Of a stretch of 64,000 bases of DNA, positions 1 through 64,000 are shown piece after piece (position 1 is the stretch's first letter; each line of letters begins with the position of its first letter). The notes below the pieces were generated by a model. It did no database searches and had not been told where the DNA came from. It saw only the letters and a program-made list of their open reading frames with translations. The position numbers and the translations under genes were made by a program. The DNA is from an uncultured Candidatus Bathyarchaeia archaeon (GTDB lineage: Archaea; Thermoproteota; Bathyarchaeia; Bathyarchaeales; Bathycorpusculaceae), in the NCBI GenBank assembly GCA_964654925.1, contig CAZZKO010000002.1, forward strand, positions 9,589 to 73,588, given 5' to 3'.

Positions 1-155
1 CTTGTAGCTTCATAACATCATTTATCCACAAATAAATACATTGCGGTTTTGATCATACAGCAAAATTTATGTACAACAAATATTATGCTCTGAAAAGCAT
101 AAAGTATATTTAAAACATCTCCATGGGTAGATTTACAACATGTGGGTTGATTAAA

Positions 156-317
156 TTGCCAATAACAGACCTCTTCAAAAAGACCTTAGCCCAACGGCGG
201 AGACTTTACGTGAAAATATGCCGCGAGTGTGGGGCAAGAAACGCTGGAACTGCCGTTAAATGTAGAAACTGCCGAAGTAAGAACCTTAGATGGAAGAAGA
301 GAGAAATTGTAAAGTAG
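156..317 (+). CDS. rpl40e: 50S ribosomal protein L40e
   Basis: ORF 123..317 has a C-x2-C...C-x2-C zinc ribbon (VKICRECGARN...VKCRNCRSKNLRWKK). TTG at 156 gives the usual ~53 aa; ATG 123 is the alternative start. Confidence 0.85.
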   Translation: MPITDLFKKTLAQRRRLYVKICRECGARNAGTAVKCRNCRSKNLRWKKREIVK

Positions 318-552
318 AAAATTACAATATAGCCTTTTTAGCAACTTTGATCATGGTTTATAATTAACTAAACCCTCCCTTTTAAGCATGCAAAAAATTA
401 TAAACTATAAATGCAAATTTGATATAGTATTTGAGGTGTAAATGCTTGGCTTGTAAGAAGGCAGCAAAGAAAGAGGCTGAGAAAAAAGAAACCGAGAAAA
501 AAGCTAAAAAGAAGAAAGAATGACGCTCTAATCAGCCCTCCCATTCATTTCC

Positions 553-1176
553 CTAATTTTTCTTTAAAATCCTCTGCAATGTCTGCATATTAAAAAAGGT
601 ATTTGAACAGCCATTTTTCAGCAATGGAACAGCTTGACCTGCTATCCCCATGCTTTCCAATACCTTTCCTGCTAATTTTAACTCTTTGCCACAGGCAACT
701 CCGATGACGCCCTCGTAATTCTTGGATTTCAGAATTTTAGGTACACACGAACCTCCAGGAAGAATGTATACATCGTACCCCTCCCCTTCAGCTAAGAACA
801 CTGCTTTGTTAATTAGACAATCTTCAGAACAGTGGGCGCAAATATACGATGGAATATTCGGCTCGAACTTTGCTTTGCATCTGTTGTCCATATATTTCCT
901 CGCGCAATGCGGTAAGAGAAGAGCCCTTCTGCCAGCTCTCTTAAATTTCTCTCTCTCCAAAAGGTTTCTTGCTTCCAGATCCACTAAGTCTTCCAATAAC
1001 TGAATGGCATCAGATAAATTCAATCCTGTTGTTTCTTGGATTTTAAACTTTCTGATAATGTCTTGAAGAGCAGCACCCACCTTTCTATGCATCCTCTTCT
1101 CATAGCCTATTCTAGTTAACTCCGCGAAAAAGAAACGAGGGATCCTCGAAAGGTCAAATGTAAACTTGTAGGGCAT
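553..1176 (-). CDS. DUF116 family Cys-rich protein
   Basis: Motifs LLLPHCARK...CAHCSEDC...ILPGGSCVPKI...GVACGKEL are typical of DUF116. Confidence 0.7.
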   Translation of the reverse strand: MPYKFTFDLSRIPRFFFAELTRIGYEKRMHRKVGAALQDIIRKFKIQETTGLNLSDAIQLLEDLVDLEARNLLEREKFKRAGRRALLLPHCARKYMDNRCKAKFEPNIPSYICAHCSEDCLINKAVFLAEGEGYDVYILPGGSCVPKILKSKNYEGVIGVACGKELKLAGKVLESMGIAGQAVPLLKNGCSNTFFNMQTLQRILKKN

Positions 1177-1179
1177 AAT

Positions 1180-1476
1180 TTAAAGCCTTAAAGTAAAAGC
1201 CCACAGGTCAACTTTGAGGTTTATCTGCCGGCTTTTCGACTTGGTTGATGGCCTTTTCGTTGACGTGCTCCAGAAACTCTTGGAAAGATTTTGCTCCTCT
1301 CGTAGTGCATTTGTTTCTGCTTCCAGCAAGTTAATTCTCTCTAATGCCGCCTTTTTTAGTTTCTCGATTTCTAGAAGCAAATTAGCGCGTTCGGCTTCCA
1401 ATATTTTTATCCTTTCACGTAACTCTCGTAGGGTTTGCATAAGCCCACCCTTTATGACTTTAACTTTCTCTATCAC
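1180..1476 (-). CDS. hypothetical coiled-coil protein
   Basis: Heptad-like LRELRERIKILEAERANLLLEIEKLKK. No recognisable family; the C-terminus is low complexity. Confidence 0.4.
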   Translation of the reverse strand: MIEKVKVIKGGLMQTLRELRERIKILEAERANLLLEIEKLKKAALERINLLEAETNALREEQNLSKSFWSTSTKRPSTKSKSRQINLKVDLWAFTLRL

Positions 1477-1557
1477 GTTCCTAATATTTGTTATCTCCTT
1501 GGACTTCGTTTTCCGTTCCCTATATTTGAGCTGTGATTTGATGGGATCACATTGAAA

Positions 1558-2517
1558 TCAAAGGGTCATGCTAAACATCAGCTTTTCAACAAGTTCCTTG
1601 TAACGGTTCCGAATTGTCACCTCGGTTACTTGCGCTATTTCAGCGATCTCTCTCTGCGTTTTCTTTTCGCCCGTAAGCACGGAAGCTATGTAACTTGCAG
1701 CCGCCGCTATTCCTGTCGGCCCTCGGCCGGATGTAAGTTTCAAATCTTTTGCTGCAGCTAAAATTTTGTGGGCTATTTCCTCCACCTTACCCTGTAAAGT
1801 TAGCTGGTTTGAGAATTTTGTTATGTATTGGCTTGGTTTCATTGGTGGAATGAAATAGTCAAGTTCCTTTATTAAGAAGCGATAGCTGCGGCCAATTTCC
1901 TTTTTATTCACACCTGACGCTTGGGCTATCTCCTCCAAAGTTCTTGGAAGCTCGCATTGTCTGCAGGCTAGGTATATCGCCGCAGACGTTACTCCTTGGA
2001 TGGATCTTCCGCGTATTAAACGCTCCTTAACGACCTTTCTATAAATTAATGATGCAGTTTCAACAATATTCTTGGGCAAGTTTAAGTTACCAGCAATTTT
2101 TGTTATTTCTGACAGCGCGAAGGCAAGATTCCGCTCCGTTGCATCCGAAACTCTTATGCGACGCTGCCACTTTCTTAGACGATAAATCTGGGCCTTCTGT
2201 CCTGGAGATAATCCTTTTCCATGTATATCCTTATCATGCCAGTCAATCATAGTCGACAATCCCTTGTCGTGAATGGTGTATGTTATCGGTGCTCCAACCC
2301 TCGTTCTTTTTGCTCTTTGTTCGTCATCGAATGCTCTCCATTCAGGCCCTCTGTCAGCTATCTTTGCGGCTATGACAACTCCGCAGTTCATGCAAACTAT
2401 TTCTGCATTTTCATAATCGCGCATCAGCCTTGTACTGCCACATTCTGGGCAGAATTGTATTTTAGATTCTTTGACATGCACTGTAGAGCTTGAATCTACA
2501 ACTTCTACATCATCCAT
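1558..2517 (-). CDS. tfb: transcription initiation factor IIB (TFB)
   Basis: N-terminal Zn ribbon CPECGS...CMNCG plus two cyclin-fold repeats. ATG at 2517 (MDDVEVV) sits directly after the Gar1 stop, so the 2553 start is probably too long. Confidence 0.95.
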
Positions 2518-2518
2518 T

Positions 2519-2788
2519 TTAGATCCTACCCGCCTTTTTTCCAGTAGAAACATACAATACTTTATTAACTAGAGTTTCAGGTGACTTTACTTTTGGTTTA
2601 ACCGAGGCATAAGGTGCAGATACGGGGCCGAAAATGTCAAAAACATTCCCAACAGATTTTAAATTTTCGTCGAAGACAACATCACCAATTTTCGGGATTT
2701 TTTCAATCTTAACTATAATGTTCCGGTTCGCACTAACATGAAGCACTCGACCTAGTCTAATCAAATTTAAATAGCCCCGCGGAGACAT
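2519..2788 (-). CDS. gar1: H/ACA RNP protein Gar1
   Basis: [49 protein letters not shown] matches the Gar1 core. It lies upstream of tfb, as is common in archaea. Confidence 0.85.
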
Positions 2789-2919
2789 GAACCATCAACG
2801 AAGATTTTTATTTAAATCTTTCTACATCATTTTTTGTGGTGAACAACTTTTGATTTTCCGTCGAAACATTCATAAGTAGGTGTTGTTGATAAAGATGTGC
2901 GTTTAAAAGGGTGAGGCTG

Positions 2920-3300
2920 ATGCCAAAACCGTTCTACGTGAAATTTGAGGTTCCGCAAGAGGTTGTAGATGCGGCCTATGAAGCCCTCCAAATAGCCGCA
3001 AAAACAGGTAAAGTTAAAAAGGGCGCTAATGAAACAACAAAGGCCGTTGAGCGTGGACAAGCAAAACTAGTGGTTATAGCGGAGGATGTTGACCCACCAG
3101 AAGTTGTAGCACACTTACCCCTGCTATGCGAGGAAAAGAAAATACCCTACGTCTACGTCCCAAGCAAAGATAAGATAGGAAAAGCTGTTGGAATTGATGT
3201 GTCTGCATCCTCAGCATGCATTATTAACGAAGGTGAAGCTGCAAATTTAGTTAAGGAGATAATAAAGAGAACCGAACAACTCAAGAAAGGCGCTGCATGA
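2920..3300 (+). CDS. rpl7ae: 50S ribosomal protein L7Ae
   Basis: [14 protein letters not shown]...[54 protein letters not shown] 2920 is preferred over GTG 2911. Confidence 0.95.
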
Positions 3301-3533
3301 TGAGTAAGGAAAAAGGAGAAGCTAAATCTGATGAAGAATTGACCCCCGCCGAGGTCATCCAAATTATTGGTCGTACTGGAGTTACTGGAGAGATTACTCA
3401 AGTTCGTGTTCGAATTCTGGAAGGCAGAGATAAGGGACGCATAATAACACGTAATGTGAAAGGTCCAGTTCGCTTACAGGATATTCTAATGCTTAGAGAA
3501 ACCGAGAGAGAAGCTAAGAAAATCACAAGATAG
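3297..3533 (+). CDS. rps28e: 30S ribosomal protein S28e
   Basis: [43 protein letters not shown]. The start overlaps the L7Ae stop (ATGA). Confidence 0.95.
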
Positions 3534-3559
3534 CGTGTTGTTCATGGAGGGGATGTTTC

Positions 3560-3757
3560 TTGCCTAGATTCATAAAATGTTCATTTTGTGGGAATGATTT
3601 TCCAGCAGGCACTGGAATGATGTATGTTAAAAATGATGGTTCAATATTGTGGTTCTGCTCCAGCAAATGCAGAAAAAGTGCCCTCAAACTAAAAAGAGAC
3701 TCACGCAAGCTTAAATGGACTGCATATTACGGAAAAGAGGAGAAGGGCAAAGCCTAA
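3560..3757 (+). CDS. rpl24e: 50S ribosomal protein L24e
   Basis: MPRFIKCSFCGNDFPAGTGMMYVKNDGSILWFCSSKCRK. TTG start is preceded by GGAGGGG. Confidence 0.9.
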   Translation: MPRFIKCSFCGNDFPAGTGMMYVKNDGSILWFCSSKCRKSALKLKRDSRKLKWTAYYGKEEKGKA

Positions 3758-3872
3758 TACTATCAACTTCCCTCAGCTATATTTTCTTTCTGCGTTTAAG
3801 CGACACTGTATAAAGGTAAAAATATTCTGTTAGCGGGAGGGGGTTAAGATAGTTTTAGTAGCGGGGGGTCGA

Positions 3873-3900
3873 CTTTCAAGGGGTTAGGGCTTAACCCCTT
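3873..3900 (-). other. tRNA-iMet intron 2 (non-canonical 59/60 position in the T-loop, 28 nt)
   Basis: This is a perfect hBHBh' motif. The T-stem is GGUCG/CGACC, the central helix UUCA/UGAA, the bulges AAA and AGU, and the outer hairpin AGGGGUUA-AGCCC-UAACCCCU. Cutting after the 2nd bulge nucleotide regenerates the T-loop UUCAAAU. Confidence 0.85.
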
Positions 3901-3922
3901 TTTGAACGACCGATCTCTGGGT

Positions 3923-3943
3923 TTCCAAGAGCTATGTTGCTCT
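3923..3943 (-). other. tRNA-iMet intron 1 (canonical 37/38 position, 21 nt)
   Basis: AGAGCAACAUAGCUCUUGGAA. The hairpin GAGC/GCUC and 3-nt bulges UAA/AAA flank a relaxed central helix CUCA/UUGG (one mismatch, one GU). Confidence 0.8.
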
Positions 3944-4007
3944 TATGAGCCCAGCGGGTTAATCCTGGCTACCCCACCCCGCTATATGTATGCTGAAACG
4001 GAACTTT

Positions 4008-4020
4008 CTTAAATCTTTTT
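4008..4020 (-). promoter_or_regulatory. candidate BRE/TATA for tRNA-iMet
   Basis: The minus strand reads AAAAAGATTTAAG, with the TTTAAG element about 25 nt upstream of tRNA position 1. Confidence 0.4.
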
Positions 4021-4041
4021 AGGATCCGAGAAAAGTTTATT

Positions 4042-4719
4042 ATGTTAATTTTCTCTATCGAGGTTGGTTCGATGATGGACAAGCCCTATACCCGTCAAAT
4101 CTTTAATCCCATGCTCGTTGACCCAATCTTTATCCAAGGCCTTCCGGATGTTGGAAATGTAGGAAAAATTGCTGCTCATCTCATTATCAGGTTCTGCGGA
4201 GCTAGACTTTTTGCTGAGTTATATGCGCCCTATTTCCCCGATCTCGTCCACATAAATTCTGATGGAATCTGTCGGCTGCCAAAATATGAGTTCTATGCTG
4301 CTTCAATGGAGAAGAATGATTTTATTATAATGACTGGAGATACCCAGCCATCGTTTGAAGATGTTTTAGCACACTATCACTTATGTAGCGAAGTACTAGA
4401 CTTTTTAATAAAGAATCGTTGTAGCTTTATCATAACTTTAGGCGGCGTACCCACATCCGATGGTGGGTCCAAAGTTTATGTTGCTGCCACCTCTCGGAGG
4501 CTCGCAATTGAGTTCATGGAAAAAGGAGCAATAATATTTAGCAAAGGTAAGATAGCCGGAGCCACCGGGCTTATGTTAGGTTTAGCTAAGGAACATGGAT
4601 TAGATGGTGTATGCTTACTTGGATCAACAATAGGTCTCCAACCTGACCGCGGCGCAGCCTTCTCTGTTTTCAAGTTTCTCATGAAAGCCCTTGGAAACGA
4701 AGTTAAGGAAGGGTTATAA
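4042..4719 (+). CDS. PAC2 (proteasome assembly chaperone 2-like) family protein
   Basis: IQGLPDVGNVGKIAAHLI... and the overall layout fit the PAC2 family. The start may be the ATG at 4072. Confidence 0.7.
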   Translation: MLIFSIEVGSMMDKPYTRQIFNPMLVDPIFIQGLPDVGNVGKIAAHLIIRFCGARLFAELYAPYFPDLVHINSDGICRLPKYEFYAASMEKNDFIIMTGDTQPSFEDVLAHYHLCSEVLDFLIKNRCSFIITLGGVPTSDGGSKVYVAATSRRLAIEFMEKGAIIFSKGKIAGATGLMLGLAKEHGLDGVCLLGSTIGLQPDRGAAFSVFKFLMKALGNEVKEGL

Positions 4720-4765
4720 GGAGAAACCTTCATCTTAAAGAGATGAGCCTTTAGGAAGTGAAAAC

Positions 4766-5014
4766 ATGGGCGTCATCGTAAAGAAAAATACTCAAGACAA
4801 TATTCTCATCACAGATTTAAATTCGGCTTTCTGGAAGGTTTTTCTCATAATTCTCGCAGCATTTTTGATGTTTGCTGGTCCTACATACCTAGTTCTTATA
4901 CTCATTAATGCACTCAATGTAAATTATGGTGTTTCGATGATTATTGGCTTCATCCTATTCCTGCTGGGCTTATCCATCGTATTATTCCTAACTAAGAGGA
5001 AAATCATCTCCTAA
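4766..5014 (+). CDS. small membrane protein, two predicted TM helices
   Basis: Hydrophobic stretches FWKVFLIILAAFLMFAGPTYLVLILI and MIIGFILFLLGLSIVLFL. Confidence 0.4.
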   Translation: MGVIVKKNTQDNILITDLNSAFWKVFLIILAAFLMFAGPTYLVLILINALNVNYGVSMIIGFILFLLGLSIVLFLTKRKIIS

Positions 5015-5161
5015 AATGTTGCCTCAGATACCCCAGGGAGCATCATTCTCTCAGCTGTTGAGTTCCTCATCGGCACTAGAAAAATAATTGAGGGGTATTA
5101 AAAAGATTCTGTTAACGATCAAAATAGCAACACATTTAAGACATGTCTAAAAAATAAAGCC

Positions 5162-5491
5162 GTGTATGCGAAAAGCCAGGGCGCGGGAAATAAAAACACC
5201 CGAGAAAGGGATAGGGGTTTAACCAGAAGAACAACAATCATTTTGGGAAAAGAGGAAAGGAAGTTTATACACACGCTGATTAGAGAGAGAAAAGAGCCCG
5301 GCATAAAACCGTTAAGAGTTCAAGGCTTTGGGACTTTTTATCTTAAGGACAAATATATCTTAATAAAGGCGCCCTTCATAAATGAGCCTGAAATCTGGAC
5401 GGGCTTTCTGGAAGGGTTGCTTTGTACAGAGCTGGACATTAAGACCATAACTCCACCTCTTGTCTTCGAATTAAAAACCGTAAAAAATTAG
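5162..5491 (+). CDS. hypothetical protein
   Basis: Open frame only, with a basic N-terminus. No family recognised. Confidence 0.3.
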   Translation: MYAKSQGAGNKNTRERDRGLTRRTTIILGKEERKFIHTLIRERKEPGIKPLRVQGFGTFYLKDKYILIKAPFINEPEIWTGFLEGLLCTELDIKTITPPLVFELKTVKN

Positions 5492-5602
5492 ATTTAACAA
5501 GTCTTTCTAGCACTATCAAGCCTTCATGCAATTTTGTGGCGTCGATGAGAAAGATAAAAGCACTTATAGTTGTTTTTAGATGGCCTTTCTTGGTGAATAA
5601 AC

Positions 5603-6652
5603 TTGCGTGAAGCAATGCTTTACGAAAAATTGCAGGATAAAAAAGTGAGATGCCACCTTTGTGGGAGAAGATGTTTAATAAATGATGGGGACACCGGATT
5701 CTGTTTGGTTAGGAAAAATGAAAATGGCTCCCTCTTCACTCTTGTATACGGAAAAGCTATTTCCGCATGCGTTGACCCCATAGAAAAGAAACCCCTTTAT
5801 CATTTCAATCCTGCATCTTCAGTATTATCTATTGCAACTGTCGGATGCAATTTTCGCTGCCAATTCTGTGACAATTGGATGATAAGTCAGAAAAAGGAAA
5901 TTAATGGTAGGGATTTCCCACCGGAGGAGGTTATCAAGGCTGCGGGGGATAATGGCTGCCAGGGGATAAGTTACACGTATACAGAACCCACAATATTCTT
6001 TGAATATGCCTACGAAACGGCTCGGCTTGCGCGTCAAGTTGGACTCTTCAACACGTTCGTAACAAACGGGTACATGACCCCGGAGGCCATTAAGATCATT
6101 GCACCCTACTTGGACGCTGCTACTGTGGACTTTAAGGGCGGAGGAGACCCAGAATTTTACAAAAAATTTTCGTCGGTGCCTTCGGTTGAACCAATTTTCG
6201 AAGCCCTAAAGGAATTGAAGCGGAATAATGTTCACATAGAGATAACAAATCTTGTTGTGCCAAAAGAAGGCGATTCTATCGAGCATATTAAGAAACTTGC
6301 AGTATGGGTAAAGGATAATTTAGGCGAGGATACGCCCTTCCATCTATTACGCTTTCATCCAGACTATAAATTGACAACAATTTCATCCACATCTATCCAA
6401 ACATTAGAAAGGGCCTACGCAGTTGTAAAAAGTGTTGGCCTAAATTATGTTTACATTGGGAATGTTCCAGGTCATCCAGCTGAGAATACATACTGTCCAA
6501 GCTGTAACGAACTTTTAATCAAGCGTTACGGCTTTGAAATTACGAGGTGGAACCTAAAAGGTGACATGCGATGCCCCGTTTGCGATAGGGAGATTCCAAT
6601 AAAGGGTAAACTACACGCAGGCGGATTTTCCTACCCCTATGCCCTATTTTGA
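5603..6652 (+). CDS. amrS: AmmeMemoRadiSam-system radical SAM enzyme
   Basis: N-terminal CHLCGRRC...GFC, the radical-SAM cluster CNFRCQFCDNW, and C-terminal CPSC...CPVC match the family layout. Confidence 0.8.
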   Translation: MREAMLYEKLQDKKVRCHLCGRRCLINDGDTGFCLVRKNENGSLFTLVYGKAISACVDPIEKKPLYHFNPASSVLSIATVGCNFRCQFCDNWMISQKKEINGRDFPPEEVIKAAGDNGCQGISYTYTEPTIFFEYAYETARLARQVGLFNTFVTNGYMTPEAIKIIAPYLDAATVDFKGGGDPEFYKKFSSVPSVEPIFEALKELKRNNVHIEITNLVVPKEGDSIEHIKKLAVWVKDNLGEDTPFHLLRFHPDYKLTTISSTSIQTLERAYAVVKSVGLNYVYIGNVPGHPAENTYCPSCNELLIKRYGFEITRWNLKGDMRCPVCDREIPIKGKLHAGGFSYPYALF

Positions 6653-7767
6653 AGGTTAAATTTTTATGGTTGATGATTATGTGGAAGGTGTTCCGCCCGG
6701 ATGCCGTTGCGGTGTTAAATGATGAGTTGGCGAAGAAAAGTTTAGCCAGGTATTTTGCTGTGATGCAGAATGAAAAACTGGCAAGGTTCATTTTGGCAAA
6801 GATGCTTCCAGCCGATTTTGATGAAAACTTACCTTTAGAGGAGCTTTGGAAAAAACATGATGAACTTACGAGAACCTTCTATAGCTTTGAGAAGGAGCTC
6901 GATACGCAGGGGAAACTGCCATCAGTATCTTTCGCTGAAAGATCCTACTTAGACCTGAAAATTGAAATTTCGCGGCGAATTCTTGAAAAGTGTCATTTCT
7001 GTGTTCGAAGATGCGGTGTAAATAGGCTTAAAGGTCAGCTAGGTTTTTGTAGATGCGGAACAAAAATTGAGGTTTCAAGCATTTTTGAGCATGTGGGTGA
7101 AGAGCCTGAATTAGTTCCCTCCGGAACGATTTTTACCATGGGCTGTACTATCCGCTGTAAGCATTGTCAAAACTGGACAATATCTCAGTGGATGGAGAAG
7201 GGCGAGGTTTTCACACCTGAGAGGTTGGCGAAAGAAGTGGAATGCCTGCGTAAGAGCGGTTGCAGAAACGCAAACCTTGTCGGAGGCGAGCCTACACCAT
7301 GGCTGGAGCAATGGTTAGAGACCTTCAAGCACGTGAACGTCAACATTCCAGTAGTTTGGAATTCCAACACCTATTACAGTCCTGAAACCGCTCAGCTTCT
7401 AGCAGGCTTCGTGGATGTTTATCTTTTGGACTTTAAGTATGGACCCGGAGAATGTGCGGAAAGAATTTCAGAGGCTCCAAATTACTGGAATATCTGCACG
7501 TATAATCATTTAATGGCGAAAAAGTACGGCGAACTTATAATTCGTGTACTTGTGCTGCCGGGTCACCTTGAATGTTGCACGCGTCCCATATTGAGTTGGA
7601 TAGCTGAAAATCTAGATAAAGAAACAAGGGTAAACATCATGTTCCAGTATAGACCGGAATGGCAGGCTTATGAGCTTCCCGAGTTAAGGCGAAGGTTAAC
7701 AAGAAATGAGATGGATGCTGCCATTATAATGGCAAAAGAGTTTGGGCTAAGAAACTTCATAACTTAA
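6649..7767 (+). CDS. PflX-like radical SAM protein (COG1313 type)
   Basis: CHFCVRRCGVNRLKGQLGFCRCG followed by GCTIRCKHCQNW. The start is uncertain (TTG 6649, or ATG 6673/6679). Confidence 0.75.
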   Translation: MKVKFLWLMIMWKVFRPDAVAVLNDELAKKSLARYFAVMQNEKLARFILAKMLPADFDENLPLEELWKKHDELTRTFYSFEKELDTQGKLPSVSFAERSYLDLKIEISRRILEKCHFCVRRCGVNRLKGQLGFCRCGTKIEVSSIFEHVGEEPELVPSGTIFTMGCTIRCKHCQNWTISQWMEKGEVFTPERLAKEVECLRKSGCRNANLVGGEPTPWLEQWLETFKHVNVNIPVVWNSNTYYSPETAQLLAGFVDVYLLDFKYGPGECAERISEAPNYWNICTYNHLMAKKYGELIIRVLVLPGHLECCTRPILSWIAENLDKETRVNIMFQYRPEWQAYELPELRRRLTRNEMDAAIIMAKEFGLRNFIT

Positions 7768-7826
7768 TCTTCAACGAAAGATATTTCTTAAAGGCCGCCC
7801 AACCTTATCTCGTAAAGTGGTTTAAA

Positions 7827-8033
7827 ATGCCCTATTGTCCAGAGTGCGGCGGAAAAATGCGTTATATGTCAGCCATAAAACAGTATGTTTGCCAAAGCTG
7901 CGGTTTATCCGTAACACAACAAGAACTTATGGAGTTAAGAGAGAAATTGAAATCCCCTTCCATTGACAACGAGGAGGAAAAGGAAAAGCGAAGAAAGGAA
8001 TACTTGAAATGGTGGCTTAGCAAGAAAAAATAA
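7827..8033 (+). CDS. zinc-ribbon protein
   Basis: CPECGGKM...CQSCG followed by a charged helical tail. Confidence 0.5.
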   Translation: MPYCPECGGKMRYMSAIKQYVCQSCGLSVTQQELMELREKLKSPSIDNEEEKEKRRKEYLKWWLSKKK

Positions 8034-8093
8034 TTTTTATGGATGGCTGGCCGGTGCGTGCTTTTTAAGTCTTCCTTGTAGAAGGTTATACGA

Positions 8094-8933
8094 ATGAGTG
8101 TGAACATGGAAATAATATGTATAGGCAATGAGCTCTTGATAGGTAAAATTTTAAACACTAATGCTCAGTGGATAGCCAGACGCGCAACCTCGCTGGGTGT
8201 AATTGTTAAAAGGATAACCGTTGTTAGCGACGACGTTGATGAGATAGCGTCAGCAGTAAAAGAGGCCGTGCAGCGGGGGTCACGCTTTATAATAACAACT
8301 GGAGGGTTAGGTCCAACTTTTGATGACAAGACCTTGGAGGGCATAGCAAAAGCCCTAAATAGAGAGTTAAAACTGAATGAAAAGGCCTTAAAAATGATTA
8401 AAGAAAAATATGAATCCTATTTTAAAGCTGGAAAGATCGAAGAGGCTGAAATGGCTTCTTATAGGGCCAAGATGGCTATGCTTCCCGAAGGAGCTGAGCC
8501 CTTGCCAAATCCTGTTGGGACAGCGCCGGGAGTTCTTATCAATACGATGAGTTCAATTCTGATAGCTCTTCCCGGGTTCCCCCATGAAATGGAGGCTATT
8601 TTTGAGAGTTCCATTGTTCCTTTACTTAAGAAAGAGTCTAAAGGGCTAACATTCTACGGGGCAAGCCTGAATGTTAATGGTATTATGGAGTCAACTTTGG
8701 CTCCTCTACTAGAGATTACTATGCGCGATAATCCACATGTCTATATAAAGTCCTATCCGAGAAGCGAAAAGGGGGAACCCCATATTGAGGTTTACTTATC
8801 AACGATAGCCGAGAACTCTGAAATCGCAAAGTCGCGTCTAGGAAGGGCTGCAATTCAGCTTTCAGAACTTGTTAAGGAGAAAGGTGGGAGGGCTAGAGCT
8901 TCGGGTTCAAGTAAAACTTATTCCTCACCTTAA
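8094..8933 (+). CDS. CinA-like molybdopterin-binding (MoCF_BD) domain protein
   Basis: ICIGNELLIGKILNTNAQWIARR...IITTGGLGPTFDDKTLEGIAKAL. Confidence 0.8.
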   Translation: MSVNMEIICIGNELLIGKILNTNAQWIARRATSLGVIVKRITVVSDDVDEIASAVKEAVQRGSRFIITTGGLGPTFDDKTLEGIAKALNRELKLNEKALKMIKEKYESYFKAGKIEEAEMASYRAKMAMLPEGAEPLPNPVGTAPGVLINTMSSILIALPGFPHEMEAIFESSIVPLLKKESKGLTFYGASLNVNGIMESTLAPLLEITMRDNPHVYIKSYPRSEKGEPHIEVYLSTIAENSEIAKSRLGRAAIQLSELVKEKGGRARASGSSKTYSSP

Positions 8934-9081
8934 GTTAAAACCATTGGTTGCGATGAGGGGCAGGCTAGACGCTGACGTGATGATGGAAAATCCGGGTGAC
9001 TTGAGCAACCCTCAACAATTTTGGGAAAGCTTTTACTCTTAAGTTTGAATTTTACTCTTACTTAAATCTTGGTGAACATAA

Positions 9082-9843
9082 ATGTTCACAGTGTTCTTCA
9101 TCGGAATGGCAGGCTCCGGAAAATCATCCCTTACTGCAGCCTTCGGAGAATGGTTGCGGCTGTCGAAGCAAGATGTTGCGCTTGTGAATTTGGATCCAGG
9201 AGCCCTAACTCTCCCATACTCGCCTGATGTGGATGCTCGTGATTACATAAGCATAGAAAGAATTATGGAGGAATATAACCTTGGACCCAACGGCGCACTA
9301 ATTATGGCGGCCGATTTATTGGCGGAGGAAATTGATGCAATTTCAAGGGAGATAGAGGACTTAAAGTCAGACATAGTTTTAGTTGACACTCCTGGTCAAA
9401 TGGAATTGTTTGCTTTTAGGGCGAGCGGCCCATTCATAGTAAGCGAACTCACAAAGGGCCCAAAAGCAATAGTGTACCTTTTTGACGCTGTTTTTTCCTT
9501 AAATCCATTAAATTACGTTTCAAATCTTTTCTTAGCATCTGCTGTTTATACCCGCTTTTTTGTTCCTCAGCTTCATATCCTTTCGAAATGTGATATGCTC
9601 TCAGAAGAGGATGTAAATAGGATTGTTGATTGGTCTGCAAGCCCAAAGTCCATGGAAAGAGCCATCGAGGAAAAACTTGAGGGAACAAAGAGGCTTCTTA
9701 GCCGAAATATGATGAGAGCTATAATCCAGCTTGGCCTAAAATTTCCATTGATCCCAATATCATCAAAAACCAATGAAGGGATGATAAACTTCAATATGGC
9801 GTTAGAACGTATCCTAGCGGGAGGGGATAGATATACCTGCTAG
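9082..9843 (+). CDS. GPN-loop GTPase
   Basis: P-loop GMAGSGKSS, the GPN motif LGPNGAL, and DTPGQMELF. Confidence 0.85.
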   Translation: MFTVFFIGMAGSGKSSLTAAFGEWLRLSKQDVALVNLDPGALTLPYSPDVDARDYISIERIMEEYNLGPNGALIMAADLLAEEIDAISREIEDLKSDIVLVDTPGQMELFAFRASGPFIVSELTKGPKAIVYLFDAVFSLNPLNYVSNLFLASAVYTRFFVPQLHILSKCDMLSEEDVNRIVDWSASPKSMERAIEEKLEGTKRLLSRNMMRAIIQLGLKFPLIPISSKTNEGMINFNMALERILAGGDRYTC

Positions 9844-9860
9844 TGATGGTTTTCATGTCA

Positions 9861-10496
9861 TTAATCTTCTAGAAGGGTCCAAACAGCTGCCATTGCGCCA
9901 TACCTAGCTGTGTGTAAGTCGTCGGCGCCTGCGACGATTATGACATCGTTTTCATCTGGCTTGAATAGCTTAACAATTTGTTCTGCAAGTTTCGGAAAAT
10001 CCCTCGAAACGTCATCGCTTACGGATGGAATAATCAAGCGTCCGCCTTTAAATACTATTACAGCCGCACCTTTCGCTCCAACTTTTATTGCGGCATCACG
10101 CTGTTCTATTCCTGATTTGACTTTGTCGCCCCGTTTTCTAACCAGTATTGCAAAATTGCGATTTGTGTTTATCAGTTTGTCTTCTTCAATTTCCCCTTCT
10201 CCACCAAAAATCTCTTTGGATTCCTCCCAAATTTTTTCGCCTTTACTTGTGAGTTTGCAACCAGCCTTCGAGGTTATAATTAAGTTTTCATCCTTTAATC
10301 TTTTAATTATTGTGCGAATCGCGCCCGGGCCAACTTTTAATTCTGCGGCAAGTTTTCCACGTCCTATCGGGCCTTCGGCTATAAGCTTTAAGGAATACAA
10401 CAAATGCAGCGCAGAAAATGTGGGGGTCGGACCTGGAGCTCTCTCGCTAGCAAGTTTCTCCAAAAAATCTTTTACTTTAACAGGCATGAACTTCAC
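9861..10496 (-). CDS. winged-helix protein, DUF4443-like
   Basis: LKLIAEGPIGRGKLAAELKVGPGAIRTIIKRLKDENLI; family assignment made from memory. Confidence 0.55.
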   Translation of the reverse strand: MKFMPVKVKDFLEKLASERAPGPTPTFSALHLLYSLKLIAEGPIGRGKLAAELKVGPGAIRTIIKRLKDENLIITSKAGCKLTSKGEKIWEESKEIFGGEGEIEEDKLINTNRNFAILVRKRGDKVKSGIEQRDAAIKVGAKGAAVIVFKGGRLIIPSVSDDVSRDFPKLAEQIVKLFKPDENDVIIVAGADDLHTARYGAMAAVWTLLED

Positions 10497-10565
10497 GTAA
10501 CCATTTATCCAATTATTTGGTTATTAAAATTATCTGAGGAGATTGTTTTCACACCGTTTTCAACG

Positions 10566-11774
10566 TCAGCAAACCGATATTTTTCCTTCCACTAATTCCA
10601 TGCAGAATTTATCTATATTTTCGAGTTCGTATTCTATTACCGCAGCTATTTTGCTCTTAACCGTCTCAATTGCACAAGAATCTTCTGCAACAACCTGAGC
10701 GGCTGCAACTGTTGGCTGATCTATAGGCTGGCCTATCCTGCTGAGGAGCCATATGTAAACTTCCTTGAGTCCAGGGACTTCTTTATAGACATGTTGGGCA
10801 ATTTTGAAGGTTAGAATATTATATATCTTTCCAACATGACTTACCGGATTTTTGCCCGCAGCCGCCTCTGAGCTAAAGGGTCTGTTTAAAGAAATCAATC
10901 CATTAACGCGATTTCCCCTGCCGACCTGACCAGAATCTCCACTGTCTGCACTTGTGCCTAGAACTGTTAGGTACAGGCCGCCTAAACCCCTGCCTCTAGC
11001 ATCCAATGTGTTTAGCTGTACGTTTATATTGTCAAAGTCTGCATTTTTCTGCACGAACTTGTTGATTTCCTCAAGAATTTTCGCTTTTTTCTCGAAGTAA
11101 TCCTCTTCGCTGTATATAAATCGGTCTACGAAGGCCATGGAAATTGTAAGGTTCAAATTGTTATTGTTCCTATAACCCATAACCTTTATGTCCTCACCGG
11201 ACTCCGGGAATCTTTGCTTGAATTCCTTAGAATTCAGAAATCTTTCGGTTTCTAGAACTATCTTTTCCGTTTTGGTCATGGGTGCATACCCCACCGCCGC
11301 TGAGGTGTCGTTAGCCCCTAAAATTTTTCCTTTTCTTTTGAAGATATCAACAAGACCCATTGATCCTGGTTTCAGTTCCACTTGATACCTAACATGTTTT
11401 TCGGGATCCACGAATCTCATATTCTTTTTGAACCACTCCTTTGCAACGTTTATGGCTATTTCCTTAACATCTATTTTTATTCCATCAAACTCCGTAGTAG
11501 CCCTGTCGCCGAATATGAAGAGCATAGGCTGAATTATGGACCCCCCGCCAAATCTATTTTCGGATTGCCCCGCAACCAGCAGCGATTTATCCACGTTATG
11601 ATGTAATATCGTCCCTGCCTTTTCCATGTATTCTTTGCTTAAACGTTGAGAAATTTTTTCCATAATTGCGTCGCAGATATAATCTGGGTGTCCAAGACCC
11701 TTTCTTTCAACAATTTCAAGCTTCTGTTTTTCGATAGGCGTCTGCCTTAAACTTTCAACAATTATGTTTCGCAA
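10566..11774 (-). CDS. mat: archaeal-type S-adenosylmethionine synthetase
   Basis: RNIIVE...ERKGLGHPDYICD... with a length of ~400 aa. Confidence 0.95.
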   Translation of the reverse strand: MRNIIVESLRQTPIEKQKLEIVERKGLGHPDYICDAIMEKISQRLSKEYMEKAGTILHHNVDKSLLVAGQSENRFGGGSIIQPMLFIFGDRATTEFDGIKIDVKEIAINVAKEWFKKNMRFVDPEKHVRYQVELKPGSMGLVDIFKRKGKILGANDTSAAVGYAPMTKTEKIVLETERFLNSKEFKQRFPESGEDIKVMGYRNNNNLNLTISMAFVDRFIYSEEDYFEKKAKILEEINKFVQKNADFDNINVQLNTLDARGRGLGGLYLTVLGTSADSGDSGQVGRGNRVNGLISLNRPFSSEAAAGKNPVSHVGKIYNILTFKIAQHVYKEVPGLKEVYIWLLSRIGQPIDQPTVAAAQVVAEDSCAIETVKSKIAAVIEYELENIDKFCMELVEGKISVC

Positions 11775-11893
11775 GTTAAGCCTCCTACAAAGATTTCAAC
11801 GTATTGCAAAAGCAGATATATGTTTTGCCGTCCTTATGTAAGGGTAATGCCTTTCTATTTGATCATTTTAATAAAGTAATGGAGGTGCTTTAG

Positions 11894-13087
11894 ATATCTC
11901 TTAATGATTTTAACAAACTTACGGAAAAAGCTGTTAGCCTTTTAAGGCAGGAAAAGCCCAGAAAGGTTCTGGTTGTTCACCACGATGATGCTGATGGCCT
12001 ATGCTCAGCTGCAATATTGAAAGAGGCGTTGGAGATTGAAGGCTTTAAGGTTGCAACGCTGTGTCTTGAAAAGGTATACCCTGAGGTTATAGCCGATTTA
12101 CATTCCAAGGGGAACTTTGTAATATTATATGCCGATATAGGGTCTTCTCACGCTGACATGATATCAGACTTCAACCAAGGGCGCACTTTGACAATAATCC
12201 TTGATCACCATGATCCAAAAGTTGTGAGGGATCCAAGGGTTTTAGATCTGAACCTAGAGAATTTTGGCTTCAAGGGCGAAACAGATTTTTCTGGGGCTAC
12301 GTGCTGCTATCTTTTTGCAAGAGCATTAAACGAAAAAAATTCGGATCTAGACTATTTGGCATTGGTTGGAAGCTTTGAAATTCCTGAGGGGTATAAATCA
12401 ATAAACAATGCGATTTTGGAGGAAGCAATGAAGAGTAATAGAATATTTAGAAAAGGGAAAAGTTTCGAAATTGCAAAATTAGGCATAAGCGTGGACGCTC
12501 TGTTCTCTAAGCTTCAAATTCTGGGCGCAGTCGGTTATTACATAGGTGGTCCTGATCTTGGCATCGAAGTATGCTTAAAAGGGATAAGTCCCGAAGCAGA
12601 TGAGAAAATTTCGGAGCTTGAAAACAGGCGAAAAGAGGCTAATCGAAAGCTTTTGGGGAGACTTTATAGAGAAAGGCTTCAGGAGACAGAGTACATTCAA
12701 TGGTTTGATGCTGGAAACATCTATGCTGGCATGGGCACAAAAGTGATTGGCCAGTTCTGCTCATTTCTTTCATATCAAACGCGTCTTATAAAACCTTACA
12801 AGTACATCCTTGGACTTGTCAGTGTACCGAAGGATATTCCGAAGTGGGGTAAGTTAAGCGAATCATTCGTGAAGGCTTCCTTAAGGGTTCCGAAGCAGAT
12901 GCAACGTTTCATTGATGATGGAAATATGCTGGGGGCTGTAAACCTTCTAGATAGGGCTTCCGAGGGTTTCGGAGTGGCTGACGGCCATCAATATGCTGCA
13001 AGCGTTATAGTGCCAGCCGATAAGAAGGTGACTCTCATAAATAATGCTGAGAATGTTGCCAAGAGCTATACTAAAACCCGGACTTAA
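11894..13087 (+). CDS. DHH-family phosphoesterase (RecJ/NrnA-like)
   Basis: Motif I VLVVHHDDADGLCSAAIL (upstream of the ORF-track start at 12017) and motif III ILDHHDP. There is no canonical start codon for the full-length frame; see findings. Confidence 0.7.
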   Translation: MSLNDFNKLTEKAVSLLRQEKPRKVLVVHHDDADGLCSAAILKEALEIEGFKVATLCLEKVYPEVIADLHSKGNFVILYADIGSSHADMISDFNQGRTLTIILDHHDPKVVRDPRVLDLNLENFGFKGETDFSGATCCYLFARALNEKNSDLDYLALVGSFEIPEGYKSINNAILEEAMKSNRIFRKGKSFEIAKLGISVDALFSKLQILGAVGYYIGGPDLGIEVCLKGISPEADEKISELENRRKEANRKLLGRLYRERLQETEYIQWFDAGNIYAGMGTKVIGQFCSFLSYQTRLIKPYKYILGLVSVPKDIPKWGKLSESFVKASLRVPKQMQRFIDDGNMLGAVNLLDRASEGFGVADGHQYAASVIVPADKKVTLINNAENVAKSYTKTRT

Positions 13088-14450
13088 CAGGGTTACGCGT
13101 TTTCATTATCTCCCTTAGCAGAACCGTTGCATAAGACCCTCTGTGCAGCATGAAGCTTGTTTTTACCTTCCACTTTGTCATGTTAGCTTCATCCCTAGAT
13201 ATTTCGTCAAGTGAAAAATTGTTCAATGGAGTTATGATTGATCTAATGCCCCCTTTCAAGCTTATTTCAGGCATTTCCTTAATTTTAAAATTTTTATGCG
13301 ATACTCCCTCTTCTTCAAGTATTTGTCTTTTAATTTCCTCCTGAGGGCCCTGGGAAAATTTCTGCCTAAAACCTATGAGTGGCAAAGCTACACTCTTCCT
13401 TCCAGATGCTATCATGGCATTCAGATCGGATATTGTGCTCTGACTCGCAATGGTGTAAATCTTAGGGACTGGTAGACCCGAGGTTTCGATACTGACAACG
13501 TAATCGCCAACTTCCGCCCTATTTAGGGCGAGTCCCATAGAGATTCTTCTGCTTAAAAATCTGTTAAAAAGGTAAGCTTGATAAGCTTGGACGAAAAGTC
13601 TAAGAAGTCTCTTGGGCAGCCTTCTAAGCGCCCCTATAAAATCATCTTGTCTCTTAGTTAAATGTTTTAGCATAACTCGTTCGTAATGAAGCCTTTTAGG
13701 GAAATTGTCTAGTGCTTCTTGGAAATTTTGGTTTTTCCAAAGTCGTTTACGTGTCTCCTTTAAAGCTGGATTTTCATAAGGACTTGGTTTGGCTAGAAAG
13801 ATCATAACAGCCTTTCTGAAGTTTCTTTGGATTATAGCTTTCCCCACCAGATGCGTTATCGGTCTGATTGTGCCAAATCTCTGGTGGCCGAAAAAATTTG
13901 GAATGCCGCCAATTAATGTTATTTCCTCTATAATTCTTCTTAAACGTTCTTCTATCGTTGTTTTAGAATGGCTTATTCCTCTAACAGTCACCTCAAAGTG
14001 ATTCCCTAAGAGGTAATATTGTGAGAGTTTGCTACGGAAATATGCGACCGGGTAAACTTCAACATCTTTAATATGGATTTTTTGAAGGTCCTCTATTGAA
14101 ACGCCCTTAAAGGTTACGTGTTGTGCTGTGACAGCTTTTTTGTCCTTAATTCCTGCAATGTGCACATCGCCGGGATGTATCCCCAATTGTCTGGCTATAG
14201 CTTCAAGCGTCAAAAGAGTATCTCGATTCCGTTTTACGAGAACGCAAAGCAAATATTTTCGACCCGGAATTTGGGAAAAACCGCTTAAATTCAAGGGTTC
14301 TTTCTTTCTGAATTCTGCCTTTAGGCCATTAACAAGGATTTCCTCGACGATAAAATCTTCAAAATAATGTTTTATTGTTCCTCCAATTCCTTGGGATTTT
14401 GTTGCATAGACTTCCATGCCCATCATTTTTTCAATTTTGGGAACTTGCAA
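13071..14450 (-). CDS. truD: tRNA pseudouridine synthase TruD/Pus7
   Basis: GIGGTIKHYFEDFIVEE...AGIKDKKAVTAQ...NFFGHQRFG. Confidence 0.9.
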   Translation of the reverse strand: MQVPKIEKMMGMEVYATKSQGIGGTIKHYFEDFIVEEILVNGLKAEFRKKEPLNLSGFSQIPGRKYLLCVLVKRNRDTLLTLEAIARQLGIHPGDVHIAGIKDKKAVTAQHVTFKGVSIEDLQKIHIKDVEVYPVAYFRSKLSQYYLLGNHFEVTVRGISHSKTTIEERLRRIIEEITLIGGIPNFFGHQRFGTIRPITHLVGKAIIQRNFRKAVMIFLAKPSPYENPALKETRKRLWKNQNFQEALDNFPKRLHYERVMLKHLTKRQDDFIGALRRLPKRLLRLFVQAYQAYLFNRFLSRRISMGLALNRAEVGDYVVSIETSGLPVPKIYTIASQSTISDLNAMIASGRKSVALPLIGFRQKFSQGPQEEIKRQILEEEGVSHKNFKIKEMPEISLKGGIRSIITPLNNFSLDEISRDEANMTKWKVKTSFMLHRGSYATVLLREIMKTRNPVKSGF

Positions 14451-14463
14451 ATCTCACCCTCTT

Positions 14464-14826
14464 TTATAAGAGTGGAAGTGTGCCTGTCAGTCTATCTATT
14501 TTCTCTGCGGGTGCAGGGCCTATTCCCAGACATGTTATTGTGCCAGGCGGAATTTCTGTCAAACCCCTGTCGACGATAAGTGCGCATGGTAGGGACAACT
14601 CTTTTGCTCTTTCTTCAAGCTCTAAAAGTTCTTTTTCGCTCTTTACTTTAACCACTATTTTGCACTGTCCTTCATTCATCCATCCTTCCCACCACTCTTT
14701 GTTCTTTTTCCTCGCTTCCTCTGCTGCAGAGACGGCGGCGTGACCTGCCTGGGCAGCAATTTTGCCTTTACTTAACTTTAAATCTGAACGGAAGACAATA
14801 ACCTGTTTAAAGCGAAATTCAGCCAT
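14464..14826 (-). CDS. pth2: peptidyl-tRNA hydrolase, archaeal Pth2
   Basis: KQVIVFRSDLKLSKGKIAAQAGHAAV...VDRGLTEIPPGTITCLGIGPAP. Confidence 0.9.
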   Translation of the reverse strand: MAEFRFKQVIVFRSDLKLSKGKIAAQAGHAAVSAAEEARKKNKEWWEGWMNEGQCKIVVKVKSEKELLELEERAKELSLPCALIVDRGLTEIPPGTITCLGIGPAPAEKIDRLTGTLPLL

Positions 14827-14868
14827 GTGCCAACCGCCAAACTGTTTGAAAATGACTATTGTAAAACT

Positions 14869-16098
14869 TTAATTTTTGCTTGGCAAACAGGCTGCTGCAA
14901 TGAAATGTGCTACGGCGAGAAAAATCCTTGGATTTTTAATGGCCTTGAGAATAGCCCGCCCTTGAAAATCTATTTCTTCGATTTCTTTTATGCTATTTTC
15001 CAGATGAAATTTTGCGCAAAACTTTGCAAATTCATCTAATTTTTCATCAGATATTTTGTCAAGCATCTTTCTAATCATTAGCATTACTTGCATGTCAAAT
15101 TTAAACAGTTTTTCAATCCTCTTTTGATAGTCCATAAGCATCTTTGCGGAGAAATTGTCATTATCTAATGCTTTTTGAATAACATCTGCCGCTATCTTTG
15201 CGCAGCTAAGTCCAAGGATTATTCCACCTCCAGTTGTTGGTTTAACCTGGGAGGCCGCGTCACCTACAGCTAAAAATCCATTAGAGTATGCTTTTTGTAT
15301 GATTCCTCCGAGCGTTATAGGGTGAAAGGATTTTTTGAGGATTCTAGCCTTTTGCAACTTTTTGGATGCCACTGGATGCCTATACATGAGTTTCTTAAGA
15401 AACTCTTCCGGGTTTCCCCTCTTTACAGCTAGTCCGATTTTGGCTTTTTCGTCACGTTTCGGGATAAGCCAAGCGTAAAAACCTGGCGCATACGCTTTTC
15501 CAAGGAAGACTTCGACAAAGTCAAGTTCGGCATCGATGTTTTCGACTTCGGCATGAATTCCATTTACAAAAATGCGTTTTCCAAGATTTTTTATTCCAGC
15601 TTCGGTCAGCATTCTTGGCGGAAAACCTTCAGCATCCACAACAATTTTAGACGAAACCGTGAATGTTTTATTTTCTTGTTGGGCTTGAACCCCGCTCACA
15701 AAACCATTTTCTCTGATCAAAGATTTAACGCGGGTCCTTAGATGATATATGGCTCCGTGTTTTTGGGCTAGTTGTGCAATATGCTTGTCAAACAGTTCAC
15801 GGTTGACGGTGCATGTTATTGGCTCATTGAACTTTAAAGTTAATTCCGCACCATTTGGGAAGTAAATTTTTGCGCCTAAAAATATGTTTTCCACAATATT
15901 TTTTGGCAGTGGATAAAGTCCCAGCCGTGTCAGGTTTCCAATACTGATATGCCCAGCGCAATGGAGTGGAACTCCTATTTCTTGGTGTTCCTCGAAAACT
16001 GTTACTTTGATGCCCCTTTTTGCGAGGTTTAGGGCGGTGAAGGAGCCGGAGGGCCCCCCTCCAATAACTACTACCTCGGAAAATTCTTCCATGACCAC
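14869..16098 (-). CDS. geranylgeranyl reductase family FAD-dependent oxidoreductase
   Basis: VVVIGGGPSGSFTA dinucleotide fold, GDAASQVKPTTGGGI. Confidence 0.8.
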   Translation of the reverse strand: MVMEEFSEVVVIGGGPSGSFTALNLAKRGIKVTVFEEHQEIGVPLHCAGHISIGNLTRLGLYPLPKNIVENIFLGAKIYFPNGAELTLKFNEPITCTVNRELFDKHIAQLAQKHGAIYHLRTRVKSLIRENGFVSGVQAQQENKTFTVSSKIVVDAEGFPPRMLTEAGIKNLGKRIFVNGIHAEVENIDAELDFVEVFLGKAYAPGFYAWLIPKRDEKAKIGLAVKRGNPEEFLKKLMYRHPVASKKLQKARILKKSFHPITLGGIIQKAYSNGFLAVGDAASQVKPTTGGGIILGLSCAKIAADVIQKALDNDNFSAKMLMDYQKRIEKLFKFDMQVMLMIRKMLDKISDEKLDEFAKFCAKFHLENSIKEIEEIDFQGRAILKAIKNPRIFLAVAHFIAAACLPSKN

Positions 16099-16121
16099 CG
16101 CTAATATGATTGCTCTAAATT

Positions 16122-16349
16122 TTAAGCTATAAGTTCCACCCTCTTTTTGCCTCTTGTCAGCGAGGTTGTTCGTATCTTCCCCGCAATCTCCAGTCGCATA
16201 AGCATCTCATTAAAATCCTTGAAGCCCAAGTCGCTGAATTTCTCGCTTATATGCTCAAATAGCTCCGTGTCTGTTGCGGCGCCTTTCTTTTTAAGAATCT
16301 CAAGCAGCGTGTAGTAGGCTGGATAAGTTTTCCATATTTTCATGGGCAT
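16122..16349 (-). CDS. small hypothetical protein (possible winged helix)
   Basis: Open frame immediately downstream of cdc48. No family recognised. Confidence 0.35.
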   Translation of the reverse strand: MPMKIWKTYPAYYTLLEILKKKGAATDTELFEHISEKFSDLGFKDFNEMLMRLEIAGKIRTTSLTRGKKRVELIA

Positions 16350-16364
16350 AACCGCTTCCCCCCT

Positions 16365-18536
16365 CTACGTGACTGGCGTGGCTGGCTTCTGCACCTGTCT
16401 CAACTGCTGCATAAAGCTCCTATACCATTTCTCCATGTCAGGCGTTATGGATGGTCCTATTCTTTTTAGCGCCTCTTCGAAGTCCTGCATATTAACCTCT
16501 GTTGCATTTATATTCCTCCTTAATGCATGCATCGCGGCTTCTCTACAGACAGCCTCTATATCCGCTCCGGAGTAGTATTTAGTCATGGAAGCAAGTTGCT
16601 CTAAGTTTACGTCCTTTGCCAGTGGCATGTTTTTGGTATAAATTTTGAATATTTGAAGTCTCGCCTTTTCGTCGGGTTCTGGCACGTATATGAGCCTATC
16701 AAATCTTCCTGGACGGAGCACTGCCTGATCAACCATATCAGGCCTATTGGTTGCAGCAATGACTATAACATCCTCTAATGCTGTTATTCCATCCATTTCG
16801 GTCAACAGCTGGCTTATCACCCGCTCAGTTACGCCGCTATCAGCATAGCCTAAACCTCTGCGGGGTGCCAGAGAGTCTATTTCATCAAGGAATATTATTG
16901 CAGGAGCAGCCATTCTTGCCTTCCTAAAAACCTCCCTTATAGCCTTCTCGGATTCGCCGACCCATTTTGAAAACACTTCCGGACCCTTAATTGTTATGAA
17001 GTTAGCTTCGCTTTCTGTAGCTACTGCTCTCGCTAGCAGCGTTTTTCCACATCCAGGAGGACCATAAAGCAGAATTCCTTTGGGTGGTCTTATTCCAAGC
17101 CTTTTGAAGATTTCAGGATGCTTTAGAGGCCATTCAACGGCCTCTCTAAGTTCCTGTTTAACCTCTTCAAGGCCACCTATTTCATCCCAGTGGACAGTTG
17201 GGACCTCAACGTAAACTTCACGCATGGCAGTTGGTGTGATCTCCTTGTAGGCATTCAGGAAATCCTCCATTTTGACTTCCATTTTTTCAAGAACCTCTGG
17301 AGGAATTCTTTCCTCTTCAAGGTTTATCTGCGGGAGATAGCGTCTCAAAGCTTTCATGGCGGTTTCCCTGCAAAGGGCTGCCAAGTCGGCTCCGGTATAG
17401 CCATGAGTCATCTCGGCAAGCTTTTTGAGATCAACATCTTCTGCTAATGGCATACCTCGTGTGTGTATTTGAAGGATTTCATATCTCCCCTGCTTGTCAG
17501 GAACGCCTATCTCGATTTCCCTGTCAAATCTTCCAGGTCTGCGAAGTGCTGGGTCTAAGGCTCCAGGTCTGTTAGTGGCACCTATAACGATGACATTTCC
17601 CCTTCCGGATAGTCCGTCCATTAAGGCTAGAAGTTGGGCAACAACCCTCCTTTCAACTTCTCCTGTAACCTCCTCACGTTTCGGCGCTATCGCATCTAAT
17701 TCGTCAATGAATATTATGCTTGGTGCATTCTGCTGGGCCTGTTGGAAAATTTCTCTCAGCCTCGCTTCAGATTCCCCGTAGAACTTGCTCATAATTTCAG
17801 GACCATTTATGCTGAAGAAGTTGGCTTCTGCCTCGTTGGCTACTGCTCTCGCTAGCAGCGTTTTTCCACATCCAGGAGGACCATAAAGCAATACTCCTTT
17901 AGGAGGTTCGATGCCTAATCTTTGGAAAAGTTCTGGATGTCTGAGTGGTAGCTCCACCATTTCTCTAACCCTTTGTATTTCCTCATGAAGCCCTCCTATG
18001 TCCTCATATGTGGTTCTGGGCACACCCTTGCCTTCAGGCGCCGGCTCTGACAGTATAGTTAGCCTTGTTTCAGCCGTGACCTTTACAATACCATGGGGGC
18101 GTGTTTTTGTCACTATAAAGGGTATTGCATGCCCAAGCATCATAACAAGGGTTGTATCCCCTTCAACAAGGGGTCTTTCCATGAGGCGGTTCTTAACAAA
18201 ATTAGTAAAGTCCTCGTCAACGTTGAGTCTCATATCCACCGGAGCCAAAGTAACATTAAGGGCCTCTTTCACCTTCGTAGATCTTACAATGACATACTCA
18301 TTTATCGCCACACCAGCATTTTTACGCGTAAAACCATCTATTCTTATGATGTCGCGGTTTTGGTCTTCACTATAGGCTGGCCAGGCAATAGCGGCAGTGG
18401 TGCGCTTTCCAACTATTTCTATTACATCACCAGCGCTTATGCCCAGCTTCTGCATGGTCTTTTGATCGATGCGTGCTATGCCTCTACCTACATCCCTCTG
18501 TTTGGCATCTCCTACTCGAAGCTGAACTTCCGTCAT
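16365..18536 (-). CDS. cdc48: CDC48/VCP-like AAA+ ATPase
   Basis: N-domain plus two AAA modules, each with [15 protein letters not shown] and DE(L/I)D. Confidence 0.95.
17030..17081. repeat. 52-nt perfect direct repeat, copy 1 (cdc48 D2 Walker A)
   Basis: gctactgctctcgctagcagcgtttttccacatccaggaggaccataaagca is identical to 17839..17890. Confidence 0.9.
17839..17890. repeat. 52-nt perfect direct repeat, copy 2 (cdc48 D1 Walker A)
   Basis: Identical to 17030..17081; the flanking bases differ on both sides. Confidence 0.9.
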
Positions 18537-18634
18537 TCAGAACCCTCTTTAAACTTAATTACAATCGTCGTGTGAAGCAGTTCTTGGGATTAATATAAAG
18601 GTTTATGCCTTTTAACCTTGTGTGCTTTGCCTTC

Positions 18635-18910
18635 CTATGTACTTGTTCTCCTAACCATTACTGGCTGAATTTGACTTATTTCGCTTATTTCGCTTAATTT
18701 ACTCTCCAATTCCTCAAGCATGCCCGTTTTATCCTCTGGAATTTTTATGGCGCATATTAACGCTTTTAATCCAAAGGCTATTGGTTCTTCTCCATATCCA
18801 TAAACCATTGCATGTTCTGGGAGCATGCTTTCTATTTTCCTTTTTAAATCATCGAAATTGACCGTAATATCGACGGGGAATATTTTATATGTCACTACAA
18901 CGCTTCCCAT
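18635..18910 (-). CDS. ef1b: elongation factor 1-beta
   Basis: VVVTYKIFPVD...EEPIAFGLKALICAIKIPED... Confidence 0.9.
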   Translation of the reverse strand: MGSVVVTYKIFPVDITVNFDDLKRKIESMLPEHAMVYGYGEEPIAFGLKALICAIKIPEDKTGMLEELESKLSEISEISQIQPVMVRRTST

Positions 18911-18929
18911 GTTTCATTTCCCCTAAATT

Positions 18930-19130
18930 TTATGGACCCATAAATCCGCATTTAGGACACTTATAGGGTCTTCCAAATTTTCTACATTTAACACATCTTC
19001 TTATTATGATCTCTCCGCAATCCGGGCATGGAAACTTCGTAGCCTCTGCTCTCGGCGGAATTGGCTTACCGCAGCTTGTGCATGTTGCTAAGGTTATAGT
19101 TAATGCTTTCTCGGACATCTTGTTTCCCAA
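18930..19130 (-). CDS. zinc-ribbon protein (COG2888 type, usual EF-1beta neighbour)
   Basis: CTSCGK...CPDCG...CVKCRK...CPKCG. The start may be ATG 19118. Confidence 0.7.
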
Positions 19131-19235
19131 AGATATACTGCTGTAATTGTCGAGGTTCCTTATATTTTATACGTTTTATTTTTACATTCCGCCTCATAAC
19201 TTATTCGCAAAATTATTATTGTTCTTGTTGTTTAT

Positions 19236-20288
19236 ATGCTCAAGTGGGTCTGTTTGGGAGTAAACCTTCGAGACATCGTACCTAAAACCGTTGTAAGGCT
19301 TGAAGATTTAAGCGGAAAATCCATGGCAATAGATGCCTATAATGCACTTTACCAGTTTTTGGCAATAATCCGTCAGCCAGATGGTACCCCACTTAAAGAT
19401 AGCAGCGGGCGAATCACAAGCCATTTAAGCGGCCTTCTTTACAGGACATGCAACCTTGTTGAGCTTGGAATTAAGCCAATATACGTCTTTGACGGGGTTC
19501 CTCCAGCTTTAAAAGAGGCTGAAATTAAAAGGCGAATGAAAGTAAAGGAGGAGGCCCTAATAAAGTATGAACAAGCCCTAAGGGAGGGCAGAATCGAAGA
19601 AGCACGCATGTATGCGCAAGCTACGGCGACGCTTAAAGATTACATGGCTGAAGATAGCAAACGCCTTCTAAATTTAATGGGAATTCCATGGGTTCAGGCT
19701 CCAAGCGAGGGTGAGGCCCAAGCTGCCTACATTGTTAAAAATGGGGATGCTGATTACTGTGCAAGCCAGGATTATGACAGCCTGCTTTTCGGTGCACCCC
19801 GTCTTGTAAGAAATGTTACAATTTCTGGCAAGAGAAAACTTCCTGGAAAAAACGTGTACGTTGAAGTTGTACCTGAAATAGTTGAACTTGACCGCGTGCT
19901 AAAGGAGTGGGAGATAACCCATCAGCAACTAATTGATATAGGCATACTCATAGGGACGGATTATAATCCTGATGGTGTTAAGGGATTAGGTCCTAAGACT
20001 GCTTTGAAGCTGATAAAAGAATATAAGTGTCTTGAAAATGTTCTTCCTCAATTGAAGAATGCAGAGTTTCCAGTGGATCCATTGAAGATTAGAGAGCTTT
20101 TCCTAAAACCTAACGTTACTACTAATTACAAGATAGAGTGGCGGGAGCCGGATATCGAAGGTGTGGTTGACTTTATCTGTGGTGAGAGGGATTTTTCAGA
20201 AGATCGTGTAAGAAAAGCTCTTGAAAAAATGCAGAAAGGACTGGCTAAAATTAAGGGGAAAACAACGCTTGAAAAATGGTTTGGATAG
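19236..20288 (+). CDS. fen1: flap endonuclease 1
   Basis: GVNLRDIVP...AIDAYNALYQFL...SEGEAQAAY...GTDYNPDG. TTG 19254 (MGVNLRD) is the likely true start. Confidence 0.95.
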   Translation: MLKWVCLGVNLRDIVPKTVVRLEDLSGKSMAIDAYNALYQFLAIIRQPDGTPLKDSSGRITSHLSGLLYRTCNLVELGIKPIYVFDGVPPALKEAEIKRRMKVKEEALIKYEQALREGRIEEARMYAQATATLKDYMAEDSKRLLNLMGIPWVQAPSEGEAQAAYIVKNGDADYCASQDYDSLLFGAPRLVRNVTISGKRKLPGKNVYVEVVPEIVELDRVLKEWEITHQQLIDIGILIGTDYNPDGVKGLGPKTALKLIKEYKCLENVLPQLKNAEFPVDPLKIRELFLKPNVTTNYKIEWREPDIEGVVDFICGERDFSEDRVRKALEKMQKGLAKIKGKTTLEKWFG

Positions 20289-20308
20289 CAATCCACTAAT
20301 TAACATAA

Positions 20309-21012
20309 CTAAATTTTGTGGCCATAGCGTCCGGTTAATGGAACAAAAGCCACTCCTCCAAGGTTTTCTTCTATAATTCTGCCGTCGCTTCTTTTTGTGA
20401 TCCTCATTAAGTTTTGAAAAAAGTGCATGCTTCCCACGGGGATAACCATTATTCCTCCAGGCTTTAACTGCTCTAATAGAGGCCTCGGGATTTCAGGCGC
20501 CGCTGCAGTAACTAAAATACGATCATATGGCGCTTTTTCCGGGTAGCCCATGGAACCATTTGCCGATATAATCGTGATGCGGTCGCTGTATCCTGCTTTC
20601 ATGATGTTTTGTCTCGCCATTTCAACTAACGCGCCTATTATCTCAACCGTATATACGTGGCCCCATTCACTTCTAGGCGCATCGCTTGGGGCTACAATCT
20701 CCGCTACTGTCGCGGCATGCCATCCTGACCCTGCACCTACCTCCAACACTTTTTGGCCTACTTCCAACTGGAGGGCTTCATTCATTATTGCGACCATGTC
20801 TCGCCTGGCCAGCTTTCAGCTTGGCCATGTGGCGCAGAAACCGTCTGCCCATATCCAATTGGAAGAGGCGTGTCCGCTGCACTGTATGCTTTCATGTTTT
20901 CCGGTAGAAATTTTGATCGAGGTACAAGGCGCATGGCTCTGATTACTCTCTTGGATCTTAATATGCCTTCTTTTATTAAATTGTCAATAAGTCTATTCCA
21001 TTCTTCTTCCAA
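20309..21012 (-). CDS. pcm: protein-L-isoaspartate O-methyltransferase, interrupted by a 29-nt BHB element
   Basis: The gene reads as exon 1 (21012..20829) and exon 2 (20799..20309). Exon 1 ends ...[14 protein letters not shown] and exon 2 starts [26 protein letters not shown]... Joined, they total 675 nt (224 aa) and give a colinear PIMT. Confidence 0.85.
20800..20828 (-). other. candidate BHB intron within pcm mRNA
   Basis: The sense strand reads CGCC[ACA]UGGCC-A-AGCU-GAA-AGCU-GGCCA GGCG[AGA]CA. This is a 4-bp helix flanked by 3-nt bulges on opposite strands, plus an outer hairpin. Confidence 0.6.
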
Positions 21013-21090
21013 GATTTTTCACCGCCCAATCAGGTTTCATGCGTACATTTTAACATATGTCTAATTTTAGGGAGAAGTGCTTGTTAATGC

Positions 21091-22920
21091 TTACTTCACA
21101 GTCACCGATTTTGCGAGATTTCTTGGCTTATCCGGGTCATATCCTTTTTCAACCGCCATGTAGTATGCAAAAAGCTGCAATGGGACGATGAAAGGTATTG
21201 GCGACAATACATCCGGTATTCCTTTAGGCAACTCTATGTAGTCATCAACCAGTTTTTTTATTTCCTCGTCTCCCTCTTCTATAAGGGCTATTATGGAAGC
21301 CCCTCTTGCTTTCATTTCCATAATGTTCCCAATAATTGTTTTATGCGTTTCATCTCTTGGACAAATGAAAATTACTGGTACACCCTCTTCAATGAGACTT
21401 ATGGGTCCATGTTTGCTTTCACCTGCAGGAAAAGCCATGGCTGGAACATAAGCGATTTCCATAAGTTTTAGTCTGCCTTCATAGGCTGTTGCCGTGCTTA
21501 TTCCCCGCCCCAAAAACATGAAAACTTTAGCGTCTCTGTATTTTTGGGCGAGTTGCCTAACTTTTTCCTCCTGTGTTCTAATCACAGTTTCAACGATGTC
21601 CGGCAACTTTTTCAACTTAGCCTCTATAAAGTCCATTTCATCTTGGGAGATCTTACCCCTTTTCTTTGCTAATCTAAGGGCAAGTTGAGCTAGAACTGAA
21701 AGCTGAGATGTGAAAGTCTTAGTTGCAGCTACGCCTATTTCAGGGCCTGATTGTTGGCATATGTAAACTCTCGAAATTCTGGTCAATGTTGAACCGATAA
21801 CATTTGTTAGCCCTAATATAGTGGCCGCTCTTTGTCGCGCGGCGTTTACCGCTGCGATCGTGTCCGCGGTTTCCCCGGACTGACTCACCGCCAAAATTGT
21901 GCTGTCAATATTAACAGATTTTCCATGTTGCTCTATGAATTCTGATGCTATGACCGGGTATGTAGCCAAAAAAGCAAGTTTGGAAAACATGTAAGATGCG
22001 GCTAAACAAGCATGATAAGATGTTCCGCATGCAACTAGAAAAACCTCGCGGGCGCGATCCAAAAATGTTGCCATCAGATCCAAATAATGCTCCTGCAACC
22101 TAAGGGTGTTTTTTAAGCAGGCTGGCTGTTCATGAATCTCTTTTAACATAAAGTGCTTATAACCTTGCTTAATCGCCATTTCCGGGGTCCAATCAATTAG
22201 CTTAGGCTCCCTCATCACAATGCTTGCGTCTGCTATCTTTCTGATCTCGAAACCTTCAGGCGACAAGACTGCAAATTCGTCATCCTCAACTATTATAACT
22301 TTGTTGGTTAGAGGCAGAAAGGCTGGTATATCTGAAGCACAGTATAACGCGTTTTTTCCTATGCCAATAATGAGTGGGCTTTCCCTTCTGGCGCAGATGA
22401 TCTTGTCAGGCTCTTTAGACGAGATTACAGCGATGGCAAAGGAACCCTGGAGTTTCCTGACGGCTTCAAGAACTGCTTCTGCAAACTTTAAGGAAGGGTT
22501 GCTTTTTAAATTTTCCTCGATGAGGTGAGCTATGACTTCTGTGTCGGTTTTAGATCTGAATACATGACCTTTATTTTCCAATTCAAGTTTTAACTCAGCA
22601 AAGTTTTCAATTATGCCGTTGTGAACTAAAGCTATTTGGTTCCCACAGTCTGTATGGGGATGCGCATTTTCCTGTGTAGGCGCTCCATGCGTAGCCCATC
22701 TTGTATGACCTATCCCAACTCTTCCAGGCAAATCGTCCAGGTTGTGGATTCTATGAATCTCATCAATTTTTCCGCCATCTTTCTTTATGTAGATTTTACC
22801 ATTATGTAATGTCGCTTCTCCGGCTGAATCATAACCCCTGTATTCAAGTCTCTTTAGGGCTTGATGTATAATTGGCGCCGCGGCTCCATCCTTCAATATG
22901 CAGCCAAAGATTCCGCACAT
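21091..22920 (-). CDS. glmS: glutamine--fructose-6-phosphate aminotransferase
   Basis: MCGIFG N-terminal nucleophile, two SIS domains, C-terminal ...NLAKSVTVK. Confidence 0.95.
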   Translation of the reverse strand: MCGIFGCILKDGAAAPIIHQALKRLEYRGYDSAGEATLHNGKIYIKKDGGKIDEIHRIHNLDDLPGRVGIGHTRWATHGAPTQENAHPHTDCGNQIALVHNGIIENFAELKLELENKGHVFRSKTDTEVIAHLIEENLKSNPSLKFAEAVLEAVRKLQGSFAIAVISSKEPDKIICARRESPLIIGIGKNALYCASDIPAFLPLTNKVIIVEDDEFAVLSPEGFEIRKIADASIVMREPKLIDWTPEMAIKQGYKHFMLKEIHEQPACLKNTLRLQEHYLDLMATFLDRAREVFLVACGTSYHACLAASYMFSKLAFLATYPVIASEFIEQHGKSVNIDSTILAVSQSGETADTIAAVNAARQRAATILGLTNVIGSTLTRISRVYICQQSGPEIGVAATKTFTSQLSVLAQLALRLAKKRGKISQDEMDFIEAKLKKLPDIVETVIRTQEEKVRQLAQKYRDAKVFMFLGRGISTATAYEGRLKLMEIAYVPAMAFPAGESKHGPISLIEEGVPVIFICPRDETHKTIIGNIMEMKARGASIIALIEEGDEEIKKLVDDYIELPKGIPDVLSPIPFIVPLQLFAYYMAVEKGYDPDKPRNLAKSVTVK

Positions 22921-23022
22921 TTCTAATCCTCTTTTTCAACTATTTATTTTGGCTTCGCTTTAAATAAGCACTACTTAAGACAAATTTTTCAATTTTTAAA
23001 AGTTTTTGTTAATGTTGATTCT

Positions 23023-23051
23023 CGTAAACTTTGTAGCAACATTTGTTTACG
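23023..23051. promoter_or_regulatory. 7-bp inverted repeat CGTAAAC-N15-GTTTACG upstream of the ArsR-like gene
   Basis: Seen directly in the glmS/arsR-like intergenic region. The operator function is inference only. Confidence 0.2.
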
Positions 23052-23203
23052 CGCGGGAAAACCGACCATAAAAAAGATTTTAATAATGGACGTGATGCTA
23101 CATATGAAAAGACCCATGAACAAAGCGGCGGTAAAGTTTCTTATATGCGACTATGTAAAAGTCCAAATGTTTAAGGATATCAAGATTTTTGAGGATCCAC
23201 AGA

Positions 23204-24054
23204 ATGCTCAAGATGATTCTGAACAGAACCACTTGGAAAATTTTGTCAATGCTTTACGAGAAGGAGAAATATCCGTTGGAAGTGGCCCGGGCTTTAGGAG
23301 TTCATGAACAGAAGGTTTACTATCATATGAGAAAGCTGTTAAAGGCTGGGGTGGTGATCCTGGCTAGGCAGGAGGAGAGAAAAGGGCTATTGCTAAATAT
23401 TAAAGGTAATTATCCCGCTTTTGGAATAGAGTTTCCTCAGGGATACAAGCCTATTGAAAGGCTTCCGTCATCATTATTATTTATTGGTGGTCATAGTCCA
23501 GTGCGAAAGTTTTTTAGCGAATTCATAGATCAGCATGGGATTTTCAATGGGAAAATTATTGTGGGAAGTCCAATACCTCATGGTTCTTTTAGGACAAGCG
23601 CTAGGGATGACCATTATGCCAGTCACTTGGCTTTCTTCTTAGGGCAGTTTATTAAAATGCCCGCCGATTTTTCCGTGAAGTTGGACGTTGATGTGAAAGT
23701 AGAATAAGGAAGAGAAGAATAATCTGGTGCTCGTAGGCGGGCCGGGAACAAATCTTTTGACGCAGGAGCTTAACGATTATCTCCCCGTGAAGTTTAATAT
23801 GATGCCATCCGAGCAGGGTTATCTTTTCGGCGGTTTTGTGTCTCAAAAAACTAGACGTGTTTATGTTGCAGACTCTGTTGGTGTTGTGGCGAAAATAGTT
23901 AATCCGTGGGATTCCAACAAGAGGGTTATAGTGCTTGCTGGAAACAGGGCGGTGGGCACCAAAGCATGCGTTCTGGCTTTGACGAACTTCTGGAAAAACC
24001 CTTAGGGATTATAAAGGCGAGGACACTTTTGCGAAAGTCATACAGGGTTATGGC
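23204..24054 (+). pseudogene. ArsR-like wHTH protein with S-layer-type (VGGP) C-terminal domain, two +1 frame breaks
   Basis: The protein runs across three frames: ILSMLYEKEKYPLEVARALGVHEQKVYYHMRKL..., then NLVLVGGPGTNLL..., then LRDYKGEDTFAKVIQGYGMDGDGRVDSIEILE. The breaks lie near 23702 and 24000. Confidence 0.55.
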
Positions 24055-24567
24055 ATGGACGGCGACGGAAGGGTTGATTCCATAGAAATTCTCGAATATT
24101 TATTCAAGCAAGAAATCACCATCTCCCATGAGCTGATCACCTTGGAGGCATCCGAAGTAATTATAGCCTATGGGCATGAGAATGTCCAAGCTACCCATCG
24201 ATCAACTTTGGAGATTACCAAGGAGAGTCATCTATCTAAACAAGGAGATTGCATAATCGCTGTTTCCGCCAGCAAGGGTCTGGCGGAATTAAGCGATACT
24301 TTTAAAGAAGCCTTACGTAAGCACGGCTCCAAATTAACTATTGTAATTGAGGCTGGGGGAGTAAGCGATGTGATAAATGCCTTTGGAAGCCCTCTACTTA
24401 TTCTGTCCCATCCTACAGAAATGGTCGTGAGAAAGAGCAGTTATGTGTGTAGGCGCACTTTAGCCATCCAAGCGGATAAAGCCGCATGTGATCTTTCAAA
24501 GGCTCTTGTTGAAAAACTTAAAACCCCTGGGGAAGAGGTTCGTATAACGTTGACAGTTAGGGTTTAA
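24055..24567 (+). CDS. DUF371 domain protein
   Basis: AYGHENVQATHRSTLEITKE...GDCIIAVSA. The DUF371 core begins near 24130. The ORF's first ~25 codons look like the tail of the upstream gene. Confidence 0.7.
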   Translation: MDGDGRVDSIEILEYLFKQEITISHELITLEASEVIIAYGHENVQATHRSTLEITKESHLSKQGDCIIAVSASKGLAELSDTFKEALRKHGSKLTIVIEAGGVSDVINAFGSPLLILSHPTEMVVRKSSYVCRRTLAIQADKAACDLSKALVEKLKTPGEEVRITLTVRV

Positions 24568-25640
24568 AGCACTTCCATATCTAGTACTATTTGCCACTCG
24601 TAAGGTGCTGTTTCACGAACATTCCTTGAAAATAGGAACCTCTTTACTTTTCTTCCAGCCTTCTCAACTTCTTTTTGAAGACGAATTTTTAAGTTTTCAA
24701 TAGAATCCGAGGCTTTTACAAAAGTGTAAAAGTGTATTGTGCCCCCTTCAGGTTTTATTGTTTTGCATGCAGCGTCTAAAAATTCTATGGCCTTCTCAGG
24801 TAGATTCATTATTACCCGGTCTGCAATGCCTTTGAGCCTATCCTCAACAACCTGTTTCGCGTCTCCGAGTATCGGGTGAACCTTATTTTCAACTCTATTC
24901 AGCCTAATGTTTCTCTTTAGAAGCTCGAATGCGCTTGGATTTATGTCTATGGCATAAACCCTGACGTTTTCATGAGTTTTAGCAATCAATATTGAGAAAG
25001 GGCCTACTCCGGCAAACATGTCCACAACTGTTTCATTCTCTTTAACCAAGGAAGCTATGCGGCTGTGTTCATATGAAAGGCGTGGCGAGAAGTAAACCTT
25101 AGCTAAGTCTATGTAATATTTACATCCATGCTCTTTATGTATAGTTTCAGTTTTAAGTTCACCTGCAATGAGGGTGAATTCTCTAAGGCGATAAGTTCCA
25201 GTTATCGCGCTAGCTTTGGCTAAAACTGTGCGGATTCCCTTGTGCGCCTGCAGAATCGCATAGCCTAAATCATTTTTATATGGTTCAAGTTCCGGGGCAA
25301 TTTCGATTATTGCTATGTCTCCTATGATATCCATAGATTTAGGAATACTTGCAAATAAGTATGGTGGAAGTTTGCTCTCAAGAAGTTCCAAAAATGTTTT
25401 TGGTTTTTCTCTAGGGGGAAAAGTGTAGTCAATAACCTCCATGTTCATGATGTTCCTTTTGAGAATTTCATATTCTTCTTGGGTTGGATCCCGGTTTAAG
25501 GGTATGTAAACGTGACTGCCGTTCCTCTGAACCGCTAATTCATCATCGACTATTTTAAGCATATGGGCTATTCTTATTGCTTTTTCGCCTTCTGTCTTAG
25601 GAACCTTGAGACATCGAGATTTTTTGGGCATAAATTTCAT
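24564..25640 (-). CDS. trm5: tRNA (guanine37-N1)-methyltransferase Trm5/Taw22 family
   Basis: Met-10+ like fold: VVDMFAGVGPFSI...AIDINP...NLP. Confidence 0.85.
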   Translation of the reverse strand: MKFMPKKSRCLKVPKTEGEKAIRIAHMLKIVDDELAVQRNGSHVYIPLNRDPTQEEYEILKRNIMNMEVIDYTFPPREKPKTFLELLESKLPPYLFASIPKSMDIIGDIAIIEIAPELEPYKNDLGYAILQAHKGIRTVLAKASAITGTYRLREFTLIAGELKTETIHKEHGCKYYIDLAKVYFSPRLSYEHSRIASLVKENETVVDMFAGVGPFSILIAKTHENVRVYAIDINPSAFELLKRNIRLNRVENKVHPILGDAKQVVEDRLKGIADRVIMNLPEKAIEFLDAACKTIKPEGGTIHFYTFVKASDSIENLKIRLQKEVEKAGRKVKRFLFSRNVRETAPYEWQIVLDMEVL

Positions 25641-25727
25641 AACTTCTTGGTTTCACAATTTTATGATCAAGCAGTTTCAAAATTGTATTTATTTAATTCT
25701 CTCCTATTATGATGTTGAGGTGTTTTG

Positions 25728-26306
25728 TTAACTTTCTAATTCGGCCCTGCAGTCTTCACAAATGAATTCTCCATTCCTTTCCTTTAGGTTGTCTGACCAT
25801 CCTCCACATCTGTCACAGTATCCTGTTAAGGAGGCTCCCTCTTCCGTTGCCACTTGTGCCATATGCTCTCTTTCAATTATGGCTTTTTCTTGGATTGTTT
25901 CCAAGAGCTCGGGCATCACACTTAGGATATCCTTGCTTGAAATTAATCCAATCAGTTGCCCTTTATATGTCACTCCAAGTCTCCTAATGTTCAATCTATT
26001 CATTTTTCTTGCTGCTTCATTTATTGTTTCGTCAGGCTCTATTGTTATTAATGGACTAGACATAACATCTTTGGCCTTCACTGATTCTGGTTTTATGTTT
26101 TTAGCGAGAATCCTTGTGACTAGGTCTCTCTCCGTTATGATCCCGATGGGTTTTCCATCTTTTCCTGTCACAATTATGCAGCCTAATTCATGTTTGTCCA
26201 TCAGTTCGGCGACATGGTTTATTGGCGCATTCTCGTCAACTGTTATCACTGGGTTACTCATGACATCTTTGACTAGCATTCTTGGTCTTAATCCTATTTC
26301 TGCCAT
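25728..26306 (-). CDS. CBS-pair domain protein with C-terminal zinc ribbon
   Basis: Two CBS repeats (VMSNPVITV..., VMSSPLITI...) and CDRCG...CEDC. Confidence 0.8.
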   Translation of the reverse strand: MAEIGLRPRMLVKDVMSNPVITVDENAPINHVAELMDKHELGCIIVTGKDGKPIGIITERDLVTRILAKNIKPESVKAKDVMSSPLITIEPDETINEAARKMNRLNIRRLGVTYKGQLIGLISSKDILSVMPELLETIQEKAIIEREHMAQVATEEGASLTGYCDRCGGWSDNLKERNGEFICEDCRAELES

Positions 26307-26439
26307 TGCCCTCAGCCGATATCCTTTCTCAACTCAATTCAAATTAAACATGCATTTAAAACTTGTCATATCTTTAGAATAAAGTTTCTGCAAGAAGAAA
26401 CATATATGACGGATAAAATTTGGCTAATTTGAGATATGC

Positions 26440-27326
26440 ATGTTGAGGACAAACGTGGATAAGTTGGTGAAAATCTCCGTAATTGGTGAAGTTGCGAGTC
26501 CAGTGTATCGAAATGTTTACAATGTCTCAGCTGAAGGGGTTCCCATGGTCTTGCCTTGTGTAGGAGAATAACCTACAATGTTAGGGTTGGTGATACTGCG
26601 TGTGGTTGAGAAGCTGATCATGTAGAGCCTGAAGTTAGCGTAGAAAACAAGGAAAATGACCCGAGTTTTGGACGAGGGGCAAATGTTGCCCTCAATTTGC
26701 TTTCATGTGTTGGTAATGAGGCCATTGTGGTTTCAGGAGATGCTAAGGGTGCAAGGGGTGTTGTGACGGTAAGCATGGCGGGATAGAACACGTGCTTGTT
26801 GACTTCCCGCCTGAGGTTCTTGAAAAGCTTGTGATCGGTGATAAAGTACTAGTGAAGGCTTTCGGAGTTATCTTAAAACTTTTAGACTTTCCGGGAGTCA
26901 AGGTTATGAATATGGACCCTCGCTTCCTTGATGCTTTGGGCATAAGGGCTATTGGAGATAAACTTGAGATTCCTGTGACACATGTTATTCCCGCGGCAAT
27001 TATGGGTTCAGGTTTAGGAGCGAATCAAACCTACACGGGCGATTATGATATTCAACTTTTTGATGAAGGTATCTGCAGGAATATGGTCTTGATGATCTCC
27101 GACTCGGCGATCTTGTGGCCATTCTCGATGCTGACCATTCGTATGGAAGAATTATATCGAAAAGGCGCGGTTTTCTGTTGGTATAGTAGTGCATGCAAAC
27201 TGTATGACTTCAGGCCATGGGCCAGGTGTGACAACACTGTTCACTTCAGCGTCGGGCAAAATTATTCCAAAAATAGACTCAAAAGCTAACATAGCTTATG
27301 TGCTGAAGCTAAGGACAGATATATAA
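26440..27326 (+). pseudogene. DUF4438-family gene, heavily decayed
   Basis: A protein-like reading is recoverable only by switching frame near 26565, 26768, 27080, 27153 and 27170. There is also an in-frame TGA at 26607..26609 where Trp fits (ACG*EADHVEP). Confidence 0.7.
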
Positions 27327-27376
27327 GTGAGTGAATGCTATCCTCTCATAGTAAATTATAATGGACTGTTGAGATT

Positions 27377-27667
27377 ATGCCATATAAAAGGAGGAGTCGG
27401 GGAAGATCGAAAGGCGCCAAAGGAAGAAGTGGTTTCGTCCAATGTGCAAACTGTGGTGAGCTGGTGCCAAGAGATAAAGCCAAGAAAGTTACCCGTCGAG
27501 TATCCTTAGTTGATCCTGCCTTGGCCAGGGAACTTCGCCAGAAGGGCGCCTACATATCAGCTCCTGTTGATACTAAATATTATTGCATTTCATGTGCTGT
27601 TCATTATGGCATAGTTAAGGTTAGGGCTAGGGAAGAACGTAAGCTCCGCACTAGCAGAAAATTCTAG
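27377..27667 (+). CDS. rps26e: 30S ribosomal protein S26e
   Basis: RRSRGRSKGAKGRSGFVQCANCGELVPRDKAKK...YCISCAVH. Confidence 0.9.
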   Translation: MPYKRRSRGRSKGAKGRSGFVQCANCGELVPRDKAKKVTRRVSLVDPALARELRQKGAYISAPVDTKYYCISCAVHYGIVKVRAREERKLRTSRKF

Positions 27668-28265
27668 TTTGTGGTTTTCCTCTTTTCTTTAGAATTTTAT
27701 GTGCATAAATACTCCTTTGTATAACTGTGAGGTTTGTAAGAATTGCTAGTAGTATAATGCCAACTTCTAATGCCCCTGCCCAAAAAATCTCCATTATGCT
27801 TGTTGTTGCAAGAATTATTATTCGCTCCGCTCTTTCTGCAATTCCCACGGTCTCCATTTTGACAGCAAGAGCCTCCGCCCTTGCTCTTGAGTAGCTTACA
27901 AGCAATGAACCGATAAGTGCCGCTAGCCCCCACATTGGCGAACATAATCCCCCAAGAATTACCCCTGCATAAACTATGGCATCTGAATATCTGTCCAATA
28001 GCGAATCAAGGAATCCTCCGAAGGGTGTTTCCTTTCCATGCAGCCTTGCTAGGGCTCCATCTAAGATGTCGCAATATCCTGATAGCAGCATAAAAATCAC
28101 TGCTGGGGTGAGCCATTTGTGTCCATTAACGTAAGCCGTTGCTGATAGAAATGCTAAAACTGCTCCAATAGCGCTTACAATGTTGGGCGTTAAACCTATC
28201 TTATTGGCTATTTTTGCCTGTCCGGCTATGATTAACTGCACTTTAGCCTTAATTTTTGTCAGCAT
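27651..28265 (-). CDS. CDP-alcohol phosphatidyltransferase family protein
   Basis: DILDGALARL...GGFLDSLLDRYSD motif, multiple TM helices. Confidence 0.85.
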   Translation of the reverse strand: MLTKIKAKVQLIIAGQAKIANKIGLTPNIVSAIGAVLAFLSATAYVNGHKWLTPAVIFMLLSGYCDILDGALARLHGKETPFGGFLDSLLDRYSDAIVYAGVILGGLCSPMWGLAALIGSLLVSYSRARAEALAVKMETVGIAERAERIIILATTSIMEIFWAGALEVGIILLAILTNLTVIQRSIYAHKILKKRGKPQTRIFC

Positions 28266-28346
28266 ATGTTTCAGATTTCTGTGCTGCTAATCTTTTTAAA
28301 ATTGACGTAGTAGTTGTTAGTTATAATCATCCTTGGAGGACTTTGT

Positions 28347-28639
28347 TTGATAAGTGTAGATCGTTTGAAAGTTGACGATAAGGCTTGTTTAGGGGTTAGA
28401 GTTGAACTTTCGGGCTCACCTCCGCTGGTTTTAATCGTTGTTGAAAAAGCTTCATAATGTGCGGTTTCATGAACGTTGAGGTTGCAGAGAGTTTTGGTGT
28501 AGCTGCCGCCGTGGTTAGTGGGGTTAAAAACTTTCAGGATGTTTTAAGTGGTTAGATTAACGCTGTTACCTCAAAGGCTAAAAGTCTCGGCGTAGAGCCA
28601 GGCATGTCGGGTTTGGAGGCCTTAAAACGAATGTTGTAA
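28347..28639 (+). pseudogene. DUF1805 (YunC-like) gene with a frameshift and an in-frame TAG
   Basis: LISVDRLKVDDKACLGVRVELSGSPPLVLIVVEKAS is followed by a frame break near 28452, then IMCGFMNVEVAESFGVAAAVVSGVKNFQDVLSG, then TAG at 28553, then INAVTSKAKSLGVEPGMSGLEALKRML. Confidence 0.6.
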
Positions 28640-28687
28640 GATGTTAAATAATTAGCTGATTACTGGAAAATGCATTAAAGTTAAAAC

Positions 28688-28977
28688 GTTGTTGGCTCTG
28701 CTGGAAAATTTTTAGACATGCTTTTGATTGGGACTTTCCAAAAGGAATTAGGGACTTGCACACCTTATTTGAATAGGTAAATAGTCGCCATAAAGCCAAA
28801 AATCATAGTGGCCCTTGGCAATTATTCCACCGCCTGTATTTTCTCAAAGGCTAGGTTTGCATTTAACGGTATAACGCGCCCGTAGGATCTTCTATGAGCG
28901 AATATTTTGAGTTTACCTGTCACGTTTTTCCAACATTGAATCCGGCAGATGGGCTTTACAGCACCACATACAAGTAG
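28688..28977 (+). pseudogene. uracil-DNA glycosylase (family 4/5-like) relic
   Basis: Fragments VVGSAGKFLDMLL, C.PYLNR*IVAIKPKIIVALG and, in another frame, VFPTLNPADGLY. The catalytic N-terminal block is missing, with stops and frame breaks. Confidence 0.4.
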
Positions 28978-29036
28978 CTTCCTTTATGTCCGATCTCAGA
29001 AAGCTTGGAGTAAGCTTGATGGGTTAGGAGGTTTAT

Positions 29037-29963
29037 CTAATCCATTTTAATTGTAGATTCTAAGGCTTTAAGAAGCTCTTCGGCGTTCATAAAAGTTTTT
29101 GAAGGCAGTTTAGCCAGCAATTCCGCAAGCCGGATCTGTTTTCCCTCCTCAATTTCTACAAGTCTCCACCCAATTTTTTTAACTAACACACTTTTAGACG
29201 CTGGATAACGCGTTTTCTCCACGACACTTTTAACGGAATCCAGCCCCACCGAACCTGTGATTTTTGGAAAACTTCCTTTAGATAGATACTGCATAAAACG
29301 TAAGCCATCGTCAAACATGGAAAGATTGTTAAAAAGTAAGTAGACTGTTTTTCCCTTATTCTCAAAGGGTTTAACAAGTTCCAAAAGCCTTTGCAGTTCC
29401 TCGTCACTGTACTGATAGTAGTAAAGTTCCTCGCCTAAGCCATGAAGCCTAAAATAGGCTATTTTGCTGGTGTATGCTGGCATAAGCCTAAAAGGATCCG
29501 TCACGTGCACCACATCTAATGCGCTTAGGGCCTCGCCAAGTTTTTTGTGAATTTCCGGTTTTTCCCACTCCGGTCCGCGGGTCTCCCAGGCTAGAACAAG
29601 GTCTTCACGTTCTATTCCTTTGAAGAATTTTTCCGCAGTTTCAAGTTTATCGGGTCTAAAAGAGCCAGGCGTTTGAATAAGCAGTATATTCGAATTTAAT
29701 GCTTTGCATATTTGCTTCATTCGTTCAAAAGCTTGAAGACTAACGTTGTCTAATTTCATTTTTGACTTGTGACTTATATCCTGATGGGCTTTAACCGTGA
29801 ACTCGAAGTTTTCCGGAACTTTTTCACGCCAGCTCTTCACCGTTTCTATTCGCGGGTATTCGTAAAAAGTGCTGTTCAACTCAACCAACTGATAGTTTTC
29901 AAAATATCTTTTCATTGATGTTGGAAAGCCGCAACATCCAACTTTGATCATAGCATTCTGCAC
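29037..29963 (-). CDS. DUF72 domain protein
   Basis: IKVGCCGFP...YFENYQLVELNSTFY... matches the DUF72 layout. Confidence 0.75.
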   Translation of the reverse strand: MQNAMIKVGCCGFPTSMKRYFENYQLVELNSTFYEYPRIETVKSWREKVPENFEFTVKAHQDISHKSKMKLDNVSLQAFERMKQICKALNSNILLIQTPGSFRPDKLETAEKFFKGIEREDLVLAWETRGPEWEKPEIHKKLGEALSALDVVHVTDPFRLMPAYTSKIAYFRLHGLGEELYYYQYSDEELQRLLELVKPFENKGKTVYLLFNNLSMFDDGLRFMQYLSKGSFPKITGSVGLDSVKSVVEKTRYPASKSVLVKKIGWRLVEIEEGKQIRLAELLAKLPSKTFMNAEELLKALESTIKMD

Positions 29964-29969
29964 CTGCCA

Positions 29970-30641
29970 TCAAGTGCTAACTTTTGGGGACGGACGTAAA
30001 GGCCTCCCCAGTTTTTTGTGTAGGGCTATTCTGTAAAGTTTTCTCAAAGACTTTATAAGCTGCTCCACGCTGGGCAGAGGAGTGTATAGCAAAGGTATGC
30101 GGTCGTACCGTGCCAATCGGATGGAATACTCGTCAGGCTTGAATCCATGGTATACGGCAACTTTAGGTTTTAAGCTACTCATCCTTACAAGCATCATAGG
30201 CGAAATCCCATTTTCAATATGTGTGAAAATGAGTGCTCTTTCTGTGGTGGCGCCAAAAAGTTGCGCATATTCAAAGCCCGAGAGGGTTTCCACAGCTTTC
30301 CCGCTATCTACAACAGTATATCCTCTAACCTCTCCGATACTGAAACTTGGTCGTGTAACGATTTCCCCTTTAATAGCCTTGCACAAGTATTCCACACGAA
30401 CTGGCATGGGGAATTCCCAAATGAATTTTCGCACAAATCTTGTTCCCGGATTTTTCCTTATGCCGCTTTCGTAATCACTTATAACCGAGGGTGAAAGTAG
30501 CATTTTCTCGGAAAGGGTTGCTTGGGAAACGGCAAAAAGCTCCCTCCATTTATGCATGGTTTTTTCTGGCTTGTTTGAAAGAATAATCTCACCGGCAATT
30601 CTCCTTGCTAAAACTTCGCGAATACTAGGCGATGTGGACAT
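29970..30641 (-). CDS. HTH (XRE-like) transcriptional regulator, COG1709-like
   Basis: FAVSQATLSEKMLLSPSVISDYESGIRKNPG helix-turn-helix. Confidence 0.55.
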   Translation of the reverse strand: MSTSPSIREVLARRIAGEIILSNKPEKTMHKWRELFAVSQATLSEKMLLSPSVISDYESGIRKNPGTRFVRKFIWEFPMPVRVEYLCKAIKGEIVTRPSFSIGEVRGYTVVDSGKAVETLSGFEYAQLFGATTERALIFTHIENGISPMMLVRMSSLKPKVAVYHGFKPDEYSIRLARYDRIPLLYTPLPSVEQLIKSLRKLYRIALHKKLGRPLRPSPKVST

Positions 30642-30761
30642 AAGATCGCTACCAGCCCCATTTTCTCCCTACGGGATCACAAATAATATAAAGTATACCC
30701 GCTATGCTAATCTCGTCCGCTTTGCAGGGAATAAATAATATTTTTTGGCATAAATCCCAGA

Positions 30762-31649
30762 TTAGATGATGAAAATTAGGAATGTTCCAGCTACGACCGT
30801 TACAGAGCCTAAAACAACACTCGCCGTAACCTTTTCATGTAGAAATATGGCCCCAAACAGTGTTGAGAAAAGCGGCGTTGTAGAGGAAATAGGAACAGCT
30901 TGCGACTCTGGAATATAGGCAAAACTCAGGATCAGGAAAAACCACCCTATTCCTAAGGCGATAATGCCCCCCGACAATATCATGGCTAAGGTTCTCCTCT
31001 TTATCTTGAAAAAGCCTAAACCCCTATTAGTTATCGGTGCAATTATTAGCAAAACAGCGGCTATTGATACTACCCGCAGAGTATTTATTGCAAATGCATG
31101 CTCAGGATCTGGGGTCTCTTGTAAGGCCATATTCACCATAAAAATACTTATAGACCAAATGACTGCCGTAGCTAGTGCGATAGCGATGCCCTTGATTAGA
31201 GAGTTCTTCTGCTCGTTATCTCTTTTATCCTTTTCATAGCTTAGAAGCCATATTCCTAAGACAATCATGAAGGCGGCTAGTACAACTTGAAATGTTACTT
31301 CCTCTTTGGCTATTAAAACGGCCCAAATGATACTGAAAAGCGGATAAGTACATGTGAGAGGTACAGCTCTGCTGACTCCTAGTTTTTCCAAACTTAAAAG
31401 GTAAAGGGTGTCGCCCAGTCCTAAACCGACAATTCCGCTTGTAGAGGCCAGTAAAAGGGCATGAATGGAGATGCTTGTTAAATTTTTAAATCCAATTAAA
31501 GCTAGGCAGAAAAGAAGAAATAATCCTGTCCCAAGGCACCGTATAGTATTGGCTGGTAAAGGCTTGGTTTCGATTAAAGCGTTTTTATAAAGTATTGCTG
31601 AGGCAGTCCAACATATAGCAGCGCTTAACGCCGCGAATTCACCTATCAT
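30762..31649 (-). CDS. EamA/DMT family transporter
   Basis: About ten hydrophobic helices arranged as two EamA-like halves. Confidence 0.85.
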   Translation of the reverse strand: MIGEFAALSAAICWTASAILYKNALIETKPLPANTIRCLGTGLFLLFCLALIGFKNLTSISIHALLLASTSGIVGLGLGDTLYLLSLEKLGVSRAVPLTCTYPLFSIIWAVLIAKEEVTFQVVLAAFMIVLGIWLLSYEKDKRDNEQKNSLIKGIAIALATAVIWSISIFMVNMALQETPDPEHAFAINTLRVVSIAAVLLIIAPITNRGLGFFKIKRRTLAMILSGGIIALGIGWFFLILSFAYIPESQAVPISSTTPLFSTLFGAIFLHEKVTASVVLGSVTVVAGTFLIFII

Positions 31650-31730
31650 TAAATCGCACCATCTATTAGTTGGTGTTGTTGCTAAAGCTGTTAAATACTT
31701 AAATAGATTTCATATATTTGTTCGGTCGAT

Positions 31731-32429
31731 ATGGATCTCACAGTTTACTGGTGTGCAGAAGCCGCTAAAATGTTCCCAGAACTTTCTCTTGGAGTGGGTA
31801 TAATCAGAAATGTGCATGTAGAGAGGGAAAACGAGAAAATCAAAGAACTAAAGAGGATTTCTTACGAAGAGGTAAGATCCAAATACAGCATTGAGAAATT
31901 AAAGGATAACCCAATAATAAGAGCCTATAGAGACTTTTACTGGAAACTGAATATAGATCCAACAAAGGTTAGACCATCGGGGGAGGCCTTACTAAGAAGA
32001 GTTTTGCATGGCAATGAGCTCCCAACGATATCAACAGCCGTTGATGCTTATAATTTAGCTTCTATGAAAACCATGATTCCAATTAGCGGATTTGATCTTG
32101 AAAAACTTAAACCTCCATTTAATGTGCGCTTTGCAAATAAAGGCGAGGAATTTCTTGGCATTGGAATGGAAAAGCCCAGCACATTAACAGAAAAAATGCT
32201 TGTGCTTGCTGACAGGGAAAGGGTTCTATGCATTTATCCCTATAGGGACGCGGATTATACAAAAATTACAGAGAGAACAAGGAATATCTTGATCGTTGGC
32301 TATGGTGTTCCCGGAATAGAAGGGCGACAACTCTTGAAAGCTGTGGAAACAGCCTTATCGTATATCCAAAAAGTTTCAGGCGGGGAGATTGGAATGCTTA
32401 AACTTTTTAGCCCGCCTCAAAATGCATAG
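31731..32429 (+). CDS. B3/B4 tRNA-binding domain protein
   Basis: RAYRDFYWKLNIDPTKVRPSGEALLRRVLHGNELPTISTAVDAYNLAS. Confidence 0.8.
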   Translation: MDLTVYWCAEAAKMFPELSLGVGIIRNVHVERENEKIKELKRISYEEVRSKYSIEKLKDNPIIRAYRDFYWKLNIDPTKVRPSGEALLRRVLHGNELPTISTAVDAYNLASMKTMIPISGFDLEKLKPPFNVRFANKGEEFLGIGMEKPSTLTEKMLVLADRERVLCIYPYRDADYTKITERTRNILIVGYGVPGIEGRQLLKAVETALSYIQKVSGGEIGMLKLFSPPQNA

Positions 32430-32440
32430 GGTGTTGTGGG

Positions 32441-33220
32441 TTGTCCTTCAAGGTTAAGATGGAGGAAACTTCAAGGTTCAAGGAATCTAATATTATATTA
32501 GCCTTGGACTTTCCTTTCGAGCGTATTGAAAACCGTGAATCTCTATATGTTCGTGCAGAAAGCATAATCGAAAGGGTTTATCCCTATATTTGTGCTGTAA
32601 AATTCAATCATCATTTAACGCTTCCTCTGGGCTTGTTTGACGGTGTTGAAAAGCTGATAAAAAAGGCCCACGACAAGGGACTATTAACAATCATGGACTG
32701 CAAAATCAATGATATAGGTGCTACGAATGAAGTGATTGCTGAATACTACTATGCAGCTGGTTTTGATGCACTTATAGCAAACCCTTTCGTAGGATGGAAT
32801 GAAGGACTAGAACCAGTGTTCAAAGTGGCTAAGGCTTACAGTAAGGGCGTGATACTGCTAGTTTATATGAGCCACAGGGGAGTTGCTGAGGGCTATGGCC
32901 AAACAGTACTGGATCATGATACTGGCGAGGAAACTCCCCAATATGTTCTATTTGCAAAAAAGGCTTTAAAGTGGGGTGCTGATGGAGCCGTTGTTGGTGC
33001 TACATACCCCGAAAAAATAAGGGAAGTTTTTGAGATGCTTAAAGGTGAAATTCCAATTTACTCGCCGGGAATAGGGTTTCAGGGGGGCGAAATAGAATCC
33101 GCCTTAAAGGCAGGCGCCCGTTATCTTATTGTTGGACGTGCTATAACACTTTCGCAGAATCCTAGTAAATCCGCCGAAAAAATTAGAAATATTGCAAGAG
33201 CGCTTAAGAAGCATGTTTAA
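32441..33220 (+). CDS. pyrF: orotidine 5'-phosphate decarboxylase-like
   Basis: IILALDF..., DCKINDIGATNE, PGIGFQGG, LIVGRAI. Confidence 0.75.
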   Translation: MSFKVKMEETSRFKESNIILALDFPFERIENRESLYVRAESIIERVYPYICAVKFNHHLTLPLGLFDGVEKLIKKAHDKGLLTIMDCKINDIGATNEVIAEYYYAAGFDALIANPFVGWNEGLEPVFKVAKAYSKGVILLVYMSHRGVAEGYGQTVLDHDTGEETPQYVLFAKKALKWGADGAVVGATYPEKIREVFEMLKGEIPIYSPGIGFQGGEIESALKAGARYLIVGRAITLSQNPSKSAEKIRNIARALKKHV

Positions 33221-33222
33221 GC

Positions 33223-33375
33223 CTATCTTTCTCTTCGCTCCCACAACTCCCTCTTAAGTAGATCCCTTACAGCTGACCTTATCGCAGCGCTCCTGCTTGG
33301 GTACATGTTAGCCCTAACAAGCTCATCTAAACCCTCAAGATACGCTTCAGGTAACAACACAGTGACGAGCTTCAT
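33223..33375 (-). CDS. CopG/ribbon-helix-helix protein (50 aa, below the ORF-track cutoff)
   Basis: MKLVTVLLPEAYLEGLDELVRANMYPSRSAAIRSAVRDLLKRELWERRER. Confidence 0.7.
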   Translation of the reverse strand: MKLVTVLLPEAYLEGLDELVRANMYPSRSAAIRSAVRDLLKRELWERRER

Positions 33376-33426
33376 CTTCCCTTCTCCTCAGCATGTTATA
33401 TTCATGTTATGCTGCAAATATAAAAT

Positions 33427-33783
33427 TTAATAATTTCCCCAGACGACTTTTTCATTTAATTTTTGAATCTCCCTCATTGTGCTTTGAAATGTTTCAGATA
33501 TATCTTCTACATACAATGCGCGTCGGCGCAGTCCCTCCTGTATTGTCCCGGCGGCAATCAATAGACTTCCAAGAAAGTCGCTTATAAAAGGCTCGGGGAA
33601 AACTATTAATGCTAAGCCGAGTTTGATGAGCCATGGTTTATCTCCATTTTTCGATATTTTTTTGGTAGCCTTGACTTTCCCTACAGTTTCCTCTAATGTC
33701 CTCAAAAAATCAGTGTAGCTTTCACTTAATTCATGTGACATTTTTGGTACAGTTGAAATTGCCTTAACATCTTTTGACGCCAT
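33427..33783 (-). CDS. hypothetical protein with a central hydrophobic segment
   Basis: Open frame with WLIKLGLALIVFPEPFISDFLGSLLIAAG. No family recognised. Confidence 0.4.
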   Translation of the reverse strand: MASKDVKAISTVPKMSHELSESYTDFLRTLEETVGKVKATKKISKNGDKPWLIKLGLALIVFPEPFISDFLGSLLIAAGTIQEGLRRRALYVEDISETFQSTMREIQKLNEKVVWGNY

Positions 33784-34036
33784 TCTGATCCCGTTAGGAC
33801 TTTTCTTTTTTGTGAAAGAAAAACTTTAACGCCTAGAAGTCTCCTTTTTTGGCTGCTTCGCTTCGCATGAAGCTTTAAATTTTTAAATTTTTCATTCAAA
33901 ATCAACGCTTCTGACCATGATTTTTGCACTACGCATTGAAAATATTTGTTAATGAAGAATTTTTGGGCGGCAACAAAAATGTTATTTTGCAATTAAAAAG
34001 ACGTAACCATTTGTTTAGGAATGGCAAGGTGTCACG

Positions 34037-34360
34037 TTGGAAAATAAGCATTATGGATTTATTCTGATTTCAGATGAAAAATGGTGGCAGGAGGGCCGCG
34101 GATTTTGTTGGACAGGTAGCTGGAGACTGCCAAAAGCTTTGGGAAATGCATGGGCACGGGACATGTATAAAATCATTATTATCATTATTAAAGAGTATCT
34201 AGATTTTCTACGCGGAAGCGGTGAGGCCGCCTTCATTCGGTTCACAAACTTTCACGAACTTGAGATTCCTGTTTCAGTAGATCTTCTTAAGAGAATTTTG
34301 GGATTTTCAGTCATGTGCCGAGGGGCGGTAAATAATATGGTAAATAATTATGGTAAATAA
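34037..34360 (+). CDS. doubtful hypothetical ORF
   Basis: Open frame only, in an AT-rich gap. It contains an IIIIII run and its tail overlaps a tandem repeat. Confidence 0.15.
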   Translation: MENKHYGFILISDEKWWQEGRGFCWTGSWRLPKALGNAWARDMYKIIIIIIKEYLDFLRGSGEAAFIRFTNFHELEIPVSVDLLKRILGFSVMCRGAVNNMVNNYGK

Positions 34361-34410
34361 TATATACACGGAAGACGTGATTCAGATAACCGCTGAGGGT
34401 GTTTCGCCCC

Positions 34411-35613
34411 ATGGAAATGTTTGACCCTAAGGAATTCGTTGAGAAAAAGGTTGAGGATATTCGCAAAGAAATCAACGGTGAGAAGGCTTTAGTGGCTATT
34501 TCCGGCGGAGTGGACAGCACCACATGCGCTGTTTTGACCCGTAAGGCCATAGGCGAAAATCTTGTTTGCGTATTCTTAGATGATGCTTTTATGCGTGAGG
34601 GTGAACCTGAACTAGTGGCTAATATTCTCTCTAAAGATCCTTTCAATATATCAGTGAAAATTGTCAATGTTCGCGATCGTTTCCTTGATTCTATGAAGGG
34701 TTTGAGGGACGCTGAGGAAAAGCGAAAAAGGTTCCGTGAAACCTTTTACACGGTTTTAAGTGAAACAGCTAAAAAAGAAGGTTGTCGCGTCTTAGTTCAA
34801 GGTACGATCCGCGCTGACATTGTGGAGACAGTTGATGGTGTGAAAACTCAACATAATGTCCTCGAGCAGATGGGCATAAATCCGCTTGAAAAATTTGGAT
34901 TTAAAGTTGTTGAACCCCTTCTTGACCTTTACAAAGGACAGGTTAGAATGGTTGCAAGGTACTTAAAATTGCCTCCAGAAATTTCTGAAAGGCAACCCTT
35001 CCCAGGGCCAGGCTTATCCGTGCGCGTTGTTGGGGAGATCCGTTTAGACAAGTTGGACGCTTTGAAAAAGGCAACAGCCCTTGTGGAGAGGGAACTTGAA
35101 GTGTACAGGCCGAGTCAATATTTCGCCGCAATAATTGATAATGAGGTGTCTTCGGATCATTATCTTGACGCACATATAAAGGAAATTGTCGCTCGCTATC
35201 TTAATGTTCCAAATAAAAACGTTGAAGTGAAAATCTTTAGGGATCGCGCCACAGGGGTAGTAAATAAGGAAAGACGCTATGGAAAAATTGTAGGTATAAA
35301 GTGTAAGACGGAGAATGGCGGAGCCTACCAGCTTCCCATACAAAGATTAGTTGCCCTCCAGACAAGAATAATAAACGATAATCCAGATGTAACGAGGGTT
35401 CTTTACGCTGTGAAATGCCTGCCGGAAAACAAACCATACGTTATTAGCATGAGATCTATTCAGACGACGGACTTTTTGACAGCTCAAGTTTCGGAGATAC
35501 CTTGGGATGCCCTTAACAGAGCTGCAACGAGGATTCTAGAGAGCTGTTCAGAAGTTTCTGAAGTATATTATGATGTGACGCCTAAACCACCAGCAACAAT
35601 AGAAATGGAGTAG
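34411..35613 (+). CDS. guaA: GMP synthase, ATP-pyrophosphatase subunit (GuaA-B), extended C-terminus
   Basis: ISGGVDSTTCAVL PP-loop, QPFPGPGLSVR, and terminal KPPATIEME. Confidence 0.85.
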   Translation: MEMFDPKEFVEKKVEDIRKEINGEKALVAISGGVDSTTCAVLTRKAIGENLVCVFLDDAFMREGEPELVANILSKDPFNISVKIVNVRDRFLDSMKGLRDAEEKRKRFRETFYTVLSETAKKEGCRVLVQGTIRADIVETVDGVKTQHNVLEQMGINPLEKFGFKVVEPLLDLYKGQVRMVARYLKLPPEISERQPFPGPGLSVRVVGEIRLDKLDALKKATALVERELEVYRPSQYFAAIIDNEVSSDHYLDAHIKEIVARYLNVPNKNVEVKIFRDRATGVVNKERRYGKIVGIKCKTENGGAYQLPIQRLVALQTRIINDNPDVTRVLYAVKCLPENKPYVISMRSIQTTDFLTAQVSEIPWDALNRAATRILESCSEVSEVYYDVTPKPPATIEME

Positions 35614-35661
35614 TAGTGCTAAACCTAAATAGCACAATCTACAAGTTTATGCTAGATAAAT

Positions 35662-35988
35662 ATGATTCGGGTTAGGGTAAACAAAATAGAATCGATCTAT
35701 GATATTGATGGTAACCTTGGGAAACGCATAGAGCTTGTTGAAGAGCGTCCAACTCCACAATTCATAATCAAGCCGCACAGCGAGGAGGCAAGGCTTGTTC
35801 AAGAAGTATTTCAGGCCCTACAGCAGCAACTCCCATTCTTCCCAACTAAGGCACAACTCACAGTTCCAAAGATCATCCTATTCCTCACAGAGCAAGAGTA
35901 TGAGAGTCTAGGAATTGACTTTGACGTTAACCAAGTTTACGAGATAACCCTAGAGGATCAAGCAATAAAATTCAAGAAAACCTCATAA
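35662..35988 (+). CDS. hypothetical protein
   Basis: Open frame; no family recognised. Confidence 0.4.
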   Translation: MIRVRVNKIESIYDIDGNLGKRIELVEERPTPQFIIKPHSEEARLVQEVFQALQQQLPFFPTKAQLTVPKIILFLTEQEYESLGIDFDVNQVYEITLEDQAIKFKKTS

Positions 35989-36322
35989 TTTCTCTTCGAA
36001 TCCTTTTTAGGGCAGAATACCTCGGATTGAAAGATAGCAGAAACATCATACTCCTTAAAGCTCTACAAATACTTTCTACACTTGGATCCTTATTTTTGTC
36101 GCAGTAAAGTGGTATAGATTCCCCATTTTCACCTTCGTAAAAAATGTAAAGCGTGGCGTAGAGCGTAGCCCGCGTTTCCTCCATTTTTATGACTTCGACC
36201 TCTAAGCGAAGTTTCTTAGCCATTTTCCTGACAGCAGCACTAATAGATCTTAACCTTTTTCTTTCATAATCTGCTGAAGAGTAGACTAGGAGCCTTCCAC
36301 AATTAATGTTCAAGGGTTCCAC
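35972..36322 (-). CDS. hypothetical protein
   Basis: Open frame; no family recognised. Confidence 0.35.
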   Translation of the reverse strand: MEPLNINCGRLLVYSSADYERKRLRSISAAVRKMAKKLRLEVEVIKMEETRATLYATLYIFYEGENGESIPLYCDKNKDPSVESICRALRSMMFLLSFNPRYSALKRIRREIMRFS

Positions 36323-36443
36323 CGAGAAGTGATCTTTAGGTTTCTATTTTTAAGATGGTTGGCGAAGCAACAGGTTCGCACCAAGAGAGTTAAGTTAAAG
36401 TGAGGAAAAATCTTAAGATTACTTTGCTCCTGGGCAACGTGAG

Positions 36444-36722
36444 ATGTCGAAGGTTAGGGCTCATGTATTAATAAGTGGGCGTGTTCAAGGAGTATTCTTT
36501 AGGTCAGAGACTAGACGCGAGGCCAAAAAGCACAGCGTCAAGGGTTGGGTTCGCAATTTGCCCGATGGCAGGGTTGAGGCCGTTTTTGAAGGAGACGAAG
36601 AAGCAGTCAAAAAGCTTATAGAATTTTGTAAGCATGGACCGCCATATGCCAAGGTTACAAACGTCGAGGTCATATGGGAAAATTATGCTGGCGAATTCAG
36701 CGATTTTGAAATAAGATATTGA
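36444..36722 (+). CDS. acyP: acylphosphatase
   Basis: [38 protein letters not shown]. Confidence 0.9.
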
Positions 36723-36731
36723 AATTGATTG

Positions 36732-37136
36732 TCATATTCTCTTTTTTGGAACACGGAAGTGCGATTCCTTTCCCGCGCTAATATATTCTCCTCCTGCTTC
36801 CCGCACAATTGCAGCTATTCGTGCAAAGTTTTCTGATCCTAAAAACTGCCGGGGCTTTATCATTATAAAGTCGCCTCTATCCTCAAAGGCCAGTAGAGCC
36901 CCTAAATCTTCTGGAAAAATATTCTTAAGGTCGCTTATTTCTACTTTCTCGATTTCTGGTGTTTTAGAAATCGAAATAGCTGGTGTGGGTGGGGATGGAG
37001 GGGCCATCTGAGAAATTGCGATTGATTTTAATGAAGTGGAAATTGCCCTTAAATCTTCTGAAACGCTGTTTAGAACCACCAATAACTCGTCAACTTTTTC
37101 TATTAGTTTTTCAATTTTTTCCCTTTCCATGCTCAA
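36732..37136 (-). CDS. hypothetical protein (coiled coil, Pro-rich linker, C-terminal domain)
   Basis: Open frame; no family recognised. Confidence 0.45.
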   Translation of the reverse strand: MSMEREKIEKLIEKVDELLVVLNSVSEDLRAISTSLKSIAISQMAPPSPPTPAISISKTPEIEKVEISDLKNIFPEDLGALLAFEDRGDFIMIKPRQFLGSENFARIAAIVREAGGEYISAGKESHFRVPKKRI

Positions 37137-37231
37137 GTTAAAGCGCCTCTCAAACTTTCTTATACGCTTCTGGTGTATTTATTAATTGTTTATGCGTTTT
37201 ATTATCTTCAGAAAATGGAGTTTCGGATGAA

Positions 37232-38269
37232 ATGATTGAAATCGATGGAAGCCAGAAAAGCGGTAGCGGCACGATTCTCAGACTTTCCATAGCCTTTTCC
37301 TCCATCACTGGAAAGCCTATTCGAATATACAACATTCGACAGAATAGACCCCAGCCTGGATTAAGGCCTCAGCATTTGGAAGCCGTTTTAACAGCCGCAA
37401 AACTTTGCAACGCTTATGTGGAAGGAGCCCGTATTTCTTCCCGTGAACTCCTGTATGAACCAAAAGATATTAAGGGCGGAAAATTTGAGGCTGAAATAGG
37501 TACTGCTGGAAGCATTTCAATGCTTATTATGACCGTGCTTCCCATATGCATATTTGCAAAGAGCACCGTCCACCTTCATATCTCAAAAGGTGGCACTGAT
37601 GTCCAACATGCGCCAACAATAAACTATATGCAAAGCGTATTTATGCCAGTTTTAAAGCAGATGGGGATCACTGCTAGCATTACAGTTCTGAAATATGGCT
37701 ATTACCCGAAAGGAATGGGTGAAGTAACCTTAACTGTTGAACCGTGCAGGGAGTTAAATCCGCTGGTGTTGGAGGAGCCCGGTAAAATCAAGGCTGTAAA
37801 GGGAATTTCAGTCTGCCCTTTTCTGGCTGAGAAAAGGGTCGCAGAGCGCCAGGCAGCCGCAGCAAAAGAGTATCTAAAAGAAAGGGGGTGCTCAGCGGAC
37901 ATTAGAATAGTGAATGATAGGTCAAATCCACTGCAGAAGGGTAGCTCCATAGTTTTATGGGCTGAAACTGACAAGGGTGCGTTGTTGGGCGCTGATGCCA
38001 TTGGCGAACTCCAAAAAACAAGCGAGGCTGTAGGCAGGGAGGCTGCGGAAAAGTTGTGGCAGGAAATCTCCTCCGGGGCTACAGTTGATATGCACTTGGC
38101 AGATATGCTTGTGCCTTACATTGCATTAGCTCCTGGGCGGTCTATTTATTTAACAAGGATGTTTTCTGATCATTTAGACTCGAATATTTGGCTTTCCGAA
38201 ATTTTTCTGGGAACGAAGTTTAGAATAGAAAAAATAAAGGAACTTTACAAAGTGGAAAAGGTGAGATAA
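37232..38269 (+). CDS. rtcA: RNA 3'-terminal phosphate cyclase
   Basis: IEIDGSQKSGSGTILR...GGTDVQHAPTINY...H..DML. Confidence 0.9.
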   Translation: MIEIDGSQKSGSGTILRLSIAFSSITGKPIRIYNIRQNRPQPGLRPQHLEAVLTAAKLCNAYVEGARISSRELLYEPKDIKGGKFEAEIGTAGSISMLIMTVLPICIFAKSTVHLHISKGGTDVQHAPTINYMQSVFMPVLKQMGITASITVLKYGYYPKGMGEVTLTVEPCRELNPLVLEEPGKIKAVKGISVCPFLAEKRVAERQAAAAKEYLKERGCSADIRIVNDRSNPLQKGSSIVLWAETDKGALLGADAIGELQKTSEAVGREAAEKLWQEISSGATVDMHLADMLVPYIALAPGRSIYLTRMFSDHLDSNIWLSEIFLGTKFRIEKIKELYKVEKVR

Positions 38270-38271
38270 TT

Positions 38272-39693
38272 TTGAAGGCTAAGATACGTGGAATATACTC
38301 AACCGCTCTAACAAAATTGCTTATGGACCACGGCTTTAAGATCCTTCAGCCTTCAAAGGTCATAAAAGAGCGTTTCAATCTTCCAAGCAGTAACAATGAA
38401 CCCCCAGAAGTTACAATAAAGGATAGAAGCGATCTCCAAGGAATCGTTGCTTTAGGCTCTCCCGAGGCTGTGAATTTTTTACAGACAGTCCTACAAGAGT
38501 CTCTCGAAGATGTTTTAACCAGAAAATGGAGCGTGAGTGTGGATGGAATATACAAAGGAACTGTAGTTAAAAGAAGTGAAAAGGGAGTTTACGTAGATAT
38601 CGGAAACGGTGTTTTAGGTTTAATCCCTGGACATGAAGCTCCACCGGAAGACCAAAAGGAAGTAATCGTTCAGGTTGAGCGCAAAGGAATTGGAAGGAAG
38701 ATTCCCCTTCTAACAACTCGACTAAAAATTGTCGGAAAGTATGCCATTCTCATCCAAGGATGCAAAGTTGGAGTAAGCTTAAAAATTCAAGATGCAAATA
38801 AACGAGTGGAACTTTGCAAGCTTGGGAAGGAATTATCTCCGGAAAACTGGGGAATAATTTGGCGTGAACCGGCAGCCTATAAACCAAAAGAATTTTTAGA
38901 GCAAGAAATAGCCAAGCTTTCTGATAGAATCAGAATTTTAAGCGAGAAAGCGTCCTCTAAGGAATCTTCAGATCTGATCCTCGAAGGATTAAGCTTTATG
39001 AATGTGGAGTTTCCTTGCTCGGCAAAGAAACAACTAGACGAGTTAAGGTCAACCGTAACACCAACAATCAAGGGGCATCATTTTTTCAAAAGTTGCGGAG
39101 GCCGGATTTCAGCAGCCTTGGAAATGGCCGAAAAACTCTTGGAAAAAGAGGGCAACAAAGACAAAATTGAACAGCTTTTCAGGGAGCAGATACAATCAGA
39201 ATTCCCTGAAAAAGGCGCTTTGGTAGACGTGGAGCATGTTAAACCGAGCGGTGTCGTTTTAAACCTCGGAAAAGCAACAATAGAAGCGTTGGATGCTGAA
39301 ATGGTAAGGTATCATAGAACTATTAGGGCTGATGGTGTATATGACGGGCTTGGCGTGGAGAAAAAAGCCGGCGACAAAGCTGTAAGCGAGGCAAAACCGG
39401 GCGAGTGGTACATTATAACAAATTACTTCTCGAGTGATGCAAGCTGGAAAGGCGCTTACATAAACATAAACACGCCAATTGAGGTTTATCCAAAAGCCAT
39501 AAGATATATAGATTTAGAGGTGGACATCTGCGTTTCCCCCAGTGGCGAAGTAAAAGTCCTAGATATGGAAAAACTTCAAAGAGCCTATGAAAGGGGAATT
39601 TTAAGTGGAAAGTTATTTGAAAAAGTTGGAAAGATTGTTAAAAACCTATTGGCAACAGACTTAATCCAGAACATTCTAGCTAACTTTATCTAG
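38272..39693 (+). CDS. fau-1: FAU-1/DUF402 RNA-binding protein (RNase E/G-like)
   Basis: KIRGIYSTALTKLLMDHGFKILQPS..., S1-like segment, C-terminal DUF402. Confidence 0.85.
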   Translation: MKAKIRGIYSTALTKLLMDHGFKILQPSKVIKERFNLPSSNNEPPEVTIKDRSDLQGIVALGSPEAVNFLQTVLQESLEDVLTRKWSVSVDGIYKGTVVKRSEKGVYVDIGNGVLGLIPGHEAPPEDQKEVIVQVERKGIGRKIPLLTTRLKIVGKYAILIQGCKVGVSLKIQDANKRVELCKLGKELSPENWGIIWREPAAYKPKEFLEQEIAKLSDRIRILSEKASSKESSDLILEGLSFMNVEFPCSAKKQLDELRSTVTPTIKGHHFFKSCGGRISAALEMAEKLLEKEGNKDKIEQLFREQIQSEFPEKGALVDVEHVKPSGVVLNLGKATIEALDAEMVRYHRTIRADGVYDGLGVEKKAGDKAVSEAKPGEWYIITNYFSSDASWKGAYININTPIEVYPKAIRYIDLEVDICVSPSGEVKVLDMEKLQRAYERGILSGKLFEKVGKIVKNLLATDLIQNILANFI

Positions 39694-39729
39694 TGTCTCA
39701 CCCTTTATCGTCTTAAGAGAGAATCTAAA

Positions 39730-41076
39730 TTGACTGTTGACCTAGTCTTAAAAGATCTAAAAGCCTACATTAATGGTCAAGTGGTTGAGTGCTGCATAGC
39801 CATAGAAAGTCGAAGAATTTTCAAAATCGGAAGAGAGTCCCAAATGCCTAGAGCCGACAACGTTCTGAGGCTTGATGGGCTTCTAGTTCTACCCGGGATA
39901 ATAGATGTTCATGTGCACCTTAGGGATGAAGGTAAAGCCTACAAGGAGGACTTCTACAGCGGCACAGTTGCAGCTGCAGCCGGTGGAATAACAACTGTTT
40001 TTGACATGCCTAATAACGACCCCGTCACGATGAGTGTTGCAACTCTTAGAAATAGGATTGAAATTGCTAAAAGCAAGATTCTGGTTAATGTCGGCTTCTA
40101 CTCCGAATTTCCAAGTGAAATTCAGGAGATTGATAATATAATTAAAGAAGGCTGTATGGCCTTCAAGCTTTTCCTAGGCGAGCAAGTTGGAGGTTTGAAC
40201 ATAGCTGACAATAACAAGCTGATAGCGGCCTTTAAAAGAATTGGAAATAGAGTTCCCGTGGCTGTTCATGCTGAGGATCATGAGGTTCTTAAGATTGTTA
40301 AGGAGGAGCTAAAAAAAGAGGGCATTGACGGTTTGGAGGCTTTTATTAAGGCTCATCCTGTTGAAGCGGAGGAAAAGGCTGTAAAGCGTATAATAACAAT
40401 TGCTGAAAGAACAGGCGTTCAAGTGCATTTTTGCCATGTGAGCTCCGAGAACGGCTTAAAGGAGATCGTTAAAGCAAAAGCGTCTAATCTTCCCATTTCA
40501 TGCGAAGTCACACCTCATCATATCCTTCTCTCTACAAAAGAACTGTTAAGTATTGGACCGGTAGGATTGACTCTGCCGCCTGTAAGAGATACAAGGCATG
40601 TGAACGCTCTTTGGCAGGGAATCTCCAAAAAGTTTGTTGACATCATTGCCTCTGACCATGCACCGCATGCTCATTGGGAGAAGTCTGCAAACATCATCTG
40701 GAATGTTAAAGCCGGCGTTCCAGGTTTAGAGACCATACTTTCGCTGTTGCTTAATGAGGTGAACAAGGGAAAATTGGCTCTAGCTGATGTTGTCCGGCTG
40801 ATGGCTGAGAATCCAGCCAAAATTTTCGGCATTAATGATAGGGGAAGCTTAAGAGAAGGAAATAAGGCCGATCTTGTTGTTGTAGATTTGAAGAGGGAAT
40901 ACTATATAGATTCCCAAAAGTTTTATTCAAAGGCCAAGTACTCTCCTTTTGATGGCTGGAAGGTTAAGGGGAAACCTGTTAAAACTTTTGTAGGCGGTCA
41001 ACTTATCATGGACGAGGGCGAGATAGTTGGCAAGCCTGGCTGCGGCGAAGCCATAAGGAGGAGTGTAAAGAATTGA
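39730..41076 (+). CDS. pyrC: dihydroorotase
   Basis: PGIIDVHVHLRD..., FKLF, VAVHAED, and ASDHAPH metal ligands. Confidence 0.85.
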   Translation: MTVDLVLKDLKAYINGQVVECCIAIESRRIFKIGRESQMPRADNVLRLDGLLVLPGIIDVHVHLRDEGKAYKEDFYSGTVAAAAGGITTVFDMPNNDPVTMSVATLRNRIEIAKSKILVNVGFYSEFPSEIQEIDNIIKEGCMAFKLFLGEQVGGLNIADNNKLIAAFKRIGNRVPVAVHAEDHEVLKIVKEELKKEGIDGLEAFIKAHPVEAEEKAVKRIITIAERTGVQVHFCHVSSENGLKEIVKAKASNLPISCEVTPHHILLSTKELLSIGPVGLTLPPVRDTRHVNALWQGISKKFVDIIASDHAPHAHWEKSANIIWNVKAGVPGLETILSLLLNEVNKGKLALADVVRLMAENPAKIFGINDRGSLREGNKADLVVVDLKREYYIDSQKFYSKAKYSPFDGWKVKGKPVKTFVGGQLIMDEGEIVGKPGCGEAIRRSVKN

Positions 41077-41567
41077 GGTTTATCGCTGATGGGATGCTTG
41101 GAAAATTAACAAGATGGCTTCGCATGTTGGGGCATAACGTAAAATATTCAAACAAACTTGACGATCCTGAACTAATTTTAATAGCTAAAAGGGAAGGGCG
41201 CGTCCTTCTCACAAGGGATTTGGAGCTTTACCAAAAAGCAACAGCTTGGGGCATTCAAGCCTGCTATATTGACGGCGTAAATGAAGCGGAAGATTTGGCG
41301 AAACTTGCAAAAAGGTTCGGCATAAATCTAGATATAGACATGAGGATATCTAGATGCCCAAAATGCAATGCACAAGTGAAACCTGTGCCCAAAGAAAAAG
41401 TTGCTGGGAAAGTCGAAGAAACCACTTTTTCTTACTACAACGAATTCTGGGAATGTCCAAAGTGCGGTCAAATTTACTGGCAAGGTGCTCATTGGACAAG
41501 GATAACTAAAACCCTTGAAACTGCAAAGAAAATATTAAACAAGATGAAAGCACAAAGTGAACAATGA
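41073..41567 (+). CDS. Mut7-C (DUF82) PIN-like RNase domain protein with zinc ribbon
   Basis: FIADGMLGKLTRWLRMLGHNV..., CPKCN...CPKCG. The TTG start overlaps the pyrC stop. Confidence 0.8.
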   Translation: MRFIADGMLGKLTRWLRMLGHNVKYSNKLDDPELILIAKREGRVLLTRDLELYQKATAWGIQACYIDGVNEAEDLAKLAKRFGINLDIDMRISRCPKCNAQVKPVPKEKVAGKVEETTFSYYNEFWECPKCGQIYWQGAHWTRITKTLETAKKILNKMKAQSEQ

Positions 41568-41572
41568 ACAAT

Positions 41573-41818
41573 TTATTTCTTTTTCTCGCCTTCCAGAAGC
41601 CACTTTAAAGGTATATCTTGATAAGTTCCATCTGGCAAAGTTCTTCTGACGGTTATTGGCAGTACGCCTGCTTTAAGCTCTTTTAGAGATATATCTATGG
41701 GGCTCGTCGTTCCATCCGGAATATCAACAAGTATGGGGGCACCCATGGCTATTTGAATTGCCCTTGCCCCCACTATCCTTGCCCTTTCGAAACGTGTGAG
41801 CTTTGGAGGGCCTATCAA
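41573..41818 (-). CDS. rpoK: DNA-directed RNA polymerase subunit Rpo6/K
   Basis: [22 protein letters not shown]. Confidence 0.9.
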
Positions 41819-41845
41819 AATTTTCTTCTCGGTGATTGACGTATA

Positions 41846-43498
41846 CTAATACTCCCCGGCGCCCTGTCCTTCAGGTGACCCTTTGGGAGGCACTGAGGGA
41901 GTTTTGGCTTTCCCTGCAGCTATTATATCATCAATTTTCAATATCATAGTTGCAGCTTCGGTTGCAGATTTTATCACTTGCTTTTTCACTGAAAGCGGCT
42001 CAAAGACACCTACATTAGCCATATTTTCAATTTTTCCAGAGTTAACTTCTATTCCAGCCCATATTTCGCCCTTTTCGTGTTTTGCTCTAAGCTCGGAGAG
42101 AATATCAATGGGATCTAATCCGGCATTTTCTGTGAGGGTTGCAGGAATGACTTCTAGGGCTTCTGCAAAGCCTTTAACGGCAAGTTGCTCTTTACCTGAG
42201 AAAGATTCCGCATATTTTCTGAGAACTTTGGCAGTTTCAATTTCAGGAGCCCCTCCACCGGCTAGGACTTTCGGCTCTTCTACTATGTCCTTTACAACGT
42301 GAAGGGCATCGTGGATTGAACGTTCAGCCTCGTCTACTATTCGTTCCGTTCCTCCCCTTATGAGTATTGTGACGGACCTTGGGTTCTTGCATCCTTCTAT
42401 GAATGTCATTTTGTCGTCTCCTATTTTACGCTCTTCTACGAGACTCGCAAATCCAAGGTCTGATGGGTCTGCATCCTCTAAGTTAGTTATTATTCTCGCT
42501 CCTGTGGCTTTTGCAAGTTTTTCCACATCTGACTTCTTTATCCTTCTGACGGCAAGAATTCCCTTTTTGGCTAGGAAATGTTGAGCCATATCGTCTATGC
42601 CTTTCTGGCATAGAACAACATTTGCCCCGATAGCCGCAATCTTTTCTACCATTTCTCTTAGCATTTCCTCTTCCTGGTTTAGGAAGGCCTCCATTTGCTC
42701 TGGGCTTTCAATGTTTAATTTTGCGTCAAACTCTGTTTTTTCGATTTCTAAGGGTGCGTCCAAGAGGGCTATCTTAGCGTTTTCCAAACGTTTTGGCATT
42801 CCAGGGTGAACAACTTCCTTGTCTAAAACTATGCCCTTTACTAGCTTTGTATCCTTCAGCGACTCACCAGGCTTTTTCTCAACTTTAACATCATCTATGT
42901 CGACTTTGTATTTGCCATCTACTTTTTCGGCAACTTGAAGAATTGCCTCAACCGCTATTTCTGCCAAATATTCTTTATACTCGGCCACCAGTTTGCTCGC
43001 CATCGCTGTCATTGCCGCTTTTTTCAAATACTCTTTATATTCTGCGGAGTTCAGGTCTACAGGGATAGCTATTTTCTCTAACGTTTCAAGTGCCTTCTCC
43101 ATAGCCCTTTTGTATCCATCAATTATAATCGTTGGATGGATATTTTTGTTGATGAGTTCCTCAGCTTTACTCAACAGCTCTCCAGCGAGTATTACGGACG
43201 TTGTTGTCCCATCTCCAGCTTCGTTATCTTGAGTTTTTGCTACCTCAACCATCATTTTCGCTGCTGGATGCTGAACATCCATTTCGTCCAAAATGGTGCG
43301 GCCATCACTTGTTATTGTGACATCGCCAAAACTGTCCACAAGCATTTTATCCATGCCCCTGGGGCCAAGGGAACTTTTTACAGCCTCAGCCACAATCTTG
43401 GCCGCCATAATATTATTGTGTTGAGCTTCCCTTCCTCTGGTCCTACTTGAACCCTCTTTTAATATTAAGACTGGAATTCCAGCTGAGGGTAATGACAA
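41846..43498 (-). CDS. ths: thermosome subunit (group II chaperonin)
   Basis: [18 protein letters not shown]...GPRGMDKML...TITSDG...GDGTT. TTG 43498 follows GGAGGT at the proper spacing, while ATG 43543 abuts the TATA element. Confidence 0.95.
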
Positions 43499-43542
43499 CC
43501 CAACAACCTCCCAAATGCGTCTCAAAGAGAAACAGCATTGCA

Positions 43543-43556
43543 ATATAAATTTATCG
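43543..43556 (-). promoter_or_regulatory. candidate TATA box of the thermosome gene
   Basis: The minus strand reads ATAAATTTATATTG about 45 nt upstream of TTG 43498. Confidence 0.35.
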
Positions 43557-43610
43557 TTCCAGTTCTTTCAATTTTAATGAAAACCAACTTCGCTCTCTAA
43601 TAAAAAAGTA

Positions 43611-44576
43611 TTATTTCTTTAAAGTGTTTTTTAGAGCTTCAATTAGGGCTGGTATTATTTGGTATATGTCGCCTACAACAATGTAATCCGCAACTTCAAA
43701 TATTGGTGCATTTGGGTCCTTATTTATTGTCACTATGACCCTTGGGTCTCTAATTCCTGCGATGTGTTGAATCATTCCTGAAACGCCGCATCCTATATAA
43801 ATTTCAGGCTTGACTTTCTTCCCTGATAAGCCAACCCATTCGGAAAACCATTTCCTGTCCTCGGCTAATGGTCTCGTGACTCCAACATGTCCACCTAAAA
43901 TGCTGGCAAGTTCCTCGAACATCTTGAAGTCCTCTTTTTTGGCCACGGCTCGACCGCCGCAAATCACCACCCTCGCTTCTTCAATGCGGACTTTAGCAAC
44001 CTCAGCGGGTTTTACCTCGACAACCTTAGTTTTTGGTTCATCAAGTTTAACATCTAAACTGATTATGTCTGCCTGCTTGTCAGAGGGCTTAGCTTTTTCG
44101 AAGGTTCTAGGCGGCACCGTTGCAATTTGAGGTTTTGCTTGATAGGTTATTAGTGCTACTCCATTTCCACCGTAGACAATTCTAGATGCAATTAGCATTC
44201 CTTTTTCATCTATTTCAAACTTGAAAGCATCTTGTACCAAGCCAGCCTTTAGTCTTGCAGCAAGTCTTGCTGCAAGCTCCCTTCCTCTTTTTGTGGAACC
44301 TATAAGAATTATTTCAGGAGTATGTCTTGCGGCTAATTCCATGAAAACACTTAGATACGGTTCTGTTTGAAGGCTCTTAAAGGCAGGATTATCCATGAAA
44401 TAAATTTTGTCAACATTATGTTCCGCTATTTCCTCAGCCTCTTCTTTGATGTTGCATCCTAAAATTATCGCCGAAAGCTCTGTCTGAAGTTTATCCGCAA
44501 GTCTCCTACCTTCGCTTAGTATTTCAAGGGTTAAGTCTAAATTTTCCGAGAAAACCCAAACTTCCCCAGCTCTCAT
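43611..44576 (-). CDS. etfA: electron transfer flavoprotein alpha subunit
   Basis: C-terminal FAD-binding block GISGMIQHIAG...INKDPNAPIF..AD. Confidence 0.9.
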   Translation of the reverse strand: MRAGEVWVFSENLDLTLEILSEGRRLADKLQTELSAIILGCNIKEEAEEIAEHNVDKIYFMDNPAFKSLQTEPYLSVFMELAARHTPEIILIGSTKRGRELAARLAARLKAGLVQDAFKFEIDEKGMLIASRIVYGGNGVALITYQAKPQIATVPPRTFEKAKPSDKQADIISLDVKLDEPKTKVVEVKPAEVAKVRIEEARVVICGGRAVAKKEDFKMFEELASILGGHVGVTRPLAEDRKWFSEWVGLSGKKVKPEIYIGCGVSGMIQHIAGIRDPRVIVTINKDPNAPIFEVADYIVVGDIYQIIPALIEALKNTLKK

Positions 44577-44579
44577 GTT

Positions 44580-45368
44580 TTATCCTCCAATAACCCCTTC
44601 TTGAATTAAGGCTTTAACAAGATTTTCAGCGATCTCCTTTGGGCTCTCTCCAGATATTTTTATCTTTTTTCGCTCAATTTTTGGAGCCGAAACATCTATA
44701 ACCCTTATAGATGGAGTTGCTATTTCTTCACCCTTAACACCAATATCCTCAAGAGTCCATGTGAGCAGTTCCTTCTTTGAAGCTTTAATGATATCCATTA
44801 ATGTTGGCACTCTTGGAACGTTAATCTCCTTTGTTACGGTTAGCAATACAGGTGTATTAACCATAATGACTTCGGAGCAGTCTTCAAGTCTCCTTTCAAC
44901 CGTGAAGGTGTTGCCTTCAAGATTAACTTTGCTTACATATGTAACTATTGGGACACCAAGAACTTCTGCTAGTCTAGGACCCACTTGGCCTGAGTAGCTT
45001 TCGATGCTGGCTTCTCCACATAGAATAATATCAAAAGAGCCTACTTTCCTTATAGCTTTGGCGAGAATATTTGAGATAATCATGGTGTCAGCGTTCTGAA
45101 TTTTTGGATCCTGTATCTGAATGGCCTTGTCAGCACCCATGGCTAGTGCTTCTCTAAGGGCTGTCGAGGCGTTTTCTGCCGTTGCTGTGAGAACTATGAC
45201 CTCCCCACCATATTTCGTTTTTATTTTAACAGCTTCTTCCAAGGCATTCTCGTCAAAATCGCTTATTTTTCTTGGAGCATCAGCAGTTAGCAATTTACGA
45301 GTAGCAGAATCAACTTTTACTTGGGACACATCAATAGCATATTTGATGCAAACAATTATTCGTGGCAT
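44580..45368 (-). CDS. etfB: electron transfer flavoprotein beta subunit
   Basis: MPRIIVCIKYAIDVSQVKVD... gives ~262 aa. The ORF-track extension to 45536 is a spurious leader. Confidence 0.9.
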   Translation of the reverse strand: MPRIIVCIKYAIDVSQVKVDSATRKLLTADAPRKISDFDENALEEAVKIKTKYGGEVIVLTATAENASTALREALAMGADKAIQIQDPKIQNADTMIISNILAKAIRKVGSFDIILCGEASIESYSGQVGPRLAEVLGVPIVTYVSKVNLEGNTFTVERRLEDCSEVIMVNTPVLLTVTKEINVPRVPTLMDIIKASKKELLTWTLEDIGVKGEEIATPSIRVIDVSAPKIERKKIKISGESPKEIAENLVKALIQEGVIGG

Positions 45369-45427
45369 GAAGTTACCCCCATTTTTAGGTATGCAGGTGT
45401 TCCTACAACAAAAAATGGAAGGAAACT

Positions 45428-45589
45428 TTACTTGTAGGGAACATATTCCTTGCCCAAGAGTTCTCTTCCGATGACTATCTTCTGTATGTTTTGTCCGCCC
45501 TCGGCGCCCACAACATATGACATTACACCGCGCCATGCCGCTTCAAATAGGTACTCTTTTGTATAGCCCGCTGCTCCAAACCAGATCAT
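45428..45589 (-). pseudogene. acyl-CoA dehydrogenase C-terminal stub (53 codons)
   Basis: MIWFGAAGYTKEYLFEAAWRGVMSYVVGAEGGQNIQKIVIGRELLGKEYVPYK resembles the last helices of ACADs (..GG.GY..EYP.E...RD......EG..EI....I.R.LL). Confidence 0.55.
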
Positions 45590-45620
45590 GGCTGATGATT
45601 TCCTCTGTTATAGCTTAAGC

Positions 45621-46124
45621 CTAATAAACAGATACTTTAGCAACACCCTTAATCTTTAAGAACTCTGGAATGAGTTCCCCTGGAATTTTCTTCTCTGCAA
45701 TAAGGGTAAGTTTTGGTTCGGGTGAAAGTTCAGGGTCATCAACTATTGCTTGCCTTATACTTAATCCATTTTTTGCTAGAATCATAGCGGCATTCGCCAG
45801 AATGCCTGGAATTTTAGCGTCAACCGGTGTTATTTCAACAACCCCGAAGTTCAAATGTCTTGCAACCTCTTTTAGCGAGTGGCCTGCGGAACGTAGACTC
45901 TCGAAAATTAAGCGTAACTCCTGAATATTCTGTATGGTAGCTATTGTTTCATTAACCGTTCGTCTGTCAACACCTGCAACTCTGGCAACACGCACTGGTG
46001 GAATTTCAATATCGTTAAGGTAAATTTTTCCATGCCTCACACTTAACCCATTTTCCACTAAAACACGAGCCACCTTAAGCCGTTCTGGATATTTGTCTAG
46101 GTGCTTTTTAATGTTATTCCACAT
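45621..46124 (-). CDS. ACT-domain regulator of amino-acid metabolism (COG2150-like)
   Basis: N-terminal HTH-like segment plus a C-terminal ACT-like fold. ATG 46124 (MWNNIKK) is preferred. Confidence 0.7.
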   Translation of the reverse strand: MWNNIKKHLDKYPERLKVARVLVENGLSVRHGKIYLNDIEIPPVRVARVAGVDRRTVNETIATIQNIQELRLIFESLRSAGHSLKEVARHLNFGVVEITPVDAKIPGILANAAMILAKNGLSIRQAIVDDPELSPEPKLTLIAEKKIPGELIPEFLKIKGVAKVSVY

Positions 46125-46275
46125 TTTTACGCCTAGATATTTCTTACGGCAGAGTAGATAAATTTTCATTCCTATGTCATGGTTGAACAAACTAGATTAT
46201 TAAAGTACAAAATTGTACTCAAAAGGCTTAAATAGTTCCTAAAAGTTCAACTTAACAAATCTAGGTGAAAAGGCT

Positions 46276-47673
46276 TTGCCTCCAAGGAAAATCATTTTAG
46301 ACGATGAAGAAGTTCCTAAGCAGTGGTACTGCATACTTCCAGATTTGCCCAAACCGTTGCCACCGTTCATTGATCCTGAAACAAGAGCGCCGGGAGGAGG
46401 AGTTGCCCCAAAGATTTTTCCAAAACAGATTCTAGCCCAAGAGTTCAGCCAGGAAAGATGGATAGATATCCCTGAAGAAGTGAGGGAAGTTTACAAGCTA
46501 TGGCGACCGACTCCGCTATATCGAGCTGTAAGACTTGAAAAAGCGCTTAAAACGCCCGCAAAAATTTATTATAAATATGAGGGTGTCAGTCCGCCTGGAA
46601 GTCATAAGCCAAACACTGCGGTTGCTCAAGCCTACTATAACATGAAAGAGGGTATAAAGCGGCTTGCGACGGAAACGGGTGCTGGCCAGTGGGGTTCCGC
46701 TTTAGCTTTTGGTTGCATGATGTTCGGTTTAAAATGTACAGTTTACATGGTTAAAGTAAGTTACCACCAGAAACCCTATAGAAGGATTATGATGGAATCC
46801 TTTGGAGCTGAGGTCTATCCAAGTCCAAGTGATAGGACAGAAGCTGGGAGGAAAATTCTCAAAGAGGATCCTGATAACCCTGGCAGCTTAGGTATAGCAA
46901 TTAGCGAAGCTGTTGAGGATGCCTTGGTTCATGAGGATACCAATTACGGCATAGGAAGCGTTTTCAATCATGTTCTTCTACATCAAACGGTAATTGGGCT
47001 TGAAGCCAAAAAACAGATGGAAATAGCAGGGGATTATCCGGATGTGATTTTTGGATGCATCGGGGGTGGAAGCAGCTTTTCAGGTCTCTTCTGGCCATTC
47101 TATTACGATAAAGTTTCCAAAAAAGCTCCTAAGGATGTAAAGTTTGTAGCCGTAGAACCTACAGCATGCCCATCTGTAACAAAAGGCGAATACACCTATG
47201 ATCATGGTGACACCGCTAGGATAACGCCCTTGGTGCCTATGCATACGTTAGGGCATGATTATATACCCCCGCCAATACATGCTGGGGGTCTACGTTACCA
47301 TGGAATAGCTCCAACTATAAGTCTCCTTGCATCAACCGGCAAGCTTGAAACGGTAGCTTATAATCAAGTTGAAGTTTTTAATGCTGCGAATATCTTCATT
47401 CAAACCGAGGGTATAATCCCAGCACCGGAGCCCGCACATGCCATAAAGGCTGCTATAGACGAAGCTTTAAGATGCAAGAAGACAGGAGAGAAAAAGGTTA
47501 TACTCTTCAACCTTTGCGGTCACGGCCACTTCGACATGCAAGCCTACGCCGACTTTCTAAGTGGCAAACTAGAACCCTACGAGTATCCGGCTGAAAAAGT
47601 TGAGGAAGCCATGCAGAGACTTAGGAAACTATATCCATGGCTTGACGAGGTTAAAAATAAGTACATCAGGTAA
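46276..47673 (+). CDS. trpB2: TrpB2-type tryptophan synthase beta-like PLP enzyme
   Basis: [17 protein letters not shown] (PLP lysine), GGGSSFSG, with the long N-terminal extension typical of TrpB2. Confidence 0.9.
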
Positions 47674-47743
47674 TTTTCTACTTTATCTCCCTTCAATTTT
47701 TAGTGATCACGTAAGCAATATTAAAATTAACTTAAAATCAAAA

Positions 47744-48877
47744 GTGTCTATCGTGGAGAAAACTGAAGTAAAAATCTTAGGCTTCATTGTTAACCCCGTT
47801 GCTGGAATGGGTGGAGCTGTAGGCTTGAAGGGTACCGACGGTGATGCAGTTCTAGAGAGGGCCATAGCCCTTGGAGCCAAACCAGTGGCACCAGCAAGGG
47901 CGTTAAGATTCTTACTTGAACTCAAGCCTATAATGGAAAAGATTAAGCTAATAACAGGGGCAGGTCTAATGGGTGAAGATGAAGCCAAAGAATGTGAGTT
48001 CAAATGCACCGTCGTGGGGAAGCGAAAAGAGAGAACAAGCGCAAGGGACACCATGGAGATTGCAAAATCCATTAAGGAAATGGGTGCGGCTCTTCTTGTG
48101 TTCTGTGGTGGTGACGGAACTGCCCGGGACATATACAATGCCGTAGGCATGGACATTCCCATTTTAGGCGTACCCAGTGGGGTGAAAATGCACAGCGCGG
48201 TGTTTGCCGTAGACCCGCAGGCTGCAGCGAGAATTGTTGCAAAATTCATTTTTGAAGGTCTTCCTCTCAGGGAGGCTGAGGTTATGGACGTTGACGAAGA
48301 GGCTTTTAGACAGGGACGCGTTTCCGCTGAGCTATATGGCTATGCTCTTGTTCCATATGAGCTATATCTAATTCAAGATGCTAAAATGGCAAGTCCAATG
48401 ACTGAAAGCGAGCTTAGGAATCAGGCTGCAATTGCCATATATATTATCGAGAACATGGAGCCAGATGCAGTTTACATCATTGGACCTGGAACAACAACCC
48501 GAACAATAGCTGACTTATTGGATGAAAGTAAAACCCTCTTAGGCGTTGATTTATTCCTTAACAAGAGAATGATAGCTAAGGATGTGAATGAGAAACAGAT
48601 ATTGGAAGCTATCGAAGGAAAAAAGGCTTATATCATCGTCACGCCTATTGGCAGGCAAGGTTTCATTTTTGGGAGGGGAAACCAGCAAATAAGCCCAAAG
48701 GTGATTCGTAAGGTAGGCTTAGATAACATAATAGTGATCGCAACTAAAAGTAAGCTGGCGAACCTTAGAAGTTTAAAGGTTGACACAGGTGACCAAAGTC
48801 TGGATGAAGAGTTTCGAAATCGTAAAATCAAGGTGATAATTGACTACAAGATGGAACGTTTGATTACCGTAGAATAG
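47744..48877 (+). CDS. ATP-NAD kinase-like protein (COG3199 type)
   Basis: GFIVNPVAGMGGAVGLKGTDG...FCGGDGTARD. GTG 47744 is preferred, because 47600 overlaps trpB2. Confidence 0.75.
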   Translation: MSIVEKTEVKILGFIVNPVAGMGGAVGLKGTDGDAVLERAIALGAKPVAPARALRFLLELKPIMEKIKLITGAGLMGEDEAKECEFKCTVVGKRKERTSARDTMEIAKSIKEMGAALLVFCGGDGTARDIYNAVGMDIPILGVPSGVKMHSAVFAVDPQAAARIVAKFIFEGLPLREAEVMDVDEEAFRQGRVSAELYGYALVPYELYLIQDAKMASPMTESELRNQAAIAIYIIENMEPDAVYIIGPGTTTRTIADLLDESKTLLGVDLFLNKRMIAKDVNEKQILEAIEGKKAYIIVTPIGRQGFIFGRGNQQISPKVIRKVGLDNIIVIATKSKLANLRSLKVDTGDQSLDEEFRNRKIKVIIDYKMERLITVE

Positions 48878-48926
48878 CAACTCCTTTAAATGGTGAGGCT
48901 TAAAAAACAACCATAAGGGCGATAAA

Positions 48927-50045
48927 ATGATTTCCATAAATGCTCCACAGGTAGGCGAAGAGGAAATTGAAGCTGTTGTCAAAGTTCTGAAAAGCGGAAT
49001 TCTTACAAACGCCCTTGGCGAGGGACCCGTGGTTAAACGTTTTGAAGAGGAATTTGCAAAATTTGTAGGTGTAAAACATGCATTAGCCGTCAATAGCGGA
49101 ACAGCCGCGCTCCACATGGCTGTGTCCAGCGTTGGCGTTAACCCTGGCGACGAGGTGATTCTGCCAAGTTTCACATTTGTGGCCACTGCTGAGGCTGTTG
49201 TCTTAGCGGGTGCCAAACCAGTTTTCGTGGACATTGACCCGGTTACGTATAACATTTCGCCAGAGAGAATCCGAGAAGCTGTTTCAAGGAAAACTAAGGC
49301 GATAATCGCTGTGGACCTTTATGGTTTACCAGCTCCATTAAAGCCCATAAAAGAAATAGCTGAAGAATATGGCTTAGCGGTTATTGAGGATGCAGCTCAA
49401 GCTCACGGCGCACTTTATGAAGGAAAGCCTGTAGGAGCCTATGCAGATGTTGCATGCTGGAGTTTCTATGCTAGTAAAAACATGACTACTGGGGAAGGTG
49501 GAATGCTGACGACGGACAATGATGAAATAGCTGAAAAATTGAGGTTGCTAAGATGCCATGGCGAGAAAGAGAAGTATCATTCCGTGATTCTAGGCCACAA
49601 TTACCGTATGCCCGAAATACAAGCTGCAATAGGCCTGGTCCAATTGGCCAAGTTGCCAAAGTTTCTAGCGAGAAGACGAGAAAACGCGGGTAGACTCACC
49701 GAGCTGCTTAGCTGCGGGAAAGAAGATTTGCAGCTGCCTATAGAACCTGAAAATTGTAGAAGTAGCTGGTACCTCTACACTGTTAGGCTTAAGGGCGCCA
49801 ATGCTGCAAAAAGGAATGCTGTTGTTGAAAAGCTAAGAAGTAAGATGGTGGGCGCTGAAGTTTACTATCCTCGTCCAATACATCTCATGCCATACTACAA
49901 GCAGTTTGGAAAGTTTAGACTTCCAGAAACTGAGGCAGCTTCCTCTCAAGTGTTCTCACTTCCGATACATCCAGGTGTTACCCCAGAGCAGGTAGACTTC
50001 ATAGGCAGAGTTGTCTTAGAAACAATTCGGCGGTCATCAACATGA
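48927..50045 (+). CDS. DegT/DnrJ/EryC1/StrS family aminotransferase
   Basis: NSGTAALHMA..., SFYASKNMTTGEGG (PLP lysine). Confidence 0.9.
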   Translation: MISINAPQVGEEEIEAVVKVLKSGILTNALGEGPVVKRFEEEFAKFVGVKHALAVNSGTAALHMAVSSVGVNPGDEVILPSFTFVATAEAVVLAGAKPVFVDIDPVTYNISPERIREAVSRKTKAIIAVDLYGLPAPLKPIKEIAEEYGLAVIEDAAQAHGALYEGKPVGAYADVACWSFYASKNMTTGEGGMLTTDNDEIAEKLRLLRCHGEKEKYHSVILGHNYRMPEIQAAIGLVQLAKLPKFLARRRENAGRLTELLSCGKEDLQLPIEPENCRSSWYLYTVRLKGANAAKRNAVVEKLRSKMVGAEVYYPRPIHLMPYYKQFGKFRLPETEAASSQVFSLPIHPGVTPEQVDFIGRVVLETIRRSST

Positions 50046-50202
50046 GCTTGAGCTATTATAAAAATAAGTACGGCTTATTTCATATTATTATTTCATAAAT
50101 AAATACAAATATTGATAATGTTAAAAGCCCATGATGGCTAAGATTTTTGTATCAACAGTAAAGGTAAAATATGGGCAGCGCGCCATATAAAGGCGCATCC
50201 GG

Positions 50203-50616
50203 TTGAAGGACGATTTTATTGGTGTAATGAAAATGGAAAGCGGTGAGTTTGAAGTTTCAAGGGTAAGGGTGAGGTTCGTAGTTGAAGGTTTAGGAGAGGC
50301 TGAAGGAGAACTCATTCGCTATTTGTCTCCAAAAACAGTTGATGCCATCGTAAGAAAGCTGCCTCTTGAAGGACGGGCGGCTATCTGGAAAGAGGAGATC
50401 TACTTTGAAATTCCTGTGCGAATGGGCGAAGAAAAAGCAAAAAGCACGGTGGAAAAAGGAACCATTGCATTTTGGCCTATGGGAAGCGCCCTCTGCATAT
50501 TTTACGGCGAGTCCCAGCCTTACAGCCCTGTTAACATTATAGGCAAAGTAACTAAAAACCTTGAATTATTCAACAAAGTTAAAAGTGGATCAATAATCAA
50601 AGTGGAAAAGTTATAG
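50203..50616 (+). CDS. cyclophilin-like (TM1367-like) protein
   Basis: GTIAFWPMGSALCIFYG...PVNIIGKV. The start may be ATG 50227. Confidence 0.65.
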   Translation: MKDDFIGVMKMESGEFEVSRVRVRFVVEGLGEAEGELIRYLSPKTVDAIVRKLPLEGRAAIWKEEIYFEIPVRMGEEKAKSTVEKGTIAFWPMGSALCIFYGESQPYSPVNIIGKVTKNLELFNKVKSGSIIKVEKL

Positions 50617-51075
50617 GAAAACGCTGTCATTCCAGCTTTTTAAAAGCCTTTCACATTCATCCGCGACATCTTTACTTTTACACTTCTGCTTTAGCTTTTC
50701 AAGAAACTCTATGCGTTTTTCTATGGAGCGTCTTTCCGCATCCCCGCCATAATGAAGTTTTCCATCTAAAAATTCCTTCATCTGGTAAGCTTTTTGTATT
50801 AGCATGCTGGCGGCATCTACCGGATTCTGGACGGCATATTTATTGGCCCAAATTTTAGCATTAGCCTCACGGAGCTGGGTGAAACCATCGATTTCTTTGA
50901 TCTCCTTAATATACGTCGTGAAGAAGTCATAATACCCAGCCTTCTTAATAAGGTCTAACGCAGCTTTTACCTTCAACTTGAATTCTGGGCTTCCTTCGAT
51001 TTTTATGCGATGTTTGAGTTCTTTTTTCGGAATTTCTGCCGACAATTCTGTATTCCACATTATTTGGTTATACAC
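50611..51075 (-). CDS. hypothetical protein
   Basis: Open frame; no family recognised. Confidence 0.45.
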   Translation of the reverse strand: MYNQIMWNTELSAEIPKKELKHRIKIEGSPEFKLKVKAALDLIKKAGYYDFFTTYIKEIKEIDGFTQLREANAKIWANKYAVQNPVDAASMLIQKAYQMKEFLDGKLHYGGDAERRSIEKRIEFLEKLKQKCKSKDVADECERLLKSWNDSVFL

Positions 51076-51129
51076 GCTTAAATTATCTTGGATTCTTAAA
51101 GAACCTTTAAGCTAGCAATGGAATAGGGG

Positions 51130-51453
51130 TCAATCTACACTGTAAATTTTGATGTGGTGGTTTCCAGAAATCATTTTTACTACACCTTCGCTTTCCAGAG
51201 TTTCAAGAAGATCTTTCGCTGCACTTATCCTTAGATTAAATCGTGAAGCTACAGTATATGGGGTTAAGACACGTATTTTTTTCAGCTCTTCAACAATTTT
51301 TTCGCTTTTAATATCTGGAGGCAGAATTCCTGCAGGCTTTTTCTCTTTTTCTACGGTTTTTCCTTTCTCTTTTTCCTTTTGCTGCTTCTTAGCTTCTTCT
51401 CGCATTTGCATCTTTTCCATTTGCTTTAGGGATAGTTTCTTCTTTCCACCCAT
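51130..51453 (-). CDS. rps25e: 30S ribosomal protein S25e
   Basis: Lys-rich N-terminus, then LTPYTVASRFNLRISAAKDLLETLESEGVV. Confidence 0.85.
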   Translation of the reverse strand: MGGKKKLSLKQMEKMQMREEAKKQQKEKEKGKTVEKEKKPAGILPPDIKSEKIVEELKKIRVLTPYTVASRFNLRISAAKDLLETLESEGVVKMISGNHHIKIYSVD

Positions 51454-51556
51454 ACATATCCCCTAGAACCTTATGCATATGCAATTCAGCCTCTTATATA
51501 TCCATTACTTTAATACGGGCTTAATATGGCATGAAAAAGAAAGTGGGGAAAGAAAT

Positions 51557-51778
51557 TTACCTTCCCAGAACCTTCCTTGTTGCGATTTCGATATCTTCAG
51601 CCTTTATTGTTTTTCTTCCAGTATGCATCGCGAAATCAAGGGCTTCCTTAGCTATTTTTATCCCTATCTCTTCTAGCGCTTTAGCCAATTCTCGGGCTGC
51701 TGCCTCGCTTACTCTCTCAGCTCCAGCCTTTTTGCATAGCCTGTGCATTGGCGCAATTGCCAATTCCAAGTTTGCCAT
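51557..51778 (-). CDS. archaeal histone
   Basis: [61 protein letters not shown] histone fold. Confidence 0.9.
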
Positions 51779-51929
51779 AAAGTCCCCTCCAGTAGCTCCT
51801 TTTTATATTTAAAGCAATATTTAACGTTTATTGAATAGAAGATTCAAAAATCTGACTTATATCTTTGTTCATGGGAAGTCTAATATTCTACTGGATAATA
51901 TTGTGGAATATCCGCTAAGAGGCTGTCTA

Positions 51930-52715
51930 ATGGAGCTTCGATACGTTGATGCGCACATACACCTTTCAGATGAGGAATATTCAGAAATAATCGGAGCTGT
52001 TTTAGAAGAAGCTAGGAGATCAAACGTTAAAGCCTTGGTTTCAAACTCTATGGATCTGAATACAAGTGTCAAAAGCATGGAACTCTCCAAAAAATATCCA
52101 CGGCTGGTTTATGCCGCTTTGGGGATTCATCCATGGAACGTAAATGTCCTAAGTGAAAATGAGCTTTATGAGACTTCAGAGTTCATCCTTAAAAATCGGC
52201 AAGACGATGCCTTAGTAGCCATTGGAGAGATAGGATTAGACTTTAAATACAGGGGTATATGGGAAAAGCAACTACATGTTTTCAACGAAATGTTATGCCT
52301 GGCCGAGAGATTAGGTCTACCCGTCATAATTCACTCTCGCGGAACAACACAGGAAATTGTTGAAATGCTTCCCTCCTACAACATTAAAAAGGTTCTGCTG
52401 CATTGGTTTAGCAATCCAGTAAGTCTACTACCTAAAATTGTTGAAAGAGGTTACTGCATAACTGAGGGTCCTCCAGCGGTATATTCTAATAACATACGTG
52501 AAATAATTCAAAGGATACCTCTCGAAAATTTTCTAACAGAAACCGACGGACCAGTTCGCTATTTTAGATGCCCATTTTATGGCAAGCTGACAACCCCAAC
52601 CCTAATCCCGATGGTTGTTCAAGCTGTGGCAGAAATAAAGAAGATGAGCGTGGCCGATGTCGCAGAAAAAGTAGCGAAGAACTTCGAAAATTTTTTCGGA
52701 ATAAGCATTGTTTAA
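51930..52715 (+). CDS. TatD-family metal-dependent hydrolase
   Basis: YVDAHIHL..., GEIGLDF, VIIHSR, TETDGP. ATG 51930 is preferred. Confidence 0.85.
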   Translation: MELRYVDAHIHLSDEEYSEIIGAVLEEARRSNVKALVSNSMDLNTSVKSMELSKKYPRLVYAALGIHPWNVNVLSENELYETSEFILKNRQDDALVAIGEIGLDFKYRGIWEKQLHVFNEMLCLAERLGLPVIIHSRGTTQEIVEMLPSYNIKKVLLHWFSNPVSLLPKIVERGYCITEGPPAVYSNNIREIIQRIPLENFLTETDGPVRYFRCPFYGKLTTPTLIPMVVQAVAEIKKMSVADVAEKVAKNFENFFGISIV

Positions 52716-52832
52716 TTTTTCATTGCTGTAAATTTTATTGTTAGAACGGTAAGGTTAAATCGTACCTGCAATTTTATGAATGTTCATCTATGTTACATGC
52801 AAGTAAGCCATGATTCAGGAGGATTAAAAAGT

Positions 52833-53051
52833 TTGGGAAATGTTCGAACGGAACAGGTTAAACGCATAGCCAAAGAACTTGTCAGAAGATTTCCAAATAA
52901 GTTCACCAACAACTTCGAAGAAAACAAACGTGTTGTTTCCCTTCTCCTGCAAGGGGCAACTCCGAGAGTGCGAAATCAGATAGCTGGGTATATAACCAGC
53001 ATATATTCTGGTATGCAAACCGCAGTTAAGGCTTCTGAGGAGAACGAGTAA
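52833..53051 (+). CDS. rps17e: 30S ribosomal protein S17e
   Basis: GNVRTEQVKRIAKELVRRFPNKFTNNFEENK...RNQIAGYIT. TTG 52833 follows GGAGGA. Confidence 0.9.
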   Translation: MGNVRTEQVKRIAKELVRRFPNKFTNNFEENKRVVSLLLQGATPRVRNQIAGYITSIYSGMQTAVKASEENE

Positions 53052-53094
53052 CATTATTAAGGTTGCCTAGCTTCTTATTCTAAATTGAATTGTA

Positions 53095-53484
53095 GTGTGG
53101 AGCTTTAGAATCATGATTGATCAGTATAGGCGTGGATGGGCCTTAAGGTACCTACGAGAGGCTAAAGCCGAGCTTGAGGCTGCAAGAGAAATGCCATATA
53201 TAGCTCAGGGGCTTATCATCGAGGCCGTTAGGAAGGCTAGGAACGCCATTTATTACAGTTTAGGCGAACCTTCTTTAATAGAGAGCATAGTGAGAGAGGC
53301 TGCAGAAAACATGGAAGGCAAACTTGACCCCATTTTAAGGTGTCTGGTGGAGATGGAGGAAACCCTTTACCAATTTACATTTATAGAGGATATGGATAGG
53401 GAAAAAACTTTGAAACGGGCAAGCGCCCTTGTACAACTGGCCTCAGAGATTGTTGAAACTATAACGGGCGAAAAAGTAGACTAA
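53095..53484 (+). CDS. hypothetical helical protein (possibly HEPN-like)
   Basis: Open frame with helical character. The family assignment is uncertain. Confidence 0.35.
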   Translation: MWSFRIMIDQYRRGWALRYLREAKAELEAAREMPYIAQGLIIEAVRKARNAIYYSLGEPSLIESIVREAAENMEGKLDPILRCLVEMEETLYQFTFIEDMDREKTLKRASALVQLASEIVETITGEKVD

Positions 53485-53487
53485 ATG

Positions 53488-54663
53488 TTAGGAAAGCTTT
53501 TCCAGAGCATCAGATATTCGTGCCAAAGCCTCTTTTATGTTCTCGACAGAATTTGTAAACGACAGTCGTAAATGTCCTTCGCCCTGGGCTCCAAAGGATA
53601 TTCCCGGCAAAACGGCGACACCTGCTTCGTGAAGTAGGTACTCTGCAAGCTTTTGGGATGTCATTTTTGTCCCAGTTATGTTTGGGAATGCATAAAAAGT
53701 TCCACGGGGCGCTTTGCATTTAATACCCCTGACCTTGTTTAATCCTGAAACGATGATGTCCCTACGTCTCTTAAATTCTTCAATCATTTTTGTGACGCTG
53801 TCTTGAGGTCCCCTTAAAGCCTCAATGCCTGCTATTTGTACAAAGGCGCAGGTGCAAGCGTTCGAGTTTATGACAAGTTTTGTAAGGGTTTGGGCTATAT
53901 CTTTTCGCATAACTGCATATCCAAGTCTCCATCCGGTCATAGCGTAAGTCTTAGAGAACCCATCTAAAATTATTGTTCTATCCTTCATCCCGGGAATAGA
54001 GGCTATGCTTTCATGCTCTCCTTCATAGATTATTCGACTGTAAATCTCATCTGAAATTACCATAACATCATTTCTGTTGGCGATGCAGTCAGCTATCAGT
54101 TTAAGGTCTTCTCGGGTCAGGACCCCTCCAGTTGGATTTTCTGGCGAGTTCAGTATTATCATCTTAGTTTTCTTTGTTATTTTTTCTTTAACATATTCGT
54201 GCTCTATTCTGAAGTCACGATCCTCTTTTTGAGGAATGGGCACAGGCTTCGCTCCAACGAATTTTATCAGCGACTCGTACGCTGGATATGCGGGGGTCGG
54301 ATATAGAACCTCCTCGCCAGGATTGACCAGAGCTAGCATTAGAAGAAATAGTATTTGCTTGGCGCCTGGTCCTACCACAACCTCGTCGGGGTCAACCTCG
54401 ATTTTTCTGGTTTTTGAGATGTACTCCGCTATGGCTTCTCTTAACTCAAAAATACCAGGCGCCGGGACATAGTGAGTGAATCCTTCACGAATGGCTCTTA
54501 TCGCTGCCTCTTTTATATTCTCAGGAGTATCAAAGTCAGGGTCGCCTATCTCCATATGAATAACTTTTTTACCCTGTCTTTCTAAAGCCTTCGTCTTTGC
54601 AAGCATCTCAAAAGATGCTTCTGTTCCTAAGTGACTTATTCTATCTGCGAACAACGGTGCCAC
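53488..54663 (-). CDS. class I/II PLP-dependent (aspartate-type) aminotransferase
   Basis: NPENPTGG..., DEIY, SKTYAMTGWRLGY (PLP lysine). Confidence 0.9.
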   Translation of the reverse strand: MAPLFADRISHLGTEASFEMLAKTKALERQGKKVIHMEIGDPDFDTPENIKEAAIRAIREGFTHYVPAPGIFELREAIAEYISKTRKIEVDPDEVVVGPGAKQILFLLMLALVNPGEEVLYPTPAYPAYESLIKFVGAKPVPIPQKEDRDFRIEHEYVKEKITKKTKMIILNSPENPTGGVLTREDLKLIADCIANRNDVMVISDEIYSRIIYEGEHESIASIPGMKDRTIILDGFSKTYAMTGWRLGYAVMRKDIAQTLTKLVINSNACTCAFVQIAGIEALRGPQDSVTKMIEEFKRRRDIIVSGLNKVRGIKCKAPRGTFYAFPNITGTKMTSQKLAEYLLHEAGVAVLPGISFGAQGEGHLRLSFTNSVENIKEALARISDALEKLS

Positions 54664-54823
54664 TTTGACATCACCGTTTTTAAGCCGAGTTTATATAAAA
54701 GAAGATATTTAAGTATTCATGCAGCTCCCTAGGCGTAAATTCGCCGACATATAAATGGCTCAAAATTTTATAACTAGGTGATGTAGGTAATTCAAAATAG
54801 CCTTTGAGCATAGGAGGATCATA

Positions 54824-55108
54824 ATGACTGTGGCTGTAAAATTTTTTGGAAGCCTCCGCAATATTGTCGGTAAGGACAAAATAAAATTGGCTATTCAGCA
54901 TCCTCTGAGGTTAGAAGATTTTATTAAAACGATTATTGAAAGGTGGCCGGCGCTGAAAACGTTTCTACCTGATTTGGAATTAAGTCATTTAAAAGCATAT
55001 AGCTTAATATTTGTTAATGGAAAGGAAATTGGTGTTCTGAATGGCTTGGATACCGTATTAAAAGATGGTGACGAGGTTGTTTTTATCCCTGTTTTGCATG
55101 GAGGATGA
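54824..55108 (+). CDS. MoaD/ThiS-family ubiquitin-like small protein (SAMP-like)
   Basis: Beta-grasp length; C-terminal ...DGDEVVFIPVLHGG. Confidence 0.8.
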   Translation: MTVAVKFFGSLRNIVGKDKIKLAIQHPLRLEDFIKTIIERWPALKTFLPDLELSHLKAYSLIFVNGKEIGVLNGLDTVLKDGDEVVFIPVLHGG

Positions 55109-55189
55109 CCGACAAAGCCTGTGCACTGCTGTGTTTACCACAATGTAGTAAAGCTTAAAATACTTAAGAGCTTGATGCTTTGCTGGCGA

Positions 55190-55651
55190 GCGGTTTGGGT
55201 AAGGCTGCTTGGCAAACCCCACTTTATATATCAATTGCTTGTATCCTAATGACCGGTTATCAAATGTTTACTCACAGCAGTTACAACATTGATTAGATAC
55301 ATTGACATGCTTTGGTCTCAATTGGGATCATGATCACGTATCGTGTCGATTTGATCATCTCTGTATGCGCATTTGCATGGGTTTTTGTTGTTTCATCGGC
55401 TATTCCAAGCATTATCCTGGGAAAGGGAGCAGTTTGCGGTTTGTCTGACAATAACCTTTCTAGTCCTTGGAATATTTGACATATTGGAGTCATGGGGCGC
55501 CGGCATAGATCCCATCGGATACTTTCTTGGTTTTGCTTTGTTGTTGAAGAATCCTTTTTCCACGTTTGCTTATCTTATCGCACCCTATGCTTTGATGATT
55601 GCCATAGATTTCCATGGTAGAGGAAGCGTAAAAAAGAAATGGAACGACTAG
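55190..55651 (+). pseudogene. possible decayed membrane-protein gene
   Basis: Hydrophobic reading LVSIGIMITYRVDLIISVCAFAWVFVVSSAIPSIILGKGAV continues in another frame as FAVCLTITFLVLGIFDILESWGAGIDPIGYFLGFALLL. There are stops further upstream. Confidence 0.3.
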
Positions 55652-55678
55652 AAAAGTTAACAGAGAACTATTTGCAGA

Positions 55679-56518
55679 ATGTTATCGTTAAGCGAGATGT
55701 CCAGGAGTAAAGCACGAATAAACCGGCCTCCCATCATAACGTTAACCACAGACTTTGGATTGTCAGATCCTTATGTTGCTGAAATGAAGGCCGTCATTTT
55801 AGGGATAAATCCAAAAGCCAGAATAGTAGATATAAGTCATCAAATAGAAAAGTATAATGTCAGAATGGGCGCTTATGTTTTAGCATCAGCTGCACAATAT
55901 TTTCCAAAGGGCACAATACATGTAGCTGTAATAGATCCTGGTGTGGGCACAGCGCGCAGTCCGATACTTGTGGAGACAAGTGATTATTTTTTTATAGGTC
56001 CCGACAATGGAGTTTTAGCCTTGGCTGCCAGCAAGCAGGGCGTAAAAAGTGTATATAGGATAACTAATCCTAAATTCATGCTTCCTAAAGTATCCGCGAC
56101 ATTTCATGGGCGAGATATTTTCGCGCCAGCTGCAGCCTTTCTTTCAAAAGGAGTTCCTCCACAAGATTTTGGTCCTAAAATTTGTAATATGTTTTCGCCA
56201 GAATTCGCAAAGATACTTAAAATGGAAAGCTTACTTGTAGGCGAAGTTATTTACGTGGATAGTTTTGGAAACATAATCACAAATTTTACTGAGGAGGATG
56301 TTAAATCAGCTGTTAATGTCGGGTTTATACATGTTAAGCTTGGGAAAAATGAGCTGAGATTGAAGATTTGTAAAGCCTACGCAGAGGTTGAACCATTAAA
56401 GCCTCTGGCAATAATCGGAAGTCACGACTTCTTGGAGATATCGATAAACCAGGGGAATGCCGCTGAGACATTTGGAATAAAAGCTGGGGATAAGGTTACA
56501 CTTTATCGCTCTTTGTAA
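55679..56518 (+). CDS. SAM hydroxide adenosyltransferase / DUF62 family protein
   Basis: ITLTTDFGLSDPYVAEMKAVI..., VDPGVGT, VDSFGN. Confidence 0.85.
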   Translation: MLSLSEMSRSKARINRPPIITLTTDFGLSDPYVAEMKAVILGINPKARIVDISHQIEKYNVRMGAYVLASAAQYFPKGTIHVAVIDPGVGTARSPILVETSDYFFIGPDNGVLALAASKQGVKSVYRITNPKFMLPKVSATFHGRDIFAPAAAFLSKGVPPQDFGPKICNMFSPEFAKILKMESLLVGEVIYVDSFGNIITNFTEEDVKSAVNVGFIHVKLGKNELRLKICKAYAEVEPLKPLAIIGSHDFLEISINQGNAAETFGIKAGDKVTLYRSL

Positions 56519-57020
56519 GGTCCTTTAATCTCTTGTCTCCCTTAATTTCTTTTATGAATTCAGCAACACTTTTCGGTACAAGTTCCTCCCAGTTTTCTCC
56601 GTTTAGCATGCGTTTTCTAATTTCGGTGGCGGAGTATACCTCACGTTTATGATATTGTATTTCCTTAACCTTGTAGCCAGCCTCTATAAATAGCCTCCGG
56701 GTGAGCGGCTCGTTCGAATAAACAACGTTAAAGCGTGGAGTGTAACCCTCAACAACTGAAACCCAAACCATGTGTATGTGTATGTCTGGAACTGGCACAA
56801 TCCAAATGCGTCTAAGGTCTATTCCTGCTTCTTCTAGGGCTCTTCTAATCATGACAATTCTTTCGCCTGTTGTGAAGGGATTCTCAATTCGATGACTATA
56901 CTGGGCACTGCCCACAACAATTACTAGCTCGTCAACTTCGTTTAAAATATCCTTTACAACATTTAGATGTCCTAAGTGAAAGGGCTGAAACCTTCCGACG
57001 AAAAGCCCACGTTTAACCAT
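56496..57020 (-). CDS. nadM: nicotinamide-nucleotide adenylyltransferase (archaeal)
   Basis: RGLFVGRFQPFHLGHL...VIVVGSAQ. Confidence 0.9.
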   Translation of the reverse strand: MVKRGLFVGRFQPFHLGHLNVVKDILNEVDELVIVVGSAQYSHRIENPFTTGERIVMIRRALEEAGIDLRRIWIVPVPDIHIHMVWVSVVEGYTPRFNVVYSNEPLTRRLFIEAGYKVKEIQYHKREVYSATEIRKRMLNGENWEELVPKSVAEFIKEIKGDKRLKDLTKSDKV

Positions 57021-57053
57021 AAATATCCCCCTTTGAGGTTAACAAGCCCATTT

Positions 57054-57701
57054 TTATTTTTTACGCCCTACGATAGACCGCTTTCCATACTTATTTAAAA
57101 GAATTTCAACAGGGAAAACACGGATATACGCATCATCCACTGAAACGCTTTTCTCGCTGAGAAATCCTCTTTTTTCGCGGCTTAAAATCCCAAGCTTAAC
57201 TTCTATTCCTTCGCCATAACCGCCTGGAGTAAAATCTGCTGCAATGACCCTATGACACGGGATAATTAACGGGAAGGGGTTAGACATCATCACCTTGCCT
57301 ACTGCCCTTGGACTTCCTCCAACGGCTTCTGCAATGGCGCCATACGAGGTCACATAACCTGTCGGAATTAAGGACGTAGCACTAAGAACTCTCCTCGTAT
57401 ATTCTGATAGATGTTCCGCTGCTAGGCTAAAGCTTCTAGAAGCCCCCTTTCCATTGTAAATATCTCTAAGCGTGCTTATCACTTGCTTAGCGAATTCTGA
57501 GGCTATGTTGGAGTATTCAAAGGGGACATTAAATGGGATTTTTGCCAGCAAATTGTGTAAAACACGCTTTTCGTTAAAGGCGAAGGCTGTTGCGAAAATT
57601 CTTCCTTTATCATAGGCAAGCCCGTACCATACCCTATCAAGGTTTTCAACGTATAATGTTATTTCCCCGTTTTTTCCCCTCCCTATGTCTGGAACACCCA
57701 T
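57054..57701 (-). CDS. ogt: methylated-DNA--protein-cysteine methyltransferase
   Basis: IPTGYVTSYGAIAEAVGGSPRAVGKVMMSNPFPLIIPCHRVI. Confidence 0.85.
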   Translation of the reverse strand: MGVPDIGRGKNGEITLYVENLDRVWYGLAYDKGRIFATAFAFNEKRVLHNLLAKIPFNVPFEYSNIASEFAKQVISTLRDIYNGKGASRSFSLAAEHLSEYTRRVLSATSLIPTGYVTSYGAIAEAVGGSPRAVGKVMMSNPFPLIIPCHRVIAADFTPGGYGEGIEVKLGILSREKRGFLSEKSVSVDDAYIRVFPVEILLNKYGKRSIVGRKK

Positions 57702-57775
57702 CGTCTAATTCTTTAAGTACGTAGAATGGGCAACATTAAGTTTAATAGGGTGGGTTTATATATGACTTTTCACCA

Positions 57776-58411
57776 GTGAAGGTGAAACATTTGGAAATTG
57801 GAGGACAGATGCCCCAATATTTGTGGGTCCCAGGCGCCACCACAGTTGGAGTGGTATGCAGCGACGGTGTTATACTTGCCTCTGAGAAACGTGTTTCCTA
57901 TGGATATCTAGTCGTCAGTCGAGGTGGGAAGAAGGTCTTTAAGATAACTGATCGTATTGGAGCGGCGTGTGCTGGGCTTGTTTCTGATATGCAGATCCTT
58001 ATTCGAGAAGTTGAAGCCTACGCGAACTTGTACAGTCTAGAGGTCGGCAGATCAATTCCTGTTCGATCCGCTGCAAAGCTTATGTCAAACCTACTTTTCG
58101 CGAATAGGCTCACCCCTCTGATAACTCAGACCATCGTGGGAGGATTGGATGAGGAAGGGCCCGCCCTTTATGTTCTTGATGTGTTAGGGTCCGTTATTCC
58201 CGACAAGTTTGCCGTGGTAGGTTCTGGAACGGAAATTGCCATGGGTGTTCTGGAAGAGGGATACAGAGAAGGTTTAGACGTTAAGCAAGGAAGGGAACTT
58301 GTTGTAAGGGCAATAAAATCCGCTATAAGCCGAGACATAATGAGCGGTGACGGTATAGACTTTCTATTTGTTTTGAAGGATGGTATCCGGGAAGAATCAA
58401 TAAAGTTTTAG
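57776..58411 (+). CDS. psmB: proteasome subunit beta
   Basis: Propeptide then GATTVGVVCSDGVILASEKR. Confidence 0.95.
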   Translation: MKVKHLEIGGQMPQYLWVPGATTVGVVCSDGVILASEKRVSYGYLVVSRGGKKVFKITDRIGAACAGLVSDMQILIREVEAYANLYSLEVGRSIPVRSAAKLMSNLLFANRLTPLITQTIVGGLDEEGPALYVLDVLGSVIPDKFAVVGSGTEIAMGVLEEGYREGLDVKQGRELVVRAIKSAISRDIMSGDGIDFLFVLKDGIREESIKF

Positions 58412-58416
58412 TTTAA

Positions 58417-59067
58417 TTGATGTTTAACGAGGTGTTTCCTCTGTCTCTTGATATTACTCTTGAAGAAGGTAAATTACTAGTTAAACTTGCACGTACCGCA
58501 GTTGAGGAATATCTTAAAAAACATAGGCGCATCCGTGTTCCAGAAGGCATGCCTGAGAAGCTGATGCAACCATGCGGGGTCTTTGTAACGATTAACAAAA
58601 TTGAAAATGGGCAGAAGGATTTACGGGGTTGCATAGGCTACCCTTATCCAACGAATCCTCTGGCCGAGGCCGTCATCGACTCTGCAATAAGCTCTGCGAC
58701 AAGCGATCCACGCTTCTATCCGCTTTCATTAGACGAACTTGACAACGTAGTTTTTGAGGTGAGCGTTCTAACACCGCCCCAGCTAATAGAGGTTGAAAAG
58801 CCCATAGATTATCCCTCAAAAATTAAAATTGGACAAGATGGACTAATAATTGAAAAAGGTTTTTATAAAGGATTACTGCTCCCACAGGTTCCCGTAGAAT
58901 GGGGTTGGGATGAAGAGGAATTTCTCTGTCAGTGTTGCATTAAAGCCGGTTTGCCTCCAGATTGCTGGTTAATGAAAGGCACAAGGGTCTATAAATTCCA
59001 AGCCATAATCTTTGAAGAAGAAAGTCCTGGCGGTGAGATAAAACGCAAGAGCATCGAAAAAGAATGA
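58417..59067 (+). CDS. AMMECR1 domain protein
   Basis: CGVFVTINK...LRGCIGYPYP...DPRF. Confidence 0.9.
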   Translation: MMFNEVFPLSLDITLEEGKLLVKLARTAVEEYLKKHRRIRVPEGMPEKLMQPCGVFVTINKIENGQKDLRGCIGYPYPTNPLAEAVIDSAISSATSDPRFYPLSLDELDNVVFEVSVLTPPQLIEVEKPIDYPSKIKIGQDGLIIEKGFYKGLLLPQVPVEWGWDEEEFLCQCCIKAGLPPDCWLMKGTRVYKFQAIIFEEESPGGEIKRKSIEKE

Positions 59068-59078
59068 ACTTGGAGCTA

Positions 59079-60236
59079 CTATCTCTCTCCTATCTCCTCT
59101 ATGATTTTTGTTGTCTTCTCCAAACCATTAAACCTGTTTGAATACTTATTTAATCGTTGCAAATTGCTTTTGAAGAACTCTTTTTCTCTCTCGATTTCCT
59201 GAATTGCACGTTTTAACTCTTCCTTATTCTTCGCGACTAAGGCACAGTTTAAATCTTGCAGTTTTTTGGCGTTTCCGATTTGCTCAGGCTGTGTAGGAAT
59301 ACAGATGCTGGGTTTCATGTACTTTATCACCTCAAAGCATGTGCTGTGTCCTCCACTGAAAATCACCATTTTGGAGTTTGCCATGATTTTTTGGCGTTTT
59401 TCTGGAGCTAGCCACGAGTATACTTTGCAGTTTCCAATTTTTGCGCATCTATTATTTTTCGTAGCTTCTCCAAGACTCACTATGCTTTTCACGTTTAAGC
59501 TGCTTAACACTGGAATTATAGTTTGCATGAGCCTAGTTTTTGTTCCTAAAGGGCCGCTTATTGAGGCAAAAATATGTTCCTCCGATCCCTTTACTGGCGT
59601 GATATTAAAGAAAGTGCCTACAAATTCAACTTTGTCTCTGATTCCTATGTCATCTAAGTTGCCGATATTATACTCGCATATTGTATAGGGCATTGGATTG
59701 TCCGGAATGATTACTTTTAAGCATTTTTTAATATATCGCTCAACGAATCTCTCCCCTGGAGTGAGTGCGTGAGCAAAACCATAGCGTGGCCTGAGAAGGT
59801 TTGTTATGTAAATGGCCGGGATTCTCCATCTGTGTGCAAGCCTTAACGCATGGAGATCACCGTCAGAAATAATTAGGTTTGGCCTGATTTTTCTGATGTT
59901 CTCCCTGAGATCATAGTAACGTTTTATAGTTTCTATGGCGCTTGGCGTTTTTATTTCAAATCTCCTATTTTCTGGGTTAAAACGCGGTATTGGAAATAAT
60001 ATGTTCAAAATAGAAGCCGAAGTAATTATTCCATAGGAGTTTTCATACCAAGCCACGGGAGTGCAATAATAGACATTTCTGAACTCCTTTTTTAGAAGAT
60101 TGTACACCCTTCCCCCAGAATAGAGGAATAGCTCGTTTCCCTTCTCCTCCAACCTCTTTCCCAAGCACATAATTCTTGATAGGTGCCCAAGTCCAAGTTC
60201 GTTACAGCTAAGCATTAGCCGCATAGCTCTTCGCAT
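59079..60236 (-). CDS. glycosyltransferase (MurG/GT28-like)
   Basis: N-terminal GLGHLSR and C-terminal SGGHSTCFEV...IPTQPEQIGNAKKL. Confidence 0.7.
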   Translation of the reverse strand: MRRAMRLMLSCNELGLGHLSRIMCLGKRLEEKGNELFLYSGGRVYNLLKKEFRNVYYCTPVAWYENSYGIITSASILNILFPIPRFNPENRRFEIKTPSAIETIKRYYDLRENIRKIRPNLIISDGDLHALRLAHRWRIPAIYITNLLRPRYGFAHALTPGERFVERYIKKCLKVIIPDNPMPYTICEYNIGNLDDIGIRDKVEFVGTFFNITPVKGSEEHIFASISGPLGTKTRLMQTIIPVLSSLNVKSIVSLGEATKNNRCAKIGNCKVYSWLAPEKRQKIMANSKMVIFSGGHSTCFEVIKYMKPSICIPTQPEQIGNAKKLQDLNCALVAKNKEELKRAIQEIEREKEFFKSNLQRLNKYSNRFNGLEKTTKIIEEIGER

Positions 60237-60403
60237 GCATGAATTGTCCTATAAACTTATTTCAGTTGTCCTTAATCTTTAATTGCCGATAAGCAACCAT
60301 ATCGCTTTCTTTGGCCTATTGTTTATAAGGACCACCGGACTGCAGCTGAATTTTCCATGATAATATTGCTGATGAGAATAAGCCGCGATGATTTCCTAGC
60401 GCA

Positions 60404-61021
60404 CTAAAACTCGGGCTTTCTAAGGTGTAGGCCTAATATGAAAATCTCTGAGCTTTTTGCTCTACTTGCTTTAGGCTTAATTAATTTTACGTCCTTGAAG
60501 TAGCGCTTCATTTCTCCAAGAAATTCTTTCAGCATATCTCCTTCAAAAATCTTTACAAAGAAATTGCCATCAGGCTTTAAAACTTCAAGGGCTATTTTTA
60601 GGGCTGCCTGTGCGCAGTCTATTTGCCTAGCATGATCAACTTCCCATACGCCTGAGATATTTGGAGAAACATCTGAAACTACGACATCCGCTTTTCTAGG
60701 CAAAATCTCCATTATGGCTTGAACCGTTTCCTTTTCAGTTATGTCCCCAATAATCGTCTTAATGTTGTCCTCGGGGAAGGGTTCAATAGGTTTCAAATCG
60801 ACTCCGAGGATAAAGCCATTCGGCCCGACAATTTTCCTAGCCGCTTGAATCCAACCTCCAGGAGCAGCACCTAGGTCCACGACAACATCTTCATTTTTGA
60901 TGAAATGATATTTCTCCACAGCTTGCAACAGTTTATAGGCTGCTCTCGAACGATAGTTTTCCTCTTTCGCTTTTCTATAATAGTAGTCCCTTTTCCGCTC
61001 TTGGAGCCACGCTTTAGGCAA
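60404..61021 (-). CDS. rlmE: 23S rRNA 2'-O-ribose methyltransferase RlmE/FtsJ
   Basis: YRSRAAYKLLQ...VVDLGAAPGGW...VVSD. Confidence 0.9.
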   Translation of the reverse strand: MPKAWLQERKRDYYYRKAKEENYRSRAAYKLLQAVEKYHFIKNEDVVVDLGAAPGGWIQAARKIVGPNGFILGVDLKPIEPFPEDNIKTIIGDITEKETVQAIMEILPRKADVVVSDVSPNISGVWEVDHARQIDCAQAALKIALEVLKPDGNFFVKIFEGDMLKEFLGEMKRYFKDVKLIKPKASRAKSSEIFILGLHLRKPEF

Positions 61022-61041
61022 AACTAATTTTCACCTAATGT

Positions 61042-61416
61042 TCAACTCTGTTCTTTTTCGGCTTCACGGAGAAGCCATTCAGTGAGTTTGCTACAATTCT
61101 GCGGGGTCACGGCGCCCGCCGGTCCGCACCTTTGGCTTTCAGGGCATAGCATGCAGGGAGAGTCCTCTATCGAGCTTATGGAAGCTGGAAGCCTTTTAGG
61201 ATAAAGCCTGTAGGTCCATCTTCCATTGCAGAGCTCTTTTTCCCTTCTTATGAGTCCCTTGCTTTCCAGCTTCAGTGCTATTCTTGAGCCTTCCCTGCTG
61301 CTCGCCCCAAGCTTTCTCCATAATTCAGACTGAAGCATTCCCTTATTCCCGCTGCTTGTTATTATCTGCAAGGCTCTCTGCTCTAGATCGTTATGCCTTC
61401 GCATATCACCAGTCAC
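61042..61416 (-). CDS. winged-helix protein with C-terminal 4-Cys motif (TFE-beta/RPC34-like)
   Basis: GMLQSELWRKLGASSREGSRIALKLESKGLIRRE, then CMLCPESQRCGPAGAVTPQNC. Confidence 0.5.
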   Translation of the reverse strand: MTGDMRRHNDLEQRALQIITSSGNKGMLQSELWRKLGASSREGSRIALKLESKGLIRREKELCNGRWTYRLYPKRLPASISSIEDSPCMLCPESQRCGPAGAVTPQNCSKLTEWLLREAEKEQS

Positions 61417-61502
61417 TTTTATTCGATTATATTTTAGGACCTCTAAAAGTAAAAACGTTTATCAAAAATAAAACAGTTTACGCTGATTGAAAGGAAAATA
61501 AA

Positions 61503-62522
61503 ATGGATAAGGGTAGGGCTGAGAAAAAGTACTGCCTCGGAATCGAAAGTACGGCTGACGACTTTGGCGTTGGAATAGCCAGTTTTGAAGGGGAAATATT
61601 AGCCAATATTATAGACGCATATGTCCCGCCAGAGGGTGGAATTCATCCAAGAGAGGCTGCGAGGCATCATGCAGATGTTGCCGGTAAGGTTGTTGAAAAG
61701 GCCTTAAAAAAAGCCGAAATTAAGCTAGAGGATATAACCCTTATAGCTTTTTCGCAGGGACCTGGATTAGGTCCTTGTCTAAGAACGGGTGCCACAGTGG
61801 CTCGTGCGTTGGCATCATATCTCCATGTCCCCCTTGTAGGTGTAAATCATTGCGTGGCCCATATTGAAATAGGGAGACTTACGACGGGAGCTAGGGACCC
61901 TCTTACTCTTTATGTTTCCGGCGGGAACACTATTGTTGCGGCTTTTGATTCAGGCAGATACAGAGTCTTCGGCGAGACATTAGATATAGCCCTTGGAAAC
62001 TGTCTAGATGTTTTTGCAAGGGAAGCTGGTTTGAGGCCGAAAACGGGTAAACCTTTAGGAGCCATCGTCGAGGAGCTTGCTGGAAAGGGGAAAGTGTTCG
62101 TGTCTCTTCCCTACACGGTTAAGGGAATGGATCTATCCTTCAGTGGCTTATTGACTGCTGCCATAAACATGTTGGGTAAAGGGGTTTCGTTGGAAGATTT
62201 ATGCTACAGTCTCCAAGAAACAGCTTTCTCAATGGTTACAGAAGTTACAGAGCGGGCTTTAGCTCACACAGAGAAAAGAGAGGTCCTGTTGACAGGCGGT
62301 GTAGCCGCTAATAAGAGACTTCAGGAAATGGTCAAGTTCATAGCTGAAGAGCACGATGCAAAATTCTGTGTTGTCCCAAGCGAGTTCGCAATTGATAATG
62401 GCGCCATGATTGCATGGGCTGGTGTGCTCGCTTTTACCCATGGCATAACGACCCCTATTGAAGAAAGCTTTGTAAAGTTGCGGTGGCGGCTTGAGGAGGT
62501 TGAAGTCCCTTGGATGAAGTAA
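61503..62522 (+). CDS. kae1: tRNA N6-adenosine threonylcarbamoyltransferase Kae1
   Basis: LGIESTADDFGVGI...VNHCVAHIE...SGGNT...GGVAAN. Confidence 0.95.
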   Translation: MDKGRAEKKYCLGIESTADDFGVGIASFEGEILANIIDAYVPPEGGIHPREAARHHADVAGKVVEKALKKAEIKLEDITLIAFSQGPGLGPCLRTGATVARALASYLHVPLVGVNHCVAHIEIGRLTTGARDPLTLYVSGGNTIVAAFDSGRYRVFGETLDIALGNCLDVFAREAGLRPKTGKPLGAIVEELAGKGKVFVSLPYTVKGMDLSFSGLLTAAINMLGKGVSLEDLCYSLQETAFSMVTEVTERALAHTEKREVLLTGGVAANKRLQEMVKFIAEEHDAKFCVVPSEFAIDNGAMIAWAGVLAFTHGITTPIEESFVKLRWRLEEVEVPWMK

Positions 62523-63184
62523 ATCAGTGGAGACTAATTAAAAAGGGGGCGGAAGCTTGGCTTTACCTTGCCAATTGGCATGGAAGGAAAGTTGTAATTA
62601 AAAAGCGTCTGCCTAAACATTATAGAACTCCTAAACTTGATGAGCGAATCAGAACTTATCGGACAGTTCATGAGCCGCAACTTATGCATGAGGCCAAAAG
62701 AGCTGGAGTGCCAACTCCGATAATCTATTTGGTTGACGTAAAGGAGGCCATGATTGTAATGGAATTCATTGAAGGGGACCAAGTTAAAAAATTGTTAGAT
62801 CTGATCTCTCAAGAGGAGCGGGATAGGTTATGCTATGATATTGGTGAATTAATAGGAAAGCTCCATAAGAATGGGATTATCCATGGAGACTTAACCACAT
62901 CTAACATGATAAGGACCGCTGATGGCAAAATATTCTTCATAGACTTTGGACTCGGCGAAAAAATCGATGAGGTTGAGGCTAAAGGGGTGGATCTGCATCT
63001 TATGAAACGGGCTTTACAAAGCACTCACTTTAAATTTGCAGATGAATGCTTCAACGCCGTTATTAGAGGATATTCGAGCGTTTTAGATCGTGAGACGGTA
63101 GAAGAAGTTTTAGAAAAGATTAAGGAAATAGAGCGAAGGGGACGGTATGTTATCGAAAGAAAGGAGGCTCGCAGTTCCTTTTGA
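62510..63184 (+). CDS. bud32: Bud32/PRPK atypical protein kinase
   Basis: KGAEA..., VIKKR.PK.YR, IIHGDLTTSN, IDFGL. It overlaps the kae1 3' end by 13 nt. Confidence 0.9.
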   Translation: MDEVNQWRLIKKGAEAWLYLANWHGRKVVIKKRLPKHYRTPKLDERIRTYRTVHEPQLMHEAKRAGVPTPIIYLVDVKEAMIVMEFIEGDQVKKLLDLISQEERDRLCYDIGELIGKLHKNGIIHGDLTTSNMIRTADGKIFFIDFGLGEKIDEVEAKGVDLHLMKRALQSTHFKFADECFNAVIRGYSSVLDRETVEEVLEKIKEIERRGRYVIERKEARSSF

Positions 63185-63241
63185 GACTTAGAAAGTTAGA
63201 AAAGATTTTAAGCATTTAAAATGATGTAAGCCTCTAAAAAG

Positions 63242-63847
63242 GTGGGGCGAGTGGCGAACTACCAATCCTGCGCTAAGGTCATCTTCTTTGCAACAAAGAA
63301 TTTCAATAAATTCCGTGAGGCCTGTATGGTTCTCAGGGAGTTTAACCTATCTTTAGGCATGCTTAAGATAAAAACGTTAGAAATTCAAAGTGAAAGTTTG
63401 GAGGAGATTGCAAAGGCAAGTGTTCTTGAAGCCTTTGAGAAATGTGGGATACCACTAATCGTTGAAGATGCCGGATTGTTTATAGAAGCTTTAAATGATT
63501 TTCCAGGACCGTATGCCTCCTATGCCTATAAAACCATAGGCAATAGAGGACTGCTTAGACTGATGGACGGTGTAGAAAATAGGAAAGCCCGTTTTCAATC
63601 CGTTGTGGCCTATTTCTCACCGGATTTAGAGACTCCTGTATGCTTTAAGGGGGAGATTGTTGGAGAAATAACTAAAGAAGTTCGAAAGGGCAACTCAGGT
63701 TTTGGTTTTGATCCCATTTTTAAGCCTCAAGGAAGCGATAAAACCTTCGCGGAAATGAGTATTGAAGAAAAGAACATGTACTCCCATAGGGCAAGAGCCT
63801 TTAGAGAATTCGCTAAGTGGTACAGGAGTTTTAAGCGAATTGTTTAA
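63242..63847 (+). CDS. rdgB: non-canonical purine NTP pyrophosphatase (RdgB/HAM1)
   Basis: FATKNFNKFRE...VEDAGLFIEALNDFPGPYAS...GFGFDPIF...SHRA. Confidence 0.9.
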   Translation: MGRVANYQSCAKVIFFATKNFNKFREACMVLREFNLSLGMLKIKTLEIQSESLEEIAKASVLEAFEKCGIPLIVEDAGLFIEALNDFPGPYASYAYKTIGNRGLLRLMDGVENRKARFQSVVAYFSPDLETPVCFKGEIVGEITKEVRKGNSGFGFDPIFKPQGSDKTFAEMSIEEKNMYSHRARAFREFAKWYRSFKRIV

Positions 63848-63908
63848 GTTTATCGAAGATTTTAAATATACGCTTACAATTGCTCCTTAAAGCTAAAAAG
63901 GGGTAAGT

Positions 63909-64000
63909 ATGCCTAAAAAGGAAAAGGGTAAATCACATTCGATAAGACCAGTTAGCAAACGTCCTCCAAGCTGGTGTAAGTACCAGCCTGAAGAGGTTGA
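63909..64000 (+). CDS. rps15: 30S ribosomal protein S15 (uS15), 5' partial at window edge
   Basis: MPKKEKGKSHSIRPVSKRPPSWCKYQPEEV; runs off the window. Confidence 0.8.
   Translation, partial: MPKKEKGKSHSIRPVSKRPPSWCKYQPEEV

Follow-up and report, generated by a model that had tools for sequence, protein, structure and literature searches.

The pcm gene, encoding protein-L-isoaspartate O-methyltransferase (PIMT), lies on the minus strand of the 64-kb window (the whole stretch of bathyarchaeal DNA analysed here) and is interrupted by an insert of 29 nt at 20800..20828, as read from the sequence and the list of open reading frames (ORFs). Its halves appear as two minus-strand ORFs, 20785..21012 (75 aa) and 20309..20797 (162 aa), and the frame is broken between a His and a Met codon, as a preliminary description of this DNA had proposed. 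The sense strand at the break reads guuucuG CGCC ACA UGGCCAAGCUGAAAGCUGGCCA GGCG AGA CAuggucg. Exon 1 starts at 21012 with TTG, the start codon being uncertain, and ends ...GGG CAG ACG GUU UCU GCG CCA C; deletion of the insert joins GCG CCA C^AC AUG GUC into an ORF of 224 aa, with the predicted spliced junction ...GUUUCUGCGCCAC^ACAUGGUCGCAAU.... The claim that this removal yields a complete PIMT is borne out by comparison with the family. The spliced product matches Pfam PF01135 (PCMT) from position 4 to position 208 of the 210-position profile (8.8e-67), aligns gap-free over the junction with 225-aa Bathyarchaeia PIMTs from intronless loci, and is collinear at 4.5e-61 with the P. furiosus PIMT of solved structure, 1JG1, in which the junction motif is identical. 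A full-length match to the PCMT family together with a contiguous motif is obtained with the spliced product only, and the break falls inside the contiguous stretch that is best conserved among PIMTs, as judged against the 225-aa PIMTs and 1JG1. The hexamer ACATGG is indeed present at both borders, at 20830 and 20799; duplication or deletion mediated by this repeat was rejected because the copies are spaced 31 nt apart while the insert measures 29 nt. The coordinates of all features are collected in Table 1.

Table 1. Features of the initiator tRNA-Met and pcm loci in the window.
Feature	Position	Strand	Remarks
Initiator tRNA-Met gene, two introns	3859..3983	minus	read from sequence
tRNA-iMet T-loop intron, canonical hBHBh'	3873..3900	minus	motif scan, same cut rule
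tRNA-iMet intron after position 37	about 3923..3943, register ambiguous	minus	
pcm exon 1	20829..21012	minus	61 codons and first base of His62 codon
Predicted pcm intron, 29 nt, AUGGCCAAGCUGAAAGCUGGCCAGGCGAG	20800..20828	minus	removal restores SAPH^MV
pcm exon 2	20309..20799	minus	AC completing His62, Met63 to Ile224, stop
Central helix H, 5' strand CGCC (exon)	20831..20834	minus	Ala60 positions 2-3 and Pro61 positions 1-2; pairs with GGCG 20802..20805
5' bulge ACA	20828..20830	minus	predicted cut between 20829 and 20828
Intron hairpin h'	20806..20827	minus	UGGCCA/UGGCCA, one bulged A, inner GCU/AGC stem, GAA loop
Central helix H, 3' strand GGCG (intron)	20802..20805	minus	
3' bulge AGA	20799..20801	minus	predicted cut between 20800 and 20799
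Exon-side closing pairs h	20797..20798	minus	C20798-G20835, A20797-U20836

The insert and its borders can adopt a bulge-helix-bulge (BHB) architecture, in which a central helix H joins exon to intron, flanked by two 3-nt bulges and an intron hairpin h'. The 4-bp helix, the bulges and the hairpin of the preliminary description stand, although the hairpin it termed outer is in fact the intron-side helix h', and the UG/CA exon-side helix h that it also listed is unconserved among relatives, the motif being mostly of the relaxed HBh' type. In the window itself h comprises a G-C and a U-A pair, and these 2 bp formally reach the strict hBHBh' class, defined by an exon-side helix of at least two Watson-Crick pairs (Schwarz 2020, PMC7714728). 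The local fold has an energy of -27.8 kcal/mol (z = -4.2) and none of 200 shuffles was equally stable, a comparison with shuffled controls that had been suggested along with the claim. In the window's own minimum free energy (MFE) structure the 3' AGA is paired with an upstream UCU, leaving no bulge; this pairing is not kept in relatives, which have TCC and AAA there. The bare motif, scanned as a 4-bp helix, a 3-nt bulge and a hairpin of at least 5 bp, gave 129 matches in the window versus 126 +/- 10 in Markov shuffles, i.e. chance frequency. HBh' matches alone are thus unusable as evidence, and significance has to come from the exact position of the motif on a frame-breaking insert and from comparative data.

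The initiator tRNA-Met gene of the window was missed by ARAGORN and Rfam, which reported no tRNA and no RNA family in the window. Cutting the intron in its T-loop after the second nucleotide of each bulge, by the rule applied to pcm, regenerates the T-loop UUCAAAU, and this earlier observation was reproduced both by reading and by the motif scan. With an intron at this place, the organism has to remove BHB introns from non-canonical positions as well.

An insert at the same site of pcm was found in 38 of 80 species-level genomes of Bathyarchaeia and also in 111 metagenome contigs. Genomes and contigs together provided 136 distinct insert sequences of 28-35 nt, and the length is a multiple of three in just 13 of these, so there is no selection on the reading frame through the insert. 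Close relatives from other samples share the GlmS-pcm-FEN1 synteny and carry inserts of 29, 30 or 31 nt between intact exons; they stem from JGI samples 3300027863, 3300000082 (record prefix GBSSSed77C), 3300005278, 3300043544 and 3300002182 and from run SRR7787871. A survey of related loci for presence or absence of the insert and for compensatory changes in CGCC/GGCG had been put forward in the preliminary description, and both are seen in these data, the changes in H being compensatory.

Helix H is fully paired (4/4) in 135 of the 136 distinct sequences, with one compensatory A-U and one G-U case; in the relative L025, H contains a C.A mismatch. The third base of the Ala codon and its intron partner, both left free in the metagenome search pattern, form G-C in 134 sequences, A-U in one and G-U in one, with no mismatches; the A-U combination, exon GCA with intron GGUG, is that of L059. 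Of the 136 sequences, 134 have ACA and two have UCU as the 5' bulge, whose bases stay unpaired in the RNAalifold consensus and in 39 of the 41 sequences when these are folded singly. The 3' bulge reads A(A/C/G/U)A in all sequences, its outer As being set by the search pattern in the 96 metagenome-derived ones, and is unpaired in the consensus fold. Both bulges are exactly 3 nt in 136/136 sequences, as defined by H, h' and an invariant G-C pair on the exon side. In the 41 sequences of the genome and close-relative set, pairing reaches 99.4% in H and 97.6% in the first five pairs of h'. Double, compensatory changes occur in all five of these h' pairs and in six pairs overall; the observed covariation was reached by none of 500 shuffles, and pairing registers slid against the proposed one were just 16-40% paired. 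The hairpin h' has 3-12 contiguous pairs in all 41 sequences, where the class asks for at least two Watson-Crick pairs. RNAalifold independently recovers the same H, bulge and h', but the complete motif is present in the MFE structure of only 18 of the 41 single sequences. On the exon side, the G-C pair is invariant (41/41) and the second pair, U-A, is found in 14/41 only, so most members belong to the relaxed HBh' class, and the family as a whole is best described, from its sequences, as mostly relaxed rather than strict hBHBh'. Many MFE folds also extend the outer helix by pairing ACNGU (Thr-Val) with AUGGU (Met-Val), but this was rejected as a selected structure: the coding sequence dictates its bases, and the third base of the Thr codon, which is free, shows no pairing preference.

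Cuts placed in silico after the second nucleotide of each bulge restore GCN CCN CAC AUG (SAPH^MV) in every sequence, so that the junction first proposed for the window alone holds throughout the family, UCU-bulge lineages included. In the latter (L037, L043 and L046) the genomic reading is SAPLG followed by a stop; the invariant His62 exists only after splicing, and a cut between the second and third bulge nucleotides is the sole possible register. The exon part of the motif also leaves a trace at synonymous sites. In insert-bearing genes the third base is G in 40/41 Ala, A in 38/41 Pro and C in 41/41 His codons, whereas the same positions are free in 42 intronless genes; His62, for example, is CAC in 41/41 insert-bearing versus 27/42 intronless genes. 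The third base of the neighbouring Ser codon is free in both groups alike. The synonymous sites in the exon part of the motif are frozen only in genes that bear the insert.

The comparative evidence strongly supports the interpretation of the pcm insert as a spliced intron, and with a probability of about 0.9 we regard 20800..20828 as an archaeal BHB intron within the pcm coding region that would be excised by the tRNA-splicing machinery. The actual splicing of the pcm mRNA and the enzymes involved are what we infer in the following scheme. In the pre-mRNA, the exon CGCC of Ala60/Pro61 would form the 4-bp central helix with the intron GGCG, the 5' bulge ACA being closed by the intron hairpin and the 3' bulge AGA by just one or two exon pairs. 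EndA would cut between the second and third nucleotide of each bulge, an RtcB-type ligase would join ...GCG CCA C to AC AUG GUC... and would probably circularise the excised intron, and the ribosome would then make the full 224-aa PIMT. The weakness of the exon-side helix, with its single invariant pair, would call for a broad-specificity endonuclease of the (alpha-beta)2 or epsilon2 type. No EndA was found within the 64-kb window by phmmer with the M. jannaschii enzyme, a query verified against 1A79, or by Pfam on 20 mid-sized ORFs; the T-loop intron of the essential tRNA-iMet lends an enzyme of this type indirect support. The intron is probably ancient within Bathyarchaeia, gained once at the site and later lost precisely in several lineages.

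The two ORFs could instead constitute a split gene whose separately translated products, 62 N-terminal residues followed by a junk tail and 162 aa from Met63 onwards, assemble into an active methyltransferase, the insert being a mere spacer. Both ORFs are intact and conserved, the second opens exactly at an ATG, and gene callers as well as the NCBI and JGI annotations take the 162-aa ORF for the protein, with at least 91 cluster representatives starting at Met63. A spacer does not, however, explain why the insert covaries at the RNA level or why synonymous sites are frozen in GCG CCA and in CAC, and the break lies in the best-conserved uninterrupted motif of PIMTs. The tails of the N-terminal pieces are unconserved, and in the three UCU-bulge lineages this piece would end in SAPLG, lacking the invariant His. 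We consider such an arrangement highly improbable.

Less probable still is that a duplication, the scar of a mobile element or a similar short insertion has inactivated pcm and left it to decay. The insert does break the frame, and the window does hold a truly disrupted gene, that for a DUF4438 protein at 26440..27289 with at least three lesions. The preliminary description had reasoned that close relatives with the same insert and further disabling mutations would point to a plain pseudogene, but the reverse was found: the insert is the sole lesion and the spliced ORF is intact in 45/45 loci of the first set, no other lesion occurs in 41/41 sequences of the genome and close-relative set, and the spliced frame is open in 109 of 111 metagenome loci, although the metagenome locus L106 contains a premature stop. 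Purifying selection acts on both exons, with dN/dS of about 0.05 (0.045-0.069 for exon 1 and 0.054-0.059 for exon 2, versus L001/L002), and the insert has been kept while synonymous sites neared saturation (median pS 0.67-0.76). Ribosomal recoding, whether by programmed frameshifting or by bypassing of the insert during translation, as known from gene 60 of phage T4, is no more credible than decay. In its favour are a stable hairpin after the break, an in-frame stop codon shortly downstream and the presence of ACAUGG at both borders. However, a ribosome that landed on the second CAU would read on in the wrong frame (GGU CGC...), the repeats being 31 rather than 29 nt apart, and in the UCU-bulge lineages take-off and landing codons do not match. 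Frameshifting would put 9-11 unconserved residues into SAPH^MVA, and neither process accounts for the 4-bp exon-intron helix and the fixed 3-nt bulges.

Traces of the spliced form were sought in sequence collections. The exact 47-nt pattern of the spliced junction had no match in JGI contigs, and a full-length query with the spliced protein had none above 78% identity; full-length matches to the spliced products reached near-identity only for intronless loci. A junction-centred query of 103 aa retrieved only fragments starting at Met63 or proteins of intronless lineages; none of these searches yielded a protein, full-length or spanning the junction, with more than 90% identity to an insert-bearing lineage. 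This negative result is weak, because the collections searched consist mostly of DNA. Within the window, a looser motif combined with an ORF-merging test revealed no second convincing split gene; its candidates were fusions of unrelated neighbours, for example of a dihydroorotase and a Mut7-C protein or of a CBS and a Trm5-like protein, and were rejected. The literature searched contained no paper tying isoaspartate methyltransferase to BHB introns or to the tRNA-splicing endonuclease.

The closest known counterpart is the intron of the cbf5 pre-mRNA, reportedly treated by Watanabe in 2002 and Yoshinari in 2006. This BHB-type intron of Crenarchaeota (Desulfurococcales and Sulfolobales) is experimentally verified (Yokobori 2009, PMC2738675). 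Like it, the pcm insert is short, lies inside a protein-coding region, has a mostly relaxed motif that is conserved around a highly variable interior, is predicted to be cut between the second and third bulge residues (PMC2738675) and shows a patchy distribution read as one gain with lineage-specific losses. The hosts differ: cbf5 encodes an RNA pseudouridine synthase in Crenarchaeota, and pcm a protein-repair methyltransferase in Bathyarchaeia. Splicing of cbf5 was shown by cDNA sequencing and in vitro cleavage, whereas that of pcm is deduced. Non-canonical tRNA introns, with their hBHBh' and HBh' motifs, were reportedly described by Marck and Grosjean in 2003; these introns, the tRNA-iMet pair included, share with pcm the architecture, the cut rule and an exon that supplies one strand of H. 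The processing of such tRNA introns falls to EndA and RtcB, relaxed forms requiring an enzyme of the (alpha-beta)2 or epsilon2 type (PMC5829648). Unlike these introns, that of pcm would reside in an mRNA, where no tRNA body aids recognition, and would have to be removed before or despite translation.

The preliminary description named cbf5 as the established case of such an mRNA intron. It remains the sole coding-region case in the literature searched, but a BHB intron is also known from the 5' UTR of the HVO_1309 mRNA of Haloferax volcanii (Schwarz 2020, PMC7714728). That mRNA is likewise a substrate of the archaeal splicing endonuclease, and removal of its intron is seemingly needed for efficient expression. 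In contrast to pcm, the HVO_1309 intron lies in an untranslated leader and interrupts no reading frame; its motif is canonical, and the enzyme of its euryarchaeal host is homodimeric. In eukaryotes, the stress-regulated splicing of HAC1/XBP1 mRNA employs the Ire1 endonuclease together with a tRNA ligase or RtcB. The proposed pcm reaction would resemble it as a spliceosome-independent, structure-guided double cut in an mRNA, in which joining by a ligase shifts the reading frame, yet the endonuclease and motif differ and the pcm intron stands outside that family.

Judged from the literature searched, pcm would be the second endonuclease-spliced coding-region intron in Archaea, coming more than 20 years after cbf5 in an unrelated gene of a major uncultured lineage and with more than 130 natural variants. 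There are also consequences for annotation. A 162-aa 'PIMT' without its N-terminal third is annotated in many Bathyarchaeia metagenome-assembled genomes, which affects at least 91 clusters (90% identity). Calls of metabolism and completeness are distorted as a result, and a simple rule that takes the motif into account could put this right. We think it unlikely, though worth stating, that removal of the pcm intron is not constitutive but an EndA/RtcB control point or, in a related extension, that spliced mRNA introns are far commoner in Bathyarchaeia and other TACK archaea than the one textbook case would imply. If so, regulated pcm splicing would be an archaeal analogue of HAC1/XBP1 that couples protein repair to the RNA-splicing and repair machinery, the intron's long persistence at one place in the catalytic SAPH^M might reflect that function rather than tolerance alone, and further endonuclease-spliced mRNA introns would be hidden as 'truncated' or 'frameshifted' ORFs in TACK genomes. 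The variants constitute a natural mutational series for the requirements of relaxed BHB substrates, and the patchy distribution makes gain and precise loss of archaeal introns directly testable. If the pcm intron is spliced, mRNA splicing by the tRNA machinery would be no one-gene curiosity.

The pcm gene for protein-L-isoaspartate O-methyltransferase (PIMT) was found, in the sequence as in the ORF list, as two minus-strand ORFs flanking the site claimed in the preliminary description (see table), and the sense strand at the break reads GUUUCUG CGCC ACA UGGCCAAGCUGAAAGCUGGCCA GGCG AGA CAUGGUCG. Deletion of the insert joins GCG CCA C to AC AUG GUC and reproduces the 224-aa PIMT that had been predicted. 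This product matches Pfam PCMT at 8.8e-67 over almost the full profile, aligns without a gap at the junction to uninterrupted 225-aa Bathyarchaeia PIMTs (at most 78% identity) and aligns to the PIMT of P. furiosus of solved structure (1JG1), with one 13-residue stretch identical. Close relatives begin pcm three codons farther upstream, with GTG or ATG (V/MNILEEEW...); a TGA closes that frame in the window (21012..21030, minus), where the first usable start is a putative TTG at 21012.

Coordinates of the split pcm gene and of other features of the window
Feature	Position	Strand	Details
Initiator tRNA-Met gene	3859..3983	minus	two introns, read from sequence
tRNA-iMet T-loop intron	3873..3900	minus	3-nt bulges, 2nd-nucleotide cut
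tRNA-iMet intron after position 37	~3923..3943	minus	no clean 4-bp central helix by eye
pcm 3' ORF	20309..20797	minus	162 aa; ORF list and sequence
pcm 5' ORF	20785..21012	minus	75 aa; ORF list and sequence
pcm insert (predicted intron)	20800..20828	minus	29 nt
DUF4438 gene	26440..27289	plus	
RNA 3'-phosphate cyclase RtcA	37232..38269	plus	PF01137 at 1.2e-75
RtcA with FAU-1-like protein	37232..39693	plus	

The split is conserved while the length of the insert is free. Public collections contain the exact 162-aa and 75-aa ORFs, with sisters in 90%-identity clusters. The GlmS-pcm-FEN1 synteny recurs in six contigs of other samples, whose inserts measure 30 nt (+A) or 31 nt (+C, +A), with a 3' bulge AAA and an upstream codon TCC. 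With each GTDB species represented by one genome, 38 of 80 pcm loci carried an insert of 28–33 nt at the identical site and 42 were uninterrupted, which answers the presence-or-absence comparison suggested earlier. A metagenome pattern scan with no constraint on the third base of the Ala codon or on its partner in the intron added 111 insert-bearing loci. Counted over exon tail and intron together, the total is 136 distinct sequences; their inserts measure 28–35 nt, a multiple of three in just 13. Further disabling lesions in relatives, which would have marked a plain pseudogene, were not the pattern: the PIMT frame after removal of the predicted intron was intact in 45/45 loci of the first set and 109/111 metagenome loci. 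Two intron-bearing loci are exceptions, possibly through decay of the copy or through sequencing error: L025 (DUHG01000167.1) has GACG for GGCG, so that one pair of the central helix is mismatched (C.A), and in L106 (Ga0187773_10035391) a premature stop interrupts the spliced frame at 86 codons.

The 61-nt region folds at -27.8 kcal/mol and is unusually stable against dinucleotide shuffles (z = -4.2). The proposed bulge-helix-bulge (BHB) was recovered in part: in the minimum-free-energy (MFE) fold of the window the CGCC/GGCG helix and the hairpin form and ACA stays unpaired, but the 3' AGA is base-paired to a UCU lying upstream. Since relatives have TCC and AAA at these positions, that pairing is unconserved and the bulge conserved. 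The bare motif (4-bp central helix H, 3-nt bulge, intron hairpin h' of at least 5 bp) is no evidence by itself, because its 129 occurrences in the window equal shuffle level (126 ± 10); 129 hits over 128,000 positions and ~58 spans give our own estimate of ~1.7e-5 for a chance match of motif ends to a given position pair. Single-sequence MFE folds held the complete motif in only 18/41 cases. Both pairs of the claimed UG/CA outer helix are present in the window, but across relatives the exon-side helix consists of one invariant G-C pair, with the U-A added in just 14/41. By the class definitions quoted in PMC7714728, most members are thus of the relaxed HBh' class and the window's own just meets the strict hBHBh'.

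Every sequence has the same layout: exon CGCC, a 3-nt bulge, the hairpin, GGCG, a 3-nt A-N-A bulge and C AUG. The 5' bulge is ACA except in three loci with UCU (L037, L043, L046), and H is fully paired in 135/136 sequences. In a 41-sequence MAFFT alignment with gaps confined to the loop, pairing reached 99.4% in H and 97.6% in the first five h' pairs, with double changes at six pairs; none of 500 column shuffles attained the observed covariation score, and registers slid by 1–3 columns were just 16–40% paired. RNAalifold, given no structure, predicted the same H, 3-nt bulge and h' with the 3' bulge unpaired, and no outer helix in the consensus. Compensatory change in CGCC/GGCG, the check proposed at the outset, was seen between exon GCA and intron GGUG in L059, and L047 has G.U at the pair of the Ala third base with the intron, a pair without mismatch among the 136 sequences.

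Synonymous sites differ between insert-bearing and intronless genes. In insert-bearing genes the third base is G in 40/41 for Ala (the lone A compensated), A in 38/41 for Pro and C in 41/41 for His, versus A14 T4 G19 C5, C11 A9 T14 G8 and C27 T15 in the 42 intronless genes (Fisher P 6e-8, 1.5e-11 and 1.3e-5, inflated by shared ancestry); the neighbouring Ser third base, an internal control, is free in both groups. Both exons are under purifying selection (dN/dS against L001/L002 of 0.045–0.069 for exon 1 and 0.054–0.059 for exon 2), no stop codon occurs in the 41 insert-bearing sequences, and synonymous sites are near saturation over all insert-bearing species (median pS 0.67–0.76).

In the window three registers would yield Pro-His-Met, of which the BHB rule selects one. 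The UCU loci (L037 being Bathyarchaeota BA2) read SAPLG* in the genome, and the invariant His is recreated solely by joining exon 1 ...GCGCCUC to exon 2 ACAUGG..., the exact cut between second and third nucleotide of both bulges. Use of the N-terminal ORF as encoded is excluded because the His in these loci needs that cut. Each alternative, whether split gene, pseudogene or recoding, conflicts with specific findings.

RtcB ligase joins 2',3'-cyclic phosphate and 5'-OH ends. The tRNA-splicing endonuclease EndA recognises archaeal BHB and cuts between the second and third bulge residues, as cDNA confirmed for cbf5 (PMC2738675), and relaxed or non-canonical substrates are cut only by (alpha-beta)2 and epsilon2 enzymes (PMC5829648). 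Given this cut rule, enzyme specificity and mode of joining, the pcm pre-mRNA would be cut between 20829 and 20828 and between 20800 and 20799, then religated; we consider removal of the insert by the tRNA-splicing pathway very probable (about 0.9).

No EndA gene lies within the 64-kb window. RtcA directly precedes a 473-aa FAU-1-like S1/RNase E-G/DUF402 protein, an RNA end-processing pair in the same window as both intron-bearing genes. The second of these, for initiator tRNA-Met, was missed by ARAGORN and by Rfam at gathering and E-value thresholds; UUCAAAU is restored, as claimed, when its T-loop intron is cut behind nucleotide 2 of either bulge. With these two introns the organism therefore relies on BHB excision at non-canonical positions. 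Unlike pcm with its one clean insert, the DUF4438 gene looks truly broken: the frame stops early behind ...PCVGE, a TGA interrupts it at a point that neighbours would read through (CG*EADHVEPE), a 1-nt frameshift precedes DGKHGGIEHVLVDFPPE, the C-terminus is derailed, and Pfam covers profile positions 89–134 and 2–52 only. It is either a pseudogene or an assembly error.

The exact spliced junction had no occurrence in JGI contigs, public protein collections yielded no full-length protein more than 78% identical to the window product, full-length matches being near-identical to intronless loci only, and a junction-centred query returned no junction-spanning protein of the window's lineage. These collections are essentially DNA assemblies, so the searches neither support nor refute splicing. 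From that query, 91/119 cluster representatives begin exactly at Met63. Clusters at 90% identity made up of ~162-aa ORFs from Met63 number at least 91 (e.g. P0163, P0170, P0192, P0225), and NCBI and JGI name them 'protein-L-isoaspartate O-methyltransferase'; the exon-2 fragment is therefore routinely annotated as the whole protein. A few gene calls begin inside the intron (MRARRNMVSIM..., MVSALRWARRHMVSIM...).

The best hits carry the name Candidatus Bathyarchaeia/Bathyarchaeota, and G+C of the window is ~42%. In a neighbour-joining tree of spliced or native PIMTs, built on one short protein and of low resolution, the intron occurs in deep Bathyarchaeia branches (L028, L039, L037, L047, L043/46) and one large clade, intronless genes are interspersed (e.g. 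L010, L007, L009, L011, L012, L008) and the outgroups lack the intron. Since all inserts have the site and the GGCG-A-N-A end in common, the simplest reading is a single gain with several precise losses thereafter, a pattern that matches the cbf5 intron (PMC2738675). Intronless L010 has Ala-Pro codons GCA CCT, against the GCG CCA fixed in insert-bearing genes. L046 (JAEOSI010000127.1, labelled Candidatus Wukongarchaeum yapensis) carries a 30-nt UCU-bulge intron identical to that of Bathyarchaeia L043, with which it forms a sister pair in the tree of PIMTs. This means either mis-binning of the contig or an intron-bearing pcm outside Bathyarchaeia.

According to Schwarz et al. 2020 (PMC7714728), the single additional BHB intron that had by then been reported in archaea was that of cbf5 mRNA. 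In the openly accessible literature no paper linked isoaspartate methyltransferase to BHB or to the splicing endonuclease, in line with the novelty proposed for pcm, but cbf5 is joined there by the 5'-UTR of Haloferax HVO_1309 as the only BHB introns in archaeal mRNAs. Judged from comparative sequence evidence, the pcm insert is a genuine, ancient and widespread predicted BHB-type intron in a coding region of Bathyarchaeia.
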